This document shows positions 1 through 64,000 of a DNA stretch of 64,000 nt, one piece after another. The notes below the pieces were generated by a model. That model ran no database searches. It had not been told where the DNA came from and worked only from the letters and a program-made list of their open reading frames with translations. Each line of letters opens with the position of its first letter. Within the stretch, counting starts at the first letter, position 1. Source of the DNA: an uncultured Chloroflexia bacterium (lineage in GTDB: Bacteria > Chloroflexota > Limnocylindria > Limnocylindrales > CSP1-4); NCBI GenBank assembly GCA_963819655.1, contig CAWFXA010000001.1:448001-512000 (forward strand), given 5' to 3'. The position numbers and the translations under genes were made by a program.

Positions 1-796
1 GCCCGCGATCTCCTCGATGGCCGTCTCGAGTGGGACGCGGTCGAGCAACGGATGGCGGCGCGTGTGGGGCGCGAGGGTCACGCCGTCGCGGGCCAGCGCT
101 CGAAGGTCATCCCAACCGAGGACGGCCGGACTCGCTCGGAACGGTCGGGGCGTGATGGCCGCCCTCTGGCGTTCCATCGCGAGCTCCCAGCTCCTCGACG
201 ATCCGGTCGACCTGGCGCATCGCCTCATCGTGGTCGAGTGTCTTGAGCCAGTCCCGGATGGTCGCGACGGTCCCGCGCGCATGCTCCGCGCCGACCGGTA
301 ATGGGCCGTCGGGCGTGGCGATCGGCGCTGGGCCCGGCGCCCGTTGGACCGCGACCCACAGTCGATCCCACCAGAACGCGGTTGATGGATCGGTGGCGGC
401 GCCTGTCGCGACGAACATCGTGGCCGGCACGGACGCTGCACGCAGCACCGGCCAGGCATGTGTGGCGAAGTCGCGATAGCCGTCATCGAACGTCACGAGG
501 ACCGCGCGCCGCGGGAGGCTGGCGGGATCGTCCAGCGACGCGAGGACGTCCGGCAGCGATACCGGGTCGAACTGGCGGGCCACCATCGCGATCTGGGCCG
601 CGAACGACGCGGGCGTGGCAGAGATCAGGCTCGGCATCAGATCCGGTCGGGCGGCGGGGTCGTCGACGCGGTGGTAGGTCAGGATCGTCAGGACGCCACG
701 CGCACGTGGGATCGCGCGGTCGAGGATCCCCGCCGCTGCACCTGCCACGGGACCGCGCGTCGCGGCCGCGACCACTCGACGCAGCCTGTCAGCCAC
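1..796 (-). CDS. Polysaccharide deacetylase (NodB/CE4 family); apparent frameshift near 130, runs off the window edge
   Basis: ILTYHRV and VTFDDGYRD motifs. After about position 130 the shifted frame reads VLGWDDLRALARDGVTLAPHTRRHPLL, the typical CE4 H-x-x-x-H region. Confidence 0.85.
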
Positions 797-2015
797 GGCT
801 TCGCCACACCCGTCGCAGCGAATCGCGTGCGATGGTCGGGATCTGGGCGAGGCCCGGACCCGGGTCCGACCAGGTCATCAGATCGTCGGCGATGCGCGGA
901 TCGGCGAGGCTCGCCAGGGCGCCGATGGCGGCGCGCCGACCGGGCCACGGCAACGCGGCGTGGCGGTGACGGCCCGACAGCACCGCCCCGATCCACGCGA
1001 GATCCAGACGCAGGTTCCGTGCCCGGACGCCGCGTCGATAGTCGGTCGCGACCGGCTGATCGGCGGGCGGCGACCCATCGAGCAGGAGGTCGGCGAGACG
1101 GCCCGGGAAGTCCATCCCGGCGCGGACGGCGAGCGGCAGCGAGCCCCACACGCGGCCGTTGATCTCCATAAGGTTGCCGACGCCGTCGGCGCCGCGGCGG
1201 AACTCCACCATGGCCAGCCCCGTCCAGCCGAGCTCGCGCAACAGGGCGACGGCGTGGTCGTACAGGTCCGGATCGAGCTCGACGCTCTCCCGCAGCGCGC
1301 TTGCGCCGCCGGTCGGCGGAACCTCGCGGATCCGTCGGTGCTGGAAGGCGGCAAGCGGCCGGCCGTGGTCCATGAGCAGCTCCACGCCGATCCCGTCGCC
1401 TGGGAGCCAGCGCTGTAGCAGCACCGAACCCGCCACGTTCGGTGAGGTGAAGCGGCGGCGGAGGTCGTCCGGATCGCTGGCGTAAGCCACCGCGTACGAC
1501 CCGATCGTGCCGTCATCGAGGAACTGCCGCGACGAGACCGGCTTCACGACGACCGGGTAACCGAGGTCGGCGGCCGCCGCCAGCGGGTCGTCCCCCGGCC
1601 GGACGACGCGCGTCAGTGGGACCGGCACTCCGAGCCGCTCGGCCAGCGCGACGGTCGTTCCCTTGTCGTGCGTCGCGGCCAGGGCCGTTCCGTCCGGCAA
1701 CGCCAGGACGGTCCGCCCCGTGAATCCCGCCCGGGCGTCGGCGAGCGGCAGGCCGACCTCGTCGGTGACCGGGATGACGAGGTCGACGCCGGTCGCGGTC
1801 ACCGCCCGGTCGATCGCGTCGACGACGGCGTCGGGCTGTTCCGAAGGGCGGGGATAGAGCAGCCGGTCGGTCGTGTAGCGCGACCGGAAACCGGCGCTCG
1901 CGGGGTCGGAATCGGCCGCGGTGACACGCCAGCCGCGCCGGCCGAGGGACCGGATGAAGGCCACCGCGCTGCCGCGGCCGGCGTCCGTGACCAGGACATG
2001 TCGGCGATCGGCCAT
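789..2015 (-). CDS. ATP-grasp (carboxylate-amine ligase) protein of polysaccharide clusters
   Basis: GYPVVVKP, GLAMVEFR and MEINGRVWGSL motifs; overlaps the start of the deacetylase. Confidence 0.85.
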   Translation of the reverse strand: MADRRHVLVTDAGRGSAVAFIRSLGRRGWRVTAADSDPASAGFRSRYTTDRLLYPRPSEQPDAVVDAIDRAVTATGVDLVIPVTDEVGLPLADARAGFTGRTVLALPDGTALAATHDKGTTVALAERLGVPVPLTRVVRPGDDPLAAAADLGYPVVVKPVSSRQFLDDGTIGSYAVAYASDPDDLRRRFTSPNVAGSVLLQRWLPGDGIGVELLMDHGRPLAAFQHRRIREVPPTGGASALRESVELDPDLYDHAVALLRELGWTGLAMVEFRRGADGVGNLMEINGRVWGSLPLAVRAGMDFPGRLADLLLDGSPPADQPVATDYRRGVRARNLRLDLAWIGAVLSGRHRHAALPWPGRRAAIGALASLADPRIADDLMTWSDPGPGLAQIPTIARDSLRRVWRSRG

Positions 2016-2020
2016 CGCGC

Positions 2021-2710
2021 TTAGCGGGCTCCGTCGCCGGCGGGCAAGCGGGCGACGATCGCTGCGGCGACGCGGTCGGTGACCTCGTCGATGGGGCCGG
2101 TCGCATCGACCTCGACGAAGTCGCGGACGTGCCCCTTGATGGAGCGGTACTCGTCCCGGCGCCGTTCGAGCGCTTCGACAGTGCCTTCACCCTTCCGGGC
2201 GAGGAGCACGGCCCCCGGCGCATCGAGGTAGATGACGAGGTCCGGGCGGGGGTACAGCCGGCCGAGGACGACGCCGTGCAGCCGTTGCGCCCACGATCGC
2301 TCGTCGCCCGCGACGTCATAGGCGTGGTAGTCGGCGTAGAAATGTCGATCGAACAGCACGACCGAGCCCGCCCGTTGCCAACGCCAGGCCAGCCACTGTC
2401 GATACCACTCCTCGGCGAAGCGATTGCCGAGACGCGCCGCGGCGCGGACGTCGGACAGCCGACGCCGCGCGAAGGAGCGCGATCTCGGTCGTCGGGGTCC
2501 GTGGGACGGCGGACCGGCGGTGTCGGGTGGCGCGCCGAGAGCACGCTTGACCCGCCGCGTGATCCGCGTGGTCGGCAGCATGACGTTGCTGGAGTCGGTG
2601 CTGACCCCCATGTACAGGTAGCGCACAGGCACCGGCAGGACGTCCGCCAGCTTGCGCGCGACCGTCGTCTTCCCGGCGCCGTCCGCACCGATCAACGCGA
2701 CCGTGGTCAT
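2021..2710 (-). CDS. Thymidylate-kinase-like P-loop nucleotide kinase
   Basis: Start MTTVALIGADGAGKTT at 2710; also LFDRH and PRPDLVIYLDAP..LLARK motifs. Confidence 0.75.
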   Translation of the reverse strand: MTTVALIGADGAGKTTVARKLADVLPVPVRYLYMGVSTDSSNVMLPTTRITRRVKRALGAPPDTAGPPSHGPRRPRSRSFARRRLSDVRAAARLGNRFAEEWYRQWLAWRWQRAGSVVLFDRHFYADYHAYDVAGDERSWAQRLHGVVLGRLYPRPDLVIYLDAPGAVLLARKGEGTVEALERRRDEYRSIKGHVRDFVEVDATGPIDEVTDRVAAAIVARLPAGDGAR

Positions 2711-3822
2711 GACGGCGCGAGCACGGGGCGGACCGAGTCGAGCAACGCCGCCAGGTCGACCGGGTAGGGATGCGTGACGAGGTACGTCGGGCGCCCAGCG
2801 AAGATCCGGTCGAGCAACTCGCCCTGGCGCGCCTCGGCGTTGGCGAGATGGTCGTTCTGCAGCGAGGGAAAGGCGAAGCGGGCCTGCAGCAGGAGCGTCG
2901 CAAGATCGAGCCGTTCGTGGACGAGGGACGCGCGCATCCGGGACGCGACCTCCAACGGATCGATCGGTTCGACGGTGGTCTCCGGCCCGGCAGCACTCAC
3001 CACGAACAGGATGCGATCCAGGTTGCCGGTGTTGTGGCTGACGTCGCTGAACAGCCGTTCGGGTGGGAGGTCGACGTGGAGCTGGCCTTCGAGCGTGGGC
3101 ATGGCGCGACGCAGGAGCTTGCTCGGCGGCAGGCGCCTGAGGCGTTGCGGCGTGGCGCGCTCGAGCCTGCGCAGGGCCGGGATGCCGCCGAGCTTCAGGC
3201 GGTCTGTGAGGGTCAGGTGATCGCGTGCCACGGGAAGCTGGCGGATATGCCAGTCCCACAGGCGGATCGGCTCCGGGATGCCGTACATCCGACCGTCGGT
3301 CGTGAGGTACACCCACTCGTCGCCGATGTACCGCGCGCCGGCTCCAGCGGCGGCCATGAGCAGCTCGGTCTTGCCGCCCTTGGACCAACCGGTGACGAGC
3401 GTGCCCACACCGTCCAGCTCGAACGCCGCGGCGTGGACCGGCAGCGCGCCGTTCCCGAGGACGGTCAGATTGAGGACGGCGATCAGGAACGGAACCGCGG
3501 GCAGCCCGCGCTCGCACACGATCTCGCAGCGGCCGCCGATGCGGTCCATGGGCAGGCGCACGACCACCGGCGCCTTTCGGCTGCGCAGGACGAAGAAGCC
3601 GTCGTCGGTCCAGCCGGCCTCCTTTGCACCAAGGTAGCGCAGACGCGAGCTGTGCTCGATCCGGTCGACGAAGCGGATCGTGATGTCGGGCTCACGATCG
3701 AGCGTCCGCGGCAACGGGCCCAGCTGGCGGCCGACCGCGGCAGCGTCCGACGACCCCGCGTCGACGAGGCGCACGCTGGCGAGACCGTGGAGGTCGAAGT
3801 CCACGAACCCGTTCTGTGTCAT
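2707..3822 (-). CDS. HPr-kinase-like P-loop protein
   Basis: PVHAAA..G..LVTGWSKGGKT..YIGDEW resembles the HprK C-terminal fold; overlaps the next gene by 4 bp. Confidence 0.6.
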   Translation of the reverse strand: MTQNGFVDFDLHGLASVRLVDAGSSDAAAVGRQLGPLPRTLDREPDITIRFVDRIEHSSRLRYLGAKEAGWTDDGFFVLRSRKAPVVVRLPMDRIGGRCEIVCERGLPAVPFLIAVLNLTVLGNGALPVHAAAFELDGVGTLVTGWSKGGKTELLMAAAGAGARYIGDEWVYLTTDGRMYGIPEPIRLWDWHIRQLPVARDHLTLTDRLKLGGIPALRRLERATPQRLRRLPPSKLLRRAMPTLEGQLHVDLPPERLFSDVSHNTGNLDRILFVVSAAGPETTVEPIDPLEVASRMRASLVHERLDLATLLLQARFAFPSLQNDHLANAEARQGELLDRIFAGRPTYLVTHPYPVDLAALLDSVRPVLAPS

Positions 3823-4095
3823 GCGTGGCGCAGGTGCTCGGTCACCGGCTCCCCAATCTGAAGTCATCCGCCGTCGTGCGGCAGTCCCCATCGCTCGAGA
3901 ACGTCATTCATCCAGCAAGAACGTCCTCGGCGTCGGGGGACAGTACAGCACGGGGCCGTGGCGGCGCGGTCGTGTCACGCGACCGATCCGGCGTCCTTGG
4001 GACTGCAAGGTCTGCCGACAGGCAAGGGGTGTACGATGCCCTGAACGCCCACCGGAGAGACCCGGTCGGTCGTGTGGGGGAGAGCGCGCATTACC

Positions 4096-7000
4096 ATGAC
4101 CACCCAGACTGCTGGCCCGTCCATGTCCACGCCCACGCCGCGTCGACACTGGGGCCGAATCGCGGCCATCGTCTTCGGCCTCGGCCTGGCACTCGCCGTG
4201 CCCGCCGTCGCCTCCGCCGATCCCGGCGACATCGGCTTCCAGGGGCCCGCCGGCCCGGGCGGCGCCCCCACCGGCTCCAAGCCGGAGTCGAAGCTCTGGT
4301 TCAACGACGGCCGCTGGTGGGCCAGCATGTACGACCTCGCGACGAGTGATTTCTACATCTGGGTGCTCGACCAGTCGACCGACACGTGGAGCCGCACGAA
4401 CACCCGTCTCGACGATCGCAACAGCACGCGGGCCGACATCCTGTGGGACGGCACCAAGCTGTACGTGGCGTCACACAACTTCCACGAGAACGACGGGGCC
4501 GGTGTGTCTCGTCTCTATCGGTACAGCTACAACACCTCCACCGACACCTATGCCCTCGACAGCGGCTTCCCAGCGACGATCAACTCGGTCCGCAGCGAGA
4601 CGCTGGTCATCGCCAAGGATTCGACCGGGCAGCTGTGGGCGACGTGGGAAGCGGGCGGGTCGATCTGGCTCAACCGGACGACCGGCGCCGACAACGCCTG
4701 GGGCTCTCCGTTCGTGATGCCCGGCGCGGCAACCGTCAACACCGATGACATCTCGTCGATCATCGCCTTCGGCGGGGACAAGGTCGGCGTGTTCTGGAGC
4801 AACCAGAGCGCGTCGCCCGACGCCGACTTCTTTGCGATCCACAACGATGCCGACGGCGACACGACGTGGACGAGCGAGACGGCGTACAGCGGCACGAACG
4901 TTGCCGATGACCACATCAACCTCAAGACCGATTCGTCCGGTCGCGTCTATTCGCTGGTGAAGACCAGCGTGACGGGCGCGAACCCCCTCATCGTTCTGCT
5001 CGTTCGCGAGGCAGGCGGTGGATGGACGAACCACACGGTGTCCCTCGGGACGCTCGACGAGACACGCGGGATCCTGGCCATCGACGAGGTCAGCGGGCTC
5101 CTGCACGTCTTCGTGACCTCTGCCGGCAACGGCGGGACCATCAACGAGCGGGTCTCCGCGATGGGGTCGATCTCGTTCGCGGGCGGTGAGGGAACCGTGG
5201 TCTTGAAGGACGCCAGCGCCCTGAAGATGAACAACGCGACCGGCACGAAGCAGAACATCTCTGCCGCGAGCGGGCTGATCGTCGTCGGCTACAACGACAC
5301 GACGCGACAGTATTGGCACGCCGACATCCTCGGCGGCGGGCCGCCGCCGAACACCGCGCCGACGGCCAATGCCACGAGCGCGACGACCACGACGGATGTG
5401 GCGGTCGGCGTGGCCCTGTCGGGCAGCGATCCCGAGACGTGCGAGCTGTCCTTCTCGATCGTGACCGGGCCGGCCCACGGCACGCTCGGTTCGATCGGCG
5501 GCGCGGCCTGCGCGAGCGGCAGCCCGAACACCGACAGCGCGTCGGTCACGTACACCCCGACGACCGGCTACAGCGGCCCCGACTCGTTCACCTACAAGGT
5601 CAACGACGGCACGACCGACTCGTCCCCTGCGACGGCAACGCTGACCGTCAACGGCGGCCCCGACATCACGCCGCCGACCCGCGGCTCCTCCGTCGTCTTC
5701 GGGGCGACCCTCGAGGTCACGTACGACGAGCCACTGAACGCGAGCTCGACGCCGGCCGGCACCGACTTCGCCGTTGCGGTCAACGGGAATACCCGCGGGG
5801 TGAATGCCGTCACGATCACTGGATCGACCGTGACGCTGACCCTCGCCAGCCCGGTCATCGCGAGTGACAGCGTCACCCTCGGGTACACGCCAGGGGCAGC
5901 GCCGATCGAGGACCTCGCAGGGAACGATGCGGCGTCGTTCAGCGACGTTGCGGTCGCAAACCAGACGCCGCCCCCGGGTCCGACCTCGCAGACCTTCACC
6001 CCGACCGCCGACGCCCAGGTGCGATCGAGCACGACCACCACCAACTTCGGGACGCTGACGACGATCCGGCTCGGTGGTGAGGGCACGACCACGACCTATC
6101 GCACCTACCTCAAGTTCAACGTGACCGGCCTGACGGGCTCGGTGACGGCGGTCAAGCTGCGTCTCTTCGCGACCGACGCCAGCTCCAACATCGTGCACGT
6201 GTTGCCGGTCGCCGATACGAGCTGGATCGAGAGCGGCGCGGGCGGCATCACCTGGGACAACCGGCCGGCGATGGGCTCCCCGGAGGTCGGCTCGGGGCCT
6301 GTCCCGACGCTCACCGCGTACAACGACATCACCCTCAGCCCGAGCTCGGTGAGCGGCAACGGAGTGGTCAGCTTCGGGCTCACCATCGAGCGGCACCAAC
6401 AGCGCCATCTTCAGCAGCAAGGAAGGCGCCAACGCTCCGCAGCTGGTCGTGACGCAGAGTGGCGGCGGCCCGCCGCCGAACACCGCGCCGACGGCCAATG
6501 CCACGAGCGCGACGACCACGACGGATGTGGCGGTCGGCGTGGCCCTGTCGGGCAGCGATCCCGAGACGTGCGAGCTGTCCTTCTCGATCGTGACCGGGCC
6601 GGCCCACGGCACGCTCGGTTCGATCGGCGGCGCGGCCTGCGCGAGCGGCAGCCCGAACACCGACAGCGCGTCGGTCACGTACACCCCGACGACCGGCTAC
6701 AGCGGCCCCGACTCGTTCACCTACAAGGTCAACGACGGCACGACCGACTCGTCCCCTGCGACGGCAACGCTGACCGTCAACGCGCCTGGAGACATCACCG
6801 CGCCGGTCCGCGGCGCGACGACGATCAACGGTGCGACTCTGTCGATCGCGTACAACGAGCCGCTCGACACGGGCTCCGTGCCGGCGACATCGGCCTATGC
6901 GCCGCTCGTCAACGGCAGCGCCCGGAGCGTGACCAACGTGGCCGTGGCCGGCTCCGGCGTGACGCTCACGCTGGCGTCACCGGTCGTGGCGGCCGACAGC

Positions 7001-7592
7001 GTCACGCTCTCCTACACCCCGGGCGCCTCGCCGATCCAGGACCCCGCCGGCAATGACGCCGCGTCGTTCAGCGGGGCGACGGTGACCAACAACACGCCAC
7101 CGACCGGCGGCTCGACGGTCACCTTCACCCCGACCGCCGACGCCCAGGTGCGATCGAGCACGACCACCACCAACTTCGGGACGCTGACGACGATCCGGCT
7201 CGGTGGTGAGGGCACGACCACGACCTATCGCACCTACCTCAAGTTCAACGTGACCGGCCTGACGGGCTCGGTGACGGCGGTCAAGCTGCGTCTCTTCGCG
7301 ACCGACGCCAGCTCCAACATCGTGCACGTGTTGCCGGTCGCCGATACGAGCTGGATCGAGAGCGGCGCGGGCGGCATCACCTGGGACAACCGGCCGGCGA
7401 TGGGCTCCCCGGAGGTCGGCTCGGGGCCTGTCCCGACGCTCACCGCGTACAACGACATCACCCTCAGCCCGAGCTCGGTGAGCGGCAACGGAGTGGTCAG
7501 CTTCGGGCTCACCATCGAGCGGCACCAACAGCGCCATCTTCAGCAGCAAGGAAGGCGCCAACGCTCCGCAGCTGGTCGTGACGCAGAGCTGA
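4096..7592 (+). CDS. Large secreted modular protein: N-terminal globular domain plus 2x [Ig-like/cadherin - SwmB-like - DNRLRE/CBM96-like]; apparent frameshifts near 6386 and 7515
   Basis: Signal peptide ending AVASA. YTP..GYSGPDSFTYKVNDG (Ig-like), TYDEPL..LTLASPV..IEDLAGNDA (SwmB-like), TADAQV..TNFG..YLKFNV (DNRLRE-like). Removing one base in each 'accatcgagc' restores SGTNSAIFSSKEGANAPQLVV and gives a stop at 7590-7592. Confidence 0.75.
5341..7588 (+). repeat. Internal tandem duplication with 1129-bp period; about 5341-5651 matches 6470-6780 and 5992-6459 matches 7121-7588, while the middle block is diverged
   Basis: Direct comparison by eye; both blocks show the same 1129 offset. Confidence 0.9.
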
Positions 7593-7657
7593 CGAGCGAC
7601 ACGACCGACGTCGTCCGGATGACACCCCGGTCGATGGACAATCGCTAGGATGGCGCC

Positions 7658-7930
7658 GTGCAAGGCATCGAGCTGATCCTGCTGTCCGTGGGCGTCCTCG
7701 TCGGCGTCGCATACGTGGCCACCCAGTTCGCGCGGGGCGGCGTGTCGGATCATCCGGTCGGGCGTCTGTTGCTGGGTGTTGTCCCCGCGGTGATCGCCGT
7801 GACCTTGATCCTGATCGCGCGCCTCGACGTCGTCCCCGACGACCTCGAGCAACCGATCTCGATCTCGGCCGTCGTGCTGATCAGCCTGGGCCTGCTCCTT
7901 GTCACAAGCTACCGATTAGCCCGTCGGTAG
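7658..7930 (+). CDS. Small three-TM membrane protein, function unknown
   Basis: 90-aa ORF with three hydrophobic segments, filling the gap between same-strand genes. Confidence 0.65.
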   Translation: MQGIELILLSVGVLVGVAYVATQFARGGVSDHPVGRLLLGVVPAVIAVTLILIARLDVVPDDLEQPISISAVVLISLGLLLVTSYRLARR

Positions 7931-8065
7931 GGCTGGCGCGGCCCGACCGCCCGCCGGTGCCGCGTGGCACCGGGGTCCTAGCCCTTCTGGTCCAGTCGTC
8001 GGCCTGAACCGGTATCCTTGCCCGGATCAGCCCGGTATGGGTAGGGGTGTTCCCAAGGGGGTCGA

Positions 8066-9703
8066 GTGGAACTGACCGGCTACCTCGCGGTCGCGAGGCG
8101 GTGGTGGTGGACGTTGCTCGTGGCGACCTGGGTCGCAGGCGTCTCCGGGTACGTCGTTGCATCGCAGATCCCCCCGACCTACGAGGCGGAGACCCAGCTG
8201 CTCGTCGGCCCGTTCAACACGGACCGCGAAACGCTGGTCGCTTCGGGCGACCTCGTGCAGACGTACTCGCAGCTGGTCACGACGACTCCCCTCCTCGATT
8301 CGGCGATCAAGGAGGCCGGCGCTCGGCTGACGCCTGCCGACCTCGGCCTGGCTACGCGCGTGACAGCCAACGACACGACGCGATTCCTGTCGATCCGCGT
8401 CCAGGACACGAGCCCCGTGATGGCCGCGACGCTGGCCAACAAGCTCGCAGAGGAACTCACCCAGCTCGCCTCCGCCGGTACCAATCGGCCCGAGGGTCAG
8501 GTCCAGATCGTCGACGCCGCCGTCCCACCGACGGAACCGGTCGCACCGCAGAGGTCGCTCATCGTCGCGCTCGCCGCGCTCGCGGCGCTCATCGGCGCGA
8601 TGGTCCTGGTCATGCTCCTCGAGTACCTGAGCGCGGCCGTCCGGTCGGAGGATGAGCTCGGGCGCCTCACGGGTCTGCCGTTCCTCGGTCGTCTCGACAT
8701 CTCACGGTCCTTGCCCGGCGAACGCGGCCTCATCGATCAGGCCCCGGACTCCGCCGCCGCGGCGGCGTATCGGCTGGTGCTCGCGAAAGCCGCATTCCGC
8801 GACGCCGGCGGGCCAGCTCGCTCGATCGTCGTCGTCGGCACCGGGTCCGACGGTGCGAGCAGCCAGATCGCCGCGAACCTCGCCGCCATCACGGCCCGCA
8901 GCGGCCGCCAGGTCGTTGTCGTCGATTACGACGCGAGCGACGCGTCGGTGACCCGCATCTTCGGGCTGCACGACCGAAGCGGTGTCACCGACCTCGTCGA
9001 CGCCTCACCGGCCGACGTGTCGAGCCGACTCGTCCGAGTCTCGTCGACGCTGCGCGTCCTCCCACACGGCATCTCGCAGGAGCCCGACACGATCGACCGG
9101 GATCGGGCGGCTGCGGTCATCGCGGCGCTGGTCGACCAGGCCGACCTCGTGATGGTCAACGCCGGCGCCCTGCACCTGTCGGCCGGGGCACTCGCCTGGG
9201 CGCAGGCAGCCGATGCCGCGATCCTGGTGGCGGTCCGCGATCAGGCCCGGCGCGACGACGTCGAGTACGCGGCCGAGAGCCTGCGCCTCGTCAACGTCGA
9301 GGTCGCGGGGACGGTCCTGGCGGAACGGAAGCGCGGCATCCGCCGCGGCCGCGGTCGCCCCGAGACGCCGGAGCGACCCCGACCCACGACCCGCCAGGCG
9401 CAGCGTGAGTCGGTGCGCGAGCCGGTTCGCGAGACGTTCCGCGAGGTCCGTGTCGAGCCCGTGCCGGACCAGGTCCGTGACGTGTACCCGGCGCCGGTGC
9501 TCCAGGCCAGTTACGAACCGCCGCGCGAGCTCCGTCCGGAGCCCGTCCCTCAACCGCTCCGCGAGCCTGTGATCCTCGAGTCGTACGGCCCGCCGATCGT
9601 GCAGCCGGAACCGGAGCCGGTCCGCGAGATCGAACCCGAGCCCATCAAGACCCCGACCCGCCGCAGCTCCCGGCGGCGGAGAAACCCCAGCCCGAACGCC
9701 TGA
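8066..9703 (+). CDS. Wzz/CpsC-CpsD (Wzc-like) polysaccharide co-polymerase with degenerate kinase domain and Pro/Glu-rich tail
   Basis: MELTGYL..RRWWW..PPTYEA N-terminus, IVDAA.PP..PVAP, TGLPFLG and a CpsD-like domain. Confidence 0.85.
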   Translation: MELTGYLAVARRWWWTLLVATWVAGVSGYVVASQIPPTYEAETQLLVGPFNTDRETLVASGDLVQTYSQLVTTTPLLDSAIKEAGARLTPADLGLATRVTANDTTRFLSIRVQDTSPVMAATLANKLAEELTQLASAGTNRPEGQVQIVDAAVPPTEPVAPQRSLIVALAALAALIGAMVLVMLLEYLSAAVRSEDELGRLTGLPFLGRLDISRSLPGERGLIDQAPDSAAAAAYRLVLAKAAFRDAGGPARSIVVVGTGSDGASSQIAANLAAITARSGRQVVVVDYDASDASVTRIFGLHDRSGVTDLVDASPADVSSRLVRVSSTLRVLPHGISQEPDTIDRDRAAAVIAALVDQADLVMVNAGALHLSAGALAWAQAADAAILVAVRDQARRDDVEYAAESLRLVNVEVAGTVLAERKRGIRRGRGRPETPERPRPTTRQAQRESVREPVRETFREVRVEPVPDQVRDVYPAPVLQASYEPPRELRPEPVPQPLREPVILESYGPPIVQPEPEPVREIEPEPIKTPTRRSSRRRRNPSPNA

Positions 9704-9725
9704 CGGGCGACCGTCGGACTGCGCA

Positions 9726-10724
9726 ATGCACATCCTGGTCACCGGTGGCGCCGGGTACATCGGTTCGCTGACAGCGCGCCATCTCGCCGATGCGGGGCAC
9801 AGCGTCGTCGTGATCGATGACCTGCGGAGCGGACATCCCGCGGCGATCGAGCCACTGCCGCTCGTCGTCGGCGACGTGCGCGACACCGACCTCGTGGCGT
9901 CCGCGATCGACCGTCATGGGATCGACGCGGTCGTGCATTTCGCGGCGCTCAAATCCGTCGAGGATTCCGTCAGCGACCCGGGCGCCTATTTCGACGACAA
10001 CGTCGGGGGGACCCTCAGCGTCCTTCGCGCGATGGCCCGCACCGGTGTGCACCGCTTCGTCTTCTCGTCGTCGTGCGCCGTGTACGGCACGCCGGACGTT
10101 TCCCCGGTCGACGAGTCGGCGACCATCCGGCCGATGAATCCGTACGGGGAGAGCAAGGCGACCTCGGAGCGTCTGCTGCCGTGGTTCGAGTCGTCGCACG
10201 GTATCCGCAGCGTCGTCCTGCGCTACTTCAACGCCGCGGGCGCCGCAGAGGACGGCTCGCAGGGCGAGGACTGGCACGAGGCCCAGAACCTGATCCCGGT
10301 CGTGCTCAAGACCGCGGCGGGGCAACGACCCGTCGTGCGCATCTTCGGCACGGACCATCCGACGCTCGATGGGACGGCTATCAGGGACTACATCCATGTC
10401 CTGGATCTGGCTGCGGCGCATCGCTGTGCCCTCGAGGCGATCGACACGCGGGATGGGTCGCTGACGGTGAACGTCGGGACGGGGGTCGGGGCGTCGGTGC
10501 TGGATGTCCTCGATGCTGCCCGGCGCATCTCGGGTCGGGAGATCCCGACGGAGGCGGCCCCGCGCCGGGAGGGCGATCCATCGGCCATCTGGGCCGATAC
10601 GCGGCGGGCCGAGGAACTGCTCGGCTGGCGGCCGACACGCTCACTCGATGACATCGTCGGCTCCGCGTGGCTGTGGCACAGCCTCCACCCGGATGGCTAC
10701 GGGCGCAGGGACGTGACGGGGTGA
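9726..10724 (+). CDS. galE: UDP-glucose 4-epimerase
   Basis: ILVTGGAGYIGS, HFAALKSV, PYGESK, LRYFNAAGA and DGTAIRDYIHV motifs. Confidence 0.93.
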   Translation: MHILVTGGAGYIGSLTARHLADAGHSVVVIDDLRSGHPAAIEPLPLVVGDVRDTDLVASAIDRHGIDAVVHFAALKSVEDSVSDPGAYFDDNVGGTLSVLRAMARTGVHRFVFSSSCAVYGTPDVSPVDESATIRPMNPYGESKATSERLLPWFESSHGIRSVVLRYFNAAGAAEDGSQGEDWHEAQNLIPVVLKTAAGQRPVVRIFGTDHPTLDGTAIRDYIHVLDLAAAHRCALEAIDTRDGSLTVNVGTGVGASVLDVLDAARRISGREIPTEAAPRREGDPSAIWADTRRAEELLGWRPTRSLDDIVGSAWLWHSLHPDGYGRRDVTG

Positions 10725-12028
10725 GTGCCGGGGATGGCCTCACCGTTGCCTATGTCATGTCGCGTTTCCCCAAGCTGACCGAGACGTTCATCCTCGCGGA
10801 ACTGGAGGCGATGGACCGGGCCGGCGTCCACATCGAGCTCCACCCGCTCCTGCGCCAGACCGGCGAGCCCGTCCAACCGGCAGCCGAGCGCTGGGTGGAG
10901 CGCGCCCATTTCCTGCCGTTCATCTCGCCCGCGATCCTGCGGAGCCAGCTGGCATTCCTGCGTGACCGAAGCCGTCGACGGCGCTACCTGCGTGCCTTCG
11001 CCGACATGATCCGCGGAACGTGGCACAGCCCGAACTTCCTGCTCGGCGGGCTCGGGATCTTCCCGAAGGTCGCTCATATGTCGTTGGCATTGCTCGACGA
11101 GCGAATCGATCACGTCCATTGCCATTTCGCGAACCACCCGGCGCTGGCCGGCTGGCTGGTGCACCGTTTGACCGGGATCCCATACAGCTTCACGGCGCAC
11201 GGCTCGGACCTGCACGTCGACCGGACGATGCTCGCCACGAAGGTCGCCGAGGCCGCATTCGTCGTCACGATCTCGGCGGACAACCGGGCGGTCATCGAGG
11301 CGACCGTCGGGGATGCGTCGTCGGGCAAGGTCGAGGTGATCCATTGTGGCGTCGACCCGGACGCCTTCCCGGTGTCCGATCGCGCCCCTGGAGGACCGCT
11401 GCGGATCGTCGCGGTCGGCACGCTCCACGAGGTCAAGGGCCAGGTCCACCTGATCGAGGCCTGCCGACGGCTCGCACAGCGTGGCGTGGCGTTCACCTGC
11501 CGGTTCATCGGTGACGGACCCGATCGGGAGGCCCTGGCGCGGCGGATCGACCAGTACGCCCTGGGCGATCAGGTCACGCTCGCCGGCCGGATGACGAGCG
11601 ACGCAGTCGCCGCCGAGCTTGCCCGGTCGGACGTGCTCGCGGCCCCGAGCGTGCCGACGAGCGGCGGCAAGCGCGAGGGCATCCCGGTCGTCCTCATGGA
11701 GGCGATGGCAGCCGGCCTGCCGGTCGTGGCCAGCCGCCTGTCGGGGATCCCGGAGCTCGTCACGGACGAAGTCAGCGGGCTTCTCGTCCCACCCGGCGAC
11801 GACGACGCCCTGGCCGATGCCCTCGAGCGCCTCGCCGGCGACCCGGCGCTCCGGGCACGCCTCGGTGCGGCCGGCCGGGAGACAGTGCTGCGCGATTTCG
11901 ACGTCGACCGCAACGCCGCGACCCTCGCCTCGCGGATCCAGGCGACCCTCGCCGCGCGGCGGGAGATGCAGGCGACGACCAGCGAGCGAGCCACGACGGG
12001 CGCCGGCGCGCCGGAGCCGGTCGCCTGA
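10721..12028 (+). CDS. Glycosyltransferase family 4 (WcaL-like)
   Basis: SRFPKLTETF, YSFTAHGSD and EGIPVVLMEAMA..PVV motifs; the GTG start overlaps the galE stop. Confidence 0.9.
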   Translation: MSAGDGLTVAYVMSRFPKLTETFILAELEAMDRAGVHIELHPLLRQTGEPVQPAAERWVERAHFLPFISPAILRSQLAFLRDRSRRRRYLRAFADMIRGTWHSPNFLLGGLGIFPKVAHMSLALLDERIDHVHCHFANHPALAGWLVHRLTGIPYSFTAHGSDLHVDRTMLATKVAEAAFVVTISADNRAVIEATVGDASSGKVEVIHCGVDPDAFPVSDRAPGGPLRIVAVGTLHEVKGQVHLIEACRRLAQRGVAFTCRFIGDGPDREALARRIDQYALGDQVTLAGRMTSDAVAAELARSDVLAAPSVPTSGGKREGIPVVLMEAMAAGLPVVASRLSGIPELVTDEVSGLLVPPGDDDALADALERLAGDPALRARLGAAGRETVLRDFDVDRNAATLASRIQATLAARREMQATTSERATTGAGAPEPVA

Positions 12029-13245
12029 TGGCGGCCCTGTTCTGGGCTGCGGTCGGCCTTGTCGTCTACACGTACGTCGGCTTCCCGCTGCTGGTCCTCG
12101 CCAGGGCCAGGCTCCGGCCGCGGCCACACCTTGCCGCCGACATCACGCCGACCGTGAGTGTGGTCATCGCCGCGCACGACGAGGCCGCCTCGATCGGACC
12201 ACGCGTCGACAACCTGCTCGCAGTCGACTATCCGGCCGACAAGCTCGAGATCGTCATCGCGTCGGACGGGTCGACCGACGCAACGGTGGAGGGGGCCAGC
12301 CGTCGGTCCGATCCGCGGGTACGCGTCCTGGACCTGCCGCGAACCGGGAAGGCCACGGCGCTCAACACCGCGGTCGCGGCCTCGACCGGCGAGATCCTCG
12401 TCTTCTCGGATGCGAACACGGCCTACGCGCCGGACGCGATCCGTCAGCTCGTTCGATCCTTCGCGGACCCCGAGGTGGGAGGCGTCGCCGGCAACCAGGT
12501 CTACCTGCCGACCTCTGCGACCACGGGTCCGTCGGACCCCACGACTGCAACGGCCGTCGGCGTCGGGGAGCGCAGCTACTGGGACCTCGATCGCCTCGTC
12601 AAGGACGCTGAGAGCCTGGGCGGCAGCGTGATCTCAGCCACCGGCGCGATCTACGCCCTCCGGCGTGAACTGTTCCAGGACGTCCCCGACGGCGTCACCG
12701 ACGACTTCGTCACCTCGGTCAGGGTCATCGCCGCAGGTCGACGGCTCGTCTTCGAGCCGGGCGCGATCGCGCGGGAGCCCGTCGCCGGGTCAAGCGGGCG
12801 CGAATACCGTCGGAAGGTCCGGATCATGACCCGCGGCCTGCGTGGCGTCGCGGTGTCGCGCCAGCTGCTCGATCCGCGCCGGTACGGGTTCTACGCGTTG
12901 CAGCTGATCACGCACAAGGTCCTGCGTCGCCTGATGGCGATCCCGCTGCTGGTCATCGCGGTCACCAGCGCCGCGCTGTGGGACGCGGGCCCGATCTACC
13001 GGCTGGCGGTCCTCGGCCAGGCATTGGTCTACGGCCTCGGCGGGATCGGCCTCGCGCTTCGCGATCGACGTGCCGGTCGCCGCCCATGGTTCGCGATCCC
13101 CGCGTTCTTCGTGCTCGTCAATGTCGCCTCGCTCCACGCCTTGTGGAACCTGATCTCCGGCCGGCGGATCGACCGCTGGCAGCCGGCGCGACGGGCCGAC
13201 ACCTCCGGGGAGCCCGGGGAGTCGCCGCTGGACGCTCCGACATGA
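12028..13245 (+). CDS. Glycosyltransferase family 2, membrane-anchored
   Basis: VSVVIAAHDE, SDGSTD, FSDAN and TDDF motifs; terminal TM helices. Confidence 0.9.
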   Translation: MAALFWAAVGLVVYTYVGFPLLVLARARLRPRPHLAADITPTVSVVIAAHDEAASIGPRVDNLLAVDYPADKLEIVIASDGSTDATVEGASRRSDPRVRVLDLPRTGKATALNTAVAASTGEILVFSDANTAYAPDAIRQLVRSFADPEVGGVAGNQVYLPTSATTGPSDPTTATAVGVGERSYWDLDRLVKDAESLGGSVISATGAIYALRRELFQDVPDGVTDDFVTSVRVIAAGRRLVFEPGAIAREPVAGSSGREYRRKVRIMTRGLRGVAVSRQLLDPRRYGFYALQLITHKVLRRLMAIPLLVIAVTSAALWDAGPIYRLAVLGQALVYGLGGIGLALRDRRAGRRPWFAIPAFFVLVNVASLHALWNLISGRRIDRWQPARRADTSGEPGESPLDAPT

Positions 13246-14774
13246 GCGCTCCCGGCACGACGATCCGTCCCGCGGGTCCGCCCCCAGCTCGACGCGCCCC
13301 GGCCGACCGCTCCGCGGTGGCGATGGCGCTGCTCATCGTCATGGGCTCGCTGGCCGCAGGGATCCTCGCGGCGGACGCGCCGCTACTGACGGTCGCGGGC
13401 GCCAGCGCGCTGCTGCTCGGGATCGCCATCGTCCTGCGACCGGACGTCGCGACGCTGACGACCATCGCGATCCTCTACACGAATGCGGCTGTGGTCGCCG
13501 TCCGGTTCCACGGCGTCCCTCTGTTCGTCGGGGCATTCGTGCCGGCCCTGCTCGTCGTGCCGCTGGCCCGCGATCTCGTCGTCCGTCGGCTGCCCGTCGT
13601 GGCGCCCCCGATGCTGGGCTGGATGGTCGTACTGCTGTTCATCCACGTGATCTCGGCGCTGTTCTCGAGCGACACCGTCGTGTCGTGGGATGCCGTCGTC
13701 ATCTTCGTCGTCGAGGGGTTCGGCCTGTATTTCCTGCTCATCAACGTCATCAGGACGCCGGAGATGCTGCGCTCGGTGACCTGGGTCCTCCTGATATCGG
13801 GCGCCCTGGTCAGCTTGTTGGCGATCCACCAGGTCGTGACGGAGAACTACGACAGCAACTATCTCGGTTTCGCACAGGCGGACTCGGCGATCCGCACAGG
13901 CGCCACCACGCTCGCCGGCGACGTCCTCCAACCCCGGATGGCCGGCCCGATCGGTGAGACGAACCGTTTCGCCCAGGTGATGCTCATGCTGGTGCCGTTG
14001 GGCCTCTTCCGCGCGATCGGTGAACGATCGACGTCGCTGCGGGTCATCGCCGGACTCATGACGCTGGCGATCACGCTCGGCGTCGTGCTGTCGTTCTCAC
14101 GGGGTGGGGCGGTGGGGCTGGCGGCGCTCGTGCTGGCGCTCATGGTGCTCAGGCTCGTCCGGGTGCGGCATGTGCTGGTGCTCGTGGTCGTGCTCGGACT
14201 CATCCTCGTGGCCCTTCCGCAGTACGCGAACCGGCTGACCTCCCTCGCCGACCAGGGCGGCTTCGGTGGCAGCACGTCGTCGGCAGTCACCGACACGTCG
14301 TTGCTCAGCCGCGCGACGGAGACGCTGGCGGCCGCGCTCGTGATCGTCGATCACCCCGTGCTCGGGGTCGGCCCCGACATGTTCCCCGTCTACTACGAGG
14401 AGTACGCCCAGGTCGTCGGGATCCTCATCCGGAACGATGCGGCCCGGGAGGCGCACAACCTCTATCTCGGCATCGGGGCCGAGCTGGGCATACCCGGGCT
14501 CATCGTGTTCCTCATCATCGCGGTGCTCACCATCCGGATGATCCTGGCCGCGCGACGCGCGAGCCTCATTCGACGCCCCGACCTCGAGCGCCTGACCACG
14601 CCGTATCTCCTTGCGCTGCTCACCTATTACGTGACGGGCCTGTTCCTGCACCTTTCCTTCGCCCGGTACTACTGGCTGATGCTGGCGGTGGCCGGTGCCG
14701 CGGCGATCATCACGCTCCGTGAGACCGCCGCGGACGAGGCCTCCGATCAGGGTGCCGTCAGCCAGTCCGTGTAG
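13242..14774 (+). CDS. O-antigen ligase / Wzy polymerase family
   Basis: Many TM helices; SFSRGG, HPVLGVG and AHNLYL...AELGIPG motifs. Confidence 0.87.
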   Translation: MSAPGTTIRPAGPPPARRAPADRSAVAMALLIVMGSLAAGILAADAPLLTVAGASALLLGIAIVLRPDVATLTTIAILYTNAAVVAVRFHGVPLFVGAFVPALLVVPLARDLVVRRLPVVAPPMLGWMVVLLFIHVISALFSSDTVVSWDAVVIFVVEGFGLYFLLINVIRTPEMLRSVTWVLLISGALVSLLAIHQVVTENYDSNYLGFAQADSAIRTGATTLAGDVLQPRMAGPIGETNRFAQVMLMLVPLGLFRAIGERSTSLRVIAGLMTLAITLGVVLSFSRGGAVGLAALVLALMVLRLVRVRHVLVLVVVLGLILVALPQYANRLTSLADQGGFGGSTSSAVTDTSLLSRATETLAAALVIVDHPVLGVGPDMFPVYYEEYAQVVGILIRNDAAREAHNLYLGIGAELGIPGLIVFLIIAVLTIRMILAARRASLIRRPDLERLTTPYLLALLTYYVTGLFLHLSFARYYWLMLAVAGAAAIITLRETAADEASDQGAVSQSV

Positions 14775-16561
14775 CCGAAGTTCTTGCCCGTCCGCGCGGG
14801 GGCGGGTCCGCGATACGCGGTGCCGTAGCGCCGGTCGATCAGCCAGGGTTGCCACTCGTCGTCGCCCTCGGCCACCCAGCCGGCACGTCCGTACAGGAAC
14901 CGGGTCGCGCGCAGCAGGGCGCGGTCCGACCAGTTCCAGGCGTCGTAGCCGGCAACGCGAAGCAGCTCTGCCTGGAGCACGGCACCCTGGAGGCCTTCCC
15001 AGGCGTACCCGGTCGGAGCCGGCGGCCAGGCGAACGTTCCGCCCCGCCGCATCTCCTCCGGCAAGGCGCCGCCGATGTCGATCCCGTTCTTCGTGCAGCC
15101 GGTCGGGTTGATGCCCACGGGCTTCGTGGGATCGCACTGCCAGGACAGATCGCCGTAGATGAAGCCGGCGTACGCGGCCCGGTCCCCGAGATAGCCGCGG
15201 AACACCTGGGCGGTCCGGGCCATCTCGGCCGAGTCGCCGAGGTACGCGGCGATCGCGGCACGCGCCGCCCCGGCGTGGGTGCCCCAGTTGTTCGGTCGTC
15301 GCTCATGCGTCTGACGCAGGGTCATGCCGTCGAGCGTCGTCGAGAGCAGTGCCCGGAGCCATGGCCGGAACGCCGCCGTATCGAACGCCGGGTCCAGCGT
15401 CCGGAGTGAGATCAGGTCGGCGGCGATCACATAGGCGGGGAGGTTGCGGCCCAATGCCAGGGTGCGGCCGCCGGATTCGGTGCCGAGCGCGGATCTCAGG
15501 CCGGCCAGCACGCTGGTGCGGTAGCTCGCGACGCCCGTCCGGGCATAGACAAGTGCCTTGGCGAGCACCACCTGGTCGGTGTTGTCGTCCTGGTTCGAGA
15601 TGTTCGGGGCCCCGAGCGCTGAGTCGGCACGGGCCTGCAGAGCTGTCCAGGCGGGACCGGAGGTCGGCAGGCGCCCGATCTCGGACGCCGACACGAGGAT
15701 GCCGCTCCCCGGCGCGACGACGAGCGGGCCCGACGGCGCGGTCGGCGTCGGCGATGGCGTAGGCGTCGGCGTCGGCACGGCGGTCGGCGTCGGCGTGGGG
15801 GTCGGGGTCGGCGACGCGGTCGGAGTCGCGGTCGCGGTCGGGGTGGGAGTCGGCGAGGCCGTCGGGGTCGGCGAGGCAGTCGGGGTCGGAGTCGCCGCCG
15901 CGGCAGGTGTCGGAGTCGCCGTCGGGGCGGCCGTCGGGGTCGCCGTCGGTGCCGGCGTCGGGCTGGCGGTCGGGGCCGCAGTCGGGGCAGCCGTCGGCAC
16001 TGGAGTCGCCGTCGGAGCCGCTGTCGGTGGCGCCGTCGGCGCAGGGGTCGGAGTGGGGACGGGCGTAACGCGTGGTTTCGCGCGTGGTGTCGCGACCGGC
16101 GTCGGCGCCGGGGTCGGATCCGGCTTCTTGGCCGGGGCGACGATCTCGACGGCCAGCAACCCGCGTTCGACACCCTGGTCGTCGACTGCCCGCAGCTCAT
16201 GCACACCGCGCTCGAGCGTCGGTGGCAGGCGAACCTTCACCGAGAACCGGCCTTTGGCGTTGGTGCGATAGGCGACCAGCTCCGTCCCGTCGGGCCACAC
16301 CAGGAGTCCCGTCTCAGCGCGGTCGAACCCGGTGCCGACGATGACGATGCGCTGACCCGGCGTCGGCGCGTCGGGCGTCACCGCCAGGGTCGGCGTCGCC
16401 GCGGCCGTCATCACGAACGGAAGGATGAGCGCAGGGATCAGCAGGATGATCGGCAGGGTCGCCAGGATGTCGCGATGCTTCGACCACCGGGACGGGGGCG
16501 GTGGTGGCTCCGGGTGCGAGAAGACCCAGTCCTTGCGATCGGCGATCCTGATGTTCCGCAC
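14747..16561 (-). CDS. Secreted or anchored alginate-lyase-like protein (paralog 1) with an Ig-like domain and Pro/Thr/Ala linker
   Basis: GGAGG RBS before the GTG; TM/signal segment; PT-rich linker; catalytic domain with NNWG and a C-terminal FGYTDWL shared with two neighbouring genes. Confidence 0.6.
   Translation of the reverse strand: MRNIRIADRKDWVFSHPEPPPPPSRWSKHRDILATLPIILLIPALILPFVMTAAATPTLAVTPDAPTPGQRIVIVGTGFDRAETGLLVWPDGTELVAYRTNAKGRFSVKVRLPPTLERGVHELRAVDDQGVERGLLAVEIVAPAKKPDPTPAPTPVATPRAKPRVTPVPTPTPAPTAPPTAAPTATPVPTAAPTAAPTASPTPAPTATPTAAPTATPTPAAAATPTPTASPTPTASPTPTPTATATPTASPTPTPTPTPTAVPTPTPTPSPTPTAPSGPLVVAPGSGILVSASEIGRLPTSGPAWTALQARADSALGAPNISNQDDNTDQVVLAKALVYARTGVASYRTSVLAGLRSALGTESGGRTLALGRNLPAYVIAADLISLRTLDPAFDTAAFRPWLRALLSTTLDGMTLRQTHERRPNNWGTHAGAARAAIAAYLGDSAEMARTAQVFRGYLGDRAAYAGFIYGDLSWQCDPTKPVGINPTGCTKNGIDIGGALPEEMRRGGTFAWPPAPTGYAWEGLQGAVLQAELLRVAGYDAWNWSDRALLRATRFLYGRAGWVAEGDDEWQPWLIDRRYGTAYRGPAPARTGKNFGYTDWLTAP
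15740..16125 (-). repeat. Low-complexity PT/PTA coding linker
   Basis: Degenerate 6-12 bp repeats encoding PTATP/PTPTP. Confidence 0.85.
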
Positions 16562-16653
16562 GACGTCCTCCCTGCTCCGCGACTGCGTAGGCGGGGAGCG
16601 TTGGACGCCAGCGCGACCAGGGAACGGGTCAGCGTCCCAAGGCGCGCTGCGAC

Positions 16654-16730
16654 TTCGGCAACCCGGCTACCTGGGATCCAGGCCCGTGGCTTTGCGGCCC
16701 CGCCTCGCGACGGGTGTGCCTGTTCGGTAT
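16654..16730 (-). ncRNA. c-di-GMP-I (GEMM) riboswitch upstream of lyase paralog 1
   Basis: Reverse complement reads GGCACACCCGTC-GCGA-GGCGGGGCCGCAAAGCCACGGGCCT...GGTAGCCGGGTTGCCGAA, with a GNRA-capped P2, GCAAAGC junction, P3 and 3' GGTTGCCG; about 90 nt before the start codon. Confidence 0.88.
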
Positions 16731-16961
16731 CTGCGGTCCGGTGACGGTTACGTGTCCGTGACGGGACGGGGTTGGGGCGATCGTGCCCGTTGGGGGTCGT
16801 GCCACGATGCACCCGGGCGTCAGCCCGTGGCAATCGGACCATCGTCCGGGCGAGCCTCCGATCGGCCACGTCGATGGCCGCGGAGCGAGTGCGCCGGCGC
16901 CATCCCCGTCGACTCGGAACCACCACGGACCGGACCGGACTGGACGGTCCGAAGGTACCGG

Positions 16962-18305
16962 CTAGCTGCCGTACAGCCAGTCCGTGTAGCCGAAGACCCG
17001 CCCGATACCGGCCTGCTCGGTCGGGAGGTCGAGCCCGTAGCGTGCGTTGAGAAGCCACGGGACGTGGTGGCTCACAGCCGAGCGGTTCCAGGTCAGACCG
17101 CCCGCCTCGCCCGAGCGGGTGACGACATCGGCCGCCCGACGGATGGCCGAGTCGGACCACGTCCAGACGTCGCCATAGCCGTTGACCGTGAGCAGCTCGG
17201 CCTGGAACGAGAGCCCCTGCAGCGACTCGAGCGTGTAGCCGATGCCGTCCCGCCCGGGCGGCCATTTCCTGTTCCCGCCGCGGTCGATGTCGCGGACGAT
17301 CGCGCCATCGAGATCGATCCCGCCCTTCTCGCATGGCGGATTGACCGGCGTGTATCGCGACGGATCGCAGGCCCAGCTCGCCGCGCCTTCGACCGGCTGG
17401 AACCGATCCCATGCGGATCGATCACCGAGGAAGCCCTTCAGGACCTGCGCCGCACGCTGCACATCGTCCGTGTCACCGAGGTACAGGCTGGCGGCGATCC
17501 GCGAGGCGCCCGTGAACGAGCCCCAGTTGTTCGGAGCGTCCTCGTGCGTGGACACCAATGACGTCCAGCGCCCGTGACCGCCGAGCTCGCGCGTCCGGAT
17601 ATCGTCGAGCCAGGATCGGAAGCGCTCGTCGTCCGGGCCCGACAGCCCGACGAAGTCGGCTGCGAGGACGTACGCCCCGAGCTGGCGGCCAAGCGACAGG
17701 ATCGAGTTGTTGGCACCCGCCCGCTCGGTGCCGATGGCATCCATGATCTGGGCCGTCGCGCGCTCGCCATAGGCGGGGTCCCCCGTCCGCGCGAAGACGA
17801 GTGCCGCGGCCAGCGTCATCACGCCGTGGCGGTTGTCCTGATCGCGCAGGTCGGGTTCCCCGGGCGGCTCGTCGGCCCACGCGACCAACGACTCCCAGGC
17901 GAGACCGCTGGTGGGCAATGCCATGAAGTCGGCCTTCGACATGAGGAGATAGTCGCCTGGGGGCCGAGGCGATGGTGGTGGCGGCAGCGACACGCTGGGC
18001 GCGACGGATTCGGTCGCATCGGGGGACGCCCCGGAGGAGCCGGTCGGGCTCGGGACGACCGCGCTGGACGGGCTGGCGCCCCCTTCCGGCCCCGGCCGCA
18101 ACGGCAGCCAGCTCGACGCGATGAGGGCAGCGACGACGAGGACCGCCGCCGCGAGCAGGATCCGGAGTGGCCGTCGTGGCCGGCGGGGCGGCGTCGTGGG
18201 CGGGGCGGGGGGCTCCCCCGGCGGTCCGGACGCGGGCCCGGACGACGGCTCGGCTGGAGGCGTCTTGGGCGTCGGGATACGGATCGTCGGGCTGTCGTCG
18301 GCCAT
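16962..18305 (-). CDS. Membrane-anchored alginate-lyase-like protein (paralog 2)
   Basis: Pro-rich N-terminus and TM helix; LSLGRQLGAYVLAAD, THEDAPNNWG and FGYTDWL motifs. Confidence 0.6.
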   Translation of the reverse strand: MADDSPTIRIPTPKTPPAEPSSGPASGPPGEPPAPPTTPPRRPRRPLRILLAAAVLVVAALIASSWLPLRPGPEGGASPSSAVVPSPTGSSGASPDATESVAPSVSLPPPPSPRPPGDYLLMSKADFMALPTSGLAWESLVAWADEPPGEPDLRDQDNRHGVMTLAAALVFARTGDPAYGERATAQIMDAIGTERAGANNSILSLGRQLGAYVLAADFVGLSGPDDERFRSWLDDIRTRELGGHGRWTSLVSTHEDAPNNWGSFTGASRIAASLYLGDTDDVQRAAQVLKGFLGDRSAWDRFQPVEGAASWACDPSRYTPVNPPCEKGGIDLDGAIVRDIDRGGNRKWPPGRDGIGYTLESLQGLSFQAELLTVNGYGDVWTWSDSAIRRAADVVTRSGEAGGLTWNRSAVSHHVPWLLNARYGLDLPTEQAGIGRVFGYTDWLYGS

Positions 18306-18596
18306 GTCCGCGACAGTCTACGGTCGAGCGCGGCGGGGCTCATTCCGCTGCCGTGATGTGGGGACGCACGCGTTGCCCCGACGCACCGAATGGAAGCGGT
18401 GACTGGCCGCAACGGGGTGACAGGGGCGTTGATCGGGTGCAAACTCCCTGTTGACAAAGGTTGCAGGGGCCTTGTCCCCTCCCGCGCTCACCGCGGGCCG
18501 TCAGCCGCTTCACCCGTCACCCACCGATCGCTCGTCCCGGTCGGTCCGCCGTTCGTTCGTCGCATGTCCTGCGACGTCCAGGTAGGAAGGAGCACC

Positions 18597-19721
18597 ATGC
18601 GGCCGGTCGGAACCGGCGTCCAATGGACGTCCCGAATGGCTCGCCGAGCCAGGCTTGCAGCCACGATCCTGGCGATCGCCGTCCTGATCCCGAGCACCCT
18701 CCCCGCCCCCGCCGCCGCCGCGACCGACTACATCCTCATGTCGCGCTCGGATCTCCTTGCGAGACCTGTCAGCGGCATCCCGTGGGCCAACATGAAGGCC
18801 GTCGCTGACGGCAGCCTCGGGACACCGAACCTGTGCAGCCTGGATGCGAAGCACCACCTGCGGACGCTCGCAGCCGCGCTCGTCTTCGCGCGGAGCGGTA
18901 GCGCGTCGTACGGTCTCAAGGCCCGCCAGGGCGTGATGGCCGCGATCAAGACGCAGCGAAGCGGGTGCGACAACGCGACTCTCGCGCTCGGACGCCAGCT
19001 CATGGCATACGTCCTCGCCGCAGACTTCGCGGAGTTGACCGGGACTCCGGACGCAACGTTCCGCGCCTGGCTCACGACGATCCGGCGCAAGATCATCGGC
19101 GGCCACGGAGTCTGGGATTCGCTGTTCCGGACGCACGTCCGATCAGCCACGAACTGGGGGGCCTACGCCGGTGCATCGCGCATCGCGGCGAGCCTCTATC
19201 TCGGCGACACGGCCGACGTGGTTGCCGCCAGCGCGATCACCCAGGGCTTCCTCGGGATACGGACAGCGTTCCGATTCTCGGATCGGATGAGCTCGTCGGC
19301 CCTGTCGTGGTCGTGTGCGCCCAGCATCTACACGCCGGTCAACGGCGTGTGCAAGAAGGGCGTCATCAACGTGAGTGGCGCTGTCATCGCCGACATCAGC
19401 CGTGGCGGCTCGCTCCGCTGGCCACCCGGCGGCACCGGGGTCCAGTATCAGCTCGACTCGATCCAGGGCGTCGGCATGCAGGTGGAGCTGCTCTACCAGA
19501 ACGGCTATCCCACGGCCTGGGAGTGGTCCGCCGCCGCCGTCAAGCGGATGGCCGATCTCGTGACCCGGTCGAAGTCGGGGGGCGGGACTGGCTGGAACGA
19601 AACCACCGCATCGCGGCAGATGCCCTGGCTGCTCAACCGTCGCTACGGGATGTCGATCCCGAGGCGAAGCTCTGGTATGGGCCGAGCGATCGGTTTCACC
19701 GATTGGCTGTGGGGCCCGTGA
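18597..19721 (+). CDS. Secreted alginate-lyase-like protein (paralog 3, basic)
   Basis: AAGGAG RBS before ATG 18597; signal peptide; LALGRQLMAYVLAAD, ATNWG and IGFTDWL motifs. Confidence 0.6.
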   Translation: MRPVGTGVQWTSRMARRARLAATILAIAVLIPSTLPAPAAAATDYILMSRSDLLARPVSGIPWANMKAVADGSLGTPNLCSLDAKHHLRTLAAALVFARSGSASYGLKARQGVMAAIKTQRSGCDNATLALGRQLMAYVLAADFAELTGTPDATFRAWLTTIRRKIIGGHGVWDSLFRTHVRSATNWGAYAGASRIAASLYLGDTADVVAASAITQGFLGIRTAFRFSDRMSSSALSWSCAPSIYTPVNGVCKKGVINVSGAVIADISRGGSLRWPPGGTGVQYQLDSIQGVGMQVELLYQNGYPTAWEWSAAAVKRMADLVTRSKSGGGTGWNETTASRQMPWLLNRRYGMSIPRRSSGMGRAIGFTDWLWGP

Positions 19722-19829
19722 TCCGCTAATCCCAGCGTCCGCGTGAACGCCTGCCCGTACCCCCCTACCGGGCGGGCGTCACGCCGGGCGCACCCGGTGC
19801 GCATCCTGCACCCGCAAGCGTCCGTGTCG

Positions 19830-21008
19830 CTATCGTGCTCGGCGCTCGCGCCGGACGGTCAGGACCACCCCGAGCAGCGTGACGCTCCCGAGCAAGGAGA
19901 CGGCCAGCAGTCGCTGCGCCAATGCCGGGTCGTCCGACGCCGGGTCGTCGGACGAGTCCTCATCCATCGGCGCCAGGCCGGCCAGTGGCCTCGCCTCGCG
20001 AACGACGTCCAGATACCGGTAGCCATGGCCGACGCTCGGTTCGATGTGGGAGTTCTCGCTGAACTCGTTCCAACTGATCAGACCGATGGCATCGGGCCGC
20101 GTCTGAGCGACGAGCTCCATCTGTCGACGAAGGTGTTCGCCATCATCGCGCGTGATGACCCGCGTCCCGCCGATGAGGCGCGCGTCGAACCCGGCTGCGA
20201 CCGGCACGATCCACAGGCCGCCCTGCGAATGCACGACCGCGCTCATGGCCGTCAGTTTGTCGACGTAGTTGGGAAAGGTCTCGGGGTCGACGGAAGACCA
20301 GTAGTACGCGTCGCCATCGACGGTACCGGCGAGCCGGTTGATACCGTCGACGTCCTTCTCGGAGGCCAGGACGCGGAGCGTCGGGCGGACCTCGGACGTC
20401 ACGCTCTCGATCTCGGACCGGCTGAACTCCCACGTGCCCGACCACACCACGAGCGGTCGGTCGAGGATCTGGAACACGGGTTCCGACGCGTACTCGGCCG
20501 CGAACGATGCGAGGTCCCGACCGACCTGCGCGACGGGGACCGGGTTCCGATCGAAGTCGAGTCCCTGGTAGATGATCGCGAGCTTGAAATCTGCATCGCG
20601 CGCGACCTCGACGAGCTGGCGCAGCCGCGCATCGAGCTTCTCGGTGCTCTTCCAGCTCACGATGAATCCGTCGATCCCGGCGCTCTTTGCCCAGTCGATG
20701 TGCTCGCGCATCACCTGGCGCGAGCTGGACGAGTAGGCGCCCAGAATCGGCATATCGGTCTTGGCGCGGTCCCACGATCCCCGATCGAACCAGATGTAGT
20801 AGTAGGCAAGGACAGGGGCGTCGTGGGCGGTCGGCACGGCTGGCCGCGCCGCCACGGCCGCCAGCAGCAGGACCGTGATCAGCAAGCTGGCAGCGAAGCT
20901 GGCGAAGACCGCGAGCAGCAGGTGCCGTCTCGTACCCGGGAGCCGGCGTGACGCGCTCATGACTTCCGGAGCCGGCGGCCGCAGGTCCGACACAGGCGAG
21001 CTCTCCAT
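19830..21008 (-). CDS. GH99/GH71-like endo-alpha-glycosidase with N- and C-terminal TM segments
   Basis: VLAYYYIWF, HIDWAKSAGIDGFIVSW and ISWNEFSENSHIEPS motifs. Confidence 0.78.
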   Translation of the reverse strand: MESSPVSDLRPPAPEVMSASRRLPGTRRHLLLAVFASFAASLLITVLLLAAVAARPAVPTAHDAPVLAYYYIWFDRGSWDRAKTDMPILGAYSSSSRQVMREHIDWAKSAGIDGFIVSWKSTEKLDARLRQLVEVARDADFKLAIIYQGLDFDRNPVPVAQVGRDLASFAAEYASEPVFQILDRPLVVWSGTWEFSRSEIESVTSEVRPTLRVLASEKDVDGINRLAGTVDGDAYYWSSVDPETFPNYVDKLTAMSAVVHSQGGLWIVPVAAGFDARLIGGTRVITRDDGEHLRRQMELVAQTRPDAIGLISWNEFSENSHIEPSVGHGYRYLDVVREARPLAGLAPMDEDSSDDPASDDPALAQRLLAVSLLGSVTLLGVVLTVRRERRAR

Positions 21009-22597
21009 GTCACCTTGCTGCCGCAGTAGCGGCACGGAACAAATCGATGGGCACGCTCGCCGGGTCCCGACGCAAGGCTCATCAAGGACATCGCGGGCGC
21101 GCCGCCGGCGAGCTGGGCAGGATCCCCGAGCGCGATGGCCATCGGACCACCGGTCGCTGACATCGTCGTGGCTCCGGTCATCGTCGGTGTCGGCGCGAGG
21201 ACGCGGGATGGTCGGGTCACCAGCCGTCGGATGCGGCTGCCAGCCGCGCGCACGCGGCGGGCGACTGCCCGAACCAGGTTCACCGGAAGGAGCAGGAGCG
21301 TCACGACCGCATGGCCGATCCGCCGCAGCCCGCGTCGACCGGCTCGACCGACGGGACGTCCACCGGCCAGGACCAGGGCGATCGCCACGCTGAGACCGGT
21401 GCCCAGCACGAACACGGCGTCGACGTAGCTCACCACCGGCAAGCGGGCGCTCTGGTCGCGCGACAGGACGAGCGGTGTCGAGACCGGGAACCCGGGGGGA
21501 TGCTCGACGAGCGCCGTGTAATTGCCACGCGGCAACGCGCTGATGGTGGCCGACGCCCGCTCGTCGAGTGGGACACTCTCGGTCGACCCGTTCGGGTGCA
21601 CGAGCCGGACCGATGTCCCGATCGGATAGCCAAACAACGCGTCCTGCCCGGAGAACGTCAGCGAGTAGAGCAGAAGCGGGACCACCCATGTATCGATGGC
21701 GCCGTCCGGCGAGAAGTGCAGCCGGCCACGATCGACGACGTTCGAGCCGCGGACGCCGACCTCCTGGAGCCGGTACTCGATCGGTACCGAGCTCAGCTGA
21801 CCGCCGACACGCATGATCCGGTTCTCGATCAGCCAGGTCGGCTCCAACGCACTTGGTTGCAGGACCTCTCCACGGTCATTCGCGATGAGCAGCGACTCGA
21901 TGCGCCCTGGGTCGACGGGCGCGCCCGTGGAGTCGACGAAGCCGAACTCGACAAGGTGTTTGCGCTCCAGCCCGATGACCAGGTCCGATCGGCCCGGCAA
22001 CCTGATCGAACGCGTCGTGTCACGGCTGCCGTCACCCCATCGATCGAACGTGAGCTCCCGTTTGGGTTCCGCGGGAGGCAGGATGACGTCCAGCTCGTAC
22101 CGGCGGACCTCCGGGATCGGGATCCTGATCGTCCCGTCCGCCCCGGTCGACAATGGGCTGCCGCGGTCCACCCGGAGAAGCGGCAGACCGGCGATCGCGG
22201 GCACCGTCCGCACCGTGAACGTGGCCGGGATGACGTGGAGTGTCACGGGGGCGCTCACGCTCGCAAGGAGGTCCGCGGTCCCCCGGAAGACCGCCTGGAT
22301 CTGGTAGTCGCCAGCATCCAGGTCGCGTGCCAGCACGGTCGTCGCCTCGCCCTTGACGTCGGTGACGACGCGCATCGTCTGGCGCCCGTCGAGCTGGACC
22401 TGCACGGCCGCACCGGCGACCGGGCCGGCCGAGCCGGTCAGGCGGACCATCACGGTCGGGTGCACCCCGACGGTGATGGACGAGTCCAGGTCCATCGTCA
22501 GAGATGTGGGGGTAGCGGCTTGCACCGACATCGGGCCAAAAAGCCAGGCCGTCAGCAGGCTCAGGCAGGCCGCGAGCCTGATCGACCGCCCGATCAT
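20957..22597 (-). CDS. Secreted or membrane Ig-like repeat protein with C-terminal TM and zinc ribbon
   Basis: Signal peptide from MIGRSIRLAACL; Ig-like beta segments; TM helix; CRYCG..LCRTCG. Confidence 0.6.
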   Translation of the reverse strand: MIGRSIRLAACLSLLTAWLFGPMSVQAATPTSLTMDLDSSITVGVHPTVMVRLTGSAGPVAGAAVQVQLDGRQTMRVVTDVKGEATTVLARDLDAGDYQIQAVFRGTADLLASVSAPVTLHVIPATFTVRTVPAIAGLPLLRVDRGSPLSTGADGTIRIPIPEVRRYELDVILPPAEPKRELTFDRWGDGSRDTTRSIRLPGRSDLVIGLERKHLVEFGFVDSTGAPVDPGRIESLLIANDRGEVLQPSALEPTWLIENRIMRVGGQLSSVPIEYRLQEVGVRGSNVVDRGRLHFSPDGAIDTWVVPLLLYSLTFSGQDALFGYPIGTSVRLVHPNGSTESVPLDERASATISALPRGNYTALVEHPPGFPVSTPLVLSRDQSARLPVVSYVDAVFVLGTGLSVAIALVLAGGRPVGRAGRRGLRRIGHAVVTLLLLPVNLVRAVARRVRAAGSRIRRLVTRPSRVLAPTPTMTGATTMSATGGPMAIALGDPAQLAGGAPAMSLMSLASGPGERAHRFVPCRYCGSKVTWRARLCRTCGRRLRKS

Positions 22598-24255
22598 CGT
22601 CGACCGACCCGGATGTGGCCGAAGGCCGCATTGAGGATGGTCGCTGCGGCGATGATGACGGCGAGGGCGTACGACGCGTAGATGAACTCGCGCCGGACGG
22701 GTGGGCGGTCCGGCGTCGCCGCGGACTGGGGAGCCGGCAACGAGCCCGAAACGGCGGATTGCACCTCGTAGATCTGGATGATGGGCGTTTCGATCGTCGT
22801 CCCGGACGCCGCGCCCGACAACGTCTGGACGTGCACGAGGCGGCCGTCGTAGCGACGCACGAGCTCCATGAGCTTGTCCGAGAAATGCGACGTCCGGGCG
22901 GCCGAGAACGCATCCCACACGAGGTAGCGGAACTCGCCCGTGCGGACGCTGAGATCTGCGTTGCGGATCGGCTCGTACGACGGATTCCGCTTCAACGGGT
23001 CAGGGCTCACGGACAACGCCCGGGTCGTTCGATGCCCGTAGAACTGGAGGATGTTGCCCATCGATGGACCGATCGTCATGAGCCGCGCCGACGCCGGCAA
23101 GTTCGTGTCGATCCACTGGCCCGCCTCGCGCCCTCCGGACACGCCCCCTCCCCCGGCCAGCACCTGGCCGGTCGCCGGGCCGAGGATCGTGAACGCAGAT
23201 TGGACGGCGAGTGACGCAGCGACGATCAGGACGGCGATGGCGCGCGGCTGACGGACGAGCTTCGGGACCCAGCGAGGCGCCTCGGGCACGCGCCGCGGAC
23301 GCCAGTCCACGAGCAACCGCGCCGCGAGGATGGCCACCACCGGCGCCGCCGGGAGGAGGTATTGGAACCCTTTCGTCGGCCACAGCTCGAAGAACGTGAC
23401 CGGGACAAAGACCCACGCGAGCAGGAGCCGGAGGCGCCAGTCGGCGTTCGAGCGGAATACCCACAGGCTGACCAGGGCGACGAGGAGGAGAAGCAGGCCG
23501 ACGGCCTGGGGGACCACGGTCGGATAGAAGAGGAGGTCGTGGTTGGGACGGCGGAGGAGCTGCCACACGAAATACTGCTGCGCCGTGCTCGCGCCACCTC
23601 CACCGGCGAGCGCCAGCGACAACGGGAAGCACGCGATGACCAGACCCATCGTCAGCATCGCGATCGCGAGATGGCGGAGCCGGACGAAGAGGTCGGGAAC
23701 CAACGCGAGGAACGCGTAGGTGGCAGCGATGAACACGATGGCCGTTTCCTTCGACAGGAATGCGAGCCCCAGGACGGCGCCTGCGGCGTACAGCCAGGCG
23801 TACCGATTCCCCTTTCCGAAGCGCGCAAGGCAGTACAACGTGAGCGTCGTCAGGAAAGTCAACGGCCCGTCGAGCAGGAACTGTCGCGTCACGATGACGT
23901 GGTAGGGCATCACCGCTATGAACAGCGCGGCCACAAGTCCGACCCAACGCCCGTACAGCAGAGACCCAAGCAGGTAGACCAGGACGATCGTCGCGAGGCC
24001 GATGATCGTCGCCGTGACCCGCGCCACTATGTCGCTGCCGTCGATGCTGAACGCGAGCGCCAGCGTCGTTTGGACCAGCAGCGGGTGCGCCCGGAAGATC
24101 GGGAAGAACGGCGCGAGCACGGTGTCGCCGGCGATCGACGCAGCCTGCCCCGAGTAGACGGCTTCATCGGAGTTCATCCCGACCGCGGTGAGGCCATACA
24201 GCCGCATGACGGCCGCGACCGCGACGATCAGGAACGGAGCGGCCCGACCGATCAC
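22594..24255 (-). CDS. ArnT/PMT-family (GT-C) glycosyltransferase
   Basis: NSDEAVY, HPLL and LAFLSKET motifs; multiple TM helices. Confidence 0.85.
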   Translation of the reverse strand: MIGRAAPFLIVAVAAVMRLYGLTAVGMNSDEAVYSGQAASIAGDTVLAPFFPIFRAHPLLVQTTLALAFSIDGSDIVARVTATIIGLATIVLVYLLGSLLYGRWVGLVAALFIAVMPYHVIVTRQFLLDGPLTFLTTLTLYCLARFGKGNRYAWLYAAGAVLGLAFLSKETAIVFIAATYAFLALVPDLFVRLRHLAIAMLTMGLVIACFPLSLALAGGGGASTAQQYFVWQLLRRPNHDLLFYPTVVPQAVGLLLLLVALVSLWVFRSNADWRLRLLLAWVFVPVTFFELWPTKGFQYLLPAAPVVAILAARLLVDWRPRRVPEAPRWVPKLVRQPRAIAVLIVAASLAVQSAFTILGPATGQVLAGGGGVSGGREAGQWIDTNLPASARLMTIGPSMGNILQFYGHRTTRALSVSPDPLKRNPSYEPIRNADLSVRTGEFRYLVWDAFSAARTSHFSDKLMELVRRYDGRLVHVQTLSGAASGTTIETPIIQIYEVQSAVSGSLPAPQSAATPDRPPVRREFIYASYALAVIIAAATILNAAFGHIRVGRR

Positions 24256-24284
24256 GCGACCGCTTTCATGACGCTGGGATGGTA

Positions 24285-27200
24285 TTAGTCGAACGTGACG
24301 ACGAGTTGCGGTCGGTTGCTGACTGTGGCCTCCCGTGAGGCCACCCCGAGACCATTGCTGGACTGGGCGACGAGCACGAAGCTGTACGTCCCGTCGCCGT
24401 TGACGACGGTGGTGACGGGGTACTCGACGAACGTGTTCTTGGAGACGCTGCCGAGGTCGCCCACGACGGTGCCAGCGGCGGGCTGGTTATTCCAGGTCAG
24501 CGTCGATTCGGTCCAGGCGCTCGATGTCGTCGCGAGCTGCGGAGCGTTCGGCGTGCTGTCGGTCACCCACAGCCGGACGACGGCGCTCTTGACCGTGCCG
24601 GTGATGCCCGTGGCCACGAACTTGAGGTACCCGCGCTGGGCGGGCGACGTGTCAGCGAAGATGTTGGTGCCGGTCCCGAAGTTGCTGTTGCCGCTCCCCG
24701 CCGCCGTGTAGGTGTCCTCGACCGCCACGAACGCGATCATGGTGGGTGTCGTGACGCTGGCTGGGGTACTCGGGGCGGACTGGTTCGCCAGATCCCTGGC
24801 CACGATCCGGTAGCTGTAGGTCGTACTCGGAGCGACGGTCGCGTCGGGGTAGTTGAGGGTCGTCCCCGAGACCGACGCGATGACCGTGCCGTCGCGCACG
24901 ACGTCGTAGCCGGTGACCGCCACGTTGTCGGTCGAGGCCGACCACGACACGTCCACGAGCGAGGTCGACGCGGCAACCGCGCTGACCCCCGTCGGCACGC
25001 TCGGCGCCTCGGTGTCCGGCGGCCCGGGCAGGTACGTGACGACGAGCTGAGGTCGGTTGGTCGCGGCGGTGACCTGACGCGAGGCCACCCCGTGGCCATT
25101 GCTGGATTGTGGAACAAGCACGAAGCTGTAGGTGCCGTTGCCGCTGATGGCGACGGTGGCGGGATACTCGATGAAGGTGTTCCTTGAGACGCTGCCGAGG
25201 TCGCTCACGACGGTTCCCGGCGCGGGCTGGTTGTTCCAGGTCAGGGCGGTTTCGGTCCAGGTGCTGGTCGTCGTGGCGAGCTGCGCGGCGTTCGACGTGC
25301 TGTCGGTCACCCACAGGCGGATCACTGCGTTCTGGACCGTGCCGCTGATACCGGTGGTCACGAACTTGAGGTACCCGCGCTGGGCGGGTGAGGTGTCAGC
25401 GAAGATGTTGGTGGCGCTCCCGTAGTTGGTGTTGCCGGTCCCCGCGTCGGTGTAGGTATCCGCGACAGCCACGAAGGCCACCGTGACGGGTACAGCCGGG
25501 GTCGTGACGCTCACGGCCGGGCTGCTCGGGGCGGACGGGTTGAGGCCGTCGGTGGCGACGATCTGGTAGCCATAGGTCGTGCTCGGGGTGACCGTCGCGT
25601 CGGGATAGGTCAGGGTCGTCCCCGAGACCGACGCGATGACCGTGCCGTCGCGCACGACGTCGTAGCCGGTGACCGCCACGTTGTCGGTCGAGGCCGACCA
25701 CGACACGTCCACCAGGGTCGGCGAGGCGGCCACGGCGCTGACCCCGGTCGGCACGCTGGGCGGCTCGGTATCGGACGCGGCCGGGGTCGTGACGAGGGAC
25801 GCGACGCTCGGAGCGGACTGGTTGCCGGCCAGATCCTTGGCCACGACCGTGTAGCTGTAAGTGGTCGACGCGGCGACCGTCGCGTCGGGGTAGGTCAGAG
25901 TGGTGTCGGACACCGACGCGATGACGACGTCGTCGCGCAGGACGTCGTAGCCGGTCACCCCGACGTTGTCGGTCGACGCCGTCCACGACACGTTGACGAG
26001 CGACGACGAGGCGGCCACCGCGCTGACGTCGGTCGGCACGCTCGGATCCTCGATATCGCCCGCGGCCGGCGTGGTGACGACCGACGCGATGCTCGGAGCG
26101 GACTGGTTGCCGGCCAGATCCTTGGCCACGACCGTGTAGCTGTACGTGGTCGACGCGGCGACCGTCGCGTCGGGGTAGGTCACGGTGGTCCCGGACACCG
26201 ACGCGATGATGACGTCGTCGCGCAGGACGTCGTAGCCGGTCACCCCGACGTTGTCGGTCGACGCCGTCCACGACACGTCGACGAGCGACGACGAGGCGGC
26301 CACCGCGCTGACGTCGGTCGGCACGCTCGGATCCTCGGTGTCGGGCGTTGGTTCGCCGACGTCGTAGGTCTGGACGTCGAAGCTCTGGCCGAGCGAGTTG
26401 ATCGGCTCCACGGTCACCTGGCTGCCGTCGACTGTCACCTTGAGGAAATGGATCACCTCGGCCGGCGAGCTCGGCGGCGTCGCCGCGCCGCAGGCGTTGC
26501 CGGTACTCGAGCTGTTGGACCAGCCGATCGCGTACGCGTCGATGGCCAGACACGGATCTTCGCCGACGGACTGCGTCTTCGCGCCGCCACCGCCGGTGAG
26601 GTAGGCGACCGTGCCGCCCGGATCCGCGAAGTTGCGCTGGTAGATGTGCGCGTGGCCGTTGAAGGCAAGCTTGACGTCGTACTGGTTGAGGAGGCCTTGC
26701 AATGAGTTCGGGCCGTGGAGGAAGGTGTCCGACGTCTCGTGCTTCTGGTCGGAATACAGCGGGTAGTGGAACGCAGCCATCTTGATCTGGTTCGGGTGGG
26801 CAGCGAGGTCCGCCTGGAGCCACTGGTACTGGGCGCTGCTCGGCGTCCATTGGTAGGCGGCGTCGACCTCGTACGGGTCGCTGTTGACGCCACCGTTCGA
26901 GTCGGACCACGCGGCCTGGAGGACGTAGATCCGCGTCCGCCCGGCATCGAAGGCATACCAGGTGCTCGGGAGGACCAGGGACTGCGGTCCCGAGCAGACA
27001 GCAGTACGTATCGCGCTGGTAGCGTCCGTTCGATTCGCTGACGGCGCGGTCCTGCGGCCAGTTCGTGAGATGGGGATGCGCCATGTCGTTGCGCAGGAAG
27101 CCGTGGTTGCCGATCGCCGGGTACATCGGGATGGATGAGCCGGCCACGGTCCAGAACTGCGGACCGAAGATCGCACTCAGCTCGGGGCCGACCTCGACGA

Positions 27201-28426
27201 GGTCGCCGTAGTTGCCCTGGCTGCCCGACGCGTAGGCGTTGTCACCGGTGGTCACGGCGAAGCTCACCCCACTCTGGGCGATGCGTTGCATGAGGTTCGC
27301 CTGGTCCGGGTTGCTCGACGACTCGTCGACCTGGCCCCAATCGCCGAGCACGGCGAACGAGAAGGGGGTCGTGGAACCGGTCGGCAGCAGCGTCCGGAAC
27401 CTCGGGCTGGGGTCGCTGCCCAGAAGGTCCGCACCGTCCAGGCGTGACCCGATAGCAGTACGCCTGATCCGGGAGGAGCGTGAGGTTGGCCTCCCATTGG
27501 TAGAGCGGGACGGAGTTCACCGTGATCGGTGTCCGCGCGCCCGCGACCGAGGTCGTCGGGGAGCACGATCCGTCGCCGGCGACAGCGCCCCACACGGCTG
27601 CCGCGATCGTGGACGACCGATCCGTCGCCCAGTTGATCGTCGCGTAGCCGGTCACGGCATCGGCTGAGTTCACGACGTCGGTGAGGTACGGATAGCGACG
27701 CAGCGACGCGGAGAACGCAGCGGTCGACAACGACGCCGTCGCGGCGTCGGTCCCGGACGACCTGGTTCCCGGGGAGGCCGCGGTCGCGCCGGCCGTCGTC
27801 GTCGTCTCGACCGGAGCCTCGTCCGATCGCCCCGACCGTAGGCCGGTGATGTCGACGGCCTCGACGGTGTAGATGCCCCGCGCCGAGTCCTTGCGCATGT
27901 CGATGAACGCGAGGGTGCCCGAGTTGACGGTCGCGACGTGCCGGTTACCGCGCCGGATCACGTACGCCGAGATGTCGGAATCGTCGTTGGAGCTCTGCCA
28001 GTCGACGAGCACGGAGCCGTCGGCCATCGCCACCGCATGGACATCCTCGGGAACGGTCGGTCGGTTGTGGTCCTGGCGTTCGGGAGGGCTGGGTGTCTTC
28101 ACACGGATCGCTGCCGTGGCTGCGGTCCCGCCAGGGCTGACCGCCTCGACGATATAGGTGTACCGGCGCCCTGCCAGGACCGTGGAGTCGTTGAAGGTGA
28201 ACGTGGCCGGGTTGACGGACGCTCGGACGGCGCCATCGCGGCGAACGTTGTACGAGGTGACGTCGGGGCTGCCGGGCTCCCACTCGAGGACGACCTCGGC
28301 GGACGTGATCGCCACCGCTCGGACGATCGGGGGCGCGCTCGGCGGCGTCGCGGCAGCAGCGGTCGGGATCGCCACCGCGACGGGCAGGGCGAGCAGAAAC
28401 GCGGCGACACGACGCCCGGCTTTCAT
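24285..28426 (-). CDS. Giant secreted purple-acid-phosphatase-like metallophosphoesterase with FN3 repeats and two DNRLRE/CBM96-like domains; apparent frameshifts near 27446 and 26985
   Basis: The three frames joined give signal peptide, FN3-like domains, GDWG / TGDNAY / AIGNHG / AFHYP / NGHAHIYQR metallophosphoesterase motifs, 4x W.ASTDNV.VTGY FN3 and 2x DTYT..RGYLKF. Confidence 0.8.
24760..26345 (-). repeat. Four near-identical FN3 coding repeats (adjacent copies offset 285 bp)
   Basis: Repeated PSVPT.VSAVAAS..LV.VSW.ASTDNV.VTGYDV.RD; DNA match at 25996 versus 26281. Confidence 0.88.
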
Positions 28427-28660
28427 CGGTCGAGAACGCCTGGTGACAGGACCAGGTGCTCGGCTGGCCGGCATGTGGCCGGGCACCAGCCGAGAGGGTG
28501 CACTAGGCGCGGTCTCCAACCCCCTTCGTGCATCGAGTGTCGTGGGCCATGGGTACTGCGTCAATGGGGTACCGATGACCCACGGGGCATCGATGCGGCG
28601 CGCACGCAGCGCGCTCGCGAACTTGCGGTGCACTCGCGCACCGAACCGGCTCGGATACCA

Positions 28661-30368
28661 TCAGTCGGCGCCCGCATCCCGCACGGCCGGGACGAGCTCC
28701 AGGGCCGCATCGCCGAGGATGATCTCGGGGATGAAGGGACGTTCCAGTGGCACGGGAACGGGTGTCGGCGCGGACGGCTGGTCGACGGTGCCCAGGTCCG
28801 ACCGGGACGAGGACAGGCCGCCTGATGATGGCTGGGAGTCGCTCTGCCCACTCGTGGCCAGGCACGCTCAGGTGCCATGACCGAGCGTCCGCGATCGCCG
28901 CTCCAAGAAGCTCGGCCTCGCGCTTCCTGAGGGCGGCATAGTCGTCGCCATTGATCCGGATGTGCGGTGCGAACAGGCTGAACGGCGGGAACCCGTAGGC
29001 GTCGTCCGTGTTCTCGATCAACCGTCGAACGGTCTCGTCGTCGGACAGCCGATCCTGTCGTTCCTCGCCGTGCTCCATGAGCACGATGGTGCGGATCGGG
29101 GCATGTCCTCCGACGGCACATTCGAAGAGCGAATCGATGCGATGCTTCGGCGGCGGGACCAGCGCCTGGACGATGGCGTTCATGGTCATGATCGGCAGGT
29201 TCCGCTTCCCGAGCGACTGGCCGGCCCGACGTCCCGACTTCGAGTGGAGCCGGCTCTGGATCGCGAGTGCCGCGCGATCGAAGGTCGTCAGCCGGCCGTC
29301 CTTCGCCACCCGCATCGTGTGGAACGAGAGCGTCATCGGCTTCGGGTAGCTGATCGCTTCACCGTGCGGGCCGACGATCGTCATGTCGTCCGACAGGAAC
29401 CGGTACTCACCGGTTCGCACGAGGGTGATGACCGTGCTCGTCTTGCCCGTGTCGGTCTGCGCCGACAGCAGCGTCGACCCGTGCTCGTCGGCGATCGCGG
29501 CCGAGTGCAGGAGCACGTAGCCCTTGGAGACGAGCAGGAACCGGAGCAGCGCCTCGACGATGTTCGTGTACACCACGTGCGGCGAGATGGCCAGCACGGG
29601 GCTCACCTTGATCTCGATCGGGTCGCCCATGCGGAGCGCGAAGTTCGCTGCCAGCGGACCGAGGTGCTCGCGATACACGAGATCGTCGCCGGTGTCCTCG
29701 AACTTCACGCGTCGCGTGGGCCGGGGCGAGACGAATCCGACGCGGATCCGGATGTCCGGTTTGCTGACGCGGTCGGTCCGGAAATAGGTGAGCTCGCGAA
29801 GCACCACCGCTGACTCGATCGAGAGGATCCCGCCGATGTCGTACGCATAGCGTGCCGCGGCCTCCACCGTTCGGGCAGGCACGGCGACGGTCCCCTCGGC
29901 TGACGCCGCCGCGACTGGCGATCCGCCCCACAGCCAGCGGTGCGAGACGGCGAGGCGAACCACGAAGAATGCGACGAGCGTGACCAGGTTCGAGAGCGCG
30001 TAGCTGACGTGGACGAACTCGGTCAGCATCCAGAGGAACGGGATCCGTAGCACCAGCAAGGCGGCGTTCAGCCCGAGGAAGCCGATGTACCGGTCGCGCA
30101 GTGAGCTGGTCGGTCGGCGTGCGTCGAAGGCCCACCGCTCGATCCACAGGAAGTTCCAGGTCGATGACCCGACCGTGGCGATCGCGGCGGACACGATGTA
30201 GAAGACGGCCAGCAGCTCGGTGACCGCGATCAGCAATACCTGGTTGACGGCGACGCCCGACGCGCCGACGACCGTGAACCTGACCCACTCACGGAAGTGG
30301 GTGCGATCGGTCGACAGGACCCCAAGCCCGCCGGCTCCCCCGGTGCGGGCATCATCAGTTCTATTCAT
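28661..30368 (-). CDS. GtrA-family membrane domain fused to an HPr-kinase-like P-loop domain; probable frameshift near 28823
   Basis: N-terminal RFTVVGASG..VN..WNF...RWAF (GtrA); C-terminal LLHSAAI..LLSAQTDTGKT..FLSDD. An alternative frame ends at TGA 28661-28663, whereas the track ORF runs on to 28503. Confidence 0.75.
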
Positions 30369-31014
30369 CGCGCGCTCGTCTTTCTGTCGAAGGTCTGGGT
30401 CACCTGCAAAGAGCCGGTGGGTCAGCGCAAGCGCTCACCACCGGTGCCGGGACTCCAGTCGGCAGGACCAGCGCGCGGATGACAGCCGAGGAAGGACTCG
30501 CTCGTCGGGATCGCTCGGAACGAAGCCCGACGACGACCAACGCCCACGACGAGACGTCGGAACGCGCACATCCGCATGGCCATATATCTCCCCCTGGCCT
30601 GGGTGGACGCGAGGTCCCCGGCCGGTAGGTCCCTCCCTACGCGGCGTGCGTCAACGACCCAGGTCTAGTCCGTCCCCCCGTGATCGGCACGTCGACGCGA
30701 TGACGCGCGACGAAACATCCCCTACCGATCACAGAGCGACGCGATCGCTCCCCCAAAGCCCCCCGGCTTGGCGCGTGGAAACAGACTCGGCTGGCCGCGG
30801 TGCGGCTCGATGCCGGCGTCTCATCTCGTCAATGCGATGCGTCCGAGCGCGCCCCCCGGGCCCCGCCTACGGACTGTCGATATAGCGCCGTTAACCGTAC
30901 GGAATCACTACTTAACTAGCCCGCACCTCACAAAGCAATACCAGGGAGGTCGCGCGCGGGACAAATCGGAGAATGAGCGGTGCGACGGCGCACCAGAGGG
31001 CCCTCTCGGCGCTT

Positions 31015-31863
31015 TTACTCGGCCGATCGGCCTTCCGGATCGGCCTGGGCGGCGGAGCCGGCGAGGCGTTCGTCGTAGCGCTGGTCGCGCCAGGCCAGGG
31101 CTGCCTTGAGGCCCTCCGACCGGACGATCGCGTCGAATTCGCGGGCGGTCTCGCTCATGTTGATGAACGCCTGGAGGTCGAGGCCCATCTCGACCGCCGC
31201 GGCGAAACCCGCGGCATCCATCGCCCGATTGAGCATCAGCTTCGTCGGCGCCATGACATCCGGCGGCACGCGGGCCAACCGGTCGGCAAGGTCATCGACT
31301 TCGTCGTCCAACCGGTCGCGGGCGACCACCCAATTCACCAGACCGATCCGATGCGCCTCGGCCGCATCGATGAGGTCACCGGTCATGAGCAGCTCGCGCG
31401 TCTTCTTCTGCCCGATGAGAAACGGCATCAGCAGCGTGACCGGTGCCGAGCCGAACCGGATCTCGGGCTCCCCGAGCTGGGCGTCGTCGGCCGCGACGAT
31501 GAGGTCGCAGGCCATCGCCAGCTCGAGCCCGCCGGCCAGGGCATAGCCATGGACCTGGGCGATGACCGGTTTCGGGCACGACCAGACCGCCAGGGTGGCG
31601 CCAACGTCCCGCGCAAGGACGTCGCGCCAGGCCCACGCCGTCGGCGGAGCCGCCTCGGAAAGGTCATAGCCGGCGCTGAACGCCCGACCCGCTCCGGCGA
31701 TGGCGATGACCCGGACGCGCTCATCGTCGGCGGCCGCGGCGATCGCCGCCGTGAGGTCGTCGATCAGCTCGGCGGACAGGGCGTTGAGCTTCGCGGGACG
31801 GTTGAGGATCAGCCGGACACCCCACCCGGTCGTCTCCGTGAGCAGAACCGGTTCATCGGCCAT
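31015..31863 (-). CDS. Enoyl-CoA hydratase/isomerase family
   Basis: LNRPAKLNAL, AFSAGYDL and PKPVIAQVHGYALAGGLELAMACD motifs. Confidence 0.92.
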   Translation of the reverse strand: MADEPVLLTETTGWGVRLILNRPAKLNALSAELIDDLTAAIAAAADDERVRVIAIAGAGRAFSAGYDLSEAAPPTAWAWRDVLARDVGATLAVWSCPKPVIAQVHGYALAGGLELAMACDLIVAADDAQLGEPEIRFGSAPVTLLMPFLIGQKKTRELLMTGDLIDAAEAHRIGLVNWVVARDRLDDEVDDLADRLARVPPDVMAPTKLMLNRAMDAAGFAAAVEMGLDLQAFINMSETAREFDAIVRSEGLKAALAWRDQRYDERLAGSAAQADPEGRSAE

Positions 31864-34084
31864 CGTGTGGCTCCCTGGACGGTCCCCCGAGGACCACGAG
31901 CGCGTCGACCGCCACAGCGCCGTCCGCCGTGGCGATGACCGGGTTGAGATCGACCTCGAGGAGATCGGGACGCTCGATGGCGAGCGTCGACAGGCCCGCG
32001 ATCAGCCCCGCGAGCGCCTCTCGATCGACGGCCGGGCGGCCGCGTGTCCCGTCCAGGAGCCGGGCGGCACGCAGCTCGTCGAGCATGGCATTCGCGAGCT
32101 GCGGGGTGACAGGTGCGAGCCTGATCGCAACGTCATCGAGGACCTCGGCGAGCACGCCACCGAGACCGACCACGACGCACGGCCCGAACGACGGGTCACG
32201 CCGGAGACCGACGATCAGCTCGAGCCCGAGGTCGGCCATCGGCTCGACGAGCAGGCCGCGTGCATCGACGTCGTGATCGCGGGCGGCCTGCAGCAGGTCG
32301 TCGGCAGCCGCCCGGACGTCGTCGTCCCCGGCCAGGCCGAGGCGGACGAGCCCAAGGTCGGTCTTGTGCGGCAGGTCGACGGCGTCGATCTTCAGAACGA
32401 CTGCGTGCCCGCCGAGCGGCCGGGCGGCTTCGACCGCTGCGTCCGCGTCGCGCACCGCGAGCGCCGGCGTCACGGACAGGCCGGCAGCCCGCAGGAGGTC
32501 GAGGCTTTCGCGCTCCGGCAGGACGCGAGGTTCGGCGAACGACGGCGTGGGCGCCGGCTCGAGGCCGAACGCCGTGCGATCGCGCGCGAGATCCGGCCAA
32601 CCCTCGCGCCAGGGGCCCGTGCTCGGGCGCGCTTCCCGGCGACGCTCCCAACGCGCGAGCGAGCCGATCGCCCGGAACGCCTCGCTTGCCCCGCGCAGGA
32701 GCGGCGCCCCGCTCCCCTGTTCGTCGAGCAGTGCCTTCGTCTCCGGTGGCGGTTCGCCCGAGGTCAGTGACACGTACACGGGGAGCAGCCACGGTCGCTC
32801 GCGGGTCGCGTCGAGCATCGCGCCCGTGACCTCGTTGGCGGTGGCGACCTCGGCCGGCAGCGAGCGATACGGGAAGTCGTGGACCAGCACGAGCACGTCG
32901 TAGGCGTCGGATTCGGCCAGTGCCTCGAAGACGGCGCCGTAGGCGATCGCGGAGTCGGCGGCGCCCCACGGATCGAGCGGGTTGCCGATGAAACCCATCG
33001 TCGGGAGAGTCTCGAGGATCCGGTCGCGCGCCGCGTCCGGGATCGGCGGCAGGTCGAGTCCGGCCGCGGGCGCCAGGTCGGCGATGAGCGACGCCTCGCC
33101 GGTGCTGACCGTGACGACCCCGGCGCGGCCACGGCCGATCCCTCGTCCGGTGCGGCGCGTGCCCTCCACGAGCTCGGCGGTCTCGAGCAGCTCGTCGAGG
33201 TCGGCGCAGCGGATGACACCCGCGGCGTCGAGCGCGGCGTCGGTCACCCGTGCCTCGCCGGCCAGCGAGCCGGAATGGGCGATCGCTGCGGCCCGGGCAT
33301 GCTCGCTGCGCCCGACCTTGACCGCCATGATCGGCTTGCCGAGCTCGAGCGCCCGATCGGCGAGGGCCAGGAACCTTTCCGGCCGGCGGAACCCCTCGAG
33401 GAACAGGATGACCGAGGTGGTCGCGGGGTCGTCGAGGCAGTAGGCGAGGTAATCGCACACGTCGAGCACGACCTCCGAGCCGCAGCTGATGATGCGGCTG
33501 AACCCGACACGCGACCCCGACTGGACGAAGGCATCGGTGACCGACCCCGACTGGGCGATGCCGGCCACGCCGCCGCGTGGCAGATACGGCGACACGTCGC
33601 CGATGTAGGTGGCGGCGTTCACGGTCAGGTCGATGACGCCCATGCAGTTCGGCCCGACGAGGGCCATGCCGTGCCGGCGAGCGATGTCGGCCACCTCGGC
33701 CTGCATCGCGGCGGCGGCGGCGCCACCTTCCACGACGCCCCCGCCCGGGATGATGACGGCCGGGATCCCGGCGTCGGCCGCCGCCTGGGTGACGACCGCC
33801 GCCCGGAGCGGATTGAGCGCGACGAGGGCGATGTCGGGCCGCTCCGGGAGCGCCTCGAGCGATGGGTAACAGGGCTGACCGAGCAGCTCGTCGTATTTCG
33901 GGTTGACGAAGTGGCAGCGGGTGTCGCTGCCCATGAGCCGCAGGTTGTCGCGGACGGTCTCGGCGATCCAGCTCCGCGCCGACGCGCCGACGACAGCGAT
34001 CGACGTCGGAGCGAAGACAGGCCGCAGGTCGATCGTCCGGGACGCGGGTGCGGGCTCCATCGCCGCGGCGACGCGATCGATCAT
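31853..34084 (-). CDS. Acyl-CoA synthetase (ADP-forming), acetate-CoA ligase family
   Basis: SIAVVGAS, VGPNCMG, QSG, HSGSLAG, NPLD, HKTDLG and EVDLNP motifs. Confidence 0.9.
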   Translation of the reverse strand: MIDRVAAAMEPAPASRTIDLRPVFAPTSIAVVGASARSWIAETVRDNLRLMGSDTRCHFVNPKYDELLGQPCYPSLEALPERPDIALVALNPLRAAVVTQAAADAGIPAVIIPGGGVVEGGAAAAAMQAEVADIARRHGMALVGPNCMGVIDLTVNAATYIGDVSPYLPRGGVAGIAQSGSVTDAFVQSGSRVGFSRIISCGSEVVLDVCDYLAYCLDDPATTSVILFLEGFRRPERFLALADRALELGKPIMAVKVGRSEHARAAAIAHSGSLAGEARVTDAALDAAGVIRCADLDELLETAELVEGTRRTGRGIGRGRAGVVTVSTGEASLIADLAPAAGLDLPPIPDAARDRILETLPTMGFIGNPLDPWGAADSAIAYGAVFEALAESDAYDVLVLVHDFPYRSLPAEVATANEVTGAMLDATRERPWLLPVYVSLTSGEPPPETKALLDEQGSGAPLLRGASEAFRAIGSLARWERRREARPSTGPWREGWPDLARDRTAFGLEPAPTPSFAEPRVLPERESLDLLRAAGLSVTPALAVRDADAAVEAARPLGGHAVVLKIDAVDLPHKTDLGLVRLGLAGDDDVRAAADDLLQAARDHDVDARGLLVEPMADLGLELIVGLRRDPSFGPCVVVGLGGVLAEVLDDVAIRLAPVTPQLANAMLDELRAARLLDGTRGRPAVDREALAGLIAGLSTLAIERPDLLEVDLNPVIATADGAVAVDALVVLGGPSREPHDGR

Positions 34085-35259
34085 CCGACGACGCGGTCGA
34101 CGCCGCGCTTCTCGAGGGCTCTCGCGATGATCAGGCGCTGGATCTCCGACGTGCCCTCCCAGATCCGGTCGACGCGGAGCTCGCGGAAGAACCGTTCCGC
34201 CGCGGTCTCGCGCATGTAGCCGCGGCCACCGAACACCTGGACGACACGATCCGCGCACCGGAAGGCCGCCTCCGACGCGAACAGCTTGGCCAGCGACGCC
34301 TTGGCGTGGACGACCTTCGGGTCGGCACCGGCGTCGGCGAGCACGGCAGCCTCGCGAGTCAGCAGGCGCGCGGCGGACGCGTCGGCGGCGGAGTCGGCCA
34401 GCGGGAACGACACGCCCTGGAAGTCGAAGATGCGCTGCCCGAACTGGACGCGCTCGGTCGCCCACTCGACCGCGTCAGTGAGGAGCCGCTCCATGGCGCC
34501 GGTGCAGCGCGCCCCGATGTGGATCCGCTCCTCGACGAACCACTCGTTGGTGAGCTCGTCGGCCTTGCCGACGCCGCCGAGGATCGCGGACGCTGGGACG
34601 CGGACGTCCTCGAGCACGAACTGCGGATGCCGATCGGCGAACGTGTGCATGTAGTCGGGGTCGTGCTTGAGGGTCACACCGGGCGTGTCGTAGTCGACGA
34701 GGAACAGCGTCGGCTTGCGCGCGTCCCCGTCGACGACGTGGCAGTGGAAGATCATGAAGTCGGTCTCGTCGGGCGGGCCGGTGACGAACCACTTCTCGCC
34801 GTTCAGGACGTACTCCCCGGTGGCCGCGTCACGGACGGCGGTCGCCGACAGGGCCCGGGCGTCGGAGCCGGCTTCGGGCTCCGTGACGGCGTAGGCGCCG
34901 AAGCGTTCGCCGCGGAGGCTCGGGTCGAGGTAGCGCCGCCGCTGCTCGTCGTCGCAGTGCAGCAGGGCGTTGTAGGCGCCCGGGATGAACGACCACAACC
35001 CGCCGGTCGACTGGCCGAGCTGCTCGTGCACCAGGACCTGCTCGAGCATCGACCAGCCCTGGCCGCCTACTTCCTTTGGTAGCGAACCGCCGACGAGGCC
35101 CGCTTCGATCGATGCGTCACGGATCCGAGCGCGCTGCTCTGGCGGGAGGCGGCCGCCGGCGCGCTCGAACTCGACCTCGACCGGCTGGAGCTCGTCGCGC
35201 GTGAAACGGCGCGCGCGCTCCTGGAGCTCGAGCTGGGCCGGGCTGAGCGTCAGGTCCAC
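34081..35259 (-). CDS. Acyl-CoA dehydrogenase
   Basis: AVTEPEAGSD, LNGEKWFVT, RVQFG, QVFGGRGY and IWEGTSEIQR motifs. Confidence 0.95.
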   Translation of the reverse strand: MDLTLSPAQLELQERARRFTRDELQPVEVEFERAGGRLPPEQRARIRDASIEAGLVGGSLPKEVGGQGWSMLEQVLVHEQLGQSTGGLWSFIPGAYNALLHCDDEQRRRYLDPSLRGERFGAYAVTEPEAGSDARALSATAVRDAATGEYVLNGEKWFVTGPPDETDFMIFHCHVVDGDARKPTLFLVDYDTPGVTLKHDPDYMHTFADRHPQFVLEDVRVPASAILGGVGKADELTNEWFVEERIHIGARCTGAMERLLTDAVEWATERVQFGQRIFDFQGVSFPLADSAADASAARLLTREAAVLADAGADPKVVHAKASLAKLFASEAAFRCADRVVQVFGGRGYMRETAAERFFRELRVDRIWEGTSEIQRLIIARALEKRGVDRVVG

Positions 35260-35599
35260 CCGCCAAGGATGGCGCACGGGATGGGCCGCCTCCGTGCCGC
35301 GTCGCAGGGCGCGGGACGGCGGACAAGGAAGAGGGCCGGTCGCGTGAAGGGCATCGCGCGCTGGAGCCTGTGACCGGGCGCGCCCCCCGGCGCTGCGACC
35401 TGGTCCCAGAGAGTGGTGTACCAGCGCACCAGTCCTGCGTCAAGACCAGGACCTTCATCATCCTGTTAAGCGTGCGTGGGCTGTCTAAGGATTGACACTC
35501 GGACGCGGCGACAGCCCCAGTCCGGTATCGTCGGCCGCGGCCCGGGGGAACGGTCTGCGATCGGACCGGCGGGCGTCATCGCGGCACACCGGAGGGAGC

Positions 35600-37192
35600 G
35601 TGTCCTCGAGCACGGACGAGAGCCAGGGGATCGAACCCGCCCTGGACCCCGACATCGACGCGACGGACGCGGGCCGTTCCGCGAACATCAAACAGATACG
35701 CGGATCCAGCCTGCTTCTCGTGGGCCGGATGATCGGCCTCGGCCTCGACTTCGTGGCCCAGGTCCTGATCGTCCGCTATCTCGACAAGACCGAGTACGGC
35801 GCCTTCGCTCTCGCGCTGTCGATCGTCGCCCTCGGGACGACCGTGTGCCTCCTCGGTCTGGAGCGCACGGTCGGTCGCTTCGCCCCGATCTACCAGGAAC
35901 GTGGCGACCTCCCGCGGATGTGGGGGACGATCGTGGTCGTCGTCAGCACCGTCGCGACGATCGGCCTCGCCCTGATCCTTGCCGCGTGGGCCTTCCAGGG
36001 CCTGATCGGGGGCGTCGTCCAGAACGAGCTCGCGCTCTCGATCCTCCTGATCATGATCGTCCTGGCGCCGCTCACGGCCCTCGACAGCCTGTTGATCGCG
36101 TTGTTCGCGACGTTCGGGTCGGCGCGATCGATCTTCTTCCGACGCTACGTATTCGCGCCCGTCCTCCAGCTCAGCGTCGTCGTCGTGCTGATCGCCAGCA
36201 ACAGCGATGTCCGGCTCCTCGCCTTCGGCTACGTCCTCGCCGCCGCGGCAGGCATCGCGATCTACTCATTCGTGCTGCTTCGGCTGCTCCAACGGCAGGG
36301 TCTGCTCGCCCACCTGCGCCGCGACACGTTGCGGCTGCCGGCACGCGAGATCTTCACGTTCAGCATCCCGCTCCTCGCGTCCGACCTCGTGTTCGTGCTG
36401 CGCAGCTCGCTCACGATCATCTTCCTGGAGGTCCTGCGCAGCACCGAAGAGGTCGCGGACTTTCGCGCGGTCCTGCCGATCGCCATCCAGAACATGTTCG
36501 TGGCCACCAGCTTCCGATTCATCTTCACGCCGGGTGCCTCGCGCCTCTGGGCCCGCGACGACCGGACGGCCTTGAACGACCTGTACTGGCAGACCGCCGT
36601 GTGGATCGCGATCCTGAGCTTCCCTGTCTTCGCGTTGAGCCTTGCGTTCGCCACGCCGATCGCGGTCCTGCTGTTCGGCGAGCCGTACCGCAGCTCCGGC
36701 ACGATCCTGAGCATCCTATGCATCGGCTACTACGTGAATGCAGCAGTCGGGTTCAACTCCCTGCTCCTACGCGTCTTCGGCCGGGTCCGCTACATGGTCA
36801 CCGCAGACCTCGCCACGGCGGCGATCAGCATCGTGGCCACGATCCTCCTGATCCGTGAGTACGGCGCCGTCGGTGCGGCCATCGGGACGACCGGCTCGTT
36901 CCTGCTCCAGAACGCGCTGTACCAGTGGGGCCTGCGGACCCGCACCACGGTCGCTGCGATCGATACCCGGTATATCCGGGCGTACGCATCGATCGCCGTC
37001 GGGGCGGTCGCGGCCTTGCTCGTCGCCAGCGTCGTCGACCCGCCGCTCATCGTCGGCGTCGTCGTGGTGGGCCTCATCTCGCTGGCCATCCTCGGGCTCA
37101 ATCGGCACTCACTGCGCATCGTCGAGACGTATCCGGAGCTCGCCCGCTTCCCGTTGGTGCGCCGGTTCTTCGGCGACCCCGGAACGCCATGA
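35600..37192 (+). CDS. Wzx-type oligosaccharide flippase
   Basis: About 14 TM helices; IVRYL.KTEYG and LLI..YGAVGAA motifs; GGAGGGAG RBS before GTG 35600. Confidence 0.88.
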   Translation: MSSSTDESQGIEPALDPDIDATDAGRSANIKQIRGSSLLLVGRMIGLGLDFVAQVLIVRYLDKTEYGAFALALSIVALGTTVCLLGLERTVGRFAPIYQERGDLPRMWGTIVVVVSTVATIGLALILAAWAFQGLIGGVVQNELALSILLIMIVLAPLTALDSLLIALFATFGSARSIFFRRYVFAPVLQLSVVVVLIASNSDVRLLAFGYVLAAAAGIAIYSFVLLRLLQRQGLLAHLRRDTLRLPAREIFTFSIPLLASDLVFVLRSSLTIIFLEVLRSTEEVADFRAVLPIAIQNMFVATSFRFIFTPGASRLWARDDRTALNDLYWQTAVWIAILSFPVFALSLAFATPIAVLLFGEPYRSSGTILSILCIGYYVNAAVGFNSLLLRVFGRVRYMVTADLATAAISIVATILLIREYGAVGAAIGTTGSFLLQNALYQWGLRTRTTVAAIDTRYIRAYASIAVGAVAALLVASVVDPPLIVGVVVVGLISLAILGLNRHSLRIVETYPELARFPLVRRFFGDPGTP

Positions 37193-38463
37193 CCGGAGAG
37201 GGGCCGCTTCGGTCGCGCCTGCCGCCGGTGTTCGAGTCGCTGGCCTCCCTGTACGGGCCTGCGGATCCCGGGTTCCAGACACTCATCGTGGATGCCGGCG
37301 ATCGGTGGGCGCTGCCGCAATCCCCTCCGGGCGAGGTCGACGTCCTGTTGTGGGGCCGGCTTGGCCGAAACGTGCGCCCCTCCATGAACGCGATCCCGTT
37401 CGCAGCCAGGCGGGAGCTCGCGATCCTGCGCGTGCGCGCCGGCCCGCCAAGCGGCCTGCGACTCGCCGAGCTTCATCGCCTGCCACCGGTCCCGCGTCCG
37501 GGGCGCATCCGGCAGGTCATCCGTGCGGCGGCCCTCGGCGGGGTCCTCGTGGAGCTCGTCCGCGGCGACCGCCCGCAACGCGTGATCGACGCGGTGGCGC
37601 TGGCGGCGGGAGCGCCGTCGATCGGCCGCGGCCTGCGTCCAAGCGGGGACGGCTCGGCAGTCGGACGGCTCGTCCTCAAGAACGGTGCGCTCGCGGCGCT
37701 GCGCGTCTGCAGCGTCCGACATACCAAGGATCCGGCCCGTGGTCGGGAGGCACTCCTCACCCTTGCCGCGGCGGACGTCCCGTTGGTCCCAAAACCGATC
37801 CGTGGTGGCACGACGGCCGGCGCGGCCTGGGCGACCGAGTCGGTCCTGACCGGGAAGCATGTCCAGCAGCTCACGCCCGACCTCCTCGACCAGATCACCC
37901 GATTCCTGGCGGCTCTGCCGGTCGGGCCTTCAGGGCAGCGCGCGGTCGACGACCAGCTGGCCGAGGTCGCTGACGTGTTCCCGGAGCACGCGGCGGCCTT
38001 GCGGTCCGTCGCCTCGGCCGGTGCGCGCTGGGGAACGTCGCTGCCGTCGGTGCTCATCCACGGCGACATGTGGCTCAACAACGTGTTCGTCGCGGACGGT
38101 CGGCTGAGCGGCGTGTTCGACTGGGATACCTGGCATCCTGCCGGCCTGCCGGGCACCGACCTGCTGAGCCTGCTGGCTGCCGAGACCCGCACGCAGCAGG
38201 GCCGGGACATCGGCCTCCTCTTCGTCGACGACTACTGGCGCTCGGCCGAGGTCCTCGATGCGCTTCGCCCGTATTTCGCGGCGCGCGGCCTGCCGTTCCC
38301 GGACACGGTCGGGCTCGCCGCCATCGCGATCGGCTGGTGGGCGAGTCGCATGGCGGGATCGCTCCACAGGGCGCGCCGCGTCGTGGACGATCCGGATTGG
38401 ACGCGATCCAACATCACAGACGTGCTCGCGAAGGTCGACCAGCTCGAGCAGGAGCTGGGTTAG
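37189..38463 (+). CDS. Aminoglycoside/choline-kinase-like phosphotransferase
   Basis: HGDMWLNN and VFDWD motifs; ATGA overlap with the flippase. Confidence 0.8.
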   Translation: MTGEGPLRSRLPPVFESLASLYGPADPGFQTLIVDAGDRWALPQSPPGEVDVLLWGRLGRNVRPSMNAIPFAARRELAILRVRAGPPSGLRLAELHRLPPVPRPGRIRQVIRAAALGGVLVELVRGDRPQRVIDAVALAAGAPSIGRGLRPSGDGSAVGRLVLKNGALAALRVCSVRHTKDPARGREALLTLAAADVPLVPKPIRGGTTAGAAWATESVLTGKHVQQLTPDLLDQITRFLAALPVGPSGQRAVDDQLAEVADVFPEHAAALRSVASAGARWGTSLPSVLIHGDMWLNNVFVADGRLSGVFDWDTWHPAGLPGTDLLSLLAAETRTQQGRDIGLLFVDDYWRSAEVLDALRPYFAARGLPFPDTVGLAAIAIGWWASRMAGSLHRARRVVDDPDWTRSNITDVLAKVDQLEQELG

Positions 38464-38470
38464 GCCGGGA

Positions 38471-39916
38471 TCAGGACGGCTGGGCGAGCACCATGATCCG
38501 GATCTCGGTCATGTCCTCGATGGCCCAGCGGATGCCTTCGCGACCTTGCCCGGAGTCCTTGACGCCGCCGTAGGGCATGTGGTCGATGCGATAGGTCGGG
38601 ATGTCGTTGATGATCACGCCACCGACCTCGAGCTCATTGAAGGCCTGCCAGGCGCCGGCCAGGTCGTTTGTGAAGACCCCGGTCTGCAGGCCGAACATCG
38701 AATCGTTGACGCGCGCGATGGCGTCGGCCATATCGGTGAACGGGAACGCCACGACGAGCGGGGCGAATGCCTCGTTGCTACAGACCTGGGCGGCGACCGG
38801 GACCTCGGTCAGCACGGTCGGCGGGAAGAAATTGCCATCGGCCTTGCCGCCGGCCAGGACCTTGCCGCCCAAGGCAACGGCCTCGTCGACCCAGCGCTGC
38901 GTGCGGCTGGCCTGGTGCTCATCGACCATCGGGCCGACGTCGGTCGTCGGGTCGAGCGGGTCACCGACCTTGAGGTTCGCGACGCCAGCCAGGAACTTCT
39001 CCATGAATGCATCCCAGACCGCCTCCTGCACGAACATGCGCTGCACGCTGATGCACACCTGGCCGGCATACGCGTACGCGCCGACGAGGATCCGCTTGAC
39101 CGCCCAGTCGAGGTTCGAGGTCTGGTCGACGATGACGCCGGCGTTGCCGCCGAGCTCGAGGACCACCTTCTTCTTGCCGGCGCGCTCCTTCATCCGCCAG
39201 CCGACCGACGGCGAGCCGGTGAAGCTCAGCAGCTTGAACCGCTCGTCCTCGACCATCCGGTCACCGAGCTCACGGGTCATCGGCAGGATGCTGACGGCGC
39301 CCTGGGGCACGCCCGCGGCCTCGACGATCTCGGCGACCGTCAGCATCGTCAGCGGGTCTTTGGAGGGCGGCTTCAGGACGATCGTGTTGCCACTGGCGAT
39401 TGCGGGCGACAGCTTGTGCGCCGCCAGGTTGAGCGGGAAGTTGAACGGCGAGATGCCGGCGATCGGGCCGATCGGGAAGCGCCTCGTGATCCCGACGCGA
39501 TCCTTGGAGGCTGGCATCAGGTCGAGCGGGATGAGCTCGCCCGTCATCCGCTCCGCCTCCTCGGCGCCGAGGCGGAACGTCAACGTCGCGCGGTCGACCT
39601 CGACGAGTGCGTCGCGGATCGGCTTGCCGGCCTCCAGCGCGATGAGCCGGCCAAGCTCTTCACGGCGCGCCTTGAGCCCCGCCGAGATCTCGCGCAGGAT
39701 CCGGCCGCGTTCGTACGCCGGGAGCTTGCGGGTCACCTCGAAGGCGTCGACCGCCGCGGATACCGCCTCGTCGTACTGCTCCGGGGTCGCGTTGTAGGTC
39801 GCGCCGGCCGGATGGGCGGGATCCGCCGGGTTCGCGACCTGGAGGAGGTCGGGTGATTCGACCCAGCGCCCGGCGAGGAAGATCGGATGCGGTTTCGTGC
39901 CGGTGGCGACGGTCAT
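38471..39916 (-). CDS. Aldehyde dehydrogenase
   Basis: ISPFNFP, FTGS, LELGGN, GQVCIS and PYGGVKDSG motifs. Confidence 0.95.
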   Translation of the reverse strand: MTVATGTKPHPIFLAGRWVESPDLLQVANPADPAHPAGATYNATPEQYDEAVSAAVDAFEVTRKLPAYERGRILREISAGLKARREELGRLIALEAGKPIRDALVEVDRATLTFRLGAEEAERMTGELIPLDLMPASKDRVGITRRFPIGPIAGISPFNFPLNLAAHKLSPAIASGNTIVLKPPSKDPLTMLTVAEIVEAAGVPQGAVSILPMTRELGDRMVEDERFKLLSFTGSPSVGWRMKERAGKKKVVLELGGNAGVIVDQTSNLDWAVKRILVGAYAYAGQVCISVQRMFVQEAVWDAFMEKFLAGVANLKVGDPLDPTTDVGPMVDEHQASRTQRWVDEAVALGGKVLAGGKADGNFFPPTVLTEVPVAAQVCSNEAFAPLVVAFPFTDMADAIARVNDSMFGLQTGVFTNDLAGAWQAFNELEVGGVIINDIPTYRIDHMPYGGVKDSGQGREGIRWAIEDMTEIRIMVLAQPS

Positions 39917-40001
39917 GGCTGCGCTCCTGCGCTGGGCGATACGGTACGGTCGCATCATACGTCCGGACCCCCGATCGACCCGTGCCTGGAGGGACGCGCC
40001 C

Positions 40002-40824
40002 ATGGCTCCTCGCCCCGACCTTCGCGCCGAGCTGCGCGTGAGACCCGGCACCCGCGTCCGACTGGCCCGCCGGGATCACGCGGCGACCCACGGATGGGAC
40101 AAGCCGGCCGCCGAGGCCGAGCTGGCCCGGCAGAACGTCCGGCTCGCGAGCCTCCAGGACCGCTTCTGGGCGGAGGCGAAGCGGTCGGTGCTGGTGGTGC
40201 TGCAGGGGATCGACGCGGCCGGCAAGGACGGCACGATCAACAAGGTCATGGAGGCGTTCAACCCTCAGGGCTGCCCGGTCACGGCATTCAAGGTGCCGAG
40301 CACCGAGGAGCTCGCCCACGACTACCTGTGGCGAGTCCACAAGGCCGTGCCCCGCAAGGGCGAGATCGGCATCTTCAATCGCTCGCACTACGAGGATGTC
40401 CTCGTCGTCCGCGTCCACGACCTCGTGCCGAAGACGGTCTGGGGCGCAACGCTACGACCAGATCAACGCGTTCGAGCGGCATCTGACGGCGAATGGCACG
40501 ACCATCGTGAAGTTCTTCCTGTCGATCGACCGCGACGAGCAGCGCGAGCGTTTCCAGGCTCGCTACGACGATCCAACGAAGCGCTGGAAGTTCTCGATGG
40601 GCGACATCGAGGAGCGCGCCCGCTGGGACGATTACCAGGCGGCCTTCGATGACGCGCTGTCGAAGTGCTCGACCGTCGATGCGCCGTGGTACGTCATCCC
40701 GGCGAACCGCAAGTGGTTCCGCAATCTGGCTGTCGCGACGATCCTCGCCGACACGATCGCCGGACTGAACCCACGCTATCCGGCGGTCGCCCCCGACGTC
40801 CCCGAGGACTTGGTCATCGCCTGA
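40002..40824 (+). CDS. ppk2: Polyphosphate kinase 2 family; apparent frameshift near 40447
   Basis: LQGIDAAGKDG, HDYLWR and FNRSHYEDV motifs; second frame continues RYDQINAFE..KFFL..KRWKF..APWYVIPAN.KW. Confidence 0.88.
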
Positions 40825-40849
40825 CCACAGCGCTCAGAGCAAGGCGCGC

Positions 40850-41542
40850 CTACGACTCGCCGCGAGTCAGCCCATTGCGGATGGCATAGCGCGTGAGGGC
40901 GTTCATGCCTCGGATCCCGAGCTTCGCCGACACATTGGCCAGGTGGCGTCGCACGGTGTGGACGCTGATATCGAGCGACCGGGCGATCTGGGCCGGGGAC
41001 TGACCGGACGCGAGCATGCTCAGGACCTCGCGCTCGCGCTCGCTGATCGAGCCGGCCTCCTGCCAGCGGAGGGAGTCCTCGACGACGGCGTTCGTCACGC
41101 TGCTGTGGAGGTACCGCTCTCCGCGGGCGACGGCGCGGATCGCCTCCACGAGCTCCCGGGACTGTGCCCCCTTGATCATGAAACCCGCTGCCCCGGCGGC
41201 CAGCGCCTGGCGGACGGTCTCGGGGTCGCTGTGCATCGTCAACACCACGATCCGCAGGTCCGGCTGCCGCGCGCGCAGATCTCGGAGGAGCGGCATGGCG
41301 TCCCCCTCGGGGAACGTCAGGTCGAGGACCAGCACGTGCGGACGCTGGTTCACGACCAGGTCGATGGCGGAGGCGTGGTCGGCGGCCTCACCGACGATGT
41401 CGAAGCCGTCCTCGGCCTGCAGGACGCGACGCACGCCTTCACGGATCAGCTGGTGGTCATCGACGAGGGCGACCCGGATCGTCCCGGGCAGCGACACCCG
41501 GGCCGACGCAGATGCGGCGAGTTCGGGCCCTTGTGCCATCAC
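40850..41542 (-). CDS. NarL/LuxR-family response regulator
   Basis: LVDDH and VLDL receiver motifs; SEREREVL..IA..L.IS.HTV HTH. Confidence 0.92.
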   Translation of the reverse strand: MMAQGPELAASASARVSLPGTIRVALVDDHQLIREGVRRVLQAEDGFDIVGEAADHASAIDLVVNQRPHVLVLDLTFPEGDAMPLLRDLRARQPDLRIVVLTMHSDPETVRQALAAGAAGFMIKGAQSRELVEAIRAVARGERYLHSSVTNAVVEDSLRWQEAGSISEREREVLSMLASGQSPAQIARSLDISVHTVRRHLANVSAKLGIRGMNALTRYAIRNGLTRGES

Positions 41543-42630
41543 CGGCCGATGCGGACCACTGGGCCGATCTGCAGGTCAGGGCGCGTCACCGGCGGCTTCG
41601 TGATCGGCACGATGATCTCGACGCGCGTGCCGGCGCCCGGCCGCGATCGCACCTCGACGGTGAGGCCATGGATGCTCGCGCGGTCATTCATGCCGTCGAG
41701 GCCGAGGCCGCGCTCGCGCGCTTTCGCATCGAAGCCGATGCCGTCATCCCCCACCACCAGCCGGACCGTGTCGTCGACGATGTGACCTCCGATCCAGATG
41801 TGACGCGCATGGCTATGGCGTGCCGCGTTCCCGATCGCCTCCTGGACGATCCGGTAGAGGTCGATCTCCATCTCGGGCTCGAGATAGCCGGGCGGCAGAA
41901 GCGCGGGATCGAAGCGCAGCTCGACCGGAACGCCGGCCGTCCGCGCCAGGTTGTTGAGTGCCGCGCCGAGCCCGATCTCATGCACGCGCGTGGGACGCAG
42001 CTTGGCCGCGACCTGGCGGGTCTCCGCCAAGGCTGACGACGCGAGCTCGCGGGCGCGCAGGACGCCGGCGCGGCCGGTCGAGCCGGCCTGGGGGTTCGGC
42101 GCGTCGAGCTCGTTATCGGCCGCATCGAGCGTGAGGATGACCGCGGTCAGCGTCTGGCCGACACCGTCATGGAGCTCGCGCGCGAGGCTCGCGCGCTCCT
42201 CTTCATGCGCGGTGACCAATCGCTCGCTCGCTTGGCGATACAGCGTCGCGTAGTGGCGGGCGGAGGTCGAGACCCGGTCGGCGAGGACGGCGACGATCAC
42301 GGCGATCGACACCATCAGCGGCCACTCGGTGAACTCGAGCTGCTCCTCCGTCGGCGGGACACCGACCGCGTCCGAGATCGCGAGGTAACCGACCATCACG
42401 ATGGTCGCCACGAGGATCCGCCAGAGCGCAGCAGCCAGGCCGTACAGGAACGCGCCGATCGCGACGGTGAGCCACAGGCCCTGGAGAAGGATCTCCGGAT
42501 CGGCCAGGCGGAGGAACAGGGCGACAGCGAACACGCCGCACGCGAGGTCGACCAGGCGTCGCAGAAGGACCGGGTCGAGATTCGCGAGACGCGATGAACG
42601 ATGGTCCCGCAACGGACCGCCAATGGTCAT
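41539..42630 (-). CDS. Membrane sensor histidine kinase (HisKA_3)
   Basis: EERASLARELHDGVGQ, QEAIGNAARHS, DDGIGF and GLGL motifs. Confidence 0.92.
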   Translation of the reverse strand: MTIGGPLRDHRSSRLANLDPVLLRRLVDLACGVFAVALFLRLADPEILLQGLWLTVAIGAFLYGLAAALWRILVATIVMVGYLAISDAVGVPPTEEQLEFTEWPLMVSIAVIVAVLADRVSTSARHYATLYRQASERLVTAHEEERASLARELHDGVGQTLTAVILTLDAADNELDAPNPQAGSTGRAGVLRARELASSALAETRQVAAKLRPTRVHEIGLGAALNNLARTAGVPVELRFDPALLPPGYLEPEMEIDLYRIVQEAIGNAARHSHARHIWIGGHIVDDTVRLVVGDDGIGFDAKARERGLGLDGMNDRASIHGLTVEVRSRPGAGTRVEIIVPITKPPVTRPDLQIGPVVRIGR

Positions 42631-42809
42631 CCGTGAGCCCCCATTTGATGGATGTTGAGTATAGGCAGGGGTAGTCGGGGGAACAATGATGTGCGGGCCG
42701 AATCGGGGGATTCGGTCGGGATCGTGGTGGGTCCTGTCAACACCCGACGTCGCTGAGGGGTGGCGTTGATGGTTCCGAGTTCGATCGGACTTCGGTGGGG
42801 GATGACACG

Positions 42810-45800
42810 ATGATGCGCGCCCTTGTCAGCACGAGCGTTCGTTTCCGACTGCTGGCGATCGGCCTGGCCGGAGTGCTGCTCCTCGTCGGAGCGACCCAGC
42901 TGCAGACCGCCCGCGTCGACGTCCTGCCCGAGTTCACGCCCACGACCGTCGAGGTCCAGACCGAGGCGCTCGGTCTCTCCGCGGAGGAGGTCGAGGAGCT
43001 CGTGACGGTGCCGCTCGAAGCGGACCTTCTGCACGGCGTCGCGTTCCTCGAAGAGATCCGGTCCGAATCGATCGCCGGCCTGTCGTCGATCGTGATGATC
43101 TTCGAGCCGGGCACGGACATCTTCAAGGCGCGCCAGGTGGTCGCCGAGCGGCTGACGCAGGCACACGCTCTGCCGAACGTCGCCAAGGCGCCGGTCATGC
43201 TCCAGCCCCTGTCGTCGCTCAGCCGCTTCATGATCGTCGGCCTGAGCTCGAGCGAGAAATCGCTCATCGAGATGTCCGTGCTCGCGCGCTGGACCGTCCA
43301 GCCTCGGCTGATGGGTGTGCCGGGCGTGGCCAACGTCTCGATCTTCGGCCAGCGCGAGCGCCAGCTCCAGGTGCTGGTCGATCCGGCCCGGCTCAACCAG
43401 CGCGGCATCACGCTCGACACCCTCGTCGAGACGACCGGCAACGCGTTGTGGTTCTCGCCCCTGACGTTCCTCGAGGCATCGACCCCCGGCACCGGCGGCT
43501 TCATCGACACGCCTCAGCAGCGCCTTGGCATCCAGCACATCCTCCCGATCCAGTCCGCCGAGGACCTCAGCAACGTCGCGCTCGATCGCGCTCCGGGTGA
43601 GACCCCCCTGCGGATCGGCGACGTCGCCACGGTGGTCGAGGACCATCAGCCCCTCATCGGCGACGGCCTGGTCGCCGGCGGCAACGGCCTGCTGCTGGTG
43701 ATCGAGAAGTTCCCCGACGTCAACACGCTCGAGGTCACCCGCAACGTCGAATCCGCGCTCCAGGCGATGCAGCCCGCGCTTCCTGGAATCGCGATCGATA
43801 CGTCGGTCTTCCGCGAGGCGTCGTTCATCGATGCGTCGATCGGCAACGTGTCGATGGCGCTGCTGATCGGGTTCCTGCTGATCGCGCTTGTCCTCGGCGC
43901 GCTGCTGTTCGACTGGCGCGCGGCGCTCATCAGCGTCATCACGATCCCGTTGTCGATCATCGCGGCGGCGATCGTCCTCCACCTGGCGGGTGCATCGATC
44001 AACGCCATCACGCTCGTCGGGCTGCTGATCGCGACGGCCATCGTCATCGACGACATCGTCGGGCTCGTGGACGGCGTGCTCGTGCGCCTGCGTGATCCAA
44101 GGGCAGATGACGCAGAGAAATCCCGATCGGCCATCGTCACCGAGGCGGTTCTCGAGAGCCGCAGGCCGGCCGTCTACGGGACGTTGATCATCCTCGTCGC
44201 GCTGGTGCCACTGCTGTTCATGACGGGCACCATCAGCGCGTTCCTGCCGTCGCTCGTCGCCGCGTACGGGGTCGCCATTTTGGCCTCGATCCTGGTGTCC
44301 GTCACGGTGGCGCCCGCATTGGCGGTGCTCATCCTCACGGCCGCGCCAGGCGAGCGACGCGAATCCCCGATCCTGCGACGCCTGCGCAACGTCTATCGGT
44401 CGTCGGTCGCAGCCTTCCTGCGGCGAACCCGGCCCGCGCTCGTGACCGGTGGCGTCGCGGTGGTCGCCGTAGTCGTCGTCCTGGGCCTCGCCTTCGTCCC
44501 CGCCGGCGACGATGCCGCACTCCCGAGCTTCCGTCAGCGCGACTTGCTCATCCACTGGAACGGGGCGCCGGGGATCTCGCATCCCGAGATGTCCCGGATC
44601 GTGGCTCGCGCGAGCGACGAGCTGCGCTCGATCCCTGGCGTCCACAGCGTCGGTGCCCATGTCGGCCGAGCGATCCTGTCCGACGAGCGGACGAGCGTGA
44701 ACTCCGGCGAGATCTGGGTCAGCATGGATCAGGCCGCCGATTACGATCCGACGCTCGCGGCGATCAAGTCGACAGTCGATGGGTACCCGGGGCTCGACCG
44801 AACCGTCACGACCTATCCGGCCGATCGCATCGCCGAGGTCTTCGGTCCTGGCGAGCGCGACGTCGCGGTCCGCATCTATGGCCAGGACCTGGCCGTCCTC
44901 GGGACCAAGGCCGAGGAAGTCCGCACGGCGATGTCCGAGATCACTGGGATCGACGCTCCGTCGGTCACCGCGCCGATCACCGAGCCTACGGTCGAGATCA
45001 AGGTCGACCTCGAGAAGGCGGCCGCCCACGGACTCAAGCCCGGCGACGTCCGGCGCGCCGCTACATCGCTGCTATCGGGCATCCAGGTCGGCAACCTGTT
45101 CGAGGAGCAGAAGGTCTTCGAGGTCGTGGTGTGGGGGACGCCCGAGCTTCGCACGAGCCTGGACAGCATCCGAGACCTCCAGTTCGATACCCCGAGCGGG
45201 GCCCTGGTCCGGTTGCGCGATGTCGCCGACGTCCGAGTCCAACCATCGCCGAGCGTGATCGATCGGGAAGGCGTCATGCGCTACCTGGACGTCACCGCCG
45301 ACGTTGCGGGTCGCGATCTCGGCGCCGTCATCGGGGACCTCGAGACCCGACTCGCGAGCATCCCCTTCGCGATCGAATACCACGCCGAGATCCGAAGCGC
45401 AGCGATGGTGCAGCAGGAGGCCCAGACCCGCTTGTTCGCGGTCGTCGCCGGCGTCACTATCCTCGTGCTCCTCCTCCTGCAGGCAGCCTTCGGTGCGTGG
45501 CGGCTCGCCTTCCTCGTTCTGCTCGCCCTGCCGGTGGCCGTGGTCGGCGGCAGTCATCGCCACCCTGGCTACAGGTGACCTCTTCACGATCGGCGCCGTC
45601 GCAGGCCTGATCCTGGTCGGCTCGATCACGATCCGCCATGCCATCGCGCTCGTGGACCGCTTCCGTCGACTGGAGAAGGCCGGCGAGGCCTCGAGCCTGG
45701 AGGTCGCCCTCGCCGGCGTCCAGGAGCGGCTGCTGCCGATCCTGACGACGGTGCTGGGCACTGCGGCGTTCAGCCTGCCGTTCATCGCCCTCGGCGACGT

Positions 45801-45978
45801 CGCGGGGCTGGAGATCATGCGGCCGGTGGCGATCTTCGTCCTCGGCGGCCTCATCAGCTCAGCTGTGCTGCTGCTGTTCCTCCTCCCGAGCATCTACACG
45901 CTGTCTGGCCCGAGCCCTGAATCGGAGACCGACACCCTCTTGAGCGAACAGCCGGCCTTCGAGCCGACCGCGGCATAG
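42810..45978 (+). CDS. RND efflux permease (CusA/CzcA-like), copy 1; apparent frameshift near 45553
   Basis: VDVLPEF..VEVQTEALGLSAEEVEELVTVPLE and IVIDD motifs; C-terminus in another frame ERLLPILTT..GGLISS..LPSIY. Confidence 0.88.
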
Positions 45979-45988
45979 GAGCATCGAG

Positions 45989-46417
45989 ATGACACGACAT
46001 CGCTGGTTCTTCGTCGGGCTCGCGGTCGCCGCGTTGGCGCTCGGCGGGTGCAACTCGGCTACGACGTCCGCGCCCAAGGTCGAGGCGATCACGATCGAGG
46101 AGCAGGAGTCCGGCCTCAAGATCCTGACCCTCTCGGAGAAGGCCGCGGAGCGGCTCGGCGTCGTGACAGCTCCGGTCGCAGCCAGCGGCTCGAGCATGAC
46201 GATCCCATACGCGGCCGTCGTCTACGACGCCCAGGGGGCGACGTGGGCCTACGTCAACTCGCAACCGTTGGTCTACATGCGCGAGGCCATCACGGTGGAC
46301 GAGATCGACGGTGATGTGGCTCGCCTATCCGCAGGACCGGCCTCCGGCACACCCGTCGTGACGACCGGCGCGGCCGAGCTGTACGGCGCCGAGATCGGCG
46401 TCGGCGGCGGTCACTGA
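45989..46417 (+). CDS. Small lipoprotein resembling the membrane-proximal part of an RND adaptor
   Basis: Lipobox LALGGC; IPYAAVVYD..G..VVTTGAAEL; GGAG RBS. Confidence 0.7.
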   Translation: MTRHRWFFVGLAVAALALGGCNSATTSAPKVEAITIEEQESGLKILTLSEKAAERLGVVTAPVAASGSSMTIPYAAVVYDAQGATWAYVNSQPLVYMREAITVDEIDGDVARLSAGPASGTPVVTTGAAELYGAEIGVGGGH

Positions 46418-46456
46418 CATCGGCCTGACGCCAGGCACTGGGGGGAGACCTCGATC

Positions 46457-49400
46457 ATGATGCGCCGGATCATCGCCACCAGCTTGCGCTTCCGCTTCAT
46501 CGTCGTCGCGCTGGCGGCGGGGATGATGATCTTCGGAGCCGTCCAGGTCCGGGCCATGCCCGTCGACGTCTTCCCGGAGTTCGCTCCCCCCAAGGTCGAG
46601 ATCCAGACGATCTGCATCGGCCTGTCCGCGGAGGAGGTCGAGCAGCTCGTCACCGTCCCGATCGAGCAGTCCCTCGCCGGGATCGAGGGACTCGAGACGA
46701 TCCGTTCGAAGTCGGTCATCCAGCTGTCCCAGGTCGTCCTGCTGTTCAAGCCGGGCACGAATGAACTGCTGGCACGCCAGCTCGTCGCCGAGCGGCTGGC
46801 CCAGATCACCCCGTCGCTGCCGACGTGGGCGGCGCCGCCGGTGATGCTCCAGCCGCTGTCGGCGACAAGCCGTGTCATGAAGATCGGCATGAGCTCGGAG
46901 ACCGTGTCGCAGATCGACATGTCGATGATCTCGTACTGGACGATCCGCCCGCGACTGCTCAGCGTGCCCGGCGTCGCCAACATCGCGATCTGGGGCGAAC
47001 AGCTCGACATGCTCGCGGTCCAGGCCATCCCGGACAAGCTCGTCGAGCATGGCGTCGCGTTGACGGACATCATGAATGCCGTCTCCGAGACGCTCGATGA
47101 CGGCCTCCTCCAGTTCAACGCCGGCAACTTCACCGGGACCGGCGGGTTCGTCGATACGCCGAACCAGCGTTTGGTGATCCGTCACGTCCCACCGGTCGTC
47201 ACCGCGGCCGACCTCGCCCACGTGACCGTCCCGGGTCGCGACGGCAAGGCCGTGCCACTGACCGACGTCGTCGAACTGGTGAAGGCGCACCAGCCCCTGA
47301 TCGGCGAGGCTGTCATCAACGACGGACCAGGCGTCATGTTGATCGTCGAGAAGTTCCCATGGGCGAACACGCTGGATGTCACGCGCGGCGTCGAGGAAGC
47401 GCTCGCCGACCTCGCCCCCGGCCTCCCTGGGATCGACGTCGACCACACGATCTTCCGGCCGGCCAGCTTCATCGAGCAGGCGCTTCACAACCTGTCGAAC
47501 GCGCTTCTCCTGGGAAGCGTGCTGGTCTTCGTGATCCTGCTGCTGTTCCTGTTCGAGTGGCGGACGGCGCTCATCAGCCTCGTCGCCATCCCGCTGTCGC
47601 TGATGGCGGCGGCGATGGTCCTGTACGTCCGCGACGTCACGATCAACACGATGATCCTGGCGGGGTTCGTCATCTCGGTGGGGGTGGTCGTGGATGACGC
47701 GATCATCGACGTCGAGAACATCACGCGTCGGTTGAGGCAAGCCCGTCTCGAGGGGAGCACTCGCTCGACCGCGTCGATCGTCCTGGATTCGTCCCTCGAG
47801 GTCCGCAGCGCGATCGTCTACGCGACGTTGATCGACGTCGTCGCGGTCTCGCCGGTCTTCTTCATCAGCGGACTGTCGGGCTCGTTCTTCCAGCCACTGG
47901 TCATCTCGTACGGCCTCGCGGTCCTCGCCTCGCTCGGGGTGGCGCTGACGGTCACCCCGGCTCTTGCCTTCATCCTGCTCCGCAACGCGCCGATCGAGCG
48001 GCAGCGGTCACCGATCACCCGCCGGCTGCAGGACGTGTACGGCAGGGCTGTCTCCCGCATCCTGCGCTCCACCCGACCGGCGTTCGTGACGGTCGGGTTC
48101 GTGAGCATGGTCGGTCTTGGGATCTGGCCGCAGCTCGGGCAGTCGCTGCTGCCGGACTTCAAGGAACGGGATTTCCTGATGCACTGGGTCACGGCACCCG
48201 GCACGTCCATCGGCGAGGAGACCCGGATCAGCATCGACGCCTGCAACGAGCTTCGAGCGATCCCGGGCGTCCGCAACTGCGGCTCCCACATCGGCCAGGC
48301 CTTCGTGGCCGACGAGCCGTACGGCGTGGAGTTCGGCGAGAACTGGATCAGCGTCGACCCAGCCGTCGACTACGACAAGACACATGCCGCCGTCCTGGAG
48401 GTCGTCAACGGCTATCCCGGGTTGCGACGTGACGTCCAGACGTACCTCAAGGAGCGCATCCGCGAGGTCCTGACCGGGTCCAGCGACGCGATCGTCGTGC
48501 GGATCTACGGCCCCGACCTCGGCAAGCTCAAGGACCTCGCCGAGGAAGTCGAGAAGAAGCTCGACGTCGTCCCTGGCATCATCGACCTCCATTCCGAGCA
48601 GCTGGTCAACATCGCGCAGATCCAGGTGACGGTCGACCTGGCTGCTGCACAGCGATACGGCGTGAAACCCGGTGATGTGCGGCGGATCGCGTCCACCTTC
48701 ATGGCCGGCGAAGAGGTCGGCGACATCTTCAATACCGGCAAGGCGTACGACGTGGTCGTCTGGAGCGTCCCGGAGAGCCGGGCGAGCCTCACGGACGTCG
48801 AGAACCTGCTCATCGACACGGCCGACGGCGGCAAGGTCGCCCTGAAGGAGATCGCGGACGTCGCGGTCGCCCCGACGGCCGGACACGTCAGCCACGAGCA
48901 GACCGCGCGACGCATCCATGTCGATGCCAACGTCAGCGGGCGCGACCTCGGGGCGGTCATCGAAGACGTCAAGGTCGCGCTCGCCACGGTCCAGTTCCCG
49001 GAGGAGTACCACCCGGAGCTGCTTGGCGAGTTCCAGGAGCGCCAGAAGGCTCAGGATCGACTGCTGCTATTCGCGATCGTGGCCGCGATCGGAGTGTTCC
49101 TGCTCCTGCAGGCCTCGTTCGGCAGCACGCGTCTGGCGATCCTGTCGTTCCTCACGCTCCCGGCAGCGCTAGTCGGGGGGATCATCGCCGCGTGGCTCGG
49201 GGCGGGGGTCATCTCGCTCGGGGCGCTCGTCGGGTTCTTCACGGTGCTCGGCATCGCGGCCCGGAACGGGATCATGATGATCAACCACTTCCAGCACCTC
49301 GAGCGCTATGAGGGCGAAGAGTTTGGCGTCGACCTCGTCGTGCGCGGTGCCCGGGAACGCCTGGCGCCGATCCTCATGACTGCCCTGGCGACCGGGCTGG

Positions 49401-49582
49401 CGCTGGTGCCGCTGGCGATCGCCGGCGACCTGCCGGGCCACGAGATCGAGCACCCGATGGCGATCGTCATCCTCGGCGGGCTCGTCACGTCGACCCTGCT
49501 GAACCTGTTCGTGGTGCCGTCGCTGTACCTGCGCTTCGGGCGCAGCACGAAGCCAACGCCAGAAGCGGCCTCGGCGGCCTGA
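46457..49582 (+). CDS. RND efflux permease (CusA/CzcA-like), copy 2
   Basis: PVDVFPEF, VVVDDAIIDVEN, RNGIMMI and ERLAPILMT motifs; 1041 aa. Confidence 0.93.
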   Translation: MMRRIIATSLRFRFIVVALAAGMMIFGAVQVRAMPVDVFPEFAPPKVEIQTICIGLSAEEVEQLVTVPIEQSLAGIEGLETIRSKSVIQLSQVVLLFKPGTNELLARQLVAERLAQITPSLPTWAAPPVMLQPLSATSRVMKIGMSSETVSQIDMSMISYWTIRPRLLSVPGVANIAIWGEQLDMLAVQAIPDKLVEHGVALTDIMNAVSETLDDGLLQFNAGNFTGTGGFVDTPNQRLVIRHVPPVVTAADLAHVTVPGRDGKAVPLTDVVELVKAHQPLIGEAVINDGPGVMLIVEKFPWANTLDVTRGVEEALADLAPGLPGIDVDHTIFRPASFIEQALHNLSNALLLGSVLVFVILLLFLFEWRTALISLVAIPLSLMAAAMVLYVRDVTINTMILAGFVISVGVVVDDAIIDVENITRRLRQARLEGSTRSTASIVLDSSLEVRSAIVYATLIDVVAVSPVFFISGLSGSFFQPLVISYGLAVLASLGVALTVTPALAFILLRNAPIERQRSPITRRLQDVYGRAVSRILRSTRPAFVTVGFVSMVGLGIWPQLGQSLLPDFKERDFLMHWVTAPGTSIGEETRISIDACNELRAIPGVRNCGSHIGQAFVADEPYGVEFGENWISVDPAVDYDKTHAAVLEVVNGYPGLRRDVQTYLKERIREVLTGSSDAIVVRIYGPDLGKLKDLAEEVEKKLDVVPGIIDLHSEQLVNIAQIQVTVDLAAAQRYGVKPGDVRRIASTFMAGEEVGDIFNTGKAYDVVVWSVPESRASLTDVENLLIDTADGGKVALKEIADVAVAPTAGHVSHEQTARRIHVDANVSGRDLGAVIEDVKVALATVQFPEEYHPELLGEFQERQKAQDRLLLFAIVAAIGVFLLLQASFGSTRLAILSFLTLPAALVGGIIAAWLGAGVISLGALVGFFTVLGIAARNGIMMINHFQHLERYEGEEFGVDLVVRGARERLAPILMTALATGLALVPLAIAGDLPGHEIEHPMAIVILGGLVTSTLLNLFVVPSLYLRFGRSTKPTPEAASAA

Positions 49583-49583
49583 C

Positions 49584-49633
49584 AGGTCGCGGGGTGCGGG
49601 TCGCGGGGTGCCCGAGCGCGCGCCCCGCGACCT
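49584..49633. terminator. GC-rich hairpin between convergent genes
   Basis: AGGTCGCGGGG ... CCCCGCGACCT inverted repeat. Confidence 0.5.
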
Positions 49634-50656
49634 TCAGCCCGTAACCCGGCGATCCAGGCGCTCCACGAGATCGACCAGCCACATGGCGGAGGCGTCGCCG
49701 TGCCCGTCCATCGCTGCGGGGTCGAGCCCGCCGAGCGCCCGAGCCCATGCCGCTGCCTTGCCGATCCGGCCAAGATCCAGCGCACGCTCCAGGACCTCGG
49801 CCAGCGCCGGCCTGGGCAGCACGTCGGTCCAGGCTTCGATGTAGGCGTCGCGCAGGCGCGTGAGCTGCGGGACATCCGCGTCCGTGCCCAGCCGGTACGC
49901 GATCGAGTTCAGGGTCGTGACCAGCGTCCCGAACGGGTGGGCGACGACCGCGTCGCCCCAGTCGAAGAAGCGGATCCCAGGCTCGACGAACACGTTCCCG
50001 CCGTGCAGGTCGTCGTGCTGGATCGTGGCCGCGATCCCCGAGCGTTCCAGCTCCCCGGCGGTGGCCGCGACCCACTCCCCGAGCTCCCGCAGCCGACCTC
50101 GCCCGTGGTCGGCCGCGGACCGATCCTTGTCCGCGACGAGAGCCCACCACGCGTCATCGTCGACGAGCCGCTGGAATGTGACGGGCAGCGCGGCCGGCCG
50201 CCCGTCCGGGACGCCGATCCGCAGCAGCTCGCCGGCCCGACCCTCCACGGCGCGCTGCAGCTCCGCGTACGTCGCGAGGATGCCCTCCCACGCCCCGAGA
50301 TCGCGGTCGCCCTCGCCATCGGGTCGCGTCTGCCGAAGCGTCGGGCCGCCGTCCTCGAATAGCAGCCATCCCCGCTCCGTGTCGACGTCAATCGGGAGCA
50401 GGACGTGCCGGACGTCCCACGCGGCAAACTCCACGAGCAGTCGCACCTCGTGTGCCGTGCCCGGGCCGGCGGCCTTGCACCACACCGGCCCGCGGTCGGT
50501 CGGGATGCGCAGGACCGTCGACCACGGCCGGACGTGAGGCTGCTCGACCGGGCCGACGACCGAATTGCCCTGCGCAGAAAGTCGATCGCGGGCCCAGTCG
50601 ACGATAGCTGCCAGCCAGATCGGGTCGGTCCAGTCCCGGGCCCGGGGAACCGTCAC
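49634..50656 (-). CDS. APH-family phosphotransferase
   Basis: HVRPWS, QHDDLHGGN and FFDWGD motifs. Confidence 0.8.
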   Translation of the reverse strand: MTVPRARDWTDPIWLAAIVDWARDRLSAQGNSVVGPVEQPHVRPWSTVLRIPTDRGPVWCKAAGPGTAHEVRLLVEFAAWDVRHVLLPIDVDTERGWLLFEDGGPTLRQTRPDGEGDRDLGAWEGILATYAELQRAVEGRAGELLRIGVPDGRPAALPVTFQRLVDDDAWWALVADKDRSAADHGRGRLRELGEWVAATAGELERSGIAATIQHDDLHGGNVFVEPGIRFFDWGDAVVAHPFGTLVTTLNSIAYRLGTDADVPQLTRLRDAYIEAWTDVLPRPALAEVLERALDLGRIGKAAAWARALGGLDPAAMDGHGDASAMWLVDLVERLDRRVTG

Positions 50657-51642
50657 GACGCCGTAAAGAACTCGTCCATCGTCCCGGCCGCACAGGATTC
50701 AGCCAGGCAGTCGAGACCCCACGCGTCCTGGATCGTGCGCAGCAGGCTGTAATGGTCGTGCCGCTCGGTGGAGCGGAAGCCCGCGGGAACGTGGCGCGAA
50801 ACCACGATCGTGGCGATGTGTCCGCCTGAAGGATCGTTGCCGGCGTCTTCGTCGAACGTCACGATGAGAAGTCCGCCTGCCTCGAACGCCGCGCTGTCGA
50901 GGATGGCCGGGAGGAACCCCCCGAGCCAGTCGTCCGCTTCGCGCATCGAGCAGTCGTGTGCGCTGTGGCACTGGTTCGGGACGATCAACGCGTAGTCCAC
51001 GTCGCCCGGCTGGAATGCGGTCAGGTCCTCGAGACGGCCGCAGCGCTGCGGATCGGTCCGGATGCTGTCGAAGCTGATGGCCGGCGCATGTTTCCGCTCG
51101 TAGACACCGGGCCCGTCGCGGCCGTCCTCGGCTGAGCTGCCCGTGAAGCAACCCGGCGGCCGGTTCTCGGCGTACTCGCCCCAGGTCCGCCCGCTCGCCT
51201 CGATCTGATCGGCGATCGACGGCGCATCGAGGTCGTGCCGGTCGTTGTCGGTCACCCCATGCGTCGAGCCGCTGAACAGCGCGAGGTAGTTCGGCTGGGA
51301 CGGCCGCGCGACGCCGAACGACTGCTCGGCCAGTCCGTAGCGGTCGATCAGGCCGGCGATGTACGGGAGATCGTCGGCGCCCACGACACGGTCGTAATCG
51401 CGGTTCTCGAGCACGACGATCCAGACATGTGGGAAGTCGGGGATCGCCGAGCCGCCGGACGCGATCGGGGTCGGGCTGGCCGGCGACGACGGGCTCGCGG
51501 ACGGCGCCGGACTCGAAGAAACCGCGCTCGGTGGCGCCGGGGCCGTCGGCGCGGACGTCGGGCGGCACCCGCCGAGCATCACGAGCATCAACGCCAGAAC
51601 GAGGCCGATCGCCCGTGTCGACCGAATTGGCCGGTGCCCCAT
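50653..51642 (-). CDS. Phosphoesterase / acid phosphatase lipoprotein (SapM-like)
   Basis: Lipobox LGGC; HVWIVVLENR, PSQPNYLAL, VTFDED and HYSLLRTI motifs. Confidence 0.85.
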   Translation of the reverse strand: MGHRPIRSTRAIGLVLALMLVMLGGCRPTSAPTAPAPPSAVSSSPAPSASPSSPASPTPIASGGSAIPDFPHVWIVVLENRDYDRVVGADDLPYIAGLIDRYGLAEQSFGVARPSQPNYLALFSGSTHGVTDNDRHDLDAPSIADQIEASGRTWGEYAENRPPGCFTGSSAEDGRDGPGVYERKHAPAISFDSIRTDPQRCGRLEDLTAFQPGDVDYALIVPNQCHSAHDCSMREADDWLGGFLPAILDSAAFEAGGLLIVTFDEDAGNDPSGGHIATIVVSRHVPAGFRSTERHDHYSLLRTIQDAWGLDCLAESCAAGTMDEFFTAS

Positions 51643-51656
51643 GTCCCCCCTCGCGT

Positions 51657-53333
51657 TCAGCCCTTCCGACCGCCGCCGAAGAGTGTTCCGAAGATGCCGC
51701 GCAGGATGTCCTGGCCGAGGCGCGAGCTCGCGACCCGTCCGCCGGTCCGGATGGCGGTGTCGATGGTCTTCTGGCGGGCCTTTGCGTCTGCCGCGGCCGC
51801 GCGCTCCTCCGCCTTGCGCTGGCGCGCCTCCTCCGTGGCGGCGCGCTTCCGGGCGGCCTCTATCTCCCGCTGCTGGCGCGCGATCTCGCGTTGCTGCTGC
51901 GCCGGCGTCATGTCGTTCAGACCGCCGGCCGTGGTCGGCTCGACACCGGCGCGGGTCGCGGCCTCGATGGCCGCCTGGCGTGCGGCGTTGATCCGCGCCG
52001 TGATGCGCTCGTGCGCGCTCTCGCGATCGACCGTCGCGCCGTACTTCGTGGCGAACGTGCTGCCGGCGACCGCGGCCGCGAAGGCCTCCGGTGGCATCGG
52101 CGCCATCAGCGAGTCGGGCGGCAGGATCCGGGTCGCGGCGAGGGGAGTCGGCACACCCCGCGGCGACAGGACGGTGACGAGCGCCTCACCGGTACCGAGT
52201 GAGGTGATGGTCTTCTCGACGTCGTAGAAGTCGGTCATCGGGAATGTCCGCGCTGTCTTGCGCAGGGCATCGGCATCGTCCGGCGTGAACGCGCGCAATG
52301 CGTGCTGCACCCGGTTCCCGAGCTGGGCCAGGACCGATGATGGGACGTCGGTCGGCGCCTGGGTCACGAAGTAGACTCCGACGCCCTTCGACCGGATCAG
52401 CCGAGCCGTGCGCTCGATCTGGTCCATCAGCGCCTCGGACGCGTCGTCGAAGAGGAGATGGGCCTCGTCGAAGAAGAAACACAGCTTCGGCTTGGGGAGG
52501 TCGCCCGCCTCCGGCAGCGTCTCGTAGAGCTGGGCCAGCATCCAGAGCATGAACGTCGAGAACAGGCGGGGCTGATCCATCACGTCGGCGAGCTCGAGGA
52601 CGCTGATGATCCCGTGCCCATCCGACGTCGTGCGGATCAGGTCCTCGACCTCGAACTCGGGCTCACCGAAGAACACGTCGGCGCCCGCCTGCTCGAGGAC
52701 CACGATCGACCGCAGCAGGACGCCGACCGTCGCCGTCGACATCCCGCCGTAGTCCTCGAGGATCGCCTTGCCCTCATCGGATGCGAGGTATTTCAAGGTC
52801 GTCGCGAGGTCCTTCAGGTCGAGCAGCGGCAGGTCGTTGTCGTCGCAGTACTTGAAGATCAGCGCCAGCACGCTCGTCTGCGTCTCGTTGAGGTCCAGCA
52901 CCTTGCCGAGCAGCAACGGCCCGAAGGAATGGACCGTCGCGCGGACCTGAGCCCCTTGCATCCCGGAGAGGGACAGGAATTCGACCGGATGTCCGGATGC
53001 CTCGAACTGCAGACCGAGCGACGCGGCCCGCTCCTGGACCTTCGGGTTCGCGGCATCGCCGGGCAGCGCGATGCCGGACAGGTCGCCCTTGATGTCGGCC
53101 GCGAACACGGGCACACCGGCCTTCGACAGCTGACCGGCGAGCAGTTGGAGGGTCTTCGTCTTGCCTGTGCCGGTCGCGCCGGCGACCAGGCCGTGCCGGT
53201 TCAGCGTCGACATCGGCACGCTCACGCGCACGTCGTTGAACAGCTCGCCATCGTGCATGGCGCTGCCGATCACCAGCGCCGGCTCATCGAACGCATAGCC
53301 AGCCGTGATGGCGTCGCGGAATGCCTGGTCCAT
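51657..53333 (-). CDS. DUF853 / YjgR-like HerA-family ATPase
   Basis: NRHGLVAGATGTGKTKTLQ, DIKGDLSG, FFFDEAHLLF and LGNRVQHALRAFTP motifs. Confidence 0.9.
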   Translation of the reverse strand: MDQAFRDAITAGYAFDEPALVIGSAMHDGELFNDVRVSVPMSTLNRHGLVAGATGTGKTKTLQLLAGQLSKAGVPVFAADIKGDLSGIALPGDAANPKVQERAASLGLQFEASGHPVEFLSLSGMQGAQVRATVHSFGPLLLGKVLDLNETQTSVLALIFKYCDDNDLPLLDLKDLATTLKYLASDEGKAILEDYGGMSTATVGVLLRSIVVLEQAGADVFFGEPEFEVEDLIRTTSDGHGIISVLELADVMDQPRLFSTFMLWMLAQLYETLPEAGDLPKPKLCFFFDEAHLLFDDASEALMDQIERTARLIRSKGVGVYFVTQAPTDVPSSVLAQLGNRVQHALRAFTPDDADALRKTARTFPMTDFYDVEKTITSLGTGEALVTVLSPRGVPTPLAATRILPPDSLMAPMPPEAFAAAVAGSTFATKYGATVDRESAHERITARINAARQAAIEAATRAGVEPTTAGGLNDMTPAQQQREIARQQREIEAARKRAATEEARQRKAEERAAAADAKARQKTIDTAIRTGGRVASSRLGQDILRGIFGTLFGGGRKG

Positions 53334-53521
53334 GGGTCCTCCGAGGCGGCCGATGGGGTGGTGCCGGGGGAGGCGCAAGGGTATCACCGGGCCCTTTCCG
53401 GGCCACAGCGGTTCGCCGTCACGGACGGCGATCGGGACCTTCGTACGGGTGACCATCGAGGGTCCGACGCGGTACAGATATGTCAGCGGGGGGACGTTCC
53501 ATGGGGGAACTTGGCGAAAGC

Positions 53522-55147
53522 ATGTCCGCACGACCGACGACGACGATCTCACGATCGTCGGCACGAGCGATCCGCCGCCTCACGACCGCCGCCTTCGCAT
53601 CGGAGGTCCTGCTTGCCGGGATCGCCGTCGGGGCATCGGTCGCCCTCGCCGTCCGTGCCTTCGACCCGCGGCAATCGGTCGTCGATCCTGTCGTCGTCAT
53701 CGGCGCGGCCGCGGCGACAGTCGCGGTCCTCGTCCTCGGCGGACTCGCCTTCGCGACTGCCCGCATCCGTCGCCACGCGGCCGTGCTCGATTCGGAGCGG
53801 ACCGATCTGCGCGAGGCCTACGACCGAGCTCGGCTCGATTCGCTGCGTGACGGCCTGACCGGCCTCGGCAACCATCGAGCGTTCCAGGAGGAGCTCGACG
53901 CCCAGGTGGCAGCGGCCCGGGACGACGAGTCGCCACTGGCCCTGCTGATCATCGATGTCGACGATCTCAAGAAGATCAACGATCGCAAGGGTCATGCAGC
54001 CGGCGATGAGTTGCTGCGAACGGTCGCCCAGGTCATGCGGGCGAACCTCCGACGGTCGGACCGTGCCTACCGGCTCGGCGGCGACGAATTCGCCCTGTTG
54101 CTGCCCGGCTGCGAGATCGACGACGCGGGGATCATCGCCAACCACCTGCTGGCCGCGACGCTCAGCGGGCACCACGGCCGCATCGGCGCGTTCTCGGTGA
54201 CGATCGGGATCTCCGCGTTCCCGGCTCCGAGTGCCGATCGACAGCAGCTGCTCCACCACGCCGACGCCGCCATGTACTCGGGGAAGCGGCACGGCCGGAC
54301 CAAGGTCGAACGGTTCGATCCACAGCGACACGGCATCGCCGACGACCCCAGGACACTCGCGCAGCTGGTCGCGTCGGTGGAGCGGGTGACCTCGAACGGC
54401 CAGTTACGGGCCGTCTACCAGCCGATCTTCTCGTTGCGGACCGGCGAAGTCAGCGGGTTCGAGGGCCTCGTCCGGCTCGGCCCCGACGCGGAGTTCGACG
54501 AACCGACCGCGCTCTTCGTCGCGGCCGAGGCGACCAGCCGGACGATCGAGCTCGATGTGGTGTGTGCGCAGACCGTCCTCGCCGGTGCGCGGGACCTCCA
54601 GCCCAACCAGTACCTGTCGATCAATCTCTCACCGCGGACACTGGAGTCCGACGCGTTCAGTCCGCTCGAAGTGGTCGCCCTCGCGCGACGACACGGCGTA
54701 CCCCCGGAGCAGCTCGTCATCGAGCTCACCGAACGCGAGGCGGTGGAGGATCTCGAAAGCCTCCGTGCCGCCGTCGCGACCCTGCGCCGCCAGGGCGTGC
54801 GCATCGCGCTCGACGACATCGGGGCGGGTAACGCCGGTCTGCGCCTGCTGAGCGAGGTCGATTTCGACATCATGAAGATCGACCTGTCGCTGGTTCGGGC
54901 AGGCGCCACGCACGAGCCGTCGGAGGCGGTCCTGCGCGCACTGGGCAGTTTCGCCCGCCAGCGCGGTCACCAGATCGTCGCGGAAGGGATCGAGACGCCC
55001 GATCTGCTCGAGGCGGTGTTGGAGCTCCAGTACGACGCTGGTCAGGGATACCTGTTCGGGCGGCCGGCCTCGACGATGGCGATGACCAATCTCAAGCTGG
55101 TGGATCTGATCACCGGCGCCGGCCGCTCCGAGGATCCAGCCGCCTGA
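53522..55147 (+). CDS. Two-TM GGDEF-EAL protein
   Basis: DGLTGLGN, RRSD..RLGGDEF, YQPIF, EGL, DDIGAG and VAEGIET motifs; start uncertain (53480-53522). Confidence 0.9.
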   Translation: MSARPTTTISRSSARAIRRLTTAAFASEVLLAGIAVGASVALAVRAFDPRQSVVDPVVVIGAAAATVAVLVLGGLAFATARIRRHAAVLDSERTDLREAYDRARLDSLRDGLTGLGNHRAFQEELDAQVAAARDDESPLALLIIDVDDLKKINDRKGHAAGDELLRTVAQVMRANLRRSDRAYRLGGDEFALLLPGCEIDDAGIIANHLLAATLSGHHGRIGAFSVTIGISAFPAPSADRQQLLHHADAAMYSGKRHGRTKVERFDPQRHGIADDPRTLAQLVASVERVTSNGQLRAVYQPIFSLRTGEVSGFEGLVRLGPDAEFDEPTALFVAAEATSRTIELDVVCAQTVLAGARDLQPNQYLSINLSPRTLESDAFSPLEVVALARRHGVPPEQLVIELTEREAVEDLESLRAAVATLRRQGVRIALDDIGAGNAGLRLLSEVDFDIMKIDLSLVRAGATHEPSEAVLRALGSFARQRGHQIVAEGIETPDLLEAVLELQYDAGQGYLFGRPASTMAMTNLKLVDLITGAGRSEDPAA

Positions 55148-55527
55148 CCAGCTGCTTGCCACGCAGGCCGGCTCGGGCGGCATGTTGAGCAGCATCGACA
55201 TGTGGCTGCTGGTCGGTTGGTGCCGCTCACGCTCGGGCTGGCGTGCGGCGCCGTGGCGATCGTCGTGGCTCGGCGATCCGCGTTAGAGCGGCATCGGCCA
55301 CCGTCGAGATCGGCGACGATCGGCGGCACGGCGCACAAGGCGCACACGGCGGACCATGCGCCTCGCGATTCTGGTGGCAGCAGACGATCCGGCGCTTGGA
55401 GTGCCATAAGGCCATCGACGGCCGGTTGCCAACGCCTCGCACACGCTCGGCCGTGAGCGAATACCCGCATCAACCCACCGTTACCGCCTCCGAACGCCCC
55501 GATCGTCTGGTGGGGGCAGAATCAGGA

Positions 55528-55610
55528 CCGACACCGGGCTCACGGGGGCGGGGACGAGCCGACACCGGGCACGAGCCGACACCGGGCTCATGGGGGCCGG
55601 GCACGAGCCG
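55528..55610. repeat. Short degenerate intergenic repeat (CCGACACCGGGC x3, ACGAGCCG x3)
   Basis: Seen directly between the convergent GGDEF-EAL and pheA genes. Confidence 0.6.
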
Positions 55611-55642
55611 CCTGACCACCTGACAGGCGGTCGGACCGCGTA

Positions 55643-56482
55643 TCAGGCGTCGGGGCTCGGATAACTGCCCAGGACCCTGGTCATCGTCGTGACGCCGCGG
55701 ACCTCGTCCAGCGCGGCCGCCATCGCGGGATCGGCCATGTCGCCGTCGAGGTCGATCCAGAAGACGTATTCCCACGCCCGCTCGCGGCTCGGGCGCGACT
55801 CGAGCTTGCGCATGTTCAGGCCGTGGGCGGCGATGACCCGCAGGACGGCGAGCAGGGTCCCGGGCTCGTTGCGCACAGCGACGACGAGCGTCGTCCGACG
55901 CATCGTTGGCGGGTCGATGAGGTCGGGCGGCTGGCCGTCGGGTCTGGCCAGGAGGAGGAACCGCGTCCGGTTGTCGGGCAGGTCGCCGATGTCGTCGGCC
56001 AGGACCTCGAGGCCGAACAGGGCCGCCGCCCGCGGCGACAGCACGGCGGCTGCGCCACGCTCACCGCTGTCCGCGATGGCCTTGCCGGCGCCGGCGGTGT
56101 TGTAGGTCGAGAGCAGCTGCCATGGCCGCGATCGAAGGAACACCTCCGCCTGGCCGAGGGCCTGGATGTGCGAGTACACGCGCTCGATGTCGTCGATCCG
56201 CTGGCCCGCGACGGCAGCGAGGCAGAGCCGGACCGGCACCACGATCTCGCCGCGGATCACGAGGTCGTACTCGACCAGGAGGTCGTAGTTCTCGCGGACC
56301 GTCCCGTTGATGACGTTCTCGATCGGGACGACGCCCGCGTCCGCCTCGCCGTCGGTCACGGCACGGAACACGGCCCTGAAGCTCGCCACGCTCGTGCGCG
56401 CCACGTCGCCGAACGCGGCAAGGACCGCGTCCTCGGCGAACGCACCGGGTTCGCCGGCGAACACGATGGGGAGACTGGGCAT
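55643..56482 (-). CDS. pheA: Prephenate dehydratase with ACT domain
   Basis: GEPGAFAE, GVVPIEN, VYSHIQALGQ, NRTRF and KLESRP motifs. Confidence 0.92.
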   Translation of the reverse strand: MPSLPIVFAGEPGAFAEDAVLAAFGDVARTSVASFRAVFRAVTDGEADAGVVPIENVINGTVRENYDLLVEYDLVIRGEIVVPVRLCLAAVAGQRIDDIERVYSHIQALGQAEVFLRSRPWQLLSTYNTAGAGKAIADSGERGAAAVLSPRAAALFGLEVLADDIGDLPDNRTRFLLLARPDGQPPDLIDPPTMRRTTLVVAVRNEPGTLLAVLRVIAAHGLNMRKLESRPSRERAWEYVFWIDLDGDMADPAMAAALDEVRGVTTMTRVLGSYPSPDA

Positions 56483-56608
56483 GCGCGAGTCTAGTCACCC
56501 CCACGCCCGGCGATGGTCCCATCGCCACCCATACCTCCAGCGTGGTGCGTGGAGAGGCCACGTTGGATACAACAGGACGACGACCCTCGAGACCTAGGAC
56601 CGTGCCGT

Positions 56609-59297
56609 TTGCCGAGTTTCAACAGGGGCATCCGCAGCCATCGAGAGCCACAGGCAGGCACATCCGCTGACGCTCGCTCGCTCAGCACTGTGCCGCTGCG
56701 GCATGGTCTCGTCGCATCCGCGGAACGGATCCCCACGCACGTCCGCGTCTGGGCCCTGACCGCCTTCCTGGCGGCGCTGGCCGTCGTCGGTTACGCGGTC
56801 CTGCTGGTCGATCGTCCGGGCCGCGAGGTGCCGATCGCCATCCCGTGGCCGGTGATCGCATTCGGGTTCCTCGTCGCCGAGCTCAAGGTGGTGCAGGTCC
56901 ATTTCCGCCGCGAGACGCACGCGTTCTCGCTGAGCGAGTTCCCGGCGGTCATCGGCATGTTCTTCCTGCCGCCCGCGGAGTACCTCCTGGCTGTCCTCGT
57001 CGGATCGGCAGCCGCCTTCGTGCTCACCGGCTCGCGCCCCGTCAAGCTCGCGTTCAACCTCGCGAACTACGGGCTGATCGCGGTCATCTCGATGGCGATC
57101 CTCCTGTCGATCGCATCGCCGACCGGTCCGCCCGGCATCCGCGAGTGGGCCGCGGCCTTCACCGCGACCACGTTCGCGACGGTCCTCAGCTCGATCACGA
57201 TCGCCCTCGTCATCACCCTCTCGGGCGGCGCACCGCAATTCCAGAAGCTGCCCGAGATGATCCAGTTCGGGAGCATGGTCGCGCTGGCGAACACGAGTCT
57301 CGCGCTGCTCGCCGTCACGATCCTGTGGCTCCAGCCCATCATGCTGTGGCTTCTCGTGCTCCCGCTCGTGATGATCTTCGTCGCCTACCAGGCGTACATC
57401 TCCGAACGCGAGAAGCACGAACGGCTCGAGCTGCTCTACGAGTCCTCGCGGATCCTGCAGCTGTCGCCGGAGATCGATTTCACGCTCGTGGCGCTTCTCA
57501 GCCACGCCCGCACGATGTTCCGGGCGGAGCTCGCCGAGGTCATCCTCTACCCGCGATCACCGGACGCCGAGGGCCTGTGGGCGCGGTCGTGGCACGACCG
57601 GGACCCCGAGGTCTCCAGCCCCACCAGCGACGCCCTCCAGGACTCGCTCCACGATCTCGTCCGATCGTCGACCGGGCCGTTCATGCACGAGACCCGCGAT
57701 CCGGACGGACGCGTGCGACGGCACATGGTCAGCGCGCTGCGCGGCGAGTCGGACATCATCGGCTCGATGGTCATCACCAATCGGTTGACGGAGGGGACCT
57801 CGTTCGGGGACGACGATCTCCGGTTGCTGGAGACCCTCGCCAACCAGACGGCGGTCGCCCTCGAGAACGGCCACCTGGAGCAGTCGCTGGCCGAGCTCTC
57901 TCGCCTCAAGGAGCAGCTCCGCCACCAGGCCTACCACGACCCGCTCACCGGTCTGCCGAACCGGACCCTCTTCCTCGAATCGGTGGGTGAGCGGATCGGT
58001 TCGACCGGCCCCGAGATGCCGGTCGTCATGTTCCTTGACCTCGATGACTTCAAAGTCGTCAACGACACCCTCGGTCACGAGGCGGGGGATCGGCTGCTGT
58101 GTGATGTGGCGGGCCGTCTGCGGACGACCCTGCGGTCCGGGGATATCGCCGCCAGGCTCGGCGGCGACGAGTTCGCGATCCTGCTCGACGACGACCCGGG
58201 TCTTGCCCGAGCCGAAGCGGTCGCCGACCGGATCATCGACGCGCTCCGCGCGACGTTCCCGCTCGAAGGGCAGGAGATCACGATCGGGGTCAGCATCGGC
58301 ATCGCCGCGGCCCGATCGGGCATCAGCGCGGACGAACTGCTGCGCAACGCGGATGTCGCCATGTACACGGCGAAGGCCACCGGCAAGAACAGGGTCTCGG
58401 TCTTCGAGCCGACCGTCCATGCCGCGATCGTCGCCCGCCACGAGCTGAGCGCCGAGCTGTCGCGCAGCCTCGGTCGCGGCGAGCTCCACGTCTTCTACCA
58501 GCCGATCGTGGAGTTGGCGACCCGTCGCGTGACCGGGGTCGAGGCATTGATCCGCTGGCAGCATCCGGTCCGCGGCCTGATCGGCCCGAGCGAGTTCGTG
58601 CACCTCGCCGAGGAGACGCGCCTGATCCGGCCGCTCGGTCGCTGGGTCCTGCTCGAGGCCTGCCGCCAGGCCGCCGACTGGGCCGCGGTCATCCCGGGCG
58701 GCGACGACCTGACGATGTCGGTCAACCTGTCCGCGCAACAGCTCCAGGAGCCCGACTTCGTCAACGACCTCCGCCAGATCATCGCCGACACCGGCATCCG
58801 CCCCCACCAGCTCGTCCTCGAGATGACCGAGACGGTCATGTTCCACGACACGCTGACGACCCTGTCCCGGCTTGCAGCCATCCGCGACCTGGGCGTGCGC
58901 ATCGCGATCGACGACTTCGGGACCGGCTACTCGTCGCTCGGCTACCTCCGCCGCTTCCGGGTCGACATCCTCAAGATCGCGCGCGACTTCATCGGACCGG
59001 CAGAGCGCGAAGAGGAGTGGGCGTTCGCGAGCGCGATCGTCGCGATCGGTCGATCACTCGGAGTGACGATGGTCGCCGAGGGCATCGAGGAGACCGGTCA
59101 GCTCGATCGGCTGCTCGCGCTGGGGTGCGAGCTTGGCCAGGGATACCTGTTCGCCCGCGCCAGCTCGGGCCGAGGACATCGGCGCGCTGCTCGGCGTCGA
59201 GCCGGCGGCGAGTCGCGCGACCGGGGAGCGGGCCGCCAAGGGCGGAACAGTGGCGTCGTCGGGCCGGCGACGGACCATGGCCATCGATCCGACCTAG
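56609..59297 (+). CDS. Polytopic membrane sensor - GAF - GGDEF - EAL protein; apparent frameshift near 59158, true stop probably TAG 59295-59297
   Basis: About 7-8 hydrophobic helices; GAF end F..DDLRLLETLANQ; HDPLTGLPNR, RLGGDEF, EALIRW, DDFGTGYSSL and GQGYLF motifs; shifted frame continues ARAEDIGALL. Start codon approximate. Confidence 0.88.
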
Positions 59298-59318
59298 GCC
59301 TGGGTTACCGAAGCCATC

Positions 59319-59915
59319 ATGTTCATCCTGTACGCGCTCGTGATCGGCGTCGGGGTCGGGCTCGCCCTCGGTGGGCGCCCCGCAGGGCTCGGCAGCCTGC
59401 GGTTCCGCTGGTCGGGCGTGATGCTCGCCGGGCTGCTCGTCCAGGTCGTGCTGTTCTCCGACGCGGTCGCGGGACGCATCGGCGCGCTCGGACCGCCGAT
59501 CTACGTGGCGTCGACCGTGTTGGTGCTCGCCGCAGTCGTCGCCAACCGCTCCATCCCGGGCATGGCCATCGTCGCGCTGGGCGCAGTGAGCAACCTTGCC
59601 GCGATCGTCGCCAACGGCGGGTACATGCCGGCGGCCCGATCCGCCCTGGACGCCCTCGGCAAGACCGATCCGACGACGTATTCCAACAGTGCGACCGTCG
59701 AGCATCCGGCCCTCGGGCCGCTGACGGACATCTTCGCGATGCCCTCGTGGCTGCCCTTCGCGAACGTGTTCAGCGTCGGCGATATCCTCATCGTCGCCGG
59801 TGTCGTGACGACGATCGTCCTGGCGATGCGGAGCCCCGCGCAGGACGGCGAAATGGGCAGGGGTGCCCCCGAGCAACTCCCCCATCCAGCCGACCTCGCC
59901 AGTACGGTCGAGTGA
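59319..59915 (+). CDS. DUF5317-like membrane protein, putative intramembrane peptidase
   Basis: LGGR...L.FRW, SNLAAIVANGGYMP, L.PLTDIF and NVFSVGDILI motifs recalled as DUF5317; about 5-6 TM helices. Confidence 0.8.
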   Translation: MFILYALVIGVGVGLALGGRPAGLGSLRFRWSGVMLAGLLVQVVLFSDAVAGRIGALGPPIYVASTVLVLAAVVANRSIPGMAIVALGAVSNLAAIVANGGYMPAARSALDALGKTDPTTYSNSATVEHPALGPLTDIFAMPSWLPFANVFSVGDILIVAGVVTTIVLAMRSPAQDGEMGRGAPEQLPHPADLASTVE

Positions 59916-59975
59916 CTGGTCCCGCGTCCTCGCCGGCCGCACCATCCCGAACGAGGGACGCTCGTCCCCCCGCTA

Positions 59976-60057
59976 ACCGGATCGTCCAGGGCAAACCCGT
60001 CGCGAGGCGGGGACGCAAAGCCAGGGATCTCTCATTCGAGACCGCCCGGCTGCCGGT
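59976..60057 (+). ncRNA. c-di-GMP-I (GEMM) riboswitch
   Basis: GGGCAAACCCGTC-GCGA-GGCGGGGACGCAAAGCCAGGGATCTC...GAGACCGCCCGGCTGCCGG matches the canonical GEMM-I pattern. Confidence 0.92.
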
Positions 60058-60095
60058 CCTGCGAGCGTCGACCCTTCGCTGAAGAAGGAGAACGC

Positions 60096-60185
60096 GTGAA
60101 GGCGAACCTGGCGCGCTTCACCTGGGCACTCACGCTCCTGGCCAGCATGGCCCTGACCGTGGGAGCCGGGATCCGGTGGAACTGA
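60096..60185 (+). CDS. 29-aa peptide MKANLARFTWALTLLASMALTVGAGIRWN (not in ORF track)
   Basis: AAGGAG at 60085-60090, 5 nt before the GTG; directly after the riboswitch; basic N-terminus plus hydrophobic core. Confidence 0.8.
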   Translation: MKANLARFTWALTLLASMALTVGAGIRWN

Positions 60186-60187
60186 CC

Positions 60188-60283
60188 GTGGCGGCATACG
60201 TCGCGGCCTCGACCGACCGGGTCCAGTCGACGACCGGGTACCACCCCGAGATCGTCATCGAGTCCGGGCACCGCTGGGGCTGA
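60188..60283 (+). CDS. 31-aa peptide MAAYVAASTDRVQSTTGYHPEIVIESGHRWG (not in ORF track)
   Basis: GTG starts 2 nt after the stop of peptide 1; GC3-rich codons; shares the terminal G-x-R-W-x motif. Confidence 0.6.
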   Translation: MAAYVAASTDRVQSTTGYHPEIVIESGHRWG

Positions 60284-60427
60284 GTTCCAGCGAGCCGATC
60301 TCATCGAGGGGCGCCGGCCACGCCGGCGCCCCTCGTACGTGTCCGGGATGGGCGCCTGGCCTCCGGAACGGGGATCCTGGACCCACTCGTGCATGGTGCT
60401 ACTCTTGTGTGCATGGGAGGACCGCGC

Positions 60428-61210
60428 ATGACGGTTCCCTGGGTGGATGCCCCCCCGGAAGACGCTCGCCGCGCTCTTGTGCTCCATGATCGCCCAGCGG
60501 TCGTGGACCTCATCGAGCTGACGCTGAACCACGGTCTCTTCGTGGTCCGAGCCGCGCAGACCCTGACCGAGGCGATGGATCTCCTCGCGACGTGGCACCC
60601 GCATATGGCCGTCGTCGACATGGATCACGACGAGAGTGCCGACTTGCTCAAGCGCCTGGGCGCCTCCAATAACCTGGCGGCGAGCGGCACGCCCGTCCTC
60701 GGCCTCACGCGCCGCGGCGATCTGCGGAACAAGCTCAAGGCATTCGACCTCGGGGTGGACGACATCCTGGCGATGCCGTTCTCACCGGAAGAGTTGTTGG
60801 CCCGGTCGATCGTGATCACGCGTCGGGCTTCGGGGGTCGACCGACCGATCGTCCCCACGATCAGACTCGGCGAGATGGAGATCGACATCGTCAATCGTGT
60901 GGTCCGTGCGGGCTCTTCCGTGATCCACCTGAGCTCCATCGAGCAGAGCCTGTTGTACCTGCTTGCCAGCCGGGGTGGTCGGGTGATCTCCCGGGACGAG
61001 ATCCTGGACGGCGTCTGGGGCACCGACTTCGTGGCCGAGAGCAACATCGTCGATCGCCATATCCGGAGCCTGCGGATCAAGCTGCAGAACGACTACCGCC
61101 ACCCGCGCTTCATCGAGACGGTCCCGGGCAAGGGCTATCGGTTCATCCCGACATTCTCGAACCAGGGCTGGGACGGTGGGTCCGGCGCGGCCGAGGATCC
61201 GCCCGACTGA
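60428..61210 (+). CDS. OmpR-family response regulator (no adjacent kinase)
   Basis: GGAGG RBS; VVDMD, GVDD...PFSPEELLAR, VDRHIRSLR.KL and IETVPGKGYRF motifs. Confidence 0.9.
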   Translation: MTVPWVDAPPEDARRALVLHDRPAVVDLIELTLNHGLFVVRAAQTLTEAMDLLATWHPHMAVVDMDHDESADLLKRLGASNNLAASGTPVLGLTRRGDLRNKLKAFDLGVDDILAMPFSPEELLARSIVITRRASGVDRPIVPTIRLGEMEIDIVNRVVRAGSSVIHLSSIEQSLLYLLASRGGRVISRDEILDGVWGTDFVAESNIVDRHIRSLRIKLQNDYRHPRFIETVPGKGYRFIPTFSNQGWDGGSGAAEDPPD

Positions 61211-61347
61211 CGAGATGACGGTTCGTCATGACGAGCCGTCATGACGACAACAGACTCGCCCCAGTCCCCGAAGCGTTGGACGGTCTGCGACCTGGGGGGC
61301 GGGACATCCAGCAGGGGTGCTTCGGGGACATAACCTGCCCCCCGGGC

Positions 61348-61923
61348 TCAGCGCCCCTGAGCGGCTGGGCGTGCGCCCGACACGATCCCTTCCCAGAACT
61401 CGACCGCGGCGCCCTCATACAGCAGGCCCATCCTCAACGTCTCGCCGCGCCAGTGTTCGACCGTCCGCTCGCCCTTTCCTGGCCCGCCGGGGCGATGCTC
61501 GAACCGCTCCTCCTCCTTGTACGCCGCCAGCTTCGCGCGATGGATCGCGAGCTGCTGCTCGGCAAGTCGCAGCCTGGCGTCCGCGGACGCCAGGTCGGCG
61601 AAGAACAGCTGCAGGAGCCCGGGATCGCGAAGTTCCGTGGGCACGTCGGACGGCCGGTCGAGCCACTCATCGAGGGCCGCGACACCGGCATTCGTGATCG
61701 TGAAGACGCGTCGCCGCCGGCCTTCGGTCTCGCGCGTCTCGGTAAGCAGGCCAAGGGCAGCGAGACGGGGAGGTTCGCTGTACAGAAGGGTGTGCGGGAA
61801 GGACCAGAAGTTTCCCAGCGTTGCTCGAACGTGGCGCTCCAGGTCGTAGGGCGTGGACGGTCCTTCCCGTGCGAGGAGCCCAAGGACGAGGTAGGACGTG
61901 GGGGTCAGGGTCCCGCTTGACAT
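61348..61923 (-). CDS. PadR-family transcriptional regulator
   Basis: VLGLL..GP..PYDL..NFWS...LY..RRVFTIT.AG motif pattern. Confidence 0.88.
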   Translation of the reverse strand: MSSGTLTPTSYLVLGLLAREGPSTPYDLERHVRATLGNFWSFPHTLLYSEPPRLAALGLLTETRETEGRRRRVFTITNAGVAALDEWLDRPSDVPTELRDPGLLQLFFADLASADARLRLAEQQLAIHRAKLAAYKEEERFEHRPGGPGKGERTVEHWRGETLRMGLLYEGAAVEFWEGIVSGARPAAQGR

Positions 61924-61930
61924 AATACGC

Positions 61931-61945
61931 ATCGTACCATACGAT
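61931..61945. promoter_or_regulatory. Candidate PadR operator (ATCGTA-N3-TACGAT)
   Basis: Perfect 6-bp inverted repeat in the AT-richer divergent promoter region just upstream of the padR start. Confidence 0.45.
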
Positions 61946-62067
61946 ACGAACTATTCCGCACTGTCCACACCGGACCAGTCGCCGGGGAAATCCAAACCCG
62001 GTGGGCATCCACGATGCTCGAACCTGGACCCGCTCACGCCAGCGCGGCCAGTAGCAAGGGTGGTTAC

Positions 62068-62505
62068 ATGACCACGGAAACCCTGAGGATGATCGAGCGG
62101 ATCCCGCTCGAGGTCCTGAACAACGGCAACTTCGGTCTTCTCGACGAGATCGTGTCGACTGATTTCGTCGAGCACTATGCCCAGCAGGGCGTGCCCCCGA
62201 CGCGCGAGGGCTTCAAGCAGACCGTGACCGCGCTCAAGACCGCGTTCCCCGATCTCCACTACACGATCGACGACGCGCTCGAGAGTGGCGACAAGATCAT
62301 CCATCGCCTGACCGCGAGCGGCACCATGAAGGGTGACTTCATGGGCATCCCCGCGACGGGCAAGCGAGCGACGTGGACCGAGATCCACATCGGGAAGGTC
62401 GCCAATGGGCGCCTGACCGAGCACTGGGGTCTCGTCGATCAGCTGGGCATGCTCGTCCAGCTCGGCGTCGTTCCTGCCCCTGGCAGGGTCCCCGTCACGG
62501 TCTAA
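62068..62505 (+). CDS. SnoaL-like ester cyclase
   Basis: AFPDLH, SGT.KG.FMGIPATGK and EHWG motifs. Confidence 0.88.
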   Translation: MTTETLRMIERIPLEVLNNGNFGLLDEIVSTDFVEHYAQQGVPPTREGFKQTVTALKTAFPDLHYTIDDALESGDKIIHRLTASGTMKGDFMGIPATGKRATWTEIHIGKVANGRLTEHWGLVDQLGMLVQLGVVPAPGRVPVTV

Positions 62506-62525
62506 GTCGTCGACGACGACGCGAT

Positions 62526-62553
62526 GAAGGCCCCGGCATACGCCGGGGCCTTC
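62526..62553. terminator. Intrinsic terminator-like hairpin between convergent genes
   Basis: GAAGGCCCCGGC-ATAC-GCCGGGGCCTTC, a 12-bp perfect stem. Confidence 0.75.
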
Positions 62554-62584
62554 GTGCGTCCCACTCGAAACGGCGGCGTGTCGG

Positions 62585-63571
62585 TCAGCGCGCGTCCACC
62601 CGATCGGACAGCTCGCTGCGGCTGGGCATCGGCATCGGCGCTTCGCACACGCGCCGCAGGACATCGCTGAATCGGGCCGTTGCGAGCCCGGTCACACTGT
62701 CGGCGGCGCCGTAGTAGAGGTACAGGAGGTCGGCATCCTCGTCGAGCGTCCAGCCACACGGGAACACGACGCGTCCCACGTCGCCTGTGATCTCGTACTG
62801 CGCTGACGGCCCGAACACCCATTCATCGGTCTGGTGCAGCACCGTGGTCGGGTCCTCGAGGTCCAACAGCGCAAGGCCCGCTCTGTAGATCGGGCCATCG
62901 GCAGTCGAGTGGACGCCGTGGTACAGGATGAGCCAGCCTTCTGTCGTCTCGAGCGGAGGGGGACCGAGGCCGATCTTGCCCGCATCCCACCAGGCTCCGT
63001 CGCGGGCCTCCAGGAGCAGCTTGTGGTCGCCCCAGTGGCGGAGATCCGGCGAGTAGGAGAGCCACATGTGAGCTCCGCCTCGCAGCGGCGACGGGCGATG
63101 GATCATCGCCCATCGTCCATCGAAGCGGCGGGGGAAGAGCGCCGCGTCCTTGTCCTCGGGCGGCATCGCCGGGCCGAGTCGACGGACGGTCCGGAAGTCT
63201 GGCGTCATGGCCAAAGAGACGAGTGGCCCACGCCGGCTGTAGGCGGTGTAGGCGATCGCCCACTCCTCGCGCTCGGGAAGCCAGGTGAGCCGCGGGTCTT
63301 CGCAGCCCCAGATCTCCTCAGGAGCTTGAGCCACGTCGGATCGCAGGAGGGGTTCCGGGTCGAATCGCCAGTCCGAGATCCCGTCGCGGCTGCGGGCGAC
63401 GTGCAGCTGGGAGATCCCGCGCATGTCCTCGACCCGGGCCAGGAGGACGGTCTCGTCGCCGACCCGGGCCGCTCCGGGGTTGAAGACCGAGTTGGCGTGA
63501 TACGGCACGTCGGCCGCGACAAGGATCGGATTCGCCGCCGATCGCTCGAAGAGCTCGCGCGGTGCGGTCAT
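62585..63571 (-). CDS. GH130 glycosidase / mannoside phosphorylase
   Basis: NPIL, VFNPGA, GCEDPR, KDAALFP, YHGV, VVFPCG and YYGAAD motifs. Confidence 0.88.
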   Translation of the reverse strand: MTAPRELFERSAANPILVAADVPYHANSVFNPGAARVGDETVLLARVEDMRGISQLHVARSRDGISDWRFDPEPLLRSDVAQAPEEIWGCEDPRLTWLPEREEWAIAYTAYSRRGPLVSLAMTPDFRTVRRLGPAMPPEDKDAALFPRRFDGRWAMIHRPSPLRGGAHMWLSYSPDLRHWGDHKLLLEARDGAWWDAGKIGLGPPPLETTEGWLILYHGVHSTADGPIYRAGLALLDLEDPTTVLHQTDEWVFGPSAQYEITGDVGRVVFPCGWTLDEDADLLYLYYGAADSVTGLATARFSDVLRRVCEAPMPMPSRSELSDRVDAR

Positions 63572-64000
63572 CGCGCGACAGCGACTGCCAGGGCTTCGGT
63601 CCGGGTGGGCGCTGCCGTAGGAACGCCGCGGATGTTCCGGATCCGTTCCAGGGCGATCAGCCACATCAAGGTCGATTCGGCTCCCTGATTCTCGTTGACA
63701 CCCTCAGGCGTGAGACCGTCGAAGCATGCGCCTCGCTGCGGGACGGCCACGGCCACATGCAGATCGTTCTCACCGAGGAACCACGCGTACGCCCGCTCCA
63801 TCGCGGCATGGTACTTGTCATCGCCGGTCGCTTCGTAGGCCGACTCGGCGGCGAGCACCAGCGCCGTCGCCTCGATCGGTTGCTGGTCGAACTTGGACTT
63901 TTCTCCGCCGCGTGGCCACCAACCGTTGCCGACCGGCGAGAGGTGACCCGCCGGGTCGGTCTGCGAGACGATGAGCCAGTCGAGGACGTCCAGGCCGGCC
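63568..64000 (-). CDS. C-terminal part of a glycosyltransferase-associated (alpha/alpha-hydrolase-like) protein; partial at window edge
   Basis: Open frame to the edge: SPVGNGWW..FDQQPIEA..WFLGEN..CFDGL...VNENQGAESTL, a type I recall beside GH130 genes. Confidence 0.75.
   Translation of the reverse strand, partial: AGLDVLDWLIVSQTDPAGHLSPVGNGWWPRGGEKSKFDQQPIEATALVLAAESAYEATGDDKYHAAMERAYAWFLGENDLHVAVAVPQRGACFDGLTPEGVNENQGAESTLMWLIALERIRNIRGVPTAAPTRTEALAVAVAR

Follow-up and report, generated by a model that had tools for sequence, protein, structure and literature searches.

The window, which is the whole 64,000-nucleotide stretch of DNA analysed here, contains a cluster from a soil Chloroflexota bacterium in which a membrane c-di-GMP enzyme, a DUF5317 membrane protein, a c-di-GMP-I-type riboswitch aptamer and two very small peptide genes form a single conserved module tied to c-di-GMP. 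Functional coupling of these four parts is well supported, with their synteny kept in relatives. Our tentative reading, to which we give a probability of roughly 0.45, is that the cluster controls c-di-GMP at the membrane, as a conserved module whose peptides regulate a MASE9/DUF5317 complex and form a feedback loop. The four parts, first proposed in a sequence-only reading of this DNA, were confirmed at or near the positions given there, and the locus is laid out as follows:

56609..59297, + strand: gene for a membrane c-di-GMP enzyme with a MASE9-like polytopic N-terminus, then GAF, GGDEF and EAL domains
59319..59915, + strand: gene for a DUF5317 membrane protein of 198 aa (PF17248)
59981..60058, + strand: c-di-GMP-I-type riboswitch aptamer (RF03167 and RF01051)
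60096..60185, + strand: pepA, 29 aa, recognised by AAGGAG, relatives, a coding signature and RNA-library contigs
60176..60283, + strand: pepB, 35 aa from a GTG overlapping the end of pepA, recognised by relatives, a coding signature and an RNA-library contig
60306..60336, + strand: terminator-like hairpin with a perfect 14-bp G+C-rich stem, a 3-nt loop and no U tract

The enzyme begins with about 290 hydrophobic residues, followed by domains that match Pfam GAF_3 (6e-09), GGDEF (3.8e-44) and EAL (4.1e-64) within 56609-59120, while NCBIfam matches are confined to the GGDEF-EAL part. The catalytic motifs GGDEF and EAL/DDFGTGYSS noted in the sequence-only reading are legible in the translation, where RLGGDEF has an RxxD site five residues upstream. 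Both domains carry their catalytic motifs, as in a bifunctional GGDEF-EAL enzyme. Translation may begin at TTG 56609 or at GTG 56690, and the reading frame is not intact as assembled. An extra G at 59159 breaks it just past the EAL domain match, 46 codons ahead of the TAG at 59295-59297; this base is absent from all three closest relatives and from one metagenome DNA contig of a relative. The frame from TTG 56609 reaches no stop ahead of DUF5317, and the 21-bp spacing reported earlier between the two genes holds for the shifted frame ending at that TAG but fails for the frame from 56609.

Residues 1-304 of the enzyme match no Pfam family, MASE9 (PF20972) included, at E <= 10. Profile-profile comparison nevertheless shows homology between this membrane domain and MASE9-type sensor domains, its profile aligning to the membrane domains of nine DUF5317-adjacent HD-GYP proteins (hhalign probability 97.4%, E 1.2e-11, 178 columns). 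An Atlas feature search likewise finds it to resemble MASE9 clusters (0.92). MASE9-HD-GYP proteins, such as T. maritima TM1467, were defined in bioRxiv 10.1101/2021.11.05.467447, whose authors argue that the ligand binds inside the membrane and also list MASE9 with GGDEF-EAL; the accessible part of this preprint mentions neither DUF5317 nor small-peptide partners. Like the proteins described there, the window's enzyme combines a polytopic sensor domain with c-di-GMP turnover domains, but its sensor domain has diverged beyond the reach of the Pfam model and is linked to MASE9 by profile-profile comparison alone.

The DUF5317 protein matches PF17248 at 3.2e-26 (92.6 bits against a Pfam cut-off of 25), a family matched by all 45 aligned relatives and for which our literature search found no publication. 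Its AlphaFold2 model (mean pLDDT 93) has four long helices, a loop/beta segment at about residues 99-152 and a fifth long helix. Residues Q42, N76, P104, L135, D137, P142, S152, G154 and D155 are invariant across 45 diverse members. Membership of Peptidase_A8/LspA by sequence profile was considered and rejected: the match is sub-threshold (E 0.0099, 16.5 bits against a Pfam cut-off of 25), and one of the 45 members matches at E <= 1. Comparison with the LspA profile gives an hhalign probability of 4.4% and aligns none of the conserved Asp residues with the catalytic NxxDR position, and Foldseek returns no match for the model at E <= 0.001, LspA appearing at E 8.8. In VIA-align, the LspA structures 5dir_A (rank 12, 19% over 94 residues) and 6ryp_A (rank 9, 16%) have the highest sequence identities among the weak fold matches listed, each at Z 4.8, a value inside helical-bundle noise. 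Like LspA, DUF5317 is small and polytopic, with a conserved Asn and Asp ahead of the last helix (FSVGD, where LspA has FNxAD), but in the hhalign alignment it does not conserve the first catalytic Asp motif. The host genome encodes a normal LspA elsewhere. DUF5317 is frequently fused to an MFS transporter, and a second DUF5317 gene in the host genome, itself such a fusion, lies after an HD-GYP gene.

Among genus relatives, DUF5317 lies upstream of the peptides on the same strand at all 11 cassette-bearing loci (15 cassettes). A long GGDEF-EAL gene accompanies them at nine of these loci, before DUF5317 at five and after the peptides at four, so the linkage survives rearrangement. The other two, L045 and L048, have DUF5317 and peptides with no long GGDEF-EAL gene within the spans examined, and one genome (G432) holds the module in a divergent arrangement. 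A wider set of 80 species-level loci with DUF5317 relatives comprises 68 of the window's type and 12 of a paralogous type. Window-type loci have an aptamer downstream in 57 cases (54 by pattern, 3 more by cmscan) and a long GGDEF-EAL gene upstream in 49, while neither feature occurs at any of the 12 paralogous loci. A further family of the class also has the module (L171, L172), and a PepA match adjoins DUF5317 in all seven class genomes having one, across three gene orders. The sequence-only reading had suggested surveying DUF5317 neighbourhoods for these parts; inside this Chloroflexota class, the survey is positive. Downstream of the window's cassette nothing is conserved, an OmpR-type response regulator being kept in only the two closest relatives.

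The pairing of DUF5317 with a membrane c-di-GMP enzyme extends phylum-wide and includes the HD-GYP partners that the same reading had predicted. In other Chloroflexota families, an HD-GYP or GGDEF domain lies within about 5 kb at 31 of 60 DUF5317 loci, against a background rate of about 1.4%, calculated from the 182 HD_5 matches that 134.7 Mb contain; 27 of these neighbours are on the same strand and less than 2.6 kb distant. Seven of nine DUF5317-adjacent HD-GYP proteins match Pfam MASE9, three of them above the cut-off. The two families also meet in an in-frame DUF5317-TM-GAF-GGDEF-EAL fusion with a MASE9-like TM part (P0131, 1053 aa, 11 member sequences). PepA-like ORFs ending LGAGTKWG, VGAGQKWF, IGGGQKWL and GGAGFRW adjoin DUF5317 in three other families that have no riboswitch, and in two of these they also adjoin a MASE9-HD-GYP gene. 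The PepA-like pattern scan, with a hydropathy filter for small ORFs at other-family loci, gave just five matches over all 61 loci, and a peptide ORF is detectable by patterns at 3 of the 61. Since most DUF5317 / MASE9-HD-GYP pairs are without a detectable peptide ORF, the peptides are accessory and not a required subunit.

The aptamer at 59981-60058 scores 65.8 bits with RF03167 (c-di-GMP-I-GGC, cut-off 59) and 60 bits with the related RF01051 (c-di-GMP-I, clan CL00126, cut-off 35), and its position is kept in relatives. Aligned to RF03167 by cmscan, the window reads CGCAAAG against a consensus of CGCGAAG, with A in place of G at a position we take to be the ligand-contacting nucleotide that defines this variant. 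The aptamer would bind c-di-GMP and may either raise or lower peptide synthesis. Predicted sequestration of the pepA SD does not exceed that of shuffled linkers (mean P(unpaired) 0.38 vs 0.43), and the interval from aptamer to pepA holds no terminator. Beyond the cassette, the hairpin at 60306-60336 begins 23 nt past the pepB stop. The surrounding 62-nt stretch (60284-60345) has an MFE of -37.1 kcal/mol (z -4.64), dominated by the 14-bp stem, and 1 of 200 shuffles folds as well; a consensus terminator scan of the locus found nothing because the hairpin has no T run. The genus relatives also have a second subclass of the riboswitch, placed ahead of an unrelated hydrophobic peptide of 35 aa; at those loci, neither a DUF5317 nor a GGDEF gene occurs within 1.5 kb.

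Codon-position statistics show the pepA and pepB ORFs to be protein-coding, beyond chance. Pairwise differences among 54 distinct PepA genes number 8837/5151/15292 at codon positions 1/2/3, and those of the hydrophobic form of PepB 920/377/1515. Residues G23, A24 and G25 of PepA are invariant, though each uses three or four synonymous codons, and an alignment of 48 rows (A5) adds M1, L5 and W28 to the invariant set. Codons 1-8 of pepA are almost invariant, synonymous sites included; from codon 9 to the end, selection acts at the amino-acid level and synonymous change is free. Near-identical pepA/pepB copies occur in contigs from two RNA libraries, a kind of library that can contain DNA, and one 152-nt contig spans 60109-60260 with zero differences.

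PepA (VKANLARFTWALTLLASMALTVGAGIRWN) is conserved in relatives and has AAGGAG six bases ahead of its GTG start. It carries basic residues near the N-terminus, a single hydrophobic stretch of the length of a helix and, at the C-terminus, the motif G-A-G-x-R/K-W, features from which membrane association is predicted. PepB ends ...EIVIESGHRWG, although its true start is uncertain. Relatives have a hydrophobic peptide of 33 aa, such as that of L106 (MTRILKAQAFRVLMVLSALASSALVIEAGQRWK), from which PepB of the window's clade is derived in hydrophilic form; this PepB has lost the hydrophobic helix while retaining the C-terminal motif, G/S-G-x-R/K-W, that it has in common with PepA. Purifying selection at the amino-acid level spans the PepA helix, which has small residues at A16, A19, G23 and G25; this whole-helix conservation and spacing are more readily explained by helix packing than by a disposable leader. 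Retention of the motif by a PepB without the helix suggests that the motif, rather than membrane anchoring, may matter, a pattern that suits a released epitope equally with a subunit.

In the mechanism that we favour, the core would be a gene pair, made up of DUF5317 and the polytopic enzyme that it partners, which joins an intramembrane sensor of MASE9 type to a GAF-GGDEF-EAL output. In this Chloroflexota class, the pair would have acquired a c-di-GMP-I riboswitch that gates synthesis of PepA and PepB. PepA, and ancestrally PepB, would form a single hydrophobic helix and remain at the membrane; as subunits that regulate the MASE9/DUF5317 complex, or as its intramembrane ligands, they would shift how much c-di-GMP is made relative to how much is broken down. 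Physical association with the complex and an effect on enzyme activity are the inferred steps of this scheme. Since c-di-GMP would set peptide synthesis through the riboswitch, the module would be a feedback loop. Peptides of comparable design are known: MgrB-PhoQ, AcrZ-AcrB, KdpF and MgtS are cases in which a single-helix peptide of 30-50 aa binds a larger membrane protein, and the genes of such regulators often lie next to those of their targets or share their regulation, making feedback possible. We know of no peptide of this type that is under a riboswitch or targets a c-di-GMP enzyme.

It is also conceivable, if rather doubtful, that PepA and PepB are the long-sought ligands that the orphan MASE9 sensor domain binds within the membrane, and that DUF5317 either shares the receptor role or matures them. 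Such an arrangement would be either a self-contained switch, with c-di-GMP acting via an RNA sensor on the very peptides that tune its own synthase/phosphodiesterase, or a released signal. If the x-R/K-W-x end were released, it would be the first peptide cell-to-cell signal read directly as c-di-GMP.

The peptides may instead be output effectors of c-di-GMP that act on another target or on the membrane itself, with the enzyme a neighbour only as part of a c-di-GMP island. The closest precedent for PepA and PepB is the CD1980.2 family of C. difficile, 58-aa membrane-associated proteins encoded behind class I c-di-GMP riboswitches, for which the accessible text of a 2026 study reports a downstream physiological role, premature termination at the riboswitch and no homologues outside C. 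difficile (PMC13724677). This precedent tempers the earlier statement that no characterised system resembles the cluster. Both sets are small hydrophobic products placed right after a c-di-GMP-I aptamer, often multicopy, overlooked by annotation and without a recognisable domain. PepA and PepB differ in being half the size (29-35 aa), in forming a two-peptide cassette with a common C-terminal motif, in lying fixed beside a c-di-GMP enzyme and DUF5317, in having no terminator between aptamer and pepA, and in belonging to a Chloroflexota host that is not a spore former. An effector role also draws on the second-subclass riboswitch ahead of a peptide with no such genes within 1.5 kb, on the tandem duplication of cassettes in some genomes and on the terminator-like hairpin that closes the window's cassette. 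Yet we consider it unlikely. DUF5317 adjacency at 11/11 genus loci and in 7/7 PepA-bearing class genomes, in three gene orders, argues against it, and shared regulation alone hardly explains the persistence of PepA-like ORFs beside DUF5317 in riboswitch-free families.

The agr-like logic of the sequence-only reading, spelled out as a scheme in which DUF5317 is an intramembrane peptidase that frees the C-terminal x-R/K-W-x of PepA/PepB pro-peptides for export and sensing outside the cell by the membrane domain of the GGDEF-EAL enzyme, would be peptide quorum sensing with c-di-GMP as its output; it now looks improbable. The most invariant block of PepA is indeed C-terminal, with the small G-A-G just ahead of the variable x-R/K-W-x, and PepB of the window's clade retains only the motif end; but the entire PepA helix is conserved and not its end alone. 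Signal peptidase sites follow a small-residue rule, with which Glu at position -3 of PepB is at odds. For the peptidase itself, DUF5317 offers, within or close to its membrane helices, an invariant Asp pair 18 positions apart together with invariant Asn, Gln and Ser residues, as well as LspA structures among its weak fold matches, the single sub-threshold Peptidase_A8 match and an MFS fusion that recalls peptidase-exporter fusions. Against this stand the sequence and fold comparisons described above, which leave the LspA likeness at noise level, and the host's separate LspA. Peptide signalling cassettes such as agr, SHP/Rgg and the enterococcal pheromones cut from lipoprotein signal peptides likewise pair very short hydrophobic precursors and an informative C-terminus with a polytopic membrane protein encoded alongside. 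Here, output is through GGDEF-EAL, PepA lacks a Cys from which a thiolactone could form, and the conserved set includes no histidine kinase, dedicated response regulator, Rgg-type receptor, Opp system, ABC exporter or other exporter; most DUF5317 genes, moreover, have no peptide ORF nearby. This analysis produced no positive evidence for a DUF5317 peptidase role, peptide export or quorum sensing.

It is very improbable that the small ORFs are regulatory leaders whose translation, and not product, controls downstream expression of, for instance, the GGDEF-EAL gene where it follows: that gene is directly 3' of the cassette at 4 of 11 genus loci, the near-invariant first eight pepA codons point to RNA-level constraint and pepA overlaps pepB in the window, but selection on amino acids from codon 9 onward, the same C-terminal motif in two otherwise unlike ORFs and, in the window's order, a strong hairpin with no conserved gene downstream all argue otherwise.

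The module supplies testable partners for two orphan membrane families, DUF5317 and MASE9. A separate finding, useful for annotation and for the choice of constructs, is that across Chloroflexota DUF5317 pairs with c-di-GMP enzymes of MASE9 type. Candidate small membrane proteins under riboswitch control, previously the subject of one 2026 study only, are not peculiar to C. difficile. If the peptides of this membrane control module do modulate the adjacent enzyme, the result would be a compact feedback running from messenger to RNA sensor to micro-peptide and back to the messenger's enzyme, a design undescribed for c-di-GMP. For bacterial second-messenger signalling, the cluster points to a feedback loop not described before.

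The module lies on the forward strand and combines a membrane c-di-GMP enzyme, a DUF5317 protein and a riboswitch cassette carrying two small ORFs, PepA and PepB. It sits in sequence of 69% G+C, within a host genome of 3.49 Mb in 3 contigs, and the source names of close protein and locus relatives are Chloroflexota or Candidatus Limnocylindrales.

Features of the module and its surroundings
53480-55147, +: second, shorter GGDEF-EAL gene (555 aa, without GAF), two genes upstream
56609-59297, +: MASE9-like GAF-GGDEF-EAL gene
59319-59915, +: DUF5317 gene (Pfam match)
59945-59958: short hairpin about 20 nt 5' of the aptamer, also at the same place in relatives
59981-60058, +: c-di-GMP-I-type aptamer (RF03167, 65.8 bits; RF01051, 60 bits; both past gathering scores)
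60096-60185, +: PepA, 29-aa ORF
60176-60283, +: PepB, 35-aa ORF
3' of PepB: perfect 14-bp hairpin (folded 62-nt stretch, dG -37.1 kcal/mol, z -4.64)
60429-61210, +: OmpR-type response regulator gene, starting about 90 nt past the cassette hairpin

Comparative sequence evidence indicates that PepA and PepB are genes. A 29-aa PepA stands behind the same riboswitch subclass in genus relatives, and a wider survey covered 80 species-level loci collected via DUF5317, plus the window; of 59 aptamer matches scanned, 57 were evaluable, and at least 55 of these are followed by PepA in a list read by eye. The 54 distinct 28-codon PepA cores differ 8837, 5151 and 15292 times at codon positions 1, 2 and 3, mostly at the third. 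Residues L5, G23, A24, G25 and W28 never vary, while G23, A24 and G25 are each written with three to four synonymous codons. Codons 1-8 of pepA hardly change even in their nucleotides, which suggests an added constraint on the RNA. PepB, which overlaps the end of PepA and has 35 codons in the window, occurs in about two thirds of cassettes (39/57 by an automatic rule). Its commoner form is a hydrophobic 33-aa peptide with its own ATG and the end …ALV[LI]EAGQRW+, with a coding signature of 920/377/1515; in one locus (L046) it is visibly paralogous to PepA, and in the window's clade the hydrophobic stretch is lost and …V[IV]ESGHRWG is retained. Contigs of two RNA-seq libraries from two studies match 60006-60260 with 0-2 differences, where DNA contamination is possible. 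RNA run X15 covers the cassette and has no depth in the bins of the two upstream genes; since missing cover proves nothing, it speaks neither for nor against a separate cassette transcript.

The cassette is closely tied to its upstream neighbours. Within the genus, 11 of 14 sources carry cassettes (15 in total), and DUF5317 lies upstream on the same strand in all 11; a long membrane GGDEF-EAL gene is present in nine, before DUF5317 in five loci and after the peptides in four. The remaining three sources, fetched around other riboswitch hits, have none of these genes. A narrow DUF5317 alignment gathered a set of 80 loci, all from Chloroflexota relatives at 53-91% identity, in which the central DUF5317 was typed by its best match among the window genome's three paralogues; as the genomes are relatives of one another, these counts do not represent independent events. 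The sequence-only reading had proposed testing DUF5317 neighbourhoods for enrichment in c-di-GMP riboswitches and membrane c-di-GMP enzymes, and in this class of Chloroflexota both are enriched. The aptamer occurs in 57 of 68 loci with window-type DUF5317, 54 found by pattern and three (L118, L123, L129) by cmscan, which detected no aptamer in nine bare loci. A long GGDEF-EAL gene lies upstream in 49 of the 68, and none of the 12 paralogue-type loci has an aptamer or an upstream GGDEF-EAL gene. A PepA profile matched 10 of 401 Chloroflexota genomes. Convincing matches come from the window's family (5/24, counting its own genome) and from another family of the same class (2/16), and in each case a DUF5317 gene is at most about 2 kb away; a 3.4-kb contig lacking DUF5317 carries one further copy. 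Only the two closest relatives have the OmpR-type regulator at this place, so it is probably outside the module.

Several relatives hold tandem riboswitch-pepA(-pepB) cassettes about 500 bp apart, each with its own aptamer (G008:C27, G010:C16, G016:C2, G012:C12; L119, L142, L155). In the genus relatives L008-L014, L017 and L018, a different riboswitch subclass, with the SD right behind the aptamer, is followed by an unrelated hydrophobic ORF of 35 aa whose end reads …AAAA-x-F-H-R or similar. Neither DUF5317 nor GGDEF genes occur within 1.5 kb, and this ORF may represent a second family of riboswitch-controlled micro-peptides.

Across the phylum, DUF5317 is present in 117 of 401 sampled Chloroflexota genomes and frequently neighbours c-di-GMP enzymes; members of the family also occur in Thermotoga and Thermus. 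Among 60 loci of other families, taken in score order with the class's own families and an unpublished genome excluded, 31 have an HD-GYP or GGDEF domain inside the roughly 10.4-kb locus, and in 27 of these the domain is co-oriented and no more than 2.6 kb away. The background, 182 HD_5 matches in 134.7 Mb of 41 genomes (two matches from unpublished G078), gives an expectation of about 1.4% per locus. Seven of nine DUF5317-adjacent HD-GYP proteins match Pfam MASE9, a polytopic membrane sensor domain, three of them above the cut-off; TM1467 of T. maritima is likewise a MASE9 gene. The protein database also holds a true DUF5317-TM-GAF-GGDEF-EAL fusion, P0131. Three apparent EAL-DUF5317 fusions (P0122, P0129, P0133) are read-through of frameshifted EAL genes, and the end of P0133 is translated riboswitch; entries of this type could mislead domain-architecture surveys. 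DUF5317-MFS fusions are numerous in the database, the order HD-GYP, MFS, DUF5317 recurs in seven loci of another Chloroflexota family, and the window's own genome contains a related pair.

G000:C2:601339-604080 (L007), both on the same strand: HD-GYP (HD_5) gene, then a 680-aa DUF5317-MFS_3 ORF

In the window, the translated stretch 56609-59120 has Pfam matches to EAL, GGDEF and GAF, C-terminal to about 290 hydrophobic residues. The claim of intact GGDEF, EAL and DDFGTGYSS motifs holds; all three are legible, and so is RxxD. The frame itself has no stop and continues across the following gene as Arg-rich nonsense, and the expected C-terminus (…AEDIGALL…MAIDPT, stop 59295-59297) is found in the +1 frame. 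At 59159 the window has one G more than all three closest relatives in alignment, which breaks the frame 46 codons before the stop; this G is also absent from a DNA metagenome contig of a 94%-identical relative. Either the assembly errs here or the gene truly is damaged, and a frame break elsewhere in the same gene of the close relative L079 hints at assembly indels; the relative L080 has an intact allele. The membrane domain has no direct Pfam match to MASE9, and pairwise BLASTP against the HD-GYP protein of G430, a genome outside the class, gives no significance. Its profile matches the membrane domains of DUF5317-adjacent HD-GYP proteins at 97.4% probability (E 1.2e-11), a homology that sequence comparison showed by profiles only. 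MASE9 clusters were also the indication of a language-model search. The shorter GGDEF-EAL gene has a counterpart, 33-35% identical, that adjoins the module in many relatives.

The linker between aptamer and PepA is 37 nt long and contains AAGGAG, followed by the GTG start of the 29 codons. RNAalifold proposes that CGUCCAGG at the aptamer's 5' side pairs with CCUGGCG of pepA codons 4-6, a pairing without covariation because every column involved is invariant. The SD is sequestered in the window's MFE fold, but not generally: it has a mostly paired state in 16 of 56 cassettes versus 8 of 56 with shuffled linkers. For the pepA start codon, predominant pairing is predicted in 46 of 56 cassettes, though the window's hairpin does not stand out in energy (z -1.36; 20 of 200 shuffles equally stable). 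The hairpin at 59945-59958 is likewise unremarkable in energy (z 0.76); by eye, its stem sequence varies among relatives with pairing preserved. Scanning for consensus promoters and terminators gave no match, and main-text literature yielded no description of a c-di-GMP-I-GGC riboswitch variant, which supplements may hold. A similar aptamer lies elsewhere in the window, in an arrangement repeated in relatives L030 and L025.

16653-16729, -: second c-di-GMP-I-type aptamer (RF03167, 64.6 bits)
14747-16561, -: 604-aa ORF about 90 nt downstream, with an Alginate_lyase domain (3.4e-12)

The 604-aa product also has an N-terminal hydrophobic segment and a Pro/Thr/Ala-rich stretch, and has the look of a polysaccharide lyase under riboswitch control that is secreted or displayed on the surface.

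DUF5317 had been proposed as the enzyme that matures the peptide, and we do not call it a peptidase. Its AlphaFold2 model is confident (pLDDT 93), and nine residues, including Q42, N76, D137 and D155, are invariant across 45 diverse members, a pattern suggestive of an active or binding site. Searching PDB sequences with a profile gave no match at E <= 10, and Foldseek found nothing in the PDB at E <= 0.001. Signals towards signal peptidase II are weak (one sub-threshold hit, hhalign probability 4.4%, Z 4.8), and an LspA-type assignment was not adopted. Two complex predictions of DUF5317 with PepA, made without control runs, scored 0.29 and 0.28 where the mark is 0.32, and speak neither way on binding. 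The literature searched contained nothing on DUF5317 by name.

Outside the class, 61 loci were scanned for small hydrophobic ORFs with the C-terminal pattern [AGS][AG]x[KR]W, which gave only five matches, four of them PepA-like and adjoining DUF5317. In G430, a PepA-like ORF precedes a MASE9-like HD-GYP gene, with no riboswitch found at that locus; in L210, two such ORFs flank a MASE9-HD-GYP-DUF5317 pair, and in L194 one lies 650 nt 5' of DUF5317. Judged by these cases, the association of peptide and DUF5317 predates the riboswitch, yet is sporadic.

Among the matches listed for c-di-GMP riboswitches with small proteins, work on C. difficile describes the only comparable system. The CD1980.2 family of that species (PMC13724677) is the nearest described case. 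The module here differs in peptide size, common motif and two-peptide cassette, and chiefly in being firmly linked to a c-di-GMP enzyme and DUF5317.

These data establish the parts themselves, protein coding by pepA and pepB, and their linkage. Quorum sensing by a secreted peptide with c-di-GMP as output, the original proposal, draws its best argument from the common C-terminal motif, retained even where PepB is no longer hydrophobic; we consider it unlikely. We prefer membrane-resident regulation, since conservation, including small residues at intervals, extends over the entire PepA helix, since no export or receptor machinery is conserved, and since the MASE9 ligand was proposed in bioRxiv 10.1101/2021.11.05.467447 to bind within the membrane. 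In such membrane-resident regulation, the target of PepA and PepB would be the MASE9/DUF5317 pair, and c-di-GMP would feed back through the riboswitch.

Follow-up and report, generated by a model that had tools for sequence, protein, structure and literature searches.

A predicted c-di-GMP riboswitch precedes two coupled candidate micro-protein genes with a conserved RW tail in soil Chloroflexota

Introduction

Riboswitches that respond to c-di-GMP control adhesins, pili, enzymes and regulators. In a 64,000-nucleotide stretch of the genome of an uncultured Chloroflexia bacterium (contig CAWFXA010000001.1, positions 448,001 to 512,000, forward strand; referred to here as the window), a predicted riboswitch of this type is followed by two tandem open reading frames of 29 and 31 codons that end in closely similar residues. 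The locus raises the question of whether these frames are genuine genes and, if so, what purpose their shared tail might serve. The original prediction, made from the sequence of the window alone, envisaged a membrane-routed precursor and a second variant of it that might serve as agonist, antagonist or decoy, with cleavage near the conserved glycine releasing a very short tryptophan-containing peptide. Here, the locus is examined alongside related units from other genomes.

Results

Layout of the expression unit

Positions 59981-60334 constitute a small stand-alone expression unit in which a riboswitch is followed by two micro-protein genes, coupled in translation, and by a terminator hairpin. 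The unit and the two genes that precede it are arranged as follows.

56513-59297, forward strand: gene for a membrane GAF-GGDEF-EAL protein of the c-di-GMP synthase/phosphodiesterase type (Pfam)
59319-59915, forward strand: gene for a DUF5317 membrane protein of 198 aa, immediately 5' of the riboswitch (PF17248, 3.2e-26)
59981-60058, forward strand: c-di-GMP-I (GGC variant) riboswitch aptamer (RF03167)
60059-60122, forward strand: expression platform, with a variable linker, an anti-SD/SD hairpin (CCTTC...GAAGG), the SD sequence GAAGGAG and a start-codon hairpin
60096-60185, forward strand: ORF1, 29-aa micro-protein, from GTG at 60096 to TGA
60188-60283, forward strand: ORF2, 31-aa hydrophilic peptide, from GTG at 60188 to TGA
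60306-60334, forward strand: GC-rich hairpin with a 13-bp stem, GAGGGGCGCCGGC / GCCGGCGCCCCTC, and loop CAC (sequence reading)

Both micro-ORFs were found at the positions, and with the C-termini, originally given for them. ORF1, the start of which is preceded by GAAGGAG, encodes MKANLARFTWALTLLASMALTVGAGIRWN, comprising a basic N-terminus, a hydrophobic helix and then the tail G-A-G-I-R-W-N. ORF2 terminates in IVIESGHRWG, and the junction between the two frames reads TGA-CC-GTG, such that ORF2 starts 2 nt past the ORF1 stop; a second in-frame GTG is present at 60176, and relatives have ATG where the window has the start at 60188. The proposed coupling of the two frames is borne out among the relatives, in which the gap from ORF1 stop to ORF2 start is 2 nt in 41 units and -4 nt, i.e. 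a 4-nt overlap, in 26. The description of ORF1 as signal-peptide- or TM-like and of the window's ORF2 as hydrophilic is similarly supported.

The likelihood of such an arrangement arising by chance was assessed across the six frames of the 3.49-Mb genome, where 43 of 94,544 stop-terminated frames end in [AS]G.[RK]W.{0,2}; the only same-strand pair of these situated 20-150 nt apart is the ORF1/ORF2 locus. Metatranscriptome libraries from three studies contain contigs that show 0-2 differences from the window over the aptamer, ORF1 and ORF2 (spans 59994-60124, 60002-60140, 60031-60215 and 60109-60260), although DNA carry-over is possible and transcript ends are not visible in these contigs. In X15-X17, no contig identical to the window covered the DUF5317 gene, a lack that by the rule of the tool carries no weight as evidence.

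The hairpin at 60306-60334 is likely to mark the end of the transcript. It has no U-tract on reading of the sequence, and a T-run terminator scan over 59700-60700 found no terminator. A hairpin with a dG of -15 kcal/mol or lower is present 3' of ORF2 in 85 of 100 related units, 23 of these 85 having at least four T residues in the next 10 nt, and the spacing from ORF2 stop to hairpin ranges from 1 to 67 nt.

The riboswitch and its expression platform

The aptamer matches RF03167 (c-di-GMP-I-GGC) over the full model (positions 1-80 of 80) with 65.8 bits (E 1.2e-14), the gathering score being 59, and falls within Rfam clan CL00126; c-di-GMP is the putative ligand by virtue of Rfam's name for the family. 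A match to the same clan above the gathering score is located 5' of all 23 units at the 20 related loci tested (20/20), 17 of them as RF03167 and six as RF01051, and compensatory pairs among relatives are evident in both P1 and P2. A second c-di-GMP-I riboswitch is present elsewhere in the window, 5' of a gene for a secreted protein with an alginate-lyase domain, a typical matrix-related target.

The linker that follows the aptamer varies among relatives, while alignment indicates that its complementarity to the local SD is retained. Codons 1-9 of ORF1 are almost invariant, third positions included, with a dS of 0.27 vs 0.8-1.07 further on, and form the start-codon hairpin, the start codon being paired in ~90% of 69 minimum free energy (MFE) folds. 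Since both the SD and the start codon reside in conserved hairpins, the riboswitch probably acts on translation. The SD is paired to the same degree in MFE folds with or without the aptamer (0.61 vs 0.62), i.e. there is no ON/OFF difference between the states, MFE folds being unable to distinguish the ligand-bound from the free riboswitch. RNAalifold analysis of 56 leaders recovered the aptamer helices only, because the linker is too variable for alignment.

Conservation of the two peptides

The related set comprises 118 non-redundant units from one Chloroflexota family (Ca. Limnocylindrales) and its sister family. ORF1 is nearly invariant across these units, the family consensus being MKANLARFTxALxLLASMALTLGAGxRWx, with G25 kept in 114 of the 118 and W28 in register in 114. 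Position 22 is occupied by aliphatic residues (L44/V19/I6) and position 24 by Ala in 70 of 71 sequences; the residue after the conserved Gly is I, M, V, L, Y, F, T or W but never Cys, and between 0 and 12 residues follow the Trp. A coupled ORF2 ending in [AS]-G-[HQR]-R-W is present in 101 of the 118 units and one with an altered RW tail in six more, ORF2 being wholly absent from the remaining 11. Counted from the Trp, position -6 of ORF2 is I, L, V or P, position -4 is A78/S21 and position -3 is Gly in 100 of 101; H, Q, R or L, and again never Cys, follows the conserved Gly, and 0-6 residues follow the Trp. The length of ORF2 ranges from 9 to 36 codons, with both frame and tail preserved.

Kinship between the two peptides is shown by the TM-type ORF2s, which match the ORF1 profile over positions 10-28. 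Judged by these matches, ORF2 is a paralogue of ORF1 that is transmembrane in many relatives and degenerate in the window. The N-termini, originally described as unrelated, are thus so within the window's sub-clade only. No hydrophobic segment is present in 56 of the 101 ORF2s, including that of the window (maximum 15-residue hydropathy of 0.11), yet the tail is still kept under equally strong purifying selection (omega of 0.10 at a dS of 0.89 over these 56), and the value at this dS indicates long-term maintenance as opposed to recent decay. All six members of the window's sub-clade preserve the ORF2 frame, a length of 30-31 codons and the ESGHRWG motif, with an omega of 0.80 in the N-part and 0.43 in the last ten codons (six sequences).

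The pattern of substitution shows that the most constrained part of each peptide is its C-terminal tail, G-A-G-x-R/K-W in ORF1 and A/S-G-H/Q/R-R-W in ORF2. The dN/dS of ORF1 is 0.11 over codons 23-28 and 0.45 over codons 10-22, the hydrophobic core, where hydrophobicity is retained and which is evidently itself selected; the other two frames give 0.96 and 3.5. The corresponding value for the ORF2 tail is 0.12. Entropy in ORF1 is highest at third codon positions (0.98 vs 0.66 at first and 0.34 at second positions), four codons each are used at G23, A24 and G25 and six at R/K27, and the exchange of R to K requires two substitutions (CGG to AAG). In ORF2, the tail Gly is spread evenly over four codons and His is encoded by both CAC and CAT, while the tail Arg is CGC in 62 of 64 cases, vs 40% usage in the genome. 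Because third positions vary and dN/dS is ~0.1 on both tails, selection acts on the peptides and not on the RNA. The retention of the GxRW motif and the conservation of ORF2 among homologues, on which the original prediction had been staked, are hence both observed, and the dN/dS comparison that it proposed points the same way. ORF1 and ORF2 are, on this comparative evidence, conserved genuine protein-coding genes of a soil Chloroflexota lineage.

Occurrence in databases and among relatives

Neither micro-peptide matched any Pfam or NCBIfam family at E <= 1. Homologues of ORF1 in public sets, among them a 5.8-billion-protein set queried with a natural 40-aa homologue, are 29-aa 'hypothetical protein' entries without a Pfam family. 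An HMM search of 1.84 billion proteins returned 134 clusters, consisting of the family itself and two unrelated tandem-repeat proteins (P0126 and P0203), with no informative fusion of the micro-ORF family among them; many of the family calls in this search are mis-extended, running upstream through the riboswitch. Among ESM Atlas look-alikes of L108, an ORF1 homologue of 35 aa, the best score was 0.82, under the guide value of 0.9.

In family f1, the module is found in 60 of the 200 genomes and in 24 of the 49 genera (one unpublished genome, G140, included). At the level of the order, with the same unpublished genome included, it is present in 81 of 258 f1 genomes and in none of 42 from f2, and in a sample of the phylum it occurs in 7 of 401, restricted to f1 and the sister family f3.

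Neighbouring genes

At most of the related loci, a homologue of the GAF-GGDEF-EAL gene (Pfam matches EAL, 6e-72; GGDEF, 4e-44; GAF_3, 7e-9) is located upstream in the same orientation. In the window, the last ~45 codons of this gene are out of frame owing to a 1-nt insertion, relative to locus L069, after ...GQGYLFAR, and there is therefore no in-frame stop before 60082; the end at 59297 given above is where the tail, when read in the frame of the relatives, reaches its stop (ORF 59133-59297).

Of 65 loci retrieved by micro-ORF or DNA searches, 53 have a DUF5317 gene on the same strand, ~700 nt 5' of ORF1, usually itself behind a GAF-GGDEF-EAL gene. The other 12 loci have no DUF5317 gene within the 1.5 kb covered, some of these being second copies in tandem arrays or contig ends. 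When loci were instead fetched with DUF5317, ORF1 was present downstream in 60 of 80, the micro-ORFs being absent from 20. The genome contains three DUF5317 paralogues, two of which have no micro-ORFs; a paralogue other than that preceding the riboswitch adjoins an HD_5 (HD-GYP type) gene. ORF1 has G25W in three of the 118 units, and exactly those three carry Trp at the equivalent position of ORF2; the DUF5317 proteins of these units share I96V, the other 77 all having Ile at this site. This co-variation stems from two MAGs of one lineage and therefore represents one or two events. Prediction of a complex between DUF5317 and the 29-aa ORF1 product, run without controls, scored 0.30 and 0.23, the mark being 0.32, and speaks neither for nor against an interaction.

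The AF2 model of DUF5317 (pLDDT 88) is a helical membrane bundle. A PDB sequence search with the protein gave no hits, and a Foldseek search gave nothing at E <= 0.001. With VIA-align, 5dir_A (Z 5.0, rmsd 3.4, 94 residues) and 6ryp_A (also Z 5.0) were matched, values that lie within the noise range of the tool for helical bundles; their identities to DUF5317, 19% and 17% respectively, are the highest in the list, and both are presumably LspA chains. Assignment of DUF5317 to Peptidase_A8 (LspA) is retained only as a lead, the Pfam score being 16.5 bits against a 25-bit cut-off (E 0.0099); homology to LspA was likewise not supported by hhalign, which gave probabilities of 1.9% against the genome's own true LspA and 0.9% against a 30-sequence LspA profile.

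Downstream of the unit, a response regulator considered as a conserved partner was discarded, being present in only two of the 65 loci. The commonest downstream gene encodes a TPP enzyme (27 of 57 loci), which looks like plain synteny. No RRNPP-type receptor, Opp system, dedicated exporter or peptide-transporter gene is conserved nearby among the related loci.

Discussion

The observations above are perhaps best accommodated by a c-di-GMP-controlled module of two micro-proteins in which the RW tail is the functional part and the partner is probably the neighbouring membrane c-di-GMP machinery, a reading that we favour while giving it no better than an even chance of being correct. In this scheme, ORF1 would be a single-pass membrane micro-protein, with Lys2 and Arg7 in the cytoplasm, a helix of ~18 residues and the tail at the outer face of the membrane. 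ORF2 would have originated as a second membrane peptide, from which the window's lineage dropped the helix and retained the tail, and the riboswitch would set the amount of both peptides according to the level of c-di-GMP. A single partner may then recognise the RW tail of both peptides, with the membrane products of the upstream DUF5317 gene, the GAF-GGDEF-EAL gene, or both, as the most likely candidates, and the module would feed back on c-di-GMP turnover by analogy with small membrane proteins that modulate membrane sensors. Since 56 of the 101 ORF2s have no hydrophobic segment, a partner site at the membrane face that these would have in common with ORF1 is hard to picture. A more specific variant, which we hold to be rather improbable, has the RW tails as substrates or ligands of DUF5317, which would itself be a distantly LspA-like membrane protein that processes or senses peptides, in a closed loop that tunes the GAF-GGDEF-EAL enzyme. 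The order of events would run from c-di-GMP through riboswitch, micro-peptides and DUF5317 to the enzyme, with membrane-anchored ORF1 and soluble ORF2 cut after Ala-Gly to free G-x-R-W, or with the tails gating DUF5317. Were this to be true, a c-di-GMP riboswitch would for the first time have an output or feedback arm based on peptides, and DUF5317 would gain a function.

The release of a short peptide, as first envisaged, would make ORF1 and the TM-type ORF2s signal peptides with a cargo of 4-6 residues, a signal-peptidase-type cut at [LIV]-x-[AS] / G-x-R-W freeing G-x-R-W(-x) as a c-di-GMP-dependent signal of the Phr or ComS kind. ORF1 does begin with a basic n-region, continues into a hydrophobic h-region and has small residues ahead of the tail, both ORFs fit the -3/-1 pattern with an aliphatic residue at -3 and Ala or Ser at -1 (as read from residue tables), and the strongest constraint is exactly at and past the putative cut. 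However, pheromones usually diversify, whereas the putative mature GxRW is nearly invariant over 24 or more genera; moreover, more than half of the ORF2s have no export segment (h-region) and nevertheless constrain the tail, the residues after the Trp vary in number from 0 to 12, and no receptor or peptide-transporter gene is conserved nearby, such that an exported signal seems unlikely. Alternatively, the tails could act in cis, with G-x-R-W close to the stop stalling the ribosome and thereby controlling ORF2 initiation, mRNA stability or terminator read-through, the released peptides being functionless. The packing of conservation into the last 5-6 codons of both ORFs, even in ORF2s of only 9-10 codons, would suit such a role, as would the marked preference for CGC at the ORF2 Arg, an oddity at the codon level, and the inclusion of ORF1 codons 1-9 within an RNA structure. 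Arrest would be expected to require a fixed register, but the Trp lies a variable number of codons before the stop (0-12 in ORF1, 0-6 in ORF2), and the spacing between ORF2 stop and hairpin is variable too; the ORF1 hydrophobic core is under selection and no downstream gene is conserved. A hairpin that might explain the fixed CGC-TGG of ORF2 was also rejected, a downstream complement to CGCTGG being present in 5 of 100 units vs 11 of 100 in a control window. A nascent-peptide function is accordingly viewed as very doubtful.

The possibility that ORF1 alone is functional in this genome, the window's ORF2 being a decaying remnant of a TM paralogue with a tail that is yet to erode, draws on the near-neutral N-part of ORF2 in the sub-clade, the loss of the hydrophobic segment and the units that have no ORF2 at all; the frame could have stayed open because stop codons are rare in DNA of 70% GC. 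Against this, the tail of the non-TM ORF2s is strongly constrained, the coupled start position is retained and the sub-clade members uniformly keep frame, length and motif, so that decay is considered quite unlikely. Conservation at the level of RNA, as an extended riboswitch platform or a small RNA with neither ORF translated, is strongly disfavoured. Synonymous sites are constrained in ORF1 codons 1-9, and the unit is a short stand-alone transcript with a terminal hairpin, both in favour of this explanation. Past codon 9, however, variation is concentrated at third positions, Gly and Ala each being encoded by all four of their codons, an exchange of R for K entails two substitutions, omega in the alternative frames is much higher, and frame and tail remain constant in ORF2s of widely differing length.

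The favoured module has some wider implications. The family escapes standard annotation, its members being recorded as 29-aa 'hypothetical' calls or mis-extended ORFs, and it ranks among the most conserved sequences of the locus across an uncultured soil Chloroflexota family. It would provide a test case for the coupling of second-messenger sensing to small membrane proteins, for the role of the DUF5317 membrane domain, which is widespread and associated with c-di-GMP enzymes, and for strong selection on a five-residue C-terminal motif in peptides of as few as nine residues.

Comparison with known systems brings out both likenesses and differences. Leader and arrest peptides such as TnaC, SecM, MifM and SpeFL are likewise short ORFs with C-terminal conservation and adjacent RNA structure, but here the spacing from motif to stop varies and no downstream gene is conserved; ORF1, at 29 residues, would still be in the ribosome tunnel at termination and is therefore presumably no force sensor. 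The L-[AS]-G that precedes the cut position resembles the lipobox of lipoprotein signal peptides processed by LspA, whereas the micro-ORFs have no lipobox, Cys never following the Gly, and the neighbouring DUF5317 matches Peptidase_A8 only marginally. Phr, ComS/XIP and SHP are very short Gram-positive precursors in which the last few residues are active, some ComS peptides having aromatic or Trp-containing C-termini. The micro-ORFs resemble these in their brevity and in having C-terminal residues as the putative active part, and differ from them in that no RRNPP-type receptor, Opp system or exporter is conserved nearby, half of the ORF2s have no export segment and the C-terminal motif, far from diversifying, stays the same from one genus to the next.

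With regard to other genes under GEMM-I control (RF01051/RF03167), the locus is alike in having a full-length aptamer above the gathering score directly 5' of an ORF, and differs in its product, a stand-alone pair of 29- and 31-codon genes with a terminator; literature listings and abstracts gave no description of a micro-protein pair as the target of a c-di-GMP riboswitch. A further likeness is to MgrB, which acts with PhoQ, and PmrR, which acts with LpxT, both small proteins that cross the membrane once and modulate membrane sensors or enzymes. The common features are a length of ~30 aa, a single hydrophobic helix, an N-terminus of basic character, a short conserved motif next to the membrane and a gene that is linked to the signalling system presumably acted on. 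Given that no sequence similarity to described families was found in Pfam or NCBIfam, ORF1 and ORF2 would constitute an undescribed micro-protein family linked to the c-di-GMP signalling genes of the cell, distinguished from the MgrB/PmrR type by two coupled paralogues, one of them often helix-less, by riboswitch control and by a partner that is proposed to lie in the adjacent membrane machinery.

Organisation of the riboswitch and micro-ORF unit

A c-di-GMP-I riboswitch heads a bicistronic unit of two micro-genes, ORF1 and ORF2, in which selection at the protein level is centred on a C-terminal tail common to both products. The unit is tightly linked to a DUF5317 gene (59319-59915, +), directly upstream of the riboswitch, and to a membrane GAF-GGDEF-EAL gene (56513 onward, +; GGDEF-EAL gene below). 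Its components in the window, the GC content of which is approximately 70%, are listed here.

Components of the unit
59981-60058, +, complete c-di-GMP-I-GGC aptamer (cmscan RF03167, 65.8 bits, gathering score 59, E 1.2e-14)
60096-60185, +, ORF1; GTG start after GAAGGAG, TGA stop; encodes MKANLARFTWALTLLASMALTVGAGIRWN
60188-60283, +, ORF2; GTG start 2 bases past the ORF1 TGA; 31 aa, C-terminus IVIESGHRWG
60306-60334, +, 13-bp GC hairpin 3' of ORF2

ORF1 starts 37 bases beyond the aptamer. The positions, peptide ends, RBS and TGA-CC-GTG junction given in the original prediction were all borne out on the window sequence; the hairpin has no U-tract and was therefore missed by a simple terminator scan. 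Translation of the complete 3.49-Mb genome in six frames gave 94,544 stop-terminated frames. Of these, 43 have [AS]G.[RK]W followed by 0-2 residues as their C-terminus, and the sole same-strand pair among the 43 lying 20-150 nt apart is the ORF1/ORF2 locus.

Distribution among relatives

The DNA of 59940-60345 was matched in 31 of 36 same-genus genomes, the match spanning aptamer and ORF1. Within the family of the window genome (f1), a profile of ORF1 (alignment A1) gave hits to the peptide in 60 of 200 genomes, spread over 24 of the 49 genera, while an order-level search gave 81 of 258 genomes for f1 and 0 of 42 for another family (f2), the genomes of which are small; the 60/200 and order-level tallies each count one unpublished genome, G140, the sequence of which was not used. 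ORF1 was present in seven of 401 genomes sampled across the phylum, namely the window genome, 4 of 23 from f1 and 2 of 16 from the sister family f3. Pooling of loci obtained via the peptide with those obtained via the DUF5317 neighbour yielded 118 non-redundant units. The unit, comprising aptamer, ORF1 and ORF2, is tandemly duplicated in several genomes, with a maximum of three copies at L060; tandem units of two to three copies, some 500-600 nt apart, occur at L060, L006, L011, L017, L044, L066, L116, L129 and L154. At L004 the tail itself is internally duplicated (GAGIKWLGVAGIKWL).

ORF1 as a gene and as a probable part of the riboswitch platform

The family consensus of ORF1 is MKANLARFTxALxLLASMALTLGAGxRWx. 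From codon 10 onwards variation falls at third positions, with four codons in use at each of G23, A24 and G25, and with Arg (CGG, CGC, CGT, AGG, AGA) or Lys (AAG) at position 27. By pooled Nei-Gojobori estimates, dN/dS falls from 0.45 over codons 10-22 to 0.11 over codons 23-28; the ratio is low in the coding frame, as against 0.96 and 3.5 in the other two frames of the same DNA. Judged from this pattern of substitution, ORF1 is a protein-coding gene, and conservation through RNA alone is excluded for all sequence past codon 9.

Codons 1-9 are near-invariant even at synonymous sites (dS 0.27 versus 0.8-1.07 in later codons). A hairpin formed by these codons, predicted in approximately 90% of 69 units, buries the start codon, and part of the linker is paired to the SD, the linker sequence differing among relatives while complementarity to the local SD is kept. 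The beginning of ORF1 therefore appears to be part of the riboswitch expression platform, the predicted hairpins of which argue for control at the level of translation, and 60096-60122 looks like a dual-coding segment that specifies both the peptide N-terminus and the platform. MFE folds showed no difference that would point to an ON or an OFF switch. By eye, the hairpin arms seem to co-change in the KSTLARLS variants (L008, L013). Public homologues are either unnamed 29-aa hypotheticals or calls falsely extended upstream through the riboswitch; many calls among the public proteins P0075-P0207 are 60-110 aa long and read in-frame through the aptamer, which leaves the genuine 29-aa gene concealed within the C-terminal end of an artefactual protein.

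ORF2 as a gene and paralogue

Of the 118 units, 101 have an ORF2 that starts only a few bases away from the stop codon of ORF1 and ends in [AS]-G-[HQRL]-R-W plus 0-6 residues. The two ORFs are separated by 2 nt in 41 units, by 4 nt in 12 and by 5 nt in eight, and they overlap by 4 nt in 26. Six further units have an RW tail with a different preceding residue, and 11 have no ORF2 tail. All four Gly codons occur in the tail at roughly equal frequency, as do both codons at His positions without regard to balance; dN/dS over the five tail codons came to 0.12. On this codon evidence ORF2, too, is a protein-coding gene.

Transmembrane-like ORF2s (n = 45; for example MKAVLRSQAFRILFALAALSSSALVVEAGHRW) align to positions 10-28 of the ORF1 profile, indicating that ORF1 and ORF2 are diverged duplicates. 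The 56 ORF2s that have no hydrophobic segment, that of the window included, are as short as 9-10 codons, and their tail is equally constrained (omega 0.10 at dS 0.89). Within the six-sequence sub-clade of the window the N-terminal two-thirds of ORF2 is near-neutral (omega 0.80), with frame, length and ESGHRWG all retained. In ORF2 it is therefore the tail that counts.

At the Arg-Trp site of ORF2 (window 60272-60277 and its equivalent in relatives), 62 of 64 units encode the Arg by CGC, versus 40% usage in the genome, and a search for a downstream complement that would explain this found none accounting for CGC. The codons beside it vary freely. The equivalent position in ORF1 favours CGG or AAG, which creates an SD-like GGTGG or AGTGG 8 nt before the ORF2 start.

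Gly25 of ORF1 is replaced by Trp in only three of the 118 units (L112, L131 and L162; GAWMRW), all from a single lineage represented by two MAGs. These three units, and no others, have Trp at the equivalent ORF2 position (ESWHRW), and they share an Ile96 to Val change in DUF5317, a residue within its most conserved loop (SNLAAIVANGG) that is Ile in 77 of 77 other loci. This is the pattern expected if one partner were to read both tails; with one or two evolutionary events behind it, it offers only a hint.

Genomic context and expression

An own aptamer of the c-di-GMP-I clan scored above gathering in 23 of 23 units (20 of 20 loci tested), and a strong hairpin lies 3' of ORF2 in 85 of 100. Of the 65 loci obtained via the micro-ORFs, 53 have a co-oriented DUF5317 gene upstream of the unit, and in most loci a GGDEF-EAL gene precedes that gene; reciprocally, ORF1 follows DUF5317 in 60 of 80 loci obtained via DUF5317. 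The window genome has three DUF5317 paralogues, with micro-ORFs only after the one at this locus; those at C2:602863-603309 (L087) and C1:612033-612455 (L085) have none. One of these two lies in the same open frame as an MFS transporter and adjoins an HD_5 (HD-GYP type, phosphodiesterase-type) gene.

Downstream genes are variable, the commonest encoding a TPP-dependent enzyme (27 of 57 loci), while the response regulator 3' of the unit in the window recurs in 2 of 65 loci only. Among L090-L164 the TPP-dependent enzyme gene has an acetolactate-synthase-like domain order and is found past the terminator in the same orientation, approximately 0.6-0.9 kb downstream of ORF1, leaving a spacer of several hundred unexplained bases; in the window, response regulator, PadR and SnoaL genes stand in its place. 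Relative to its closest relative (L069), the GGDEF-EAL gene of the window carries a 1-nt insertion directly after the ...GQGYLFAR codons (window 59160-59300), which puts its last ~45 codons out of frame. The shifted frame stays open until 60082, across the DUF5317 gene and riboswitch, and 34 other loci have the stop of this frame immediately ahead of DUF5317; the insertion may be a genuine frameshift or may have arisen in the assembly. A second aptamer in the window precedes an alginate-lyase-domain gene, and genes of that type adjoin the micro-ORF unit in L106, L117 and L149.

Second aptamer and associated genes
16653-16729, -, second c-di-GMP-I-GGC aptamer (64.6 bits)
14747-16561, -, secreted-looking 604-aa protein with Pro/Thr-rich linker and alginate-lyase domain, preceded by this aptamer
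16962-18305, -, adjacent paralogue of the 604-aa protein

Three studies provided contigs, assembled from metatranscriptome libraries, that agree with the window apart from 0-2 differences; they span aptamer and ORF1 (59994-60124, 60002-60140), aptamer to ORF2 (60031-60215) and the ORF1-ORF2 junction (60109-60260). These fit one RNA carrying both ORFs, with the proviso that such contigs give no information on transcript ends or strand and may reflect DNA carry-over.

Proposed mechanism

The reading that we consider likeliest, and to which we give about an even chance, is that membrane ORF1 and ORF2 serve as tail carriers acting on the neighbouring membrane c-di-GMP machinery. ORF1 would be a single-pass membrane micro-protein that presents its tail at the membrane surface, ORF2 a second, co-produced carrier, and c-di-GMP would thereby govern a peptide feedback arm.

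The original prediction was instead that cleavage near the tail Gly releases a very short Trp peptide. The aliphatic -3, Ala -1 and Gly +1 pattern fits such processing; however, the supposed mature peptide is nearly invariant, the residues after the Trp are variable and some ORF2s have no export segment, and we regard release of the tail as unlikely. An arrest peptide acting in cis would account for conservation of the motif alone as well as for the odd fixation of CGC, but both the motif-to-stop and stop-to-hairpin distances vary, a conserved downstream gene is absent and the hydrophobic core of ORF1 is itself under selection, making arrest the more improbable of these two alternatives.

Comparison with known systems

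The tail of ORF1 and ORF2 resembles a lipobox but is without the lipobox Cys. DUF5317 gave a marginal match to Peptidase_A8 (E 0.0099, below cut-off), no hits in a PDB sequence search, hhalign values of 1.9% against the LspA of the same genome and 0.9% against a 30-sequence LspA profile, and no Foldseek match with its AF2 model (pLDDT 88). VIA-align returned two chains, which we take to be LspA, at Z 5.0 with 19% and 17% identity, the highest identities in its list; this outcome lies within the noise range stated by the tool for helical bundles. Given these PDB, hhalign, Foldseek and VIA-align outcomes, homology between DUF5317 and LspA is not claimed. A distant likeness to LspA is retained only within a bolder and improbable reading, in which DUF5317 would process or sense the RW tails.

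Neither peptide matched Pfam or NCBIfam, and the accessible part of the published literature on the GGC riboswitch variant, DUF5317, small c-di-GMP-riboswitch targets and c-di-GMP in Limnocylindr* yielded nothing relevant. Riboswitch-regulated genes are known, as are small membrane proteins; it is the combination of a riboswitch with a micro-protein pair, together with the ORF1/ORF2 peptide family itself, that we rate, against that part of the literature, as not previously known.
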